This document shows, one piece after another, positions 1 through 32,000 of a stretch of DNA of 32,000 bases (positions are counted from its first letter, which is position 1; each line of letters opens with the position of its first letter). The position numbers were made by a program, and so were the translations under genes. Below the pieces are notes generated by a model. That model was not told the DNA's origin. It made no database searches and saw only the letters and a program-made list of their open reading frames with translations. Origin of the DNA: Dickeya solani IPO 2222 (GTDB lineage Bacteria; Pseudomonadota; Gammaproteobacteria; Enterobacterales; Enterobacteriaceae); the NCBI RefSeq assembly GCF_001644705.1, contig NZ_CP015137.1:4080001-4112000 (forward strand), read 5' to 3'.

Positions 1-56
1 GATCACAACAAAGGACGCGACAGGCGCGACCTTGAAAATCCGAAAGGAGCAACATC

Positions 57-368
57 ATGGCTAACATCGGCACCTTCACCGCACAAAACAACGGCTTCAC
101 TGGCACCGTCCGCACCCTGACTTTGAATGTCAAGGCCAGGTTCATCCCCTGCGACAAAAGCAGCGAGCACGCCCCTGACTTTCGCATTCAGACCCTCGGT
201 GGTTATGACATCGGCGCAGCCTGGCGGAAAATCAGCCAGGCCGAACGGCCTTATCTGTCGGTGACGCTCGACGATCCTTCCTTCCCGGCAACCCTCTATG
301 CTCGCCTTATCGAAGACGAGAATGGCAAGCACCAGTTGATCTGGTCGCGCAGCAAACCGTCGGCCTGA
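57..368 (+). CDS. DUF736 domain protein (family common on ICEs and conjugative plasmids)
   Basis: 103-aa ORF beginning [29 protein letters not shown]..., which is the characteristic DUF736 N-terminus. AGGAG lies upstream of the ATG (aaaggagcaacatcATG). Confidence 0.75.
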
Positions 369-381
369 CAGCCAGACACCT

Positions 382-405
382 CGCCCCGCCAGTCACGGCG
401 GGGCG
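382..405 (+). terminator. GC-rich hairpin after the DUF736 gene (cgccccgcc-agtcac-ggcggggcg)
   Basis: 9-bp perfect stem 14 nt after the stop codon. There is no clear T-run, so the terminator call is weak. Confidence 0.35.
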
Positions 406-472
406 CACACTGTTTGCTCCGGCAATAAGCCTGTGGCTCATTGCGTTTTCGTGGCTCTTGAGATAGTCAATG

Positions 473-510
473 CTGTATGTCCCCTGCATCAATGCACAGG
501 GGACATACAG
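473..510. terminator. Perfect 14-bp inverted repeat between the convergent DUF736 and integrase genes
   Basis: ctgtatgtcccctg (473-486) and caggggacatacag (497-510) with a 10-nt loop. It lies 14 nt beyond the integrase stop. No T-run on either side. Confidence 0.45.
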
Positions 511-523
511 CGAATACTTTTTG

Positions 524-1806
524 CTAACCGATGATAAAGTTTACTGCGCGCTCCCTGCATTCTCGCGCATAAAGATAGGGCGCAACGTATCCTTCCCGGT
601 TCATGTCCAGATAATCCGACCACCATTGCATCATCGCTTTTCGGGCATCGAGATATTCCGCTTTATGAATGTAAGCCGCTCGAACGCTATTGCGTTCCTG
701 ATGACTCATTTGACGCTCAACCGCATCCTGCGCCCACAGTCCAGATTCCATCAGGGCACTACAGGCCATTGCCCGGAACCCGTGGCCGCAGATTTCATCT
801 TTTGTGTTATAACCCATCAGGCGCAACGCCTTGTTGACCGTGTTTTCGCACATTGGCTTATACGGATTATGGTCACCGGGAAATATTAGCTCCTGGTGCC
901 CGGATATTTCCCGTATCTGTTTCAGAATAGTGATGGACTGACGGCAAAGGGGAACGATATGCGGCGTGCGCATTTTGGCACCACGCCCGGAATAACGCAC
1001 GCCGGGGATGGCTTTGCGGGTAGCGGGAATAGTCCAGATGTGGTTTCTGAAATCAATTTCCGACCAGCGAGCGAAGCGCAATTCGCTGGAGCGGATGAAC
1101 AGATGCAGGGTGAGCGATACAGCCAGCCGGGTTAATTCCCGTCCTTGCCGGTAGTCCTCAATGCGCGTCAACAGTTCCGGTAGTTGATCCAGCGGCAGGG
1201 CAGGGCAGTGACGTTTAACTGGCGGGGTGATAATACCGTCCAGATTGGCCGCCGGATTGTGTTCTATCAGTTCCTGATGCACGGCATAGCGCATGATGTT
1301 GCACAGGTGCTGCCGGGTACGGGCTGCCACTTCCAGTAAACCTTTTTTCTCAATCCCTTTCAGCAGGCCGATGAAATGGCGGGGTTTCAGCTCCGTGACG
1401 GGCTGGTGCCCGATAACCGGAAGAGATGGTTGTTCATACTGGCAAGCAGACGGGCGGCGTGGTTCTCTGACCATGTCCGGTTGCTCTTGTGCCAGTCCAG
1501 CGCTACGTCCCTGAATGATTTTTCTGGTGAGCGGGACGCTTTTTCCGCCGCCCGTTGGTGCGCGGGGTTGATATTCTGCGCCAGCAGTTTACGGATGCCG
1601 TCACGCTGTTGACGCGCATCGGCCAGCGATACATCGGGGTAGGTACCTAAACCGAGGCGGGATTCTTTTCTATTGATACGATATTTGAGATACCAGAGAC
1701 GTGAACCGCCTGGATTAACTAAAAGGTACAGACCGTGAGAATCGGAAACTTTGAAGGGTTTTGCGGATGGTTTTAAGTTGCGGATTTTTGAGTCGTTAAG
1801 AGACAT
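524..1806 (-). pseudogene. int: P4-type tyrosine integrase, split by an apparent 1-nt frameshift near 1417-1422
   Basis: ORF 1387..1806 encodes the typical P4-integrase arm-binding N-terminus (MSLNDSKIRNLKPSAKPFKVSDSHGLYLLVNPGGSRLWYLKYR...). ORF 524..1474 encodes the core-binding and catalytic part (...LPVIGHQPVTELKP...HGFRAMACSALMESG...RAAYIHKAEY). The two frames meet at ctcttccggtt, where one extra C would restore ...NNHLFPVIGHQP.... Confidence 0.85.
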
Positions 1807-1967
1807 GTGGGGGTCACTCCGTCATCGAACCAACTTGACCCCAAATCTGACCACCAAATTCTCCCGATGCGGAGGGAAAACTGAAAATGCATCGGGAAGA
1901 TATTTCACACTAACTTATTGAACCCCAATCACATAAGGATTCGCAGAGCGGCATGAAAACAAGAATT

Positions 1968-2043
1968 TGGCTCCTCTGACTGGACTCGAACCAGTGACAT
2001 ACGGATTAACAGTCCGCCGTTCTACCGACTGAACTACAGAGGA
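1968..2043 (-). tRNA. asnT: tRNA-Asn (anticodon GUU)
   Basis: The reverse complement reads tcctctgtagttcagtcggtagaacggcggactGTTaatccgtatgtcactggttcgagtccagtcagaggagcca. This matches my recollection of E. coli tRNA-Asn and includes the CCA end. Confidence 0.95.
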
Positions 2044-2152
2044 ATCGTTGGAACGGGGCGCATCTTATCCGTGGTGCCCTTAAACTGTCAACGGGCAAAA
2101 CCGACATTCTGCACTGACTGCTTGGCTTCTGTACAATCCGCAGGATTCAGCG

Positions 2153-2944
2153 TCATTCTGATGACAAATCAACCTGTGGTTGGCTCGTTTGCCAGTGCTG
2201 CAAACGCTCCAGCGGGCTTTGGCGGTAAAAACCGCAAAAGAGCTGGTATACCGCCGGGAAGCGCTCGGCTAGCAGATCTGGCGCGCTGAAAAAATACTCG
2301 GACAGCACGGCGAAGCACTCCGCCGGATCGGCTGCGGCGTAAGGGTCCATACTGGCGGCATCTTCTCCTACCAGCTCTATTTCTTCACGCAGTTCCTCCA
2401 TCGCGGCACGCAGTACCTGCTCCCAACGCGCTACGTAACGCAGCGGCATGGCGGGAACGCCGGACGGGCGCTCGTTGCCGCGCATATCCAGCTTGTGCGC
2501 GACTTCGTGGATAATCAGATTGAATCCGGAAAGATCAAATGAATCCTGAATCTCCAGCCAGTTCAGCACAATAGGCCCCTGATCCCAGCTCTGACCCGAT
2601 TGTACGCTGGGGCCGCTATGCACCAGACCAAATTCATCCATCCATTCGCCATTGACCATAAAGGGTTCGGGGTGAATCAGAACATCATGGAAGCCGTCGA
2701 GCCATTCAATACCCAGTTCCAGCACTGGGAGCGCAAACAATAGCGCAATGCGCTGCGCCATTAGCTCAGTCAGCACCAACCCCTGTAGCGGTACCAGACG
2801 TTTCTGGCGCAGAAACTGCCTGGCCAGCATGACGATATGCTGGCGTTCAGTCTCTGCCAGCGGTGTTAACAGCGGGATTGACAGCGCCTGCTGCCAGTCC
2901 GAAAAAGCGTCGGGGGTAGGGGATTTCCATTGCCACTTCATCAT
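2153..2944 (-). CDS. mtfA: Mlc titration factor A / zinc-dependent peptidase MtfA
   Basis: Colinear with E. coli MtfA (MMKWQWK... versus MIKWPWK...; [29 protein letters not shown], zinc motif [27 protein letters not shown]). The start is trimmed from the 2977 ORF start to Met12. Confidence 0.9.
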
Positions 2945-3038
2945 GGTGTTGCTCGCTAAGTCATCACTTGAATTCAAAGGCGTCGGTTTGTTCTTGTTAA
3001 CATGCCATAAAACAGGGCATTATAAGCACCACTTTTGT

Positions 3039-3128
3039 GGAGAGATGCCGGAGCGGCTGAACGGACCAGTCTCGAAAACTGGAGTAGGGGCAACTCTACC
3101 GGGGGTTCAAATCCCCCTCTCTCCGCCA
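3039..3128 (+). tRNA. serU: tRNA-Ser (anticodon CGA), serU-like
   Basis: ggagagatgccggagcggctgaacggaccagtctCGAaaactggagtaggggcaactctaccgggggttcaaatccccctctctccgcca. It has a long variable arm and a CCA end, and is nearly identical to E. coli serU as I recall it. Confidence 0.95.
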
Positions 3129-3767
3129 CTATTCAATAAGTTACATCATCACTTGTCTGTGACTTTCCTCTATGTTGGTATATAAACTTGGTATATCGGC
3201 ATCATAAATCTGAATAACCACTCATCTTCGGTGATTAACGGCAGGTCTAATGTTGGTGAGACACAGACTTTTCTGTCGTACGTTACAATCTGCGCCTCTG
3301 GGTTTTATCCGGTGCTGCTTTTAGCCGCCGGTCAGTGTACGCGTGCTTTTGTCCGCAGTTTCCCGTTTCTCTCTGCTGAATAAATAACTTCAAACAGTTC
3401 CAATTCTGCCTCTTGCACCCACTCAAGATCTCTAATATCACCACGCTTTACGGTAAAGGTATGAAATTCATAATGGATGGCAGGGCCGGTGCAGCATGGT
3501 TATGGATAGCTATCCACCAAGTCATGGGCTCGACGCAGTAAAAGCACGGTGTTTCGCCAACGGCGGCCTATTCATGTAACGGTACCTCAGCACCGTTTCC
3601 GCCATAGCGACTTTGGTCACCAGGGATTGCTCTCAGGGGTCTGATTGATCGCTCGCTGCGGTGTTGATATTAATTAAACATATTATTTATTTTCATTTTA
3701 ACAAAATGATTTTATGAGGTTGGTATAGTTCAATGCGGATCAGAATAATTGTGCTAGCCTGAAGGGG

Positions 3768-3793
3768 AAAAATCCCGCCTAGGCGGGATTTTT
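3768..3793. terminator. Bidirectional rho-independent terminator (aaaaatcccgcc-ta-ggcgggattttt)
   Basis: A perfect palindrome flanked by an A-run and a T-run. It lies 14 nt downstream of the stop of the 3807..4958 gene on the minus strand. Confidence 0.8.
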
Positions 3794-3806
3794 GGTGTGA
3801 GGGTGA

Positions 3807-4958
3807 TTACGTTCGTTTCTTTCTGAAGTTCTCGTCGTTTTGCACGTACCGCAGGGAATCCAGTATTAACCCAGATATTCTTAATATGTCTTCTGGATTT
3901 TCTATATAAATTCTATTGCTGTCACACTCAAGGCCGGCTCTATTTATTTCATTGCTAATTATTGGTGTGATATCAATAGGCAGTTGAATTGACGATCGGG
4001 TCTTTTTATCGTGATATCGAACTAGCCAGCGGTTTGCTTTTCCTTGAAACAATACTGAGTAATAGGATTCGGTGTCCTTTGCTTGTAGGTCGTGTTCAAT
4101 CCCAATGATTGAGACTACCTTCTCAAACAGTACACGTTCATTGTATGTGGTTACAATGTTAGGGTTATCCGGGTCAATAATGTCCGAGCGTTCATCGGGT
4201 ACAGTAAGATCTTTGTTTTCGTTGTGGTTATCTTCTACTGCCGTTGGCTTAGAAGATAATCCAGATACAACCATGGCGCTGACGGATCGCTCAACAGCCT
4301 GCCTAACCAGTGGAGTTATTGAATCAATAAATCTTTGATTTAGTTGTCTTCCGATGTTGGCTCTGCCTGCAACATAGCGTACAAAATCCGCATCGACATC
4401 TCTAAGGCTGGCGCTGATTACTTTCACGAATGCTGATATGTACACACTCTCTTCAGCTAACGTTCGTAAAGCTTCTGGTTTAAATTTGTCATGCCTAAAT
4501 CGAAATAATTGCTCTGCGTCAGACTCTGTAATGTCATCCATTCTTATTCGTAAGAACGGGGAGGGATCCATTATATTTTTTTCTTTCAAGTCTGTGAAAA
4601 ACCGCCATTCAACCCCATTTGTTATGGCTGATATAGTAACCTCTGGGGTGGAGTTGAAGTACCTGGATAATTGAGGACAGTGATTATCTATCTTCTCTCG
4701 GTATGATTTTGCTTCAATAAACATAACCGGAACACCCTGACAAAAAAGAGCATAATCCACTCTTTCTCCAGCCTTAGCCCCAGGGAAGTCAGCCCCATAT
4801 TCCGCTCTTACCTTTTGCGGGTCGTATGCGTTGAACCCCAATATGTCTAAGAATGGTAAGATCAAGGCTTGCTTTGTCGTTTCCTCGGTTGTGCAGTGTT
4901 CGCAGACTTTTTTGACATGCTCAATGTGCCCCTTGAGTCTAGCCTTAAAATTTTCCAT
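3807..4958 (-). CDS. 383-aa protein: N-terminal HsdR-N-terminal-like PD-(D/E)xK nuclease core fused to an unrecognised C-terminal domain
   Basis: ORF 3807..4979, start moved to the ATG at 4958, which is preceded by a strong SD (tgGGAGGGatggATG). The N-terminus (TKQALILPFLDILGF...ERVDYALFCQGVPVMFIEAKSY...ITNGVEWRFF) fits the HSDR_N / Mrr-cat type restriction-endonuclease fold. The putative catalytic residues are D68 and E82-x-K84, encoded at 4707-4757. I recognise no motif in residues ~140-383. Confidence 0.75.
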   Translation of the reverse strand: MENFKARLKGHIEHVKKVCEHCTTEETTKQALILPFLDILGFNAYDPQKVRAEYGADFPGAKAGERVDYALFCQGVPVMFIEAKSYREKIDNHCPQLSRYFNSTPEVTISAITNGVEWRFFTDLKEKNIMDPSPFLRIRMDDITESDAEQLFRFRHDKFKPEALRTLAEESVYISAFVKVISASLRDVDADFVRYVAGRANIGRQLNQRFIDSITPLVRQAVERSVSAMVVSGLSSKPTAVEDNHNENKDLTVPDERSDIIDPDNPNIVTTYNERVLFEKVVSIIGIEHDLQAKDTESYYSVLFQGKANRWLVRYHDKKTRSSIQLPIDITPIISNEINRAGLECDSNRIYIENPEDILRISGLILDSLRYVQNDENFRKKRT

Positions 4959-4991
4959 CCATCCCTCCCAGAAAAGCAATAATTAGCAGTG

Positions 4992-5381
4992 TTAATTTTC
5001 CTGCTTAAACCGACCTCGCAAGTATTTTTCGACATAATTATCGATTTCTTTTAATCGAACTTGAAATAAGTCGATCATTCTATCCTGCTCAGAATCAGGC
5101 AGTTGGTTAAAGAGCTCCAGTAGCCTTTTTTCTTTTGGTTTAAGCCCGTTTTCTTCGTCAACTTCTTCACCCAGCAACCAACCAACCGATACACCTAAAG
5201 CATCAGAAAGTTTTAACGCTGAACTCTTACCTATGGTGCCTCGTGAAAACCAGTTATTAACTGATTGGGGGCTGACACCAGCAATTCTGGCCATCTCCGC
5301 TTTAGAGATACCTTTTGCCCTCATCAATTCGCACAGCCGTTTAATTTGCGGGTGTTCTACTTGGTGCGTTTTTCCTCTCAT
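4992..5381 (-). CDS. XRE / phage-CI-like helix-turn-helix transcriptional regulator (129 aa)
   Basis: HTH segment IKRLCELMRAKGISKAEMARIAGVSPQSVNNWFSRGTIGKSSALKLSDALGVSVGWLLG, followed by a helical C-terminal tail. It sits 33 nt upstream of, and co-oriented with, the nuclease-like gene. Confidence 0.85.
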   Translation of the reverse strand: MRGKTHQVEHPQIKRLCELMRAKGISKAEMARIAGVSPQSVNNWFSRGTIGKSSALKLSDALGVSVGWLLGEEVDEENGLKPKEKRLLELFNQLPDSEQDRMIDLFQVRLKEIDNYVEKYLRGRFKQEN

Positions 5382-5420
5382 ATCACGATATTAAACCAAA
5401 AGTTTATAGCCAGACAATTT

Positions 5421-5450
5421 CATAATGTTGTCGATAATATAAACATTATG
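5421..5450. promoter_or_regulatory. Candidate operator: 9-bp perfect inverted repeat in the HTH gene promoter region
   Basis: cataatgtt (5421-5429) and aacattatg (5442-5450) separated by 12 nt. The spacer contains -10-like hexamers on both strands (gataat / tatatt). It lies 40-70 bp upstream of the HTH start at 5381. Confidence 0.45.
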
Positions 5451-5808
5451 ATTTTTTGATTTTCCCTACTAGAATATTCATGTGTGAGCACTTGAAAGGG
5501 CTATTAGGAAGGTGGCTCAGCAATAAAATTGGCTGACAGTCTTCGTCAATCGTTATCGGGAAAATCGTTATAACGCGCAATCTCTCTCGAGCAGGCTAGT
5601 TCGATTCACACGGTATCAGTGATGCACTGGAAGCGTACGAACGCCACATCCAAATCATCCAGGATGCCGTGCTATTCGATATGGCTGTGCCATCAGGGAT
5701 AGTAGGGCCCCGTCACAACAAAACCTTACCCGCTGTCATCAGAAACTGACATTCAACCGATTATGCTGGCGTATCTGACCCGATTACTGGCTGCAATGGA
5801 GGTTACCA

Positions 5809-5976
5809 ATGGGTTTCTGGCGTATTCTGTTCACCATCATCCTGCCGCCGTTTGGGGTTTTGTTGGGCAAAGGTCTTGGCTGGGCATTTTTGTTGAATGT
5901 CGTGCTGACGTTGCTGGGCTACCTGCCTGGCCTGATCCATGCGTTTTGGATTCAGACGCGCCCCGGGCGGTATTAG
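5809..5976 (+). CDS. yqaE: YqaE/Pmp3 family small membrane proteolipid (55 aa), absent from the ORF track
   Basis: Manual translation gives MGFWRILFTIILPPFGVLLGKGLGWAFLLNVVLTLLGYLPGLIHAFWIQTRPGRY*. This is nearly colinear with E. coli YqaE (MGFWRIVITIILPPLGVLLGKGFGWAFIINILLTLLGYIPGLIHAFWVQTRD). GGAGG lies 6 nt upstream and a terminator follows. Confidence 0.9.
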   Translation: MGFWRILFTIILPPFGVLLGKGLGWAFLLNVVLTLLGYLPGLIHAFWIQTRPGRY

Positions 5977-6003
5977 CCGGGAAAGCGTGGCGACAAATAA
6001 AAA

Positions 6004-6023
6004 ATGCCCGGGAAACCGGGCAT
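6004..6023. terminator. Bidirectional terminator between the yqaE-like and WrbA-like genes (atgcccgg-gaaa-ccgggcat)
   Basis: An 8-bp stem with a GAAA loop, an A-run upstream (aaataaaaaa) and TTT downstream. It sits between convergent genes. Confidence 0.7.
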
Positions 6024-6048
6024 TTGAATTTCAGAGGGTATGACGTGA

Positions 6049-6603
6049 TTAACCGTGCAGGCGACGGGTAATTTCAGCGACGCGCGCACCGTACAATTTA
6101 GCAGTTTCCAGATCGCCTGCCGGAATCGCATCCGCGCCGGCGTCGGACGGAGACTGAATCAGCGCGCCGCCGGAACCACCGAGGTTGTTGGCGTCGTTGC
6201 GGGTGGAAGCCAGAGCGTTAGCCGGTGGTTGACCCAGGCTGACCCAGATGCCGCCGTGCTGTGCAGCCAGCGTTTGCAGATAAATCAGCGTCACCTGCTT
6301 GTCGCCGTTCAGGCTAGCGCTGTTGACGAAACCGCCGAATACTTTGTCCTGCCAGCCGCGGGTGAACCAGATTTTAGAGCTGGCGTCGGCGAATTTTTTG
6401 AACTGCCAGGGCGCGTTGCCCATGTAGGTCGGCGCACCGAAAATGATGCCGTCTGCGGCGTTCAAGGTTTCCCAGTCCGCGTCGGTGATATCGCCATTGC
6501 TGTCGATAGCGATCAGGCTGGCTTTGGCGCTTTCCGCAACCAGTTCAGCGATAAGTTTGGTGTGACCGTAGCCAGAATAGTAGACAACTGCAATCTTGCT
6601 CAT
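6049..6603 (-). CDS. Flavodoxin-fold NAD(P)H:quinone oxidoreductase family protein (WrbA-like)
   Basis: 184 aa. MSKIAVVYYSGYGHTKLIAELVAE and ADGIIFGAPTYMGNAPWQFKKFAD match the WrbA/flavodoxin FMN-binding signature regions. SD: ttGAGGaaatgctATG. Confidence 0.85.
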   Translation of the reverse strand: MSKIAVVYYSGYGHTKLIAELVAESAKASLIAIDSNGDITDADWETLNAADGIIFGAPTYMGNAPWQFKKFADASSKIWFTRGWQDKVFGGFVNSASLNGDKQVTLIYLQTLAAQHGGIWVSLGQPPANALASTRNDANNLGGSGGALIQSPSDAGADAIPAGDLETAKLYGARVAEITRRLHG

Positions 6604-6633
6604 AGCATTTCCTCAAGTATGGCCAGATAAAAA

Positions 6634-6658
6634 CAGAACTTAAAAATGGTAAGTTCTG
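6634..6658 (-). promoter_or_regulatory. 9-bp perfect hairpin plus U-run immediately upstream of the WrbA-like gene (attenuator, terminator or operator)
   Basis: The minus strand reads cagaactta-ccatttt-taagttctg followed by tttttat. It ends about 30 nt before the start codon at 6603. Confidence 0.4.
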
Positions 6659-6838
6659 CTCAGGTATGGCGACATATTATCGCGTCAAATTTGCATAAAC
6701 AATGAATTACCTGAAAGTGCCTAGGTTACTTCGCGGTAACCAGATGGCGGTAATATGATCAGGGATAATAATGGAGTGCAGTGGCACCGCACCGTTTTAA
6801 AATAGATTATGAAGAATATGAATAAGTGACTCGGTTTT

Positions 6839-6877
6839 ACACGCCTCCTCTGGAAAAATACGTCAGAGGAGGCGTGT
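6839..6877 (-). terminator. 14-bp perfect stem-loop just downstream of the GT2-TPR gene
   Basis: acacgcctcctctg (6839-6852) and cagaggaggcgtgt (6864-6877), located 10 nt after the stop at 6887. There is no T-run on the minus strand, so intrinsic-terminator function is uncertain. Confidence 0.5.
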
Positions 6878-6886
6878 CGGATCGAC

Positions 6887-7948
6887 TCAATGAACCAGAC
6901 GTTGGATGCCGTCGCGCGCCAGCGCGTAATCACCACATTTTTGATAGAACTCCAGCGCTTTCTGCTTCATGCCGACACACTCCAGAATAACACCAATATT
7001 ATAATTGGCTTTATAGGTGTTCACGCCTTCTTTATTCCCAGGCGGCATCTTTGTACAGTGGGTAAATAAGTCAACTGCATTTTGAAGTTGACCATTATTC
7101 ATCAAAATTAATGCCTTTAAAAATATAAAGTCAGTGGACGAATAATGAGATTCATAATGAAGAATATCCATAGCTGTCGCATAATCGCCTTGATTGATCA
7201 GCGCATAACCATAGGTTTCGACCAGGTCTTCAGTATATTCGTACGTGAAGTTGGTTTCAAAACGCAAAGCTTGCCGGAAATAGTCAATCGCAGAGGAATA
7301 GTCTCGCTTCAGGTAATAACTTTTTCCCAGTTGAAACAGCAGGTAAGGATCGTCTGGCTGCATCTCAAGCGCCTGTTTCAGCAGGGTGATATTTCGTGAA
7401 ACTTTATCGGTTTCCTGCAATATTTCTTTTTTATACCCCACATGGTTCAGCCGTATCGGGGCGGTAAATGAGGTGATGGGCGACGTGCTGATTTCCCGCG
7501 GCGTAACCTGCTCATGAATAATACCGCTGTAATGGTAACGATCTTTATGGAATAAACGGTTAATCGATTCCCGGACGGTGGTGGTATCGGTTCCTTCGTC
7601 CAGATAATTGAGGCGTTCCACGCGGCCAATCGCCTGCGGGTGTGTTTTTATCAGTGCGTATAGTGCATCGATATCAATGGATTCGATTTCTTCATCGGCA
7701 TCGATCACTAGTACCCAATCGTGACGGGCATAATCCAGCGATGCATTGCGCGCGGCGGAGAAATCAGCTACCCATTCGAAATCATGGATATTGGTTGTGA
7801 ACTGGCCGGCGATAGCCCTGGAATTATCGGTGGAGCCGGTATCGACAATAACGATATCGTCAAAATGGGCGGCGATGGACGCCAGCGTGCCGGCAAGATG
7901 CCTGGCTTCGTTTTTGATTATCATGCAGACGGAAATCATTATTTTCAC
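6887..7948 (-). CDS. Family 2 glycosyltransferase with a C-terminal TPR repeat domain
   Basis: The N-terminus (ISVCMIIKNEARHLAGTLASI...DDIVIVDTGSTDNS...VLVIDADEEI) shows GT-A/GT2 features, including a DxD-like DAD. The C-terminus has TPR-like repeats (PYLLFQLGKSYYLKRDYSSAIDYFRQAL..., YGYALINQGDYATAMDIL, YNIGVILECVGMKQKALEFYQKC). The track start at 7948 is GTG; an ATG at 7939 is an alternative. Confidence 0.85.
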   Translation of the reverse strand: MKIMISVCMIIKNEARHLAGTLASIAAHFDDIVIVDTGSTDNSRAIAGQFTTNIHDFEWVADFSAARNASLDYARHDWVLVIDADEEIESIDIDALYALIKTHPQAIGRVERLNYLDEGTDTTTVRESINRLFHKDRYHYSGIIHEQVTPREISTSPITSFTAPIRLNHVGYKKEILQETDKVSRNITLLKQALEMQPDDPYLLFQLGKSYYLKRDYSSAIDYFRQALRFETNFTYEYTEDLVETYGYALINQGDYATAMDILHYESHYSSTDFIFLKALILMNNGQLQNAVDLFTHCTKMPPGNKEGVNTYKANYNIGVILECVGMKQKALEFYQKCGDYALARDGIQRLVH

Positions 7949-8055
7949 CCGCCGGAAAAAAGTTTGATGATGTCAAGGCGACCAGAGGAAACCGTTGACG
8001 AAACATGAATGCGTCAGTCTTGCCTTATTCACCAAACGATGAATGCGGCCGGTGG

Positions 8056-8451
8056 TCACAATAACGGAACCGGGCGCCCTTCGTCATTGACCGCCACAAA
8101 ATTAAACTGACCGGTAATCACTTTGGTACGGCCTTCGGCGTACATCTGCTCCAGATACACCGACACATCCACCGTCAGGCTGGTGCGTCCGACCCGGCTG
8201 ACCTGCCCGACCAGCTCCACAATGGTGCCTGAAGGGATAGGGGTACTGAAGTTGATCTTTTCGGTGGAGACGGTGACCAGCGGTTTATGGCAGAAACGGG
8301 TGGCGGTAATAAACGAGATTTCATCCATCCACGCCAGTGCGGTGCCGCCAAACAGCGTCGAATGGTGGTTGATATTGGTGGGGAAGACCACTTTGGCGAC
8401 CCGGGTGATGGAATGCTGAATACGCTCTTCAATAATTAAGGATTGCGTCAT
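8056..8451 (-). CDS. Hotdog-fold acyl-CoA thioesterase (YciA/BFIT-like)
   Basis: 131 aa. FPTNINHHSTLFGGTALAWMDEISFITATRF...VTVSTEKINFSTPIPSGTIVELVGQVSRVGRTSLTV resembles the YciA-type 4HBT thioesterase pattern. Confidence 0.8.
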   Translation of the reverse strand: MTQSLIIEERIQHSITRVAKVVFPTNINHHSTLFGGTALAWMDEISFITATRFCHKPLVTVSTEKINFSTPIPSGTIVELVGQVSRVGRTSLTVDVSVYLEQMYAEGRTKVITGQFNFVAVNDEGRPVPLL

Positions 8452-8521
8452 GATACGGCGACCTTGTGGATAATCAGAACACTCTCATCTTACATCAATT
8501 CTATCCCCGGCGGGACTCCGC

Positions 8522-9280
8522 CTAGGTAGCCTGCCCGCAGATGTCGCAGTCCGGATTTTTCGGCAATCGCATTTCGCGAAATTGCATCGTCATGGCGTCA
8601 AACAGCAGCAGTTTCCCCGCCAGCGGCTGACCATATTGTGTCAGCAGTTTGATGGTTTCCAGCGCTTGCAATGAGCCGATCACGCCGACCAGCGGCGCCA
8701 TGACGCCGGCTTCGACGCAGGTTAGTGCGCTGTCGCCAAACAGACGGCTGAGACAGCGGTAGCAAGGCTCCTCCGGCTGATAGGTAAAGACGCTGATTTG
8801 CCCCTCCATCCGAATCGCCGCGCCGGACACCAGCGGCGTTTTGTGCATAAAGCAGAGACGGTTGAGCCGATCGCGAATCGACACGTTGTCGGTACAATCC
8901 ACCACCGCATCGTGTTGCATCACTAGCGCCAGCAGCGCGTCATCGTCCAGATTGTCCTGAACCGGCGTGATATGCACATGCGGATTGATACCCTGCAAGG
9001 TCAGGCGGGCGGATTCCACCTTCGGCATGCCGATACGATCATCGCGGTGCAGCACCTGACGTTGCAGGTTGGACAATGAAACGGTATCAAAATCCAGCAG
9101 GGTCAACCGGCCGACACCCGCTGAGGCCAGATACTGTGCGGCGGCGCAACCCAGGCCGCCCAGCCCAACTATCAATACCTGCGCGGCTTTCAGGCGTTCC
9201 TGCGCATCAAAATCGAATCCGCGCAGGACGATTTGCCGGTTATAGCGCAGGGTTTCTTCATCGGTCAGTTCAGGCAACAT
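8522..9280 (-). CDS. moeB: Molybdopterin-synthase adenylyltransferase MoeB
   Basis: 252 aa. YNRQIVLRGFDFDAQERLK...VLIVGLGGLGCAAAQYLASAGVG..LTLLDFDTVSLSNLQRQ plus C-terminal CxxC pairs (CYRC, CDIC). The start overlaps the moeA stop (TGATG). Confidence 0.95.
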   Translation of the reverse strand: MLPELTDEETLRYNRQIVLRGFDFDAQERLKAAQVLIVGLGGLGCAAAQYLASAGVGRLTLLDFDTVSLSNLQRQVLHRDDRIGMPKVESARLTLQGINPHVHITPVQDNLDDDALLALVMQHDAVVDCTDNVSIRDRLNRLCFMHKTPLVSGAAIRMEGQISVFTYQPEEPCYRCLSRLFGDSALTCVEAGVMAPLVGVIGSLQALETIKLLTQYGQPLAGKLLLFDAMTMQFREMRLPKNPDCDICGQAT

Positions 9281-10515
9281 CAGTAGTGACTCTGCAACAG
9301 CGGGTTAAACGGTTCAACGTCCACCCATTCGCCTGCTTCCACCCGGGCGCGTTCGGCTTCCAGCACGATGAAGCAGTTGCCCTGGCTGAATGAACTGAAC
9401 ACATGGGACCCCTGATGCCCGGTGGTGCGTACTTCCAGGTCGCCTTCGGCGGTGCGGGCCAGAATGCCGCGCTGGAAGTCCAGACGACCGGGCGATTTCT
9501 TCAACGGCGTCGCCGTCTTAACCCGGAAACGCGCCGGCAACGACCAGTCGGTATGGCCGGATAAACGCGCCAGCAACGGCTGCACCAGTTGATAAAAGGT
9601 GACGGCGGCGGACACCGGGTTACCCGGCAGCCCGCAGAACCAGGCGTGATTCAGCTTGCCGAAGGCAAACGGCTTGCCGGGCTTGATCGCCAGTTTCCAG
9701 AAGTGGATATCGCCCAGCGTTTCCAGCATCTGTTTGGTGTAATCCGCTTCACCTACCGACACGCCGCCGCTGCTGATTACCACGTCGGCAGCTTGATCCG
9801 CCTGCTGAAACGCCTGACGCAGCGCGGCCGGGTCATCACGCACGATGCCGAGGTCGATCACGTCATAGCCCAACTGCTCCAGCATCAGACGTACGGCAAA
9901 GCGGTTGGTATCGTAAATCTGCCCTGCCTGTAATGGCTCGCCGACCGGCTGCAATTCGTCGCCGGTGGAAAACAGCGCTACCCGCAAACGGCGCATCACG
10001 TCGACCGCGCTGATACCGAGCGACGCCAGCAGCGGCAATTCTGCCGTGCCCAGTCGGGTGCCGGCTGGCAGCACCTGGGCCTGACGGCGGATATCCTCAC
10101 CGGTGCGGCGGATGTTTTGGCCCGGTTTAACCGCACGGGTGAAATGGACCCGGCCATCGGCATCGCTTTCCGTGTCCTCTTGCATCACAACCGCGTCGGC
10201 GCCGGTGGGAATCGGCGCGCCGGTCATGATGCGGATGCAACTGCCCGCCGGCCAGTCGGCGTCAAACGGCGCGCCGGCAAACGCTTTTCCCGCTACCGGC
10301 AACGGCTGGCCGGTCAGTTCATGGCAGCGCACGGCGTAGCCGTCCATCGCAGAATTGTCGAACGGGGGCACATCAAGGGGGGAGGTCACCGCTGTCGCCG
10401 TGATGCGACCGGCGGCCTGATAAATCGACACCGTTTCTGTGGCGGTGAGTGGTGAAACCTGCGCCAGCATGGTTTGCAGCGCCTGTTCCAGAGAGAGTAA
10501 ACCCGAAGTATCCAT
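9280..10515 (-). CDS. moeA: Molybdopterin molybdotransferase MoeA
   Basis: 411 aa from the ATG at 10515 (GGAG lies 5 nt upstream), the same length as E. coli MoeA. Motifs include [23 protein letters not shown] and [11 protein letters not shown]. The track ORF extends 17 codons further upstream. Confidence 0.95.
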
Positions 10516-10574
10516 GACAGCTCCACAGTTCTGTTCGCCGCATCGTGGGGCGGGCAGAACAGGCATAGTATTTT

Positions 10575-10608
10575 AAACAGACATAGCATTTAAAACAGAC
10601 ATAGCATT
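10575..10608. repeat. Two perfect 16-bp direct repeats (aaacagacatagcatt) with 18-bp period, upstream of moeA
   Basis: Copies at 10575-10590 and 10593-10608, 60-93 bp upstream of the moeA start. Confidence 0.6.
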
Positions 10609-10683
10609 GATGTGTCTATAGGTTGCCATTATGGCAGAAATCGCCGGGCGGGAGAATTGAGGCGTGTCAGAGAGATAAGGGAT

Positions 10684-10707
10684 AAAAAAACGCGGCCGAA
10701 GCCGCGT
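10684..10707 (-). terminator. Rho-independent terminator of maeA
   Basis: The minus strand reads acgcggc-ttcg-gccgcgt followed by ttttttt, about 45 nt after the maeA stop. Confidence 0.8.
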
Positions 10708-10752
10708 CTGAGAGGACGATCGCCCTGAAACCAGCGCGATCGCAAAGCGCAA

Positions 10753-12450
10753 TCAGAAAGAGGTGCGCTTGTAGGTGCGGTACTGCGGCTGCCAGAAATT
10801 GTGGGCAATCGCTTTCACCAACGCATCTTCGGAGGTCACTTCCGCAACGCCTTGCAACTGGGCGGCTTTAGCCACTTCCAGCGCAATGCGCTTGGATACG
10901 TCCTGAATGGTGCTCACTTCCGGCAACAACGGACCTTCACCCTGGTTTGCCAGCGGTGAACAGTCGGCCAGCGCGCGGCTGGAGGCCATCAGCATGCCGT
11001 CGGTGATGCGCTTGGCGCCACAGGCCAGTACGCCCAGACCGATGCCGGGGAAAATGTAGGAGTTGTTGCACTGTGGGATCGGGTAAACCTTGTCTTTGTG
11101 CTGTACCGGGGCAAACGGGCTACCGGTTGCTACCAGTGCGGCGCCGTCGGTCCAACGGATGATGTCTTCCGGGCGAGCTTCCACGCGGGACGTCGGGTTG
11201 GACAGCGGCATCACGATCGGACGGGCGCAGTGGCTGTGCATTTCACGGATGAGCTCTTCCGTGAACAGACCCGGCTGGCCGGATACGCCGATCAGGATGG
11301 TCGGTTTGCCGTTACGCATAACGTCCATCAGGGAGATGGCGTCGCTGGTGATGTCCCATTTGGCCAAATTGTCGCTTTTCTGCACCAGTTTGCTCTGGAA
11401 GTCGAGCAGGTTCGGCAGTTTGTCGGTCAACAGGCCAAAACGGTCCACCATGAATACGCGGGCGCGGGCTTCTTCATCGCTCAGGCCTTCGGATTTCATC
11501 TGGGCGATGATCTGCTCGGCGATGCCGCAACCGGCGGAACCGGCGCCAAGGAAGGCCACGGTCTGGTCGCGCAGCTGGCTGCCGGCCGCGCGGCTGGCGG
11601 CGATCAGGCTGCCCAGCGCCACGGCGGCGGTACCCTGAATGTCGTCGTTGAAGCTACAGATTTCGTCGCGGTAGCGGTTCAGCAGCGGCATGGCGTTGTT
11701 CTGGGCGAAGTCTTCAAACTGCAGCAGCACGTTCGGCCAGCGGCGTTTCACCGCCTGAATGAATTCGTTCACGAACTCATAGTATTCGTCGCCGGTAATG
11801 CGCGGGTGACGCCAGCCCATGTACAGCGGGTCGTTGAGCAGTTGCGGGTTGTTGGTACCGACATCCAGCACCACCGGCAGGGTATATGCCGGGCTGATGC
11901 CGCCGCAGGCGGTGTACAGCGACAGTTTACCAATCGGAATACCCATACCGCCGATGCCCTGGTCGCCCAGACCGAGGATACGCTCGCCGTCCGTCACCAC
12001 GATGACTTTTACGTTTTGTTTGGTGGCGTTTTGCAGCATATCGTCGATATGTTCGCGGTTGGGGTAGGAGATAAACAGGCCGCGGGCACGACGGTAAATG
12101 TCGGAGAAATGTTCACAGGCGGCGCCTACCGTCGGCGTATAAATGATAGGCATCATTTCGCTGAGGTGGTTTTCCAGCAGACGGTAGAACAGGGTTTCGT
12201 TGGTGTCCTGAATGTTACGCAGGTACACGTGCTTTTCCATGTCGTTCTTGAATTCCTGATACTGCCGCCAGGCGCGCTCCGCCTGTTCTTCAATGGTTTC
12301 CACCGCTTCAGGCAGCAGGCCATGCAGGTTGAAATGGGCGCGCTCCGCCTCGGTAAAGGCGCTGCCTTTGTTCAGCAGGGGAAATTCGAGCAGGATAGGA
12401 CCGGCATAAGGGATATAAAGCGGGCGTTTACTTTCGTATTCCAATTCCAT
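10753..12450 (-). CDS. maeA: NAD-dependent malic enzyme
   Basis: 565 aa, the same length as E. coli MaeA/SfcA. The N-terminus is [37 protein letters not shown], with malic-enzyme signatures throughout. Confidence 0.95.
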
Positions 12451-12691
12451 GACTTTTGACTCTTTGGGTAGCGGAAATCGGTTCGAAGAACCAACGAAAC
12501 GATAGGATAACGCGGATCTTAAAGTACCCTAAAAATATGTACAGGGATTGTTAATTAAAATAATTACAGATGACTTGCATATGAAAAATATGTGGGGAAA
12601 GTCACATATTATGCCGCTTCCGCTGGAAAAAGAGGGAGATAAGGTGGCCGGTCGTACTCACATGGCGTGAATTTTCCACCACCGGATCGAA

Positions 12692-12725
12692 GACGCGCCG
12701 CCATACGAACGTCAGGCGGCGCGTC
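12692..12725 (-). terminator. 11-bp GC-rich hairpin just after the cdd stop
   Basis: gacgcgccgcc and ggcggcgcgtc with a 12-nt loop, 6 nt downstream of the stop. Only a weak T-tract (ttcgat) follows. Confidence 0.45.
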
Positions 12726-12730
12726 ATGCT

Positions 12731-13618
12731 TCAGTGTGCCAGTTCACGGCACACATCGGTGCAGCCGAATGACGCCAGCAACGGTTGGGCCAGGCTCCAC
12801 TGGCTGAGCGCCACATGGCTGGATTCCACCAAAACCGCACGCTGGATATCGCTGAACGCTTCGCCGGCCAGATTGACCAGATTCAGCGCCGCCTGCAATG
12901 GCGGCAAACTGGGGTTGAACGCGGCGTTTTCCGCATAACGCCCGGCGTAGCGGTGGCCGTGACGGGTTTCCAGCGCGATGCCGCTGAAGGCTTTACTGTA
13001 CGGCGCATGGCTGCGGTTGGCCGCCGCCAGCGCCAACTGACGCAGCGTATCGTCTGTCGTCAGCGTCAAGCCGTTATCGATGTTATCCATCAGTAAGGTG
13101 TTAATCGCCAGATCGCGCGGGCCAAACGCATCCGGCAGGTAGTGGCCGAGCAGGGCGGGTGAACGCCCCGGCAGACAGATCCGCAGTTCGGGCGCGCTAT
13201 TCAGCTCGTTCATGAACTGGCGGCAGTGCCCACAGGGCGTGTAGTTGACCGTCACCGCCCGCAGCGCGGGTTCGTCGCGCAGCCAGGCGTGACCGATCGC
13301 GCTTTGCTCGGCGTGGACGGTCTGTTGCAGCGGCAGGCCGTCAAACTCCATATTGGCGCCCCAATAGAAGGCGCCGCTGACGCCCTGAGCTATCGCGCCG
13401 ACGTGAAAGTGAGACACCGGCGTCAGCGCGCAGGCGGCGGCCAGCGGCAGCAGGGCGAAAGCCAGGCCGTCGGCGTCGAGCTGGCATTGGGCGCAAATTC
13501 TGCCGACATCCTCGGCGCTCAGCATGGCGGCAAAATCATCACGCGCCAGTATCGGCGCTAGCGCGGCTTGCAGCACCGCAGGCAGTTGCGTGAAAGCGTC
13601 GTGAAAACGTGCTTGCAT
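12731..13618 (-). CDS. cdd: Cytidine deaminase
   Basis: 295 aa from the ATG at 13618 ([13 protein letters not shown]... versus E. coli MHPRFQTAFAQLA...). Zinc site motifs are HAEQSAI and [13 protein letters not shown], and the tandem CDA-domain layout is present. Confidence 0.95.
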
Positions 13619-13685
13619 GATGGTCTCTCTTTCCCGGTTTGCAGGGCGTGTTAACCAGAGCCTGGTCTGACACGCGGCGATCATT

Positions 13686-13733
13686 TGTGATTATTATCAC
13701 TTTTTATATGAAACAGATGAAAAAGAAATCACA
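13686..13733. promoter_or_regulatory. Two CRP-like sites in the cdd upstream region
   Basis: TGTGAttattaTCACT (13686-13701) and TGAAAaagaaaTCACA (13718-13733), compared with the consensus TGTGA-N6-TCACA. Their centres lie about 75 and 107 bp upstream of the cdd ATG. E. coli cdd is a known CRP/CytR-regulated promoter. Confidence 0.5.
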
Positions 13734-13808
13734 AATGCGAGATGTATCTCAAGTTTATCCGTGCAAGCCAGGCTGGCGGTGCGGCGGCGGTTATACGCCG
13801 CCATCTAG

Positions 13809-15128
13809 TCATGCCGCTTCATTTCTCTGCTGAATAATCGCATCTATTTTTTGTGCGAGTCTTTTCGCCTGATCAACCACTTCCGTTGCGCTCAGCCCGT
13901 ATTGATGGCTAAGTGTTTTCCAGTCATAAGCTCGGGATTTTCTTCCTTCAGGAAAGTGTTGATAGAGCAAATCGCTGAACGTGGAGTGCGAAGAGGAGAA
14001 GGCTTCATTCAAATAGGCTTCGGCATAGAACACTCGCAAGCCGAAGCGATGACGGGCGTTTTCGCTTTTTTCTCTGAAAATATTCACGTAGATAGGCCAG
14101 TACGTTTCCGCGCTGATTTCCCGCATGGCGTCGGTGATAAAATTGAACCAGGTACGACTGATTTGCAGATTGTACGACCCGTCATCACCCTGTAAATCCG
14201 GCAGGGTTTTCTTGATGTTAACCAGCACGCCGGCGATCCCGCGGGATTGGATCAGCTTGTCGCAGAGCGGGCGATGTTGTTGCAGGAACAACAGTATTTC
14301 GGCGTCTATACCGGTAAATGTGCTGGCGCGCCACTGGACAGGCGACTGATCTCTTTGTTGGTAAAAGTGTTCCACCAGCGGCGCATAGCGGATTGCCAGC
14401 GTAGCGGAAAGTTCGGAGATTTTTTGCTCAACCGGGCTTTGCCAGTCGGTCTGTTTCTGGCAGTACGACAACAGCAGTTGCACTGCGGCATGATGATTTT
14501 CAGATTGCAGGCGGGCGCGATACGCCGCCTTATCCAGCCACTGATAGTTCATAAATACCCAGCGATTGGCCTGGCTGACAAAGGCGTTATCGGCTGACGG
14601 ATTAAACCATTTGTCGATGGCGACAAACAGGAATTTATAGCCATGAAAGCAGGCGTTGCGTGCCAGCGCGTTTTTCACCGCGGCGTGATAGTCGTTAAGT
14701 TGGGCGACATCGGGGGTTGAGCCGGCTTTATTTTCTATCGTGACAATGAATTTGTTTTGCAGGTCGATTAAAAACAGGTCAAGACGACGGCGACCTCCGA
14801 CAGGATCGATAATGCTGAATTCCCGACAGACAAAGAGCGAACCAAAACTGGCCTGATGGATTACACCGGGGGTCCAGACGTGGAAGAATTTTTTATTGTC
14901 GTATTTATGCTCCGCGCTGGCGTAATAGGCGGCGGTCAGAAAATCTTTAATTATCGCGTCTCGCTGACCGTGCCCTTCATTCGGATTCAGGCACCAGGCC
15001 AGCATATGGGAGTGCTGATTTTCCGTTAGTGTGATGACATCAAGGATGTCATCCGATGTCTTGAGCAACTCTTGTAACTCGATGAAATGTTTATCTTCAA
15101 GAAAGGTATAAAAGGTATGTTCGTCCAT
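13809..15128 (-). CDS. 439-aa PD-(D/E)xK nuclease superfamily protein (PDDEXK_4-like), uncharacterised
   Basis: ORF 13809..15350, trimmed to the ATG at 15128 because the upstream 74 codons overlap the yohK 3' end. The N-terminal motif ENQHSHMLAWCLNPNEGHGQRDAIIKDFL and the core RRRLDLFLIDLQNKFIVTIENKAGS (D117, E132-x-K134, encoded at 14727-14780) fit that family. The C-terminal ~300 aa carry no motif I recognise. Confidence 0.75.
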   Translation of the reverse strand: MDEHTFYTFLEDKHFIELQELLKTSDDILDVITLTENQHSHMLAWCLNPNEGHGQRDAIIKDFLTAAYYASAEHKYDNKKFFHVWTPGVIHQASFGSLFVCREFSIIDPVGGRRRLDLFLIDLQNKFIVTIENKAGSTPDVAQLNDYHAAVKNALARNACFHGYKFLFVAIDKWFNPSADNAFVSQANRWVFMNYQWLDKAAYRARLQSENHHAAVQLLLSYCQKQTDWQSPVEQKISELSATLAIRYAPLVEHFYQQRDQSPVQWRASTFTGIDAEILLFLQQHRPLCDKLIQSRGIAGVLVNIKKTLPDLQGDDGSYNLQISRTWFNFITDAMREISAETYWPIYVNIFREKSENARHRFGLRVFYAEAYLNEAFSSSHSTFSDLLYQHFPEGRKSRAYDWKTLSHQYGLSATEVVDQAKRLAQKIDAIIQQRNEAA

Positions 15129-15229
15129 GTGCAGTCTGAATGTTTTCTTATCATGTGGTGGGAAGCAGGCCGAGCGGCGTTTCGAGGCGCGAGCCTGCTG
15201 CCTGGATGACGTTAAGGTGTCTGGCGGCG

Positions 15230-15925
15230 CTAGCCCATCAGGCGCACGATCACCGGAAACAGAAACGGGGCGATCAACGAGGTGATGATGCCGCAAATCA
15301 CCAGCGCCAGCGAACTGAAGGCGCCTTCCTGAAAGTCGACTTCCGCGCAACGGGCGGTGCCCAGCGCGTGCGATGCCGTGCCCATCGCCAGACCGCGGGC
15401 GGCTTTAGCGTGGATTTTCAGCCGGTTGAACAGGGCATGACCGAACACGGCGCCAACAATACCAACCAGAATCACGCACATGGCGCTGATGGCCGGAATG
15501 CCGCCGATGGAGCTGGCGACCGCCATGGCGATCGGCGTGGTGACCGATTTCGGCAGCACCGACGCGGCGATTTCCCGCGACGCTCCCAGCCACAAGGCGA
15601 TGACGGTGCCGGAAATAATCGCGGTGACGCTACCAATAAAACAGACGCTGATGATGGATTTCCAGCGCGCGCGAATTTGATGTAACTGTTCATACAGCGG
15701 AAACGCCAGCGCCACCACCGCCGGTTGCAACAGGCTGTTGAGAATGGCGCTGCCGCTGAAATAGTGGTTATAGGGGATATCCAGCACCAGCAGCAGCGGG
15801 ATGATCACCAGCATCGACACCAGCAACGGGTTCAGCAGCGGCATTTTCAGCGTCATCGCCACCTTGCGGGCGCCAAAGAACACCGCCAGCGTCAGCGGCA
15901 GCGACCACCACAGATAATTCAGCAT
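15230..15925 (-). CDS. yohK: LrgB/CidB family membrane protein YohK
   Basis: 231-aa polytopic membrane protein containing PKSVTTPIAMAVASSIGG, typical of LrgB. The start overlaps the yohJ stop. Confidence 0.9.
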   Translation of the reverse strand: MLNYLWWSLPLTLAVFFGARKVAMTLKMPLLNPLLVSMLVIIPLLLVLDIPYNHYFSGSAILNSLLQPAVVALAFPLYEQLHQIRARWKSIISVCFIGSVTAIISGTVIALWLGASREIAASVLPKSVTTPIAMAVASSIGGIPAISAMCVILVGIVGAVFGHALFNRLKIHAKAARGLAMGTASHALGTARCAEVDFQEGAFSSLALVICGIITSLIAPFLFPVIVRLMG

Positions 15926-16335
15926 TATTTTTCTTCCTTCGTTTCTGCACCGTTCTGGCTGCCTGCCTGCCGGTCACGGTGCATCATCTGGGTGGTGTAG
16001 CCGACGACGATCATCACTACAAAGGTGCTGACCAGACAGGAGACGACAATCGGGGCGAACTGGTCGCGTAGCACGCCATAGTAATTCATCACCCCGACCC
16101 CGATGGGCACGAACAGCAGCGCCATGTAGCGGATCAGCAGATGGCAACCGGGTTTGACCCAACCGGGAGGCAGAATCTGCGACGCCAGCAGCGCGAACAG
16201 AATCAGCATGCCGAGAATGCTGCCGGGAATGGTGATGGGAAGTAACGCGGATATCGCATTGCCGGCGAACAGACACAGATAAATCAATGCGAAAGCGCGT
16301 AAATACTGCCAGCAAAGCGTGAAGGTATTACGCAT
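15925..16335 (-). CDS. yohJ: LrgA/CidA holin-like family membrane protein YohJ (UPF0299)
   Basis: 136 aa with four predicted TM segments ([36 protein letters not shown]...). It is paired with yohK as in E. coli. Confidence 0.9.
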
Positions 16336-16455
16336 AGGGAAAATCCTGATTAACCGTTCAGTGATGATAACGCTAATATTGTCAGTGTGCTATGGATCAC
16401 AAAACACGGCTTGTGGTTTTCCCCGGGACGATCCCGCAGCGGGTGGAAAAGGGTC

Positions 16456-16474
16456 GCCCCGGACGAGCCGGGGC
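16456..16474 (-). terminator. Hairpin after the GH3 gene (gccccgg-ctcgt-ccggggc on the minus strand)
   Basis: A 7-bp GC stem 9 nt after the stop, followed by gaccctttt. Confidence 0.45.
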
Positions 16475-16482
16475 AACGTGGG

Positions 16483-18474
16483 TCAGTGGGGCAGACCGTA
16501 ACCGAACGGAAACAGCGGTTTATTGCTGTCGTACGGCAGGTCGGGCTGCTGTCTCAGCACCGCCTGCATGGACGACGGCAGCTCGAAAGGCAATTTTGCG
16601 GTGTAAGCCGCGCCGGAAACCAGCCGGTTCAGCAACACGCTATCGCTGACGCCGAAGTTGGCGACCAGCGCCCGGGTTTTGTCCACGACGTTGGTGAGGA
16701 TCGCCGGTCGCTCCATATAGACGGTGACCAGCGTCGGCACGCGGGCGCTGGCGCGCACGATAGCCTGATAGTCCGGGTTGTCCGCGCGAAACGCCAGCGA
16801 CCCTTCATGGTGACGGCTGCCGAAGAAGAAGTTTTTGTGCGGCTGCTCGTACGGGGTGTGGGTGCGAATCAGCGCCACGTCCGCTTGCTCCGGCGTATCC
16901 ACGACGATAAATCCCGCCGCCTGCGCGGCTTTTGCGTCAATGCCGTGCAGCCAGACCCGGCTGCCTTTGCGCAGCGGCAGCAGATTGTTGTTTTGCAGCA
17001 ATACCAGCGCCCGCGCCTGGGTATCGTCTGCCAACTGTTGCCAGTCCGCTCTGCCGACGATATCGCCGGCCTGCGCCGCATTGACGTAGGGGCGCTCGAA
17101 TAACCCGGTCTGGAATTTCTGCTTCAGAATACGGTTGACCGAAGTGTCCAGCCGGGCTTCGCTCAGCAGGCCGTCTTGCACCGCTTTCACCAGCACGGCC
17201 GAGTCGGTTACGCCGCCGAACTGATCCACCCCGGCGTTAACCGCCTTGATGAACCGCTCGGCGGGCGTCAGGTTTTCCACGCCCCACGGCATGCCGCGCG
17301 GTACCGGTTTTTCGCCGGGTTTAACGCCGGTCAGGCAGTCGCCTTTGCAGTCATTGGTGATCAGCCAGTCGCTGAGGATCACGCCATCGAAACCGTACTG
17401 GCCGCGCAGCAGGTCAGTCAGCAGGAAACGGTTGAACCCGGCGCCGACTTGCTCAATCGGTTTACCGTGCCAACGGGCGTTGCGCAGGATGGAGTAGGTG
17501 GGCATGATGCCGGCGGCATGGGCTTCAAACGCGCCGGTAAACGGGTCGATATGCCACTGCAAATTGTTTTGACGGAATAAGGCGTATTTGCCGTAAGCGT
17601 TGTGGCTGTCCCAGCCGTCCTGCGCCGCCCCGTAGCCGACCCAGTGTTTCACCACCGAAATCACGCTCTGGTTGTTGAGGCCGCTTTTGCCGTTCTGCAT
17701 GCCGGTGACGTAACCGCGCACCATCTTTTTGGTCAGGTCCGGGTCTTCGCCGAAGGTGCCGTCGATACGTGGCCAGCGTGGTTCGGTCGACAGGTCGGCC
17801 TGGGGCGACAGCGCTTCGGTGATGCCGACCGCGCGGTATTCCTGACGCACGATATCAGCAAAGCGCCGCACCTGCTCCTCGTCGCCGATGGCGGCCAGAC
17901 CGAGGGTTTCCGGCCATTTGCTGAATTTGCCGACCGACACGCTGACGCCGACCAGCGACTGGAATGAATTGCGCGGGTCGGTGCTGATGGTGGCGGGGAT
18001 ACCCAACCGGGTGGCTTCCGCCAGTTGCTGTAGCTTGTTGTTCTCTTCCGCCATCTGGGCCGGGTTATCGCCGGATAGCCGGGTAATAAAGCTGTTGACG
18101 TGGCGCTCGGCGATCATGGCTTTGGCGGCGTTGAGGTCGTACTGGCTACCGGCGCCGGTAACGCTGCCGGCGGTGGGGGCGGAGCCGTGCATCATCACGC
18201 CGGCCTTTTCGTCCAACGTCATGCGCGACACCAGATCCGCTGCGCGTTGCGCCGGCGGCAGGCGCCAGTCTTCGTACGGATTGAGTTTGCCGTCGCGGTT
18301 CAGGTCCTTGAATGCCAGGCCGTCGACTTTTATCAGCGGGGCTTCGCGGGTGTCGAGCGTGGCCTGTTGCACCGCCTCCGCCAGTGGAGAAAACATTAAG
18401 GGTAGGGTGGCAACCCAGGGCAGAACCACCGCGGTGTGCGGCGAGAATCGTGATGTCATAGTCGTTTTTCTCAT
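16483..18474 (-). CDS. Periplasmic glycoside hydrolase family 3 enzyme (beta-glucosidase / exo-glycosidase)
   Basis: GH3 signatures are KHWVGYG and GFDGVILSDW (nucleophile Asp). The N-terminal signal peptide is ...VVLPWVATLPLMFSPLAEA. The start is uncertain (ATG 18474 or 18459). The track start at 18522 would run into the tandem repeats. Confidence 0.88.
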   Translation of the reverse strand: MRKTTMTSRFSPHTAVVLPWVATLPLMFSPLAEAVQQATLDTREAPLIKVDGLAFKDLNRDGKLNPYEDWRLPPAQRAADLVSRMTLDEKAGVMMHGSAPTAGSVTGAGSQYDLNAAKAMIAERHVNSFITRLSGDNPAQMAEENNKLQQLAEATRLGIPATISTDPRNSFQSLVGVSVSVGKFSKWPETLGLAAIGDEEQVRRFADIVRQEYRAVGITEALSPQADLSTEPRWPRIDGTFGEDPDLTKKMVRGYVTGMQNGKSGLNNQSVISVVKHWVGYGAAQDGWDSHNAYGKYALFRQNNLQWHIDPFTGAFEAHAAGIMPTYSILRNARWHGKPIEQVGAGFNRFLLTDLLRGQYGFDGVILSDWLITNDCKGDCLTGVKPGEKPVPRGMPWGVENLTPAERFIKAVNAGVDQFGGVTDSAVLVKAVQDGLLSEARLDTSVNRILKQKFQTGLFERPYVNAAQAGDIVGRADWQQLADDTQARALVLLQNNNLLPLRKGSRVWLHGIDAKAAQAAGFIVVDTPEQADVALIRTHTPYEQPHKNFFFGSRHHEGSLAFRADNPDYQAIVRASARVPTLVTVYMERPAILTNVVDKTRALVANFGVSDSVLLNRLVSGAAYTAKLPFELPSSMQAVLRQQPDLPYDSNKPLFPFGYGLPH

Positions 18475-18518
18475 TATGTATGGGCCAGAGGGAAAAAACA
18501 GCGAGCGCCCGCGCGAGT

Positions 18519-18620
18519 TCAACGCGGCAGATCGTTCAACGCGACAGGCTATTCAGTGCGACAAACTATTCAGTACGACAAACCTGTCAGCGCGACAAAC
18601 CAGTCAGCACGACAGACCAT
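18519..18620. repeat. Six head-to-tail imperfect 17-bp tandem repeats, consensus TCA(G/A)(C/T)(G/A)CGACA(A/G)(A/G)C(C/T)(A/T)(T/G)
   Basis: Units at 18519, 18536, 18553, 18570, 18587 and 18604: tcaacgcggcagatcgt, tcaacgcgacaggctat, tcagtgcgacaaactat, tcagtacgacaaacctg, tcagcgcgacaaaccag, tcagcacgacagaccat. The array starts 45 bp upstream of the GH3 start. Confidence 0.85.
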
Positions 18621-18660
18621 CGGAAAAAAGCCAGGACAGGCTGTGTCTGCTGAATGAAAT

Positions 18661-18682
18661 AACGGTGAGCGAACGGTGAGCG
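18661..18682. repeat. Perfect 11-bp tandem duplication (aacggtgagcg x2)
   Basis: Read directly: aacggtgagcgaacggtgagcg. Confidence 0.8.
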
Positions 18683-18908
18683 CCTGCAATTATTTCTTGC
18701 CACGCTATGCCAGTCTTCATTGGGGATTCAAGCAGGTAAATAACAATTCTGAAGCTGGATCAAAGAATTGGCGCAGGGGATTGCCGGTAGGTGAGAATTA
18801 TTCAATCACCATCATTAGTGATAATTTCTTATTGTGATTTTCCGATTTGAATTGCTGGCAAATAATCAGAAAGAGAGAGCAAACGTATTCGGGAAATAAA
18901 GGAAAATG

Positions 18909-18937
18909 AAACCGGGCGTTATTTATCGCCCGGTTTG
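18909..18937 (-). terminator. Rho-independent terminator of bioA
   Basis: The minus strand reads aaaccgggcg-ataaataa-cgcccggttt followed by cattttcc, 13 nt after the bioA stop. Confidence 0.7.
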
Positions 18938-18949
18938 AGGCGCGGGGGA

Positions 18950-20233
18950 TTACCACAACGTTGGTGTCAATACCGCTTGCCGAACCGCATTGGTTAAAGC
19001 CTGCAATTCATCCGGCTGAATAATGAAGGGCGGCATCAGGTAAATCAGTTTGCCAAACGGCCGAATCCATACCCCCTGGTCGACAAAGAACCGTTGCAGC
19101 CGCGCCATATCCACCGGCTGACGGGTTTCCACCACGCCGATAGCGCCCAATACCCGCACGTCGGCCACGGTCGGCGCGTCCCTGAGCGGCACCAACGCCT
19201 GACGCAACTGCGCCTCAATGGCGGCCACCTGCGCCTGCCAGCGGTTTTCCGCCAGCAGTGTCAGGCTGGCATGGGCCACCGCACACGCCAGCGGGTTACC
19301 CATGAAGGTCGGGCCGTGCATGAAACACCCGGCCTCGCCGTTGCTGATGGTGTCCGCCACCGCGCGGGTGGTCAGCGTGGCGGAGAGCGTCATGTAACCG
19401 CCGGTCAGCGCTTTGCCAAGGCACAGGATATCCGGCGTGACTCCGGCGTGTTCGCAGGCGAACAGGCGCCCGGTGCGGCCAAACCCGGTGGCGATTTCGT
19501 CGGCGATCAGCAGGATGCCGTATTGATCGCATCGCTGGCGGACCTGACGCAGATACTCAGGATGATAAAACCGCATGCCGCCCGCGCCCTGCACGATTGG
19601 CTCCAGGATCACGGCGGCGATCTCATGCTGATGTTGTTGCAACAGCGCGCTGAACGCGGTGATGTCTTCCGGCTGCCACGGCTGGTCAAACCGGCCGCGT
19701 GGCGCGTCGGCAAACAGATGCGGCGGCAGATATCCCTGATAGAGGCTGTGCATTGAATTTTCCGGATCGCACACCGACATGGCGCCAAAGGTATCGCCGT
19801 GATAGCCGTGCCGCAGCGTCAGGAAGCGCTGGCGGCGCTCCCCGCGTGCCTGCCAGTATTGCAGCGCCATCTTCATCGCCACTTCCACCGCGACCGAGCC
19901 GGAATCCGCCAGAAATACGCACTCCAGCGCCGCCGGGGTGATCGCCACCAGCTGGCGGCACAACGCCACCGCTGCCGGATGGGTGATGCCGCCGAACATC
20001 ACGTGCGACATCTGCGTCAGCTGATCCGTCAGCGCCTGATTCAGCCGCGGATGGTTATAGCCGTGAATGGCGGCCCACCATGAGGACATGCCATCTACCA
20101 GTTGACGACCGTCGGCCAGTTGCAGCCGGCAGCCGCTGGCGGCGGTCACCGGGTAACACGGCAGGGGGGCGGTCATCGAGGTGTAGGGGTGCCAGATGTG
20201 GCGCTGGTCAAAGCTCAGGTCATCCTGCGTCAT
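18950..20233 (-). CDS. bioA: Adenosylmethionine-8-amino-7-oxononanoate aminotransferase
   Basis: 427 aa from the ATG at 20233 ([20 protein letters not shown], compared with E. coli [20 protein letters not shown]). It has class-III aminotransferase motifs, and the PLP lysine lies in the CLGKALTGG context. Confidence 0.95.
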
Positions 20234-20235
20234 AC

Positions 20236-20269
20236 TTGTAAACCAATTTGGTATCAATTTGGTTGACAG
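20236..20269. promoter_or_regulatory. bioO: bio operator (BirA binding site) between divergent bioA and bioBFCD
   Basis: TTGTAAACCaatttggtatcaatttGGTTGACAG closely resembles E. coli bioO as I recall it (TTGTAAACCaaattgaaaagatttaGGTTTACAAG). Confidence 0.75.
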
Positions 20270-20320
20270 TATACCCACATAAACTACACTGACGAGACTT
20301 TTTTACCCGGAGCAATGATG

Positions 20321-21358
20321 ATGACCGAACGCGTAAACTGGACACTGGAACAGGCGCAGGCCCTGTTCGATAAGCCGTTTCTGGAACTGATGTTTGAAGC
20401 GCAACAGGTGCACCGTCAGCACTTTGATCCCCGTCAGGTGCAGGTCAGCACGCTGTTATCCATCAAAACCGGCGCCTGCCCGGAAGACTGTAAATACTGC
20501 CCGCAAAGCGCTCGCTACCGCACCGGCATTGAAACCGAACGGCTGATGCAGGTCGAGCAGGTGCTGGATTCAGCCCGTCAGGCCAAAGCGGCTGGTTCTA
20601 CCCGTTTCTGCATGGGCGCGGCGTGGAAAAATCCCCATGAGCGCGATATGCCGTATCTGGAATCGATGGTGCGCGGCGTAAAAGAGCTGGGCATGGAAAC
20701 CTGCATGACGCTGGGCACGTTGCATGGCGATCAGGCTGAACGGCTGGCGTCGGCCGGGCTCGATTTCTACAACCACAATCTGGACACGTCGCCGGAATTT
20801 TACGGCAATATCATCACCACCCGCACTTATCAGGAACGGCTGGACACGCTGGGCAAAGTGCGTGGGGCGGGGATTAAAGTGTGCTCCGGCGGCATCGTTG
20901 GCCTGGGGGAAACGGTGCGCGACCGCGCCGGGCTGTTGGTGCAACTGGCGAATCTGCCGACGCCGCCGGAAAGCGTGCCGATCAACATGCTGGTGAAAGT
21001 GAAGGGGACGCCGCTGGCGGAAACCGAGGATGTGGACCCGTTCGATTTTATCCGCACCATCGCCGTGGCGCGCATCATGATGCCGGCTTCCTACGTGCGG
21101 CTGTCGGCCGGGCGCGAACAAATGAGCGAGCAGACGCAGGCGATGTGTTTCATGGCCGGCGCCAATTCGATCTTCTACGGCTGCAAGCTGTTGACCACGC
21201 CGAACCCGAAAGAAGACAAGGACCTGCAGCTGTTCCGCAAACTGGGGCTTAACCCGCAGCAGACCCAGACCGAATATGGCGACAACCAGCAACAGCAGCA
21301 GCTGACCGAACGACTGCTGCACGCCGACACCGAGCATTACTACAACGCGGCGGTGTAA
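20321..21358 (+). CDS. bioB: Biotin synthase
   Basis: Radical-SAM motif [11 protein letters not shown], and near-colinear with E. coli BioB. There are three consecutive ATGs at 20315, 20318 and 20321. GGAG at 20309-20312 and alignment to E. coli favour 20318 or 20321. Confidence 0.95.
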
Positions 21359-22513
21359 ATGGGCTGGCAACAACGGATCGATCGGGCGTTGGCGCAGCGG
21401 CAGGCGGAGGACGCCTACCGGGTACGCTTGCCCAATGGCGGCGGCAGCGGTCGCTGGCTGGTGCGCCAGCCGCATCGTTACCTCAATTTCTCCTGCAATG
21501 ACTATCTGGGGCTGAGTCAGCATCCGGCGATTGTGCGCGCCTGGCAGCAGGGCGCCGAGCGCTACGGCGTGGGCAGCGGCGGTTCCGGCCATGTGACCGG
21601 GTATACCACCGCGCATGAGCAACTGGAACAGCAACTGGCGGACTGGCTGGGGTACGACCGGGCGCTGTTGATGATCTCCGGGTTTGCCGCCAATCAGGCG
21701 GTGGTGACGGCGCTGCTGACGGAGGGGGACCGTATTCTGGCGGATCGCCTCAGCCATGCCTCGCTACTGGAGGCGGCCAGCCTGTCGCCCGCCACCTTAC
21801 GCCGCTTTCACCATAATCAGCCGGATTCGTTGCAGCAACTGCTGGAGAAACCGGTCAGCGGCCAGACGCTGGTGGTCACCGAAGGGGTGTTCAGTATGGA
21901 TGGCGACACCGCGCCGCTGGCGGCGTTGCACTCGCGCTGCCGCGATCGTGGCGCCTGGCTGATGGTGGATGATGCTCACGGTATCGGCACCGTCGGAGAA
22001 CAGGGGCGCGGTTGTAGCTGGCAGCAAGGGGTGAAACCCGAATTGCTGATTGTCACTTTCGGCAAAGCGTTTGGCGCTAGCGGGGCAGCGGTGTTGTGCA
22101 GCCAGCCGGTGGCGGAATACCTGTTGCAGTTCGCTCGTCACCTGATTTACAGCACCGCCATGCCACCGGCGCAGGCGTGCGCGCTGGACGCGGCGCTGAC
22201 GGTCGTTCGTGGCGCCGATGGTGAGGCGCGACGTGCCGCGCTGGCGCAAACGGTCCGCCGTTTTCGCGACGGTGCGGCCGGGCTGCCGTTTCGCCTGCTG
22301 GCGTCGGAGAGCGCGATTCAACCGCTGATTGTCGGCGATAACGCCTGGGCGCTGGCGCTGGCGCATCAACTGCGCGCGCAAGGGCTGTGGGTGAACGCCA
22401 TACGGCCGCCCACCGTGCCGCCGGGCACCGCCCGCCTGCGTATTACCCTGACCGCCAGTCATCAGCCGGAGGATATCGACCGTCTGCTGGAGGTGTTGTA
22501 TGACGCCGGTTAA
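21359..22513 (+). CDS. bioF: 8-amino-7-oxononanoate synthase
   Basis: 384 aa. The ATG directly follows the bioB stop. The PLP-lysine context is [12 protein letters not shown], and the layout is that of the alpha-oxoamine synthase family. Confidence 0.95.
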
Positions 22514-23282
22514 CGATTCCTCTCTGTCGCCTCCTCCCCACAAACAGGCGATTGCCCGCGCTTTCGGCCGGGCAGCCGGGTATTACGACCGCTTTGCCGC
22601 CTTGCAGCGCGAAAGTGGGGAACAGTTGATGACGCTGGTCGGCAACCATGCCGGCAGCGAGGTGCTGGATGCCGGCTGCGGCACCGGCTATTTCAGTGCT
22701 CGCTGGTTGGCGAGCGGAAAACAGGTAACGGCGCTGGATTTGTCGACGGAGATGCTGGCGATAGCGCGTCAGCGGCGGGCGGCGACGCGCTATCTGCAGG
22801 GCGATATCGAACATCTGCCGCTAGCGGATGGCAGTGTGGATATCAGCTTTAGCAACATGGCGATGCAGTGGTGCGACGATTTCGACGCCGGACTGGCTGA
22901 ACTTTACCGGGTCACCCGGCCGGGCGGGGCGATTGCCATCTGCACTCTGGCGGAAGGAACGCTGGCTGAGTTGGATGCGGCCTGGCAGCAACTGGACGGC
23001 TCCCGGCGCATTAATCGTTTTATGTCGCTGGAGGCGATCGCTTCCGCCTGCCGCCTCTACCACGCCGACGTATCGTTGGCGCCGGTGACCTGCTATTTCC
23101 CCGATGTGCTGAGCCTGATGCGTTCGGTCAAAGGGGTGGGCGCCACCTGGCTGCGTGACGGCCGTGAACACGGCGGCCTGAGTCGCCGGCAACTGACGGC
23201 GCTGACCACGCATTATGCCCGCCATCCGCAGGGTTATCCCCTGACGTATCAACGTGTTTTTGGAGTGATTTATCGTGACTGA
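22500..23282 (+). CDS. bioC: Malonyl-ACP O-methyltransferase
   Basis: SAM-binding motif [10 protein letters not shown]. It aligns with E. coli BioC ([12 protein letters not shown], ...[15 protein letters not shown]) and overlaps the bioF 3' end by 14 nt. Confidence 0.9.
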
Positions 23283-23955
23283 ACGCTGGTTTGTTACCGG
23301 AACCGACACCGAAGTAGGCAAGACCGTCGCCAGCGTGGCGCTGTTGCAGGCCGCCCGTCACGCCGGATACCGTACCGCCGGGTATAAACCGGTGGCCTCC
23401 GGCTGCGAGGTGACGCCGCACGGCATCCGCAACGGCGATGCCTTACAGTTGCAGGCCAACAGCAGCGTGACGCTGCCTTACGACGCGGTCAACCCGTTGG
23501 CGTTTCTGGAGCCGACGTCGCCCCATATCGTCAGCGCCGCGGAAAACCGACCGATTGCCTTTTCCACCCTCAGCGGCGGTTTGCGCGCGCTGGAACGGCA
23601 GGCGGACTGGGTGCTGGTAGAGGGCGCCGGCGGCTGGTTTACGCCGCTTTCCGGGCGCCATACCTTCGCCGACTGGGTGCGGGAAGAGACGCTGCCGGTG
23701 ATTCTGGTGGTGGGGGTGAAGCTGGGGTGCATCAACCACGCCATGTTGACGGCGCAGGCGGTGCAGCAAGCCGGTTTGCGTCTGGCGGGCTGGGTCGCCA
23801 ACGTTATTCAGCCGCCCGGCCGGCATCATCACGCCTACCTGCAAACGTTGCAAGAGCGGATTCCGGCGCCGTTGCTGGGGGAAATCCCTCATTTATCCGA
23901 GCCAATTCAGCAGGATATTGGCGATTACTTAAACATCACTTTACTGAGAGGTTAA
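23275..23955 (+). CDS. bioD: Dethiobiotin synthetase (GTG start)
   Basis: [27 protein letters not shown] compares with E. coli MSKRYFVTGTDTEVGKTVASCALLQAA. It overlaps the bioC stop. Confidence 0.95.
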   Translation: MTERWFVTGTDTEVGKTVASVALLQAARHAGYRTAGYKPVASGCEVTPHGIRNGDALQLQANSSVTLPYDAVNPLAFLEPTSPHIVSAAENRPIAFSTLSGGLRALERQADWVLVEGAGGWFTPLSGRHTFADWVREETLPVILVVGVKLGCINHAMLTAQAVQQAGLRLAGWVANVIQPPGRHHHAYLQTLQERIPAPLLGEIPHLSEPIQQDIGDYLNITLLRG

Positions 23956-24215
23956 CGATTCTGAGTGAATGTTGCGTGAATCGTGGCTTTTTCCCTTCTT
24001 CTGGTTGAAATCGATAGAAAAAACCATCTTGAAAACGAGTGTTAAATCCACTGGGCAGCAGTTTTTCTTCTTGCTAAGTCTGTGTCATTTAGCACTTTTT
24101 TTTATAATGATCGCCGGGTCAAACATGGAAATCTTGTTTAAAAGCGCCTTGCGCTGTCGTGGCGGCAAAAGACGGTGAAAGACGGCAATACAGGAGGCGC
24201 GGGCGCTTGTGGGAG

Positions 24216-24238
24216 TTATCCACCATTTCTGTGGATAA
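24216..24238. promoter_or_regulatory. Inverted pair of DnaA boxes upstream of uvrB
   Basis: TTATCCACC (8/9 match) and TGTGGATAA (9/9, the reverse complement of TTATCCACA), separated by 5 nt. The E. coli uvrB upstream region (P3) is known to contain a DnaA box. Confidence 0.6.
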
Positions 24239-24257
24239 CTGTGTGCATTAGGGTTAG

Positions 24258-24290
24258 AAAAAACCCGCCAGCCAAGAGCTGGCGCGGGTT
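24258..24290 (-). terminator. Orphan rho-independent terminator reading on the minus strand, in the bioD-uvrB spacer
   Basis: The minus strand reads aacccgcgccagc-tcttg-gctggcgggtt followed by tttttt. The stem is 11 bp with a 2-nt bulge. No credible minus-strand gene ends here. Confidence 0.55.
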
Positions 24291-24541
24291 GCGCCTGGTT
24301 TGATGCTAATCTCTGCTTTTTTATAAAGTATTTAAAAATCAAATAATTATTTAAAAGCAAGTCACTTTTATTGCAGCGAGACCCGTTTGAATAAATCACC
24401 GGCACTGGTCGTAGCAGATAATTTGAGAAACTGCATTTCTGGGGATAAATGCGTCATTTTTTTCTGGATTAGCGGCATCACTCTGTGCTAGTCAACCAGG
24501 ACGCTATCGTTGTGCCGGCAATGGTTAAGAATTGCTTGATG

Positions 24542-24557
24542 CTGTTTTTATATCCAG
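24542..24557. promoter_or_regulatory. LexA (SOS) box of uvrB
   Basis: CTGTttttatatCCAG fits CTG-N10-CAG and nearly matches the E. coli uvrB box CTGTTTTTTTATCCAG. It lies 130-145 bp upstream of the uvrB ATG. Confidence 0.8.
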
Positions 24558-24686
24558 TAATATGTGGCTGGCAAATCTGACCGGGGATTTTCATACTAAG
24601 TTGTGTGTTTCTCTGTCGACGATGCTGGCCTAACCGCTAATGTCCGTTGCGCGATTCCAACCGTTTTTTATCCGGGTGTCTTATCC

Positions 24687-26699
24687 ATGAGTAAAGCGTT
24701 CAAACTGTATTCTGATTTCAAACCCGCCGGCGACCAGCCAGAGGCGATACGCCGCCTGGAAGAAGGGCTGGAAGACGGGCTGGCGCACCAGACGCTGCTG
24801 GGGGTGACGGGGTCCGGTAAAACGTTCACCATCGCCAACGTGATCGCCGACCTTAACCGGCCGACGATGGTACTGGCGCCCAACAAAACGCTGGCGGCGC
24901 AGCTGTATGGCGAGATGAAAGCATTTTTTCCGGAGAATGCGGTGGAGTATTTCGTCTCTTACTACGATTACTACCAGCCCGAAGCCTACGTGCCGAGTTC
25001 GGACACTTTCATCGAGAAGGACGCCTCGGTCAACGAACACATCGAACAGATGCGATTGTCCGCCACCAAGGCGCTGCTGGAACGACGCGACGTGGTGGTG
25101 GTGGCGTCGGTGTCCGCCATTTACGGTCTGGGCGATCCGGACCTGTATCTGAAGATGATGCTGCATCTGACGCAGGGCATGCTGATCGACCAGCGCGCCA
25201 TCCTGCGGCGGCTGGCGGAGTTGCAGTACGCCCGCAGCGATCAGGCGTTTTCGCGCGGCACCTTTCGTGTACGCGGCGAGGTCATCGATATTTTTCCGGC
25301 GGAATCCGAAGACATCGCCCTGCGGGTGGAGCTGTTCGACGAAGAAGTGGAGCGGTTGTCGCTGTTCGACCCGCTCACCGGGCATATTGTGCAGACGGTG
25401 CCGCGTTACACCATCTACCCCAAAACTCACTATGTCACGCCGCGAGAACGCATCCTGCAGGCGATGGAAGAGATCAAGGTTGAGCTGGCGGAGCGCCGTC
25501 AGGTGCTGCTGGCCAGCAATAAATTGTTGGAGGAACAGCGGCTGGCGCAGCGTACTACCTTCGATCTGGAAATGATGAATGAGCTGGGTTATTGCTCCGG
25601 CATTGAAAACTACTCCCGCTTTCTGTCCGGCCGCGGGCCGGGCGAACCGCCGCCGACGCTGTTCGACTATCTGCCGGCCGACGGTCTGCTGGTGATTGAT
25701 GAATCCCACGTCACCATTCCGCAATTGGGCGGCATGTACCGTGGCGACCGGGCGCGCAAGGAAACGCTGGTGGAGTACGGGTTTCGCCTGCCGTCGGCGC
25801 TGGACAACCGGCCGATGAAATTCGAGGAATTCGAAGCGTTGGCGCCGCAGGCGATCTATGTGTCGGCGACGCCGGGCAATTACGAGCTGGAAAAATCCGG
25901 CGGTGAGATAATCGATCAGGTGGTACGGCCGACCGGCCTGCTGGACCCGGAACTGGAAGTGCGCCCGGTGACCACGCAGGTAGATGATTTGCTGTCGGAA
26001 ATCCGCAAACGCGCCGTTATCAACGAGCGGGTGCTGGTCACCACCCTGACCAAACGGATGGCGGAAGACCTGACCGAGTATCTGGAAGAGCACGGCGAGC
26101 GGGTGCGTTACCTGCACTCCGATATTGATACCGTGGAGCGGGTGGAGATCATCCGCGACTTGCGTCTGGGCGAGTTCGACGTGCTGGTGGGCATCAACCT
26201 GCTGCGTGAAGGTCTGGACATGCCGGAAGTGTCGCTGGTGGCGATCCTGGATGCCGACAAAGAAGGGTTTCTGCGTTCGGAACGATCGTTGATTCAGACT
26301 ATTGGCCGAGCGGCGCGTAACCTCAACGGCAAGGCGATTTTGTATGCCGATAAGATCACGCCGTCGATGGAACGCGCCATGAACGAGACCCAGCGCCGTC
26401 GCGAGAGACAGCAGGCGTACAACGAGCAACACGGCATTGTGCCGCAGGGTCTGAACAAGAAGATTGGCGACATCCTGCAGATTGGTCAGTCGGCCAACGG
26501 CCGGGGTAAAGGGCGCGGCAAAAAAGCAGCCGAACCGGCAGCCCATTACCAGCAACTGTCGCCAAAAGCGCTGGATCAAAAAATCCGCGAGCTGGAAAGC
26601 CAGATGCTGGCCCATGCGCAGAATCTGGAGTTCGAGGAAGCCGCCCGTCTGCGCGACGAGATTCACGCGCTGCGCGAACAGTTTATCGCCGCGTCCTGA
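24687..26699 (+). CDS. uvrB: Excinuclease ABC subunit B
   Basis: 670 aa from the ATG at 24687 ([48 protein letters not shown]...). It is near-identical in layout to E. coli UvrB, including the C-terminal UVR domain. Confidence 0.97.
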
Positions 26700-26744
26700 T
26701 GATACTGGCGCCAGCGTTGCCGGCCCGGCCGACGGCATGGCGAT

Positions 26745-26782
26745 GCAGCGCTTATATGCAGGTGCAGCGCTTATACGCAGGT
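26745..26782. repeat. 19-bp tandem duplication with one mismatch (gcagcgcttataYgcaggt x2)
   Basis: Units at 26745-26763 and 26764-26782, in the uvrB-VOC intergenic spacer. Confidence 0.8.
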
Positions 26783-26811
26783 GTAGAGCCTATAAACAGA
26801 GAGACTGAGTG

Positions 26812-27243
26812 ATGAAAAATTCGATTCCTGGCGTAGACGTGCTGTTCGTGGCTGGCTTTGGGCCGATAACGGTATCCGTTCCGGTCAGCCAAACGTTCTA
26901 TCAGACGATGTTGAATCTGCCGTTGAAACCGATGGCGGGTAATGAAGACTACCTCACCAGCGACGAGCTGGGCGGCGTGAAGCATTTCGCGCTATGGCCG
27001 CTGGCGCAGGCCAGTCAATCCTGTTTCGGCAGCGATGACTGGCCGTCGACGTATCCGACGCCGCAGGGCTGGATGGAACTGGAGGTGGCGGATATCGCCG
27101 CCGCCACCGAGGCGATCAAACAGCAGGGGTATCCGCTGCTGGTGGATAATCGGCTGGAACCCTGGGGGCAGACGGTTACCCGCTTCCTCAGCCCGGAGGG
27201 CCTGCTGTTGGGCGTGACCCATACGCCGTGGCTCAGAGACTGA
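26812..27243 (+). CDS. VOC / glyoxalase-bleomycin-resistance fold family protein
   Basis: 143 aa. The beta-alpha-beta-beta-beta style segments and the C-terminal ...EPWGQTVTRFLSPEGLLLGVTHTPW are typical of glyoxalase-like proteins. GTG at 26809 is an alternative start. Confidence 0.7.
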   Translation: MKNSIPGVDVLFVAGFGPITVSVPVSQTFYQTMLNLPLKPMAGNEDYLTSDELGGVKHFALWPLAQASQSCFGSDDWPSTYPTPQGWMELEVADIAAATEAIKQQGYPLLVDNRLEPWGQTVTRFLSPEGLLLGVTHTPWLRD

Positions 27244-27246
27244 AAC

Positions 27247-28167
27247 TCAGGCGGGGCACAGCCCCAGCGACTGTGCCGCCTGCTCCAGCGCCGCCCGCAA
27301 CAGCACGCGGTCATGGTGGTGCGGCACGTCCTGCGCTTCCAGCGGCTGCTGGATGATTAGACGATCGTCCACCCCGCGGGTGTCCGCTCGGGGGTCGACG
27401 ACCACGGCGTCAATGATGCGCCGGTCAATTTTGCTCTCGATAAGCTGCAATTTCTGCACCAGCGTCAGACGGCTAGCGATCTGGCTTTGTTCATCCCCCA
27501 GATTACCGATGTACACCAGCGGCGCGCGGGCGTCATGCAGCGATTGCGCCAGATCGGCGAGCAGTAAAGGCGGCATCAGGCTGGTAAGAAAGCTGCCGGG
27601 GCCGATCAGGATCAGGTCCGCCTCGGCAATCGCCGTCAGCGCTTCCTGTGTGGCGGGGGCGGCCGGATAGAGCATCAGATCCTGCGGCAGGGCGGCGAGC
27701 TGGTCCACCGCCACTTCGCCGTACACCGGATTGCCCAGCGTATCAATCGCCAGCAGGTCGACCGGTTGCTCCGACATCGGAATCAGCAGCGCGTCCACCT
27801 TGAGCAGGTTGCGTATCAGGTTGATGGCTTCCAGCGGACGCACACTGAGGTGATCCATCGCCTTGAGCATCAGATTGCCAAGATTGTGACCGGACAGTTC
27901 GCCGTTGCCGCTGAAACGGTATTCGAACATCGCCGACGCCACGCTGGGGACGGTGATCAACTGGTTCAGGCAGTTACGGGTGTCACCCCAGGCAATGCCG
28001 CCTTCCGAACGGCGAATTCGCCCGGTGGATCCGCCATTGTCGGTCGTGGTGACGATGCCGGTCAGCCGCGACCCCAGAAAGGAGAGCGATGACATGGCGC
28101 GCCCCAGTCCGTGGCCGCCGCCCAGCGCCACAACACGATCCAGCTCCGCCAATGTGCGATTCCCCAT
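27247..28167 (-). CDS. ybhK: YvcK/YbhK family gluconeogenesis factor (CofD-like, UPF0052)
   Basis: 306 aa from the ATG at 28167. [53 protein letters not shown] compares with E. coli Ybh[54 protein letters not shown]. Confidence 0.92.
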
Positions 28168-28401
28168 AAATACCCTTATCTTTCGGTTATCTGCCGTAAA
28201 AAGTAGCGGATATATACCACATCTTTCATTGAAGCAGCATAAGCGCCGACAGAAATTTTCAACGCGCCTCACTGGATGGCTACAGGTCACACACCCTGTC
28301 GCAAAAAAGCGACAGGCGGTGGTGCAGCCAATGCCTGCCCGCTAACCAGAAAACGGTTAGCCGCAGAGGAATTTTTCAGCGGAAATCAGTGAGTAGCCAC
28401 T

Positions 28402-28426
28402 AATCGTTAACAACAATCGTTAACAA
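28402..28426. repeat. Two perfect 12-bp direct repeats (aatcgttaacaa) with 13-bp period, each containing palindromic GTTAAC
   Basis: Copies at 28402-28413 and 28415-28426, in the divergent ybhK/cioA intergenic region. Confidence 0.6.
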
Positions 28427-28794
28427 TAGGAAAGCGGATTTTTTAAAATATGATGGTCTTATAAAGAGTGTAATGAATTATGCTGTTATATTTTTAAGGA
28501 TGTTTTTTATATTTTTGTTTTTTAATGATATTTAAATTTATTCTTTGCGAATTTAGCCGTAAAAAATAAAAAAACGCACAGATGAGTCACACTGTTATGG
28601 TCTAAATAATACAGACTGTTTATGTCCATTTATTCCCGCCCATTTTAAGATCCCTGCCGGTTGTATTCCGTCACCGGCGTGAGTACGGCAGGCGCTGTTT
28701 TGTTCGGCGCGCGTCGGCGATATTCCCCATCTCGGCCTGCGCCCAGCCGACAAGTAAATCGATAGTAGGGCTGTTTGCAGTCCAGAGGTAAGAC

Positions 28795-30210
28795 ATGTTC
28801 GGACTCGATGCATTTCATCTGGCAAGGATCCAGTTTGCGTTCACGGTATCCTTCCATATCATTTTTCCCGCCATCACCATCGGGCTGGCCAGTTTTCTGG
28901 CGGTGCTGGAAGGACTGTGGCTGAAAACCAACAACCGCGACTACCGCGATCTCTACCATTTCTGGTCGAAAATCTTTGCCGTTAACTTTGGCATGGGCGT
29001 GGTGTCCGGTCTGGTGATGGCCTACCAGTTTGGCACCAACTGGAGCGGGTTTTCCCAGTTTGCCGGCAGTATCACCGGCCCGCTGTTGACCTATGAGGTG
29101 CTGACCGCCTTTTTTCTGGAGGCCGGTTTTCTCGGCGTCATGCTGTTTGGCTGGCAGCGGGTCGGGCCGGGGCTGCACTTCTTCGCCACCTGCATGGTGG
29201 CGCTGGGCACCATCATTTCCACCTTCTGGATCCTCGCCTCCAACAGCTGGATGCAGACCCCGCAGGGCCACGAAATCCATAATGGCGTCGTGGTGCCGGT
29301 GGACTGGCTGGCGGTGATCTTTAACCCGTCGTTCCCGTACCGGCTGATGCACATGGCGACGGCGGCGTTTCTTGCCAGCGCTTTCTTTGTCGGCGCGTCC
29401 GCCGCCTGGCATCTGCTGCGTAACAACGACACGCCGGCGATTCGCAAAATGCTGTCGATGGCGCTCTGGATGGCACTGTTCGTCGCGCCGGTTCAGGCGC
29501 TGTTGGGAGACATGCACGGCCTGAATACATTGAAATATCAACCGGCCAAGATCGCGGCGATTGAAGGGCACTGGGATAATCCGCCCGGCGAGCCGACGCC
29601 GCTGATTTTGTTTGGCTGGCCGGATATGGAACAGGAAACCACCCGCTATGCGTTGGAAATCCCTTATCTGGGCAGCCTGATCCTGACCCACAGCCTGGAC
29701 CAGCAGGTGCCGGCATTGAAAAGCTTCCCGAAAGACGAACGTCCCAATTCGACGGTGGTGTTCTGGTCGTTTCGTATCATGGTCGGGCTGGGAATGCTGA
29801 TGATCTTGCTGGGCGCGATCGGTCTGTGGCTGCGCTGGCGCCGTCGGTTGTATCAATCGCGGCCGTTTTTGTGGTTCACCCTGCTGATGGGGCCGTCGGG
29901 GTTGGTCGCCATTCTGGCGGGGTGGTTTACCACCGAGGTGGGGCGTCAGCCGTGGGTGGTTTACGGTTTACAGCGCACCCGCGACGCGGTATCGGCGCAC
30001 GGCGACCTGCAAATGAGCATCAGTCTGCTGCTGTTTATCGCGGTGTATCTGTCGGTATTCGGCGTCGGTTATGTCTATCTGGTAAGACTGATCAAGAAAG
30101 GACCGCAAGCGGGAGAAGGCGACGCCGCGCCTGCCGGCGGTCCGGGGCAGCCGTCTACACCGGCGCGGCCGCTGTCCGCGGTGCCGGAAACGCTGGAAGA
30201 GGGGAAATAA
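28795..30210 (+). CDS. cioA: Cytochrome bd-type ubiquinol oxidase subunit I, short-Q-loop (CioA-like) type
   Basis: 471 aa. MFGLDAFHLARIQFAFTVSFHIIFPAITIGLA..., GWFTTEVGRQPWVVYG, and the short length are consistent with the cyanide-insensitive CioA subgroup rather than the 520+ aa CydA/AppC. SD: GAGGtaagacATG. Confidence 0.9.
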   Translation: MFGLDAFHLARIQFAFTVSFHIIFPAITIGLASFLAVLEGLWLKTNNRDYRDLYHFWSKIFAVNFGMGVVSGLVMAYQFGTNWSGFSQFAGSITGPLLTYEVLTAFFLEAGFLGVMLFGWQRVGPGLHFFATCMVALGTIISTFWILASNSWMQTPQGHEIHNGVVVPVDWLAVIFNPSFPYRLMHMATAAFLASAFFVGASAAWHLLRNNDTPAIRKMLSMALWMALFVAPVQALLGDMHGLNTLKYQPAKIAAIEGHWDNPPGEPTPLILFGWPDMEQETTRYALEIPYLGSLILTHSLDQQVPALKSFPKDERPNSTVVFWSFRIMVGLGMLMILLGAIGLWLRWRRRLYQSRPFLWFTLLMGPSGLVAILAGWFTTEVGRQPWVVYGLQRTRDAVSAHGDLQMSISLLLFIAVYLSVFGVGYVYLVRLIKKGPQAGEGDAAPAGGPGQPSTPARPLSAVPETLEEGK

Positions 30211-30211
30211 C

Positions 30212-31219
30212 GTGGGTATCGAACTTTCTGTCATCTGGTTCGCCATCATCATCTTCGCCACGCTGATGTACATCGTGATGGACGGCTTTGATCTGGGCAT
30301 CGGCATGTTGTTTCCTTTTCATCGCCATGCCGCCGACCGGGACCTGATGGTCAATACCGTCGCGCCGGTGTGGGACGGCAACGAAACCTGGCTGGTGCTG
30401 GGCGGCGCCGGGTTGTTTGGCGCGTTCCCGCTGGCCTACGCGGTAATTGTGGATGCGCTGACCATTCCGCTGACGCTGATGCTGGTTGGGCTGATTTTCC
30501 GCGGCGTCGCGTTTGAGTTTCGCTTCAAGGCGACGCCGTCGCACCGTCCGTTCTGGGATCAGGCCTTTATGTGGGGCTCGCTGGTCGCCACCTTCTTTCA
30601 GGGCGTCACCGTCGGCGCGGTGCTCAACGGTTTTGAGGTGACCGATCGCCATTTCTCCGGCCCGGTATTAGGCTGGTTGACGCCGTTTTCGCTGTTCTGC
30701 GGCGTCGGGCTGGTGGTGGCGTATGCGTTGTTGGGGTGTACCTGGCTTATCATGAAAACCGGGCAGGAACTGCATCGACGCATGTCCGCGCTGGCGCCAT
30801 CGCTGGTGGTGGCGTTGCTGGCGGTAATCGTGGTGATCAGTCTGTGGACCCCGCTGGCGCATCCGGCGATCAAACAGCGCTGGTTTTCGCTGCCTAACCT
30901 GTTCTGGTTCCTGCCGGTTCCGCTGCTGGTGGCGGCCTGTGCGGCGGGAATAGTACGCGGCGTGCGCCGTCACGCGCATTATTCGCCGTTCCTGCTGACG
31001 TTAGCGCTGATTTTCCTCGGCTTTACCGGGCTCGGCATCAGCCTGTGGCCCATGATCATTCCGCCGTCGCTGACGCTGTGGGACGCCGCTGCGCCGGCGC
31101 AGAGTCAGGGGTTCATGCTGGTCGGCGCGCTGCTGATCATCCCGGTGATCCTCGGTTATACCTTCTGGAGCTACTACGTCTTTCGGGGAAAAGTCCGCCC
31201 GGATGAGGGGTACCACTGA
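30212..31219 (+). CDS. cioB: Cytochrome bd-type ubiquinol oxidase subunit II (CioB/CydB family), GTG start
   Basis: 335 aa. MGIELSVIWFAIIIFATLMYIVMDGFDLGIG...WDGNETWLV are typical subunit II motifs. It starts 2 nt after the subunit I stop. Confidence 0.9.
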   Translation: MGIELSVIWFAIIIFATLMYIVMDGFDLGIGMLFPFHRHAADRDLMVNTVAPVWDGNETWLVLGGAGLFGAFPLAYAVIVDALTIPLTLMLVGLIFRGVAFEFRFKATPSHRPFWDQAFMWGSLVATFFQGVTVGAVLNGFEVTDRHFSGPVLGWLTPFSLFCGVGLVVAYALLGCTWLIMKTGQELHRRMSALAPSLVVALLAVIVVISLWTPLAHPAIKQRWFSLPNLFWFLPVPLLVAACAAGIVRGVRRHAHYSPFLLTLALIFLGFTGLGISLWPMIIPPSLTLWDAAAPAQSQGFMLVGALLIIPVILGYTFWSYYVFRGKVRPDEGYH

Positions 31220-31413
31220 TGAAGCTTTTTGCCGTAAGAACAGCTTTTAAGGGCAGTGTAATGGAGAGGGCGACCTCGCAAAAGCCGGTTCGACCGCTGT
31301 GGCGACGACTGGTATGGATGCTGGTGTTATGGAGCGCCAGCGTGCTGGCGCTGGGTGTGGTCGCCACGCTGTTTCGCCTGCTGATGACCGCCGCCGGGCT
31401 GAAAACGCACTGA
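31219..31413 (+). CDS. Small membrane protein, DUF2474-like, coupled to cioB
   Basis: The ATG at 31219 overlaps the cioB stop (TGATG); the ATG at 31261 (MERATSQKP...) is an alternative. The C-terminus has a single TM helix (LWRRLVWMLVLWSASVLALGVVATLFRLLMTAAGL), like the DUF2474 peptides found after cio operons. Confidence 0.6.
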   Translation: MKLFAVRTAFKGSVMERATSQKPVRPLWRRLVWMLVLWSASVLALGVVATLFRLLMTAAGLKTH

Positions 31414-31454
31414 TTATCCGCTGTCTTTGTTATCTGCATTTTTATCCGCATCCG

Positions 31455-31480
31455 ATGCCCGCCGGTTGTCCGGCGGGCAT
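31455..31480 (+). terminator. Terminator of the cio operon (atgcccgccgg-ttgt-ccggcgggcat)
   Basis: An 11-bp perfect GC-rich stem 40 nt after the small ORF. The T-tract is weak (gttccgtt). Confidence 0.6.
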
Positions 31481-31620
31481 GTTCCGTTAACCGGGTAAAA
31501 CCGGTTCATTTCGCGTGCCTTACCTCCAGAGGGGTAGGGGATAAGCGTCATCCTATGACTCAGGTCAGGAAAGCTGGGTGGATTTCCGCTATGCTGAGCG
31601 CCAAAATAGTGAATGAAATC

Positions 31621-31643
31621 CGCTATATACAGGGTTATATACC
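31621..31643. promoter_or_regulatory. ModE-like binding site upstream of moaA
   Basis: CGCTATATAcagggtTATATACCG matches the ModE consensus core (CGnTATATA-N6-TATATAnCG). E. coli moaA is ModE-activated. Confidence 0.55.
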
Positions 31644-31734
31644 GTATTTTCAGTGACGAATAACCTGATTTGGCGATAGACTTCATGAAGCAATCACGGT
31701 TGTCCGGTGTCGGTGAAACCACGCCGGGAAATCA

Positions 31735-31850
31735 AACTCCTAGCCCCGGAGCCTAAGTTCGCGCGCAAGCGAGGATAAGGTTCCCTGGCCGTGGCCGATG
31801 GTCACCAGGGTGCAGGGTAGAAATGCCCGCATCTCCCGTATTTGGAAAGG
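31735..31850 (+). promoter_or_regulatory. Moco (molybdenum cofactor) riboswitch-like leader of moaA
   Basis: It occupies the position of the E. coli moaA Moco RNA motif. It contains CCGGAGCC, a CCCTGG...CCAGGG helix, a GCAGGG...CCCGC helix, and the 3' CTCCC...GGAAAGG segment that sequesters the RBS. Boundaries are approximate and no covariance model was run. Confidence 0.6.
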
Positions 31851-31855
31851 TGTTT

Positions 31856-32000
31856 ATGGTGAGTCAACTGACCGATGCGTTTGCGCGCAAGTTTTACTAT
31901 TTGCGCCTGTCGATAACGGATGTCTGTAATTTCCGCTGTACCTATTGTCTGCCGGACGGCTACCAGCCGAATGGCGCGACGCCCCATCGTTTTCTGTCGC
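31856..32000 (+). CDS. moaA: GTP 3',8-cyclase MoaA (5' partial, continues beyond the window)
   Basis: Manual translation gives [40 protein letters not shown]..., compared with E. coli [40 protein letters not shown]. The radical-SAM CxxxCxxC motif is present. Confidence 0.95.

Follow-up and report, generated by a model that had tools for sequence, protein, structure and literature searches.

A two-gene cassette on the chromosome of Dickeya solani IPO 2222 is shown by sequence comparison to be the remnant of a prophage immunity region. The window analysed is the whole stretch of 32,000 nucleotides from position 4,080,001 to 4,112,000 of contig NZ_CP015137.1, in which two minus-strand genes, gene 1 and then gene 2, are separated by a gap of 33 nt. 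Taken as a whole, the locus is probably best explained as the immunity remnant of a KpF5-like prophage, consisting of the repressor and of a nuclease that would be expressed in the lysogen against foreign DNA. The locus as such is ordinary: a decayed prophage that has retained its repressor and one accessory gene. Its features and those of the chromosomal site, with positions given in the window, are the following.

1968..2043, minus strand: tRNA-Asn (ARAGORN), a marker of the chromosomal site tRNA-Ser / mtfA / tRNA-Asn
2153..2977, minus strand: MtfA-like core gene (open reading frame and Pfam Peptidase_M90), a marker of the same site
3039..3128, plus strand: tRNA-Ser(CGA) (ARAGORN), attB/attL
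3129..3767, no strand: spacer of about 640 nt from tRNA-Ser to the terminator, where intact relatives carry the integrase and early-left genes
3768..3793, no strand: intrinsic terminator with perfect 13-nt arms, which ends the predicted repressor-nuclease transcription unit
3807..4958, minus strand: gene 2, encoding a stand-alone HsdR-N-type PD-(D/E)xK nuclease of 383 aa (predicted; PHROG 4225 family)
3810..4157, minus strand: C-terminal alpha/beta domain of gene 2, aa 268-383, with TT-x-EE ... KDT-x-x-Y ... W-x-x-R
4158..4259, minus strand: acidic disordered linker of gene 2, aa 234-267, pI 4.1, pLDDT below 50 at 234-251
4260..4538, minus strand: helical domain of gene 2, aa 141-233, conserved in the family, with AF2 helices at 145-235 (pLDDT 82-94)
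4539..4958, minus strand: nuclease domain of gene 2, aa 1-140, with E53, D68, E82-x-K84 and Q96-x3-Y100
4963..4969, minus strand: GGGAGGG Shine-Dalgarno sequence of gene 2, within the 33-nt intergenic gap
4992..5381, minus strand: gene 1, encoding an XRE/cI-family HTH protein of 129 aa, of the short, DicA-like type that lacks an S24 peptidase domain
5420..5451, no strand: operator-like inverted repeat TCATAATGTT-N12-AACATTATGA, located 39 nt before the start codon of gene 1

The two genes, the gap between them, the Shine-Dalgarno sequence, the terminator and the low-GC islet at tRNA-Ser were all described in the original prediction, and all are present in the sequence. The GC content of the islet is 0.40-0.44 against 0.55-0.60 outside, and its GC3 is 0.39-0.41 against 0.63-0.70 in the neighbouring genes. 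Gene 2 starts with the ATG at 4958-4956, and its product is 100% identical to a D. solani protein. The terminator is predicted to fold as RNA at -17.1 kcal/mol (z = -3.99) and is followed by U5; since A5 and T5 flank its palindrome, it can act in both directions. The 33-nt gap leaves no room for a separate promoter, which suggests that gene 1 and gene 2 are co-transcribed. The promoter previously claimed upstream of gene 1 gained no support: a consensus scan found no minus-strand sigma-70 match there, and the region has as many sites as chance would give. Within gene 2, a strong sigma-70-like match (4598-4570) covers the conserved N-I-M130 codons; it is most likely a coincidence of coding.

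The prophage origin of the cassette is indicated by comparison with intact and half-decayed relatives. Klebsiella phage KpF5 carries a gene 2 homologue with 81.5% identity directly after a gene annotated as 'Rac prophage repressor'. Positions 3100-3163 of the window match KpF5 23900-23963 with 85.9% identity; these 64 nt are the 3' end of tRNA-Ser, adjoin the integrase gene of KpF5 and are attP-like there. A 37-nt stretch of Citrobacter phage Chris1 is 100% identical to the same tRNA-Ser 3' end. The attachment core is thus the 3' part of tRNA-Ser(CGA), from about 3100, and is used by KpF5-like and other lambdoid phages. The arrangement of KpF5 (attP < int ... < gene 2 < repressor) agrees in gene order and strand with that of the window (tRNA-Ser < gene 2 < HTH). 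In E. coli PCN061, a half-decayed prophage occupies the chromosomal site that equals that of the D. solani window, with the order racR, homologue, IS1, parB, int, tRNA-Ser, mtfA and tRNA-Asn. The tRNA 3' end had earlier been regarded as a spot where defence cargo typically lands; it is instead a phage attB, and the islet is a decayed prophage.

We propose that a lambda-like (KpF5-like) prophage integrated in the 3' end of tRNA-Ser(CGA), beside mtfA, in D. solani and then lost all but its immunity region. No direct repeat of the tRNA end that could represent attR was found in the window, which fits a deletion that took attR. Searches around the cassette by tblastn with the open reading frames of prophage loci and by blastn against phages returned no other phage-gene remnants. 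For the spacer at 3129..3767 in particular, tblastn with all open reading frames of the fetched prophage loci detected no recognisable remnant, its sole match being the tRNA-adjacent bases, and the blastn match to phages was limited to the first 71 nt. Since the window holds neither attR nor a phage-gene remnant, the deletion history is reconstructed by comparison.

Gene 1 had been described as an XRE/CI-type HTH protein of 129 aa, and this description stands. Its product matches Pfam HTH_3 (3.8e-10), Phage_CI_repr (6.9e-6) and HTH_26, as well as the repressor families PHROG 8, 4 and 3, and it has a C-terminal helical extension. The match to the NCBIfam DicA subfamily (1.1e-11, 44.6 bits) is under the 101-bit cut-off. 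The protein is 64% identical (3e-58) to the repressor of an intact lambdoid prophage of P. aroidearum, which faces a Cro/YdaS-YdaT pair, and the gene 1 region has DNA similarity to the 'prophage repressor' of phage mEp237. The P. aroidearum orthologue thus supplies the setting of a phage immunity region with a cro-like gene in divergent orientation; in the D. solani window the cro side has been deleted. These comparisons show gene 1, as far as homology can, to be the orthologue of a lambdoid prophage repressor.

The inverted repeat reported at 5421-5450 upstream of gene 1 is present, although its arms are longer than the 9 bp given: they are perfect over 10 nt (5420-5429 and 5442-5451). CATAATG-N16-CATTATG occurs as a single perfect site in the window, at 5420-5451, and we presume it to be the O_R-type site at which the gene 1 product would bind and regulate its own promoter. 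A second operator-like site at 3469-3498, with two mismatches, was not above chance, with 11 of 100 shuffles giving an equal count. When the regulatory regions of the window and of the P. aroidearum prophage were aligned, no operator was conserved between them; the two differ in immunity specificity.

The N-terminal part of the gene 2 product carries the hallmarks of an HsdR-type nuclease. Pfam HSDR_N matches aa 63-128 (5.2e-15, 56.3 bits against a cut-off of 25.1) and HSDR_N_2 matches aa 25-127 (2.1e-6, 28.2 bits against a gathering score of 25). In a family alignment of 34 sequences, reaching down to 27% identity, residues E53, D68, E82, K84, Q96, Y100 and E274 are invariant; the codons of D68, E82 and K84 lie within nt 4707-4757. 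The AF2 model of gene 2 (pLDDT 89) contains the elements alpha-beta-beta-beta-alpha-beta. Its Foldseek matches include HsdR 3h1t (prob 1.0 over 140 columns), the HsdR of EcoR124I and BpuSI, as well as the restriction-endonuclease-like structures 3ijm and 9y1l, all with E-values above 1e-3. A search of the whole protein against PDB sequences returned nothing meaningful. The Pfam matches, the invariant D68, E82 and K84 and the matches to the HsdR fold bear out the HsdR-N-like core of the original prediction and show the predicted protein to belong to the HsdR-N-type PD-(D/E)xK nuclease fold. We infer that it is catalytically active as a DNA endonuclease. With the nuclease domain of HsdR (EcoR124I; V. 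vulnificus 3h1t) it shares HSDR_N/HSDR_N_2, the D...E-x-K and Q-x3-Y motifs and the fold. Unlike HsdR, it is without an SF2 motor, HsdM/HsdS partners and DNA translocation, and it adds helical and C-terminal alpha/beta domains that HsdR does not have.

The acidic linker noted before is confirmed and predicted to be disordered; in the family alignment it varies in length and sequence, with gapped and variable columns. The residues beyond it, about 120 in which nothing had been recognised, turned out to form a confidently folded domain (pLDDT 95.2, pTM 0.86 by AF2) that is conserved across the family. Conservation reaches at least 90% at T270, T271, D295, Y299, W311 and R314, and the protein from the window has all of these residues as well as the invariant ones. 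In Foldseek searches, this domain matched T4 MotA (1kaf_A; E 0.016, prob 1.0, TM 0.47-0.52) and YdhG/DUF1801 (TM 0.51-0.56), and MotA proteins lead its matches in BFVD. While the fold itself is confident, the likeness to MotA or YdhG is borderline (E 0.006-0.03, TM about 0.5, none at E <= 1e-3) and comes without a sequence relationship. The C-terminal 'double wing' of T4 MotA and YdhG/DUF1801/YjbR, the best matches in the PDB and BFVD, differ from it in sequence (9-17% identity) and are a lead rather than a statement of membership. A Pfam scan of 28 C-terminal domains of the family gave no family, and a profile of the domain found nothing meaningful among PDB sequences. When the profile was used to search for other architectures, only short fragments of the same family were returned. 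None of the modification-reader folds SRA, PUA/EVE, YTH and winged helix was recognised in the domain. The domain is probably a DNA-binding or reader module.

Gene 2 had been put forward as an undescribed fusion. Its full-length architecture is instead that of PHROG 4225 ('endonuclease'), which it matches with residues 1-375 on profile positions 1-357 of 357 (E 1.5e-147), and which is gene 2's own family. The PHROG 4225-type family comprises 3577 clusters at 50% identity; defined at E <= 1e-5 it has 1336 clusters at 90% identity, and at E <= 1e-30 it has 339 clusters at 50% identity. It has at least 560 copies in IMG/VR and spans several phyla, among them Proteobacteria, Firmicutes, Actinobacteria and Bacteroidetes. 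We take the family to be possibly the same as COG4748. NCBI/PGAP names its members 'type I restriction endonuclease' or 'type I restriction enzyme HsdR N-terminal domain-containing protein', and the first of these is a pipeline misnomer for the family. Searches of the literature on HSDR_N, DUF450, COG4748 and lysogeny-module nucleases turned up no functional study of the family, the name being purely bioinformatic. HepS (Nature 2026, PMC13043305), the subject of a paper with a relevant-looking title, is a HEPN protein unrelated to gene 2. A search of gene 2 against PADLOC-DB v2.0.0 matched 0 families at E <= 1, and gene 1 weakly matched HTH components such as RmrA and CapH, in which only the generic HTH was covered; the effector thus fits none of the defence-system models in that database. 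As no PADLOC-DB model matches gene 2, its defence role is putative.

To place gene 2 in context, the loci of its homologues were compared. In intact lambdoid and Gram-positive prophages, homologues lie directly downstream of the repressor gene, the position of rexAB in lambda. The repressor is of at least three types: a DicA-like protein of 128-129 aa, a RacR of 158 aa or a cI of 230-240 aa with HTH and S24 domains. The last is the partner in four Citrobacter prophages, where it lies 22 nt upstream of the homologue, and likewise in a Y. pseudotuberculosis remnant, which has kept the repressor and the nuclease alone. Intact copies without the rest of the phage are found in at least five lineages (D. 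solani, P. polaris, Brenneria, Y. pseudotuberculosis and Photorhabdus). The dN/dS between the D. solani and P. polaris copies is 0.028, a low value that may in part reflect selection while gene 2 was still phage-borne.

We propose that gene 2 is co-transcribed with the repressor gene, translated from its own Shine-Dalgarno sequence and followed by the strong terminator. Co-transcription with the repressor would mean that the protein is made in the lysogenic, non-induced state. The most likely role of gene 2 is that of a lysogen-expressed restriction or exclusion nuclease. Like gene 2, the rexA and rexB genes of lambda (cI-rexA-rexB) fill the slot directly downstream of and co-oriented with the prophage repressor gene; they also share with it the logic of a terminator before the early-left genes and of expression in the lysogen, which for gene 2 is presumed. 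BstA of Salmonella phage BTP1 is another lysogen-expressed exclusion gene that adjoins the repressor gene. RexA, RexB and BstA have no sequence relationship with gene 2, for which PADLOC gave no match. Rex consists of a sensor and a membrane channel, whereas gene 2 would encode a single soluble nuclease with a putative role in exclusion.

A role that benefits the phage and is unrelated to defence, as an early-left recombination or replication nuclease, an aid to induction or an agent of host-DNA degradation, is unlikely. Lambdoid relatives do place the gene between the repressor and kil/exoVIII/recT, and both the Q-x3-Y and RecB-type motifs occur in recombination nucleases too. However, in many loci just 8-28 nt separate the homologue from the repressor stop codon, too little to accommodate an early promoter and operator. 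A strong terminator follows gene 2 in the window, and gaps of 350-450 nt lie 3' of its homologues in intact prophages. Moreover, repressor and integrase flank the gene in the lysogeny module of Gram-positive phages; Streptococcus phage IPP25 and Clostridium phage CWou-2020a carry it in that module behind the repressor. The persistence of an intact gene in at least five lineages after the other phage genes were lost is also hard to explain by such a role.

The cassette had originally been interpreted as a two-gene defence or toxin module, in which the two genes form the functional unit and a dedicated HTH controller places a toxic stand-alone nuclease under tight repression. The co-oriented genes 33 nt apart, their common terminator and the operator-like inverted repeat would suit such a module, as would the Y. 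pseudotuberculosis remnant, which likewise retains just repressor and nuclease, and the weak PADLOC matches to RmrA and CapH. Those matches, however, are confined to the generic HTH, and the HTH protein is an orthologue of prophage repressors whose genes lie opposite cro/cII-type genes. The pairing was also not conserved among the loci compared: of 78 viral loci only 39, and of 80 genome loci only 20, have an HTH gene upstream of the homologue, and besides the three or more repressor types the neighbours include the non-regulator genes tail Dit, tail T, Q and RES. The homologue is intact in P. polaris, where the HTH gene is a pseudogene, and in Brenneria and Photorhabdus, where it has been deleted, indicating that the nuclease is not lethal without this regulator. 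The pairing of HTH and nuclease is thus shown not to be obligatory, and the reading as a tightly controlled toxic effector is quite improbable. C-protein-controlled type II restriction-modification systems similarly place a small HTH gene ahead of the nuclease gene and have a palindromic operator; the cassette differs in that it has no methyltransferase, its HTH is a phage repressor orthologue and the pairing is unconserved.

Gene 2 might alternatively be left over from a type I (or type IIG/ISP-like) restriction-modification system, or be a lone subunit of one that works with HsdM/HsdS encoded elsewhere, as the Pfam HSDR_N match, the NCBI/PGAP name and the fold matches to the nuclease domains of HsdR and BpuSI might suggest. 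We rejected this reading, which is very unlikely, since the motor domain is absent and no hsdM or hsdS occurs in the loci examined. The protein has no helicase/translocase domain, its 383 aa give HSDR_N-type matches only, and it scores 18.3 bits against the 729-bit cut-off of the NCBIfam type I endonuclease model. The architecture of 340-400 aa is held across 339 deep clusters, so these are not truncated HsdR genes. The original prediction had noted that no hsdM, hsdS, helicase or methyltransferase gene is nearby, and the same is true of about 20 Pfam-annotated homologous loci. Restriction-modification partners were likewise absent among the recurrent large neighbours at 80 bacterial loci. N6_Mtase, HsdM, Methylase_S and ResIII did not occur among the 25 of 51 families listed for the 30 cluster representatives scanned, nor did they neighbour the gene in any annotated locus. 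In a crude screen, the combined methyltransferase motif pair was found in 0 of 252 large neighbouring open reading frames. Gene 2 is thus shown to be without restriction-modification partners in the loci examined. Finally, a type II toxin-antitoxin pair of an XRE-HTH antitoxin and a PD-(D/E)xK toxin is the least probable reading, and we give it hardly any weight: a small HTH gene does precede the nuclease gene, its product weakly matches HigA and YdaS models, and toxin-antitoxin genes lie near some orphans (PIN/PhdYeFM in Brenneria, ParDE in Photorhabdus), but the HigA and YdaS matches are below cut-offs, partners are swapped freely, the 'toxin' alone persists under purifying selection, and all objections to the controller model hold here as well.

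We return to the reading of gene 2 as a lysogen-expressed nuclease, for which a defence-type role is the most plausible. Its product, with an HsdR-N/RecB-type PD-(D/E)xK catalytic domain, a helical domain and a C-terminal domain tethered by the acidic linker, would act as a stand-alone DNA endonuclease. It probably attacks incoming foreign DNA, and would do so in the restriction of superinfecting phages or in superinfection exclusion. Since there is no cognate methylase, the nuclease must target a feature absent from the host chromosome or be activated by infection; candidate targets would be modified bases and DNA structures or sequences specific to phages. McrA (e14) and GmrSD (CT596) are prophage-borne, methylase-less type IV restriction enzymes. 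Gene 2 resembles them as a single-polypeptide, methylase-less, prophage-borne nuclease that is tolerated by its host, and in combining a nuclease with a separate putative DNA-reader domain; the nuclease families differ, and for gene 2 a dependence on modification is pure supposition.

A broader proposal is that PHROG 4225 is a very widespread single-protein anti-phage nuclease of the 'rexAB slot' with a MotA-like reader domain, repeatedly domesticated by bacteria after prophage decay, D. solani being one case. We offer it tentatively, as an idea that may well prove wrong. If it is true, the conserved C-terminal MotA-like domain would guide the HsdR-type nuclease to something that marks foreign DNA, hypermodified bases being one example. 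The size of the family, its span of phyla, its misnaming, its absence from PADLOC, its position in the repressor slot and its retention after phage loss make it a reasonable candidate, and one that is cheap to test, for a new restriction or exclusion function carried by a single gene. Phage biocontrol is being explored against D. solani, a potato pathogen of economic importance, so that an anti-phage nuclease encoded by the host would have practical consequences. The orphan copies in the five lineages stand in methylase-less surroundings, and several of the intact host phages encode DNA methylases away from the homologue, so that a split restriction-modification relationship is conceivable in the phage context.

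The sequence features behind the original prediction of a two-gene defence or toxin module were all found in the window: the two genes, the gap between them, the Shine-Dalgarno site, the terminator, the repeat and the low-GC islet at a tRNA. The cassette, consisting of gene 1 (HTH protein) and gene 2 (HsdR-N-type nuclease), is arranged with its neighbors as follows.

1968-2043, tRNA-Asn, at the same site as tRNA-Ser and the cassette
2153-2977, MtfA-like gene, between tRNA-Asn and tRNA-Ser
3039-3128, tRNA-Ser(CGA), adjoining the islet
3768-3793, terminator palindrome with perfect 13-nt arms; hairpin fold −17.1 kcal/mol, z = −4.0
3807-4958, minus strand, gene 2, 383 aa, starting 33 nt downstream of gene 1
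4969-4963, minus strand, Shine-Dalgarno site of gene 2, GGGAGGG
4992-5381, minus strand, gene 1, 129 aa, XRE/cI-type HTH (Pfam HTH_3 at 3.8e-10, HTH_26, Phage_CI_repr)
5420-5451, inverted repeat upstream of gene 1, TCATAATGTT-N12-AACATTATGA, with perfect 10-nt arms

The GC content of the islet is 0.40-0.44 versus 0.55-0.60 outside, and its GC3 is 0.39-0.41 versus 0.63-0.70. The predicted promoter region with an inverted repeat was borne out as to the repeat, at 5420-5451; a promoter was not demonstrated. No recognizable Shine-Dalgarno sequence precedes the ATG of gene 1 (5381), a situation that recalls the leaderless cI transcript of lambda P_RM. Downstream of the terminator, at 3469-3498, the operator pattern CATAATG-N16-CATTATG recurs with 2 mismatches, in the place expected for an O_L-type operator of an intact phage; this copy is not above chance, as the same count was reached in 11 of 100 shuffles.

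The question is decided, in our view, by the genomic context of gene 2 relatives. Phage records show the homologue immediately behind the prophage repressor, on the same strand. Klebsiella phage KpF5 carries an 81.5% identical homologue after a 'Rac prophage repressor', Streptococcus phage IPP25 has the order repressor, small ORF, gene and integrase, and in Clostridium phage CWou-2020a the upstream HTH regulators are separated from the gene by a small ORF. A 77%-identical copy is found in four different Citrobacter lambdoid prophages, where YdaS/Cro and then YdaT run in one direction and cI (HTH_3 plus Peptidase_S24), the gene, kil/ydaE, exoVIII, recT, xis and int run in the other. The gap between cI and the gene is 22 nt, and the gene occupies the slot held by rexA/rexB in lambda. 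Pectobacterium aroidearum has a 90%-identical copy in a Citrobacter-like arrangement behind a 128-aa HTH protein. Since this HTH protein stands in the repressor arrangement of a prophage and is 64% identical to gene 1 (3e-58), gene 1 is an orthologue of a prophage repressor instead of the dedicated controller it had been taken for.

The islet itself retains signs of the same origin. Beside its integrase, KpF5 contains a 64-nt copy (85.9%) of window positions 3100-3163, the 3′ end of tRNA-Ser, and Citrobacter phage Chris1 contains a perfect 37-nt copy of the tRNA-Ser end. KpF5, with attP, int and, further on, gene 2 and repressor, has its elements in the same order and on the same strands as the window, with tRNA-Ser, gene 2 and HTH. 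In Escherichia coli PCN061, racR is followed by the homologue, IS1, parB and, further on, the integrase, tRNA-Ser, mtfA and tRNA-Asn; nearby lie partial RusA and HTH pseudogenes. The window has the order tRNA-Asn, MtfA-like gene, tRNA-Ser and cassette. PCN061 shows the chromosomal site of the cassette at an intermediate stage. No attR copy or further phage remnant is left in the window. The att copies in KpF5 and Chris1, the gene order of KpF5 and the PCN061 stage together indicate that the islet is a prophage reduced to its immunity operon, and we hold this origin, with gene 1 as the repressor, to be very likely.

The HTH-nuclease pair had also been expected to be conserved as a unit, and this was not the case. 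An HTH-type gene was immediately upstream in 39 of 78 viral loci, drawn from the 560 or more relatives present in IMG/VR, and in 20 of 80 species-level bacterial loci, both counts being lower bounds from a locally iterated profile. By Pfam, the commonest upstream ORFs were S24, HTH_3, HTH_31 and HTH_19; others were tail Dit and T proteins, Q antiterminators and RES-domain proteins. At least three kinds of repressor occur as partners, namely RacR-like proteins of 158 aa, cI-S24 proteins of about 233-239 aa and DicA-like proteins of 128-129 aa. In two bacterial loci (among L095-L174), a co-oriented upstream ORF with a RES domain, the toxin of RES-Xre toxin-antitoxin systems, replaces the repressor. 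Several Burkholderiales and Rhodocyclales loci in the same set have Mu-type portal and AAA_22 genes as neighbors, so relatives of gene 2 also travel on Mu-like prophages.

The repressor decays in a series upstream of intact gene 2 copies. In P. polaris, a 94% identical copy beside tRNA-Gly/Cys/Leu is intact while its HTH gene is in frameshifted fragments (locus L009, 9690-9960), in Brenneria the HTH gene is down to its last ~10 codons (L013, 9930-10000), and in Photorhabdus the homologue stands alone. Because gene 2 remains intact where the HTH gene has decayed or is absent, it is evidently tolerated without a gene 1-type regulator, and we would expect it to be non-toxic in the absence of gene 1. 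This argues against a tightly repressed toxin, an HTH-nuclease toxin-antitoxin pair and a C-protein-like control circuit. With the pairing non-obligatory and gene 1 a prophage repressor orthologue, a new two-gene module is unsupported. Independently of the window, Yersinia pseudotuberculosis keeps cI-S24 (239 aa) and the nuclease as the sole remnant among core genes in three assemblies (L175-L177, 7214-9158), with Fic/DUF4172 and HTH-AAA_28 genes at a distance of a few kb.

The HsdR-N-like nuclease core predicted for gene 2 was confirmed. Its Pfam matches, HSDR_N (5.2e-15, 56 bits) and HSDR_N_2 (2.1e-6), are both above the gathering cut-offs. In an alignment of 34 family sequences with identity down to 27%, E25, K29, G41, E53, D68, Y69, E82, K84, Q96, L97, Y100, G115, N128, M130, P134, F135, A168 and E274 are invariant. 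This set contains the D...E-x-K core and a Q-x3-Y motif, a combination that forms the RecB/HsdR-type signature. The C-terminal domain is likewise kept family-wide (T270, T271, E274, D295, Y299, W311 and R314). The suggestion of a novel fusion did not hold: gene 2 gave a full-length match to PHROG 4225 ('endonuclease'; E 1.5e-147), and an exhaustive HMMER search against 1.84 billion cluster representatives gave 3577 clusters at E ≤ 1e-3 (339 at E ≤ 1e-30), most of them 340-400 aa long and with alignments spanning residues ~4-330 or more. NCBI lists a Dickeya solani protein of 100% identity to gene 2 under the name 'type I restriction endonuclease'. The family, rare in complete E. coli genomes (33/5426), bears the same PGAP name, which is misleading because the gene 2 protein has 383 aa and lacks a motor domain. 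A catalogue of PD-(D/E)xK nucleases groups HSDR_N with COG4748 and COG2810 (PMC3424549), and COG4748 was counted as 'restriction endonuclease' in Tn7 cargo (PMC8649781). PADLOC has no model for gene 2, and our literature search found no functional description of the family.

An AlphaFold2 model of gene 2 on the family alignment (pLDDT 89.1) has the following parts.

Residues 1-140, alpha/beta nuclease domain
Residues 145-235, helical domain
Residues 234-251, acidic disordered linker
Residues 268-383, C-terminal alpha/beta domain

A Foldseek search of the PDB with the whole model gave no match at E ≤ 1e-3. The top of the list falls into two groups. The N-terminal part is matched by nuclease domains of HsdR (3h1t, prob 1.0; EcoR124I), by BpuSI and by further restriction-endonuclease-like proteins, whereas the second group, the DNA-binding C-terminal domain of T4 MotA together with domains of the YdhG/YjbR type, presumably belongs to the C-terminal part. 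Predicted in isolation (pLDDT 95.2, pTM 0.86), the C-terminal domain matched the MotA CTD (1kaf_A, E 0.016, prob 1.0, TM 0.47-0.52) and YdhG/DUF1801 (TM 0.51-0.56) in the PDB, with MotA proteins of T4-like phages on top in BFVD (E 0.006-0.03); it has no sequence relative in Pfam or the PDB. These MotA-like matches are consistent but borderline, and a DNA-binding double-wing-like module is a lead rather than a finding.

Within gene 2, a near-consensus sigma-70-like match (TTCACA-17-TATAAT, 11/12) lies at 4598-4570 on the minus strand, its −10 hexamer overlapping the codons of the conserved N128-I129-M130, and many database 'proteins' of the family begin at M130 (e.g. P0126 and P0129). An internal start yielding a nuclease-less C-terminal isoform may explain this; a coding coincidence plus truncated gene calls is the probable explanation. 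In the linker-coding part, the two perfect 10-nt arms of an inverted repeat lie 12 nt apart (4228-4237/4250-4259); they share the geometry of the 5420-5451 repeat but not its sequence, probably by chance.

As predicted, no methylase or specificity partner of gene 2 was found. hsdM, hsdS, ResIII and N6_Mtase were absent from every annotated neighborhood of its relatives examined, and a crude motif screen found MTase-like proteins in 0 of 252 large neighboring ORFs. The recurrent large neighbors in 80 bacterial loci included portal, terminase, tape-measure and DnaB (among the 25 families listed of 51, from 30 cluster representatives). Dam- or C5-type methylases, common in lambdoid phages, were present in other modules of some intact host phages and absent from orphan loci, where the gene 2 relative lies outside an intact phage. 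The D. solani and P. polaris orphan copies, at different tRNA sites, gave dN = 0.027, dS = 0.96 and dN/dS = 0.028, dS being saturated for all other pairs; part of this constraint may stem from a phage-borne phase. An intact ORF beside a decayed repressor, together with independent retention in at least five lineages, suggests that gene 2 was kept for a benefit to the host.

We propose that the gene 1 repressor would bind the 5420-5451 repeat as a candidate operator and drive a gene 1-gene 2 transcript that would stop at the terminator at 3768-3793. Since it would be on a repressor-driven transcript, the nuclease would be present in uninduced cells. It may cleave foreign DNA that its C-terminal domain or an infection cue singles out, and host DNA would be spared because it lacks the target feature. 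A dependence on modified DNA is just one possibility among several; phages with modified DNA include the T-even phages and the ViI-like/Limestonevirus phages of Dickeya, whose DNA carries hypermodified thymidine. Immunity to homoimmune phages may be a further effect of the orphan repressor. The cassette shares its position and its proposed expression logic with lambda cI-rexAB; by sequence the two are unrelated. The balance tips slightly towards a defence or exclusion role for gene 2. The locus is an ordinary prophage remnant. For the gene 2 family, known by name only, a single-gene restriction or exclusion function is a reasonable hypothesis.

Other parts of the window may also be of foreign origin. 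Beside tRNA-Asn, at 524-1806 on the minus strand, two overlapping ORFs (139 aa, Arm-DNA-bind_3; 316 aa, Phage_int_M/Phage_integrase) make up a split P4-type integrase. There is a DUF736 gene at 57-368 (plus strand), and further along L004, a locus with the same Peptidase_M90 gene as the window, there is an RHS/PAAR toxin locus. Together these have the look of a second degraded island, separate from that of the cassette and located at the neighboring tRNA. A low-GC stretch at 6600-7400 (GC 0.40-0.44) covers a glycosyltransferase family 2 and TPR gene (6887-7948, minus strand), possibly another horizontally acquired gene.
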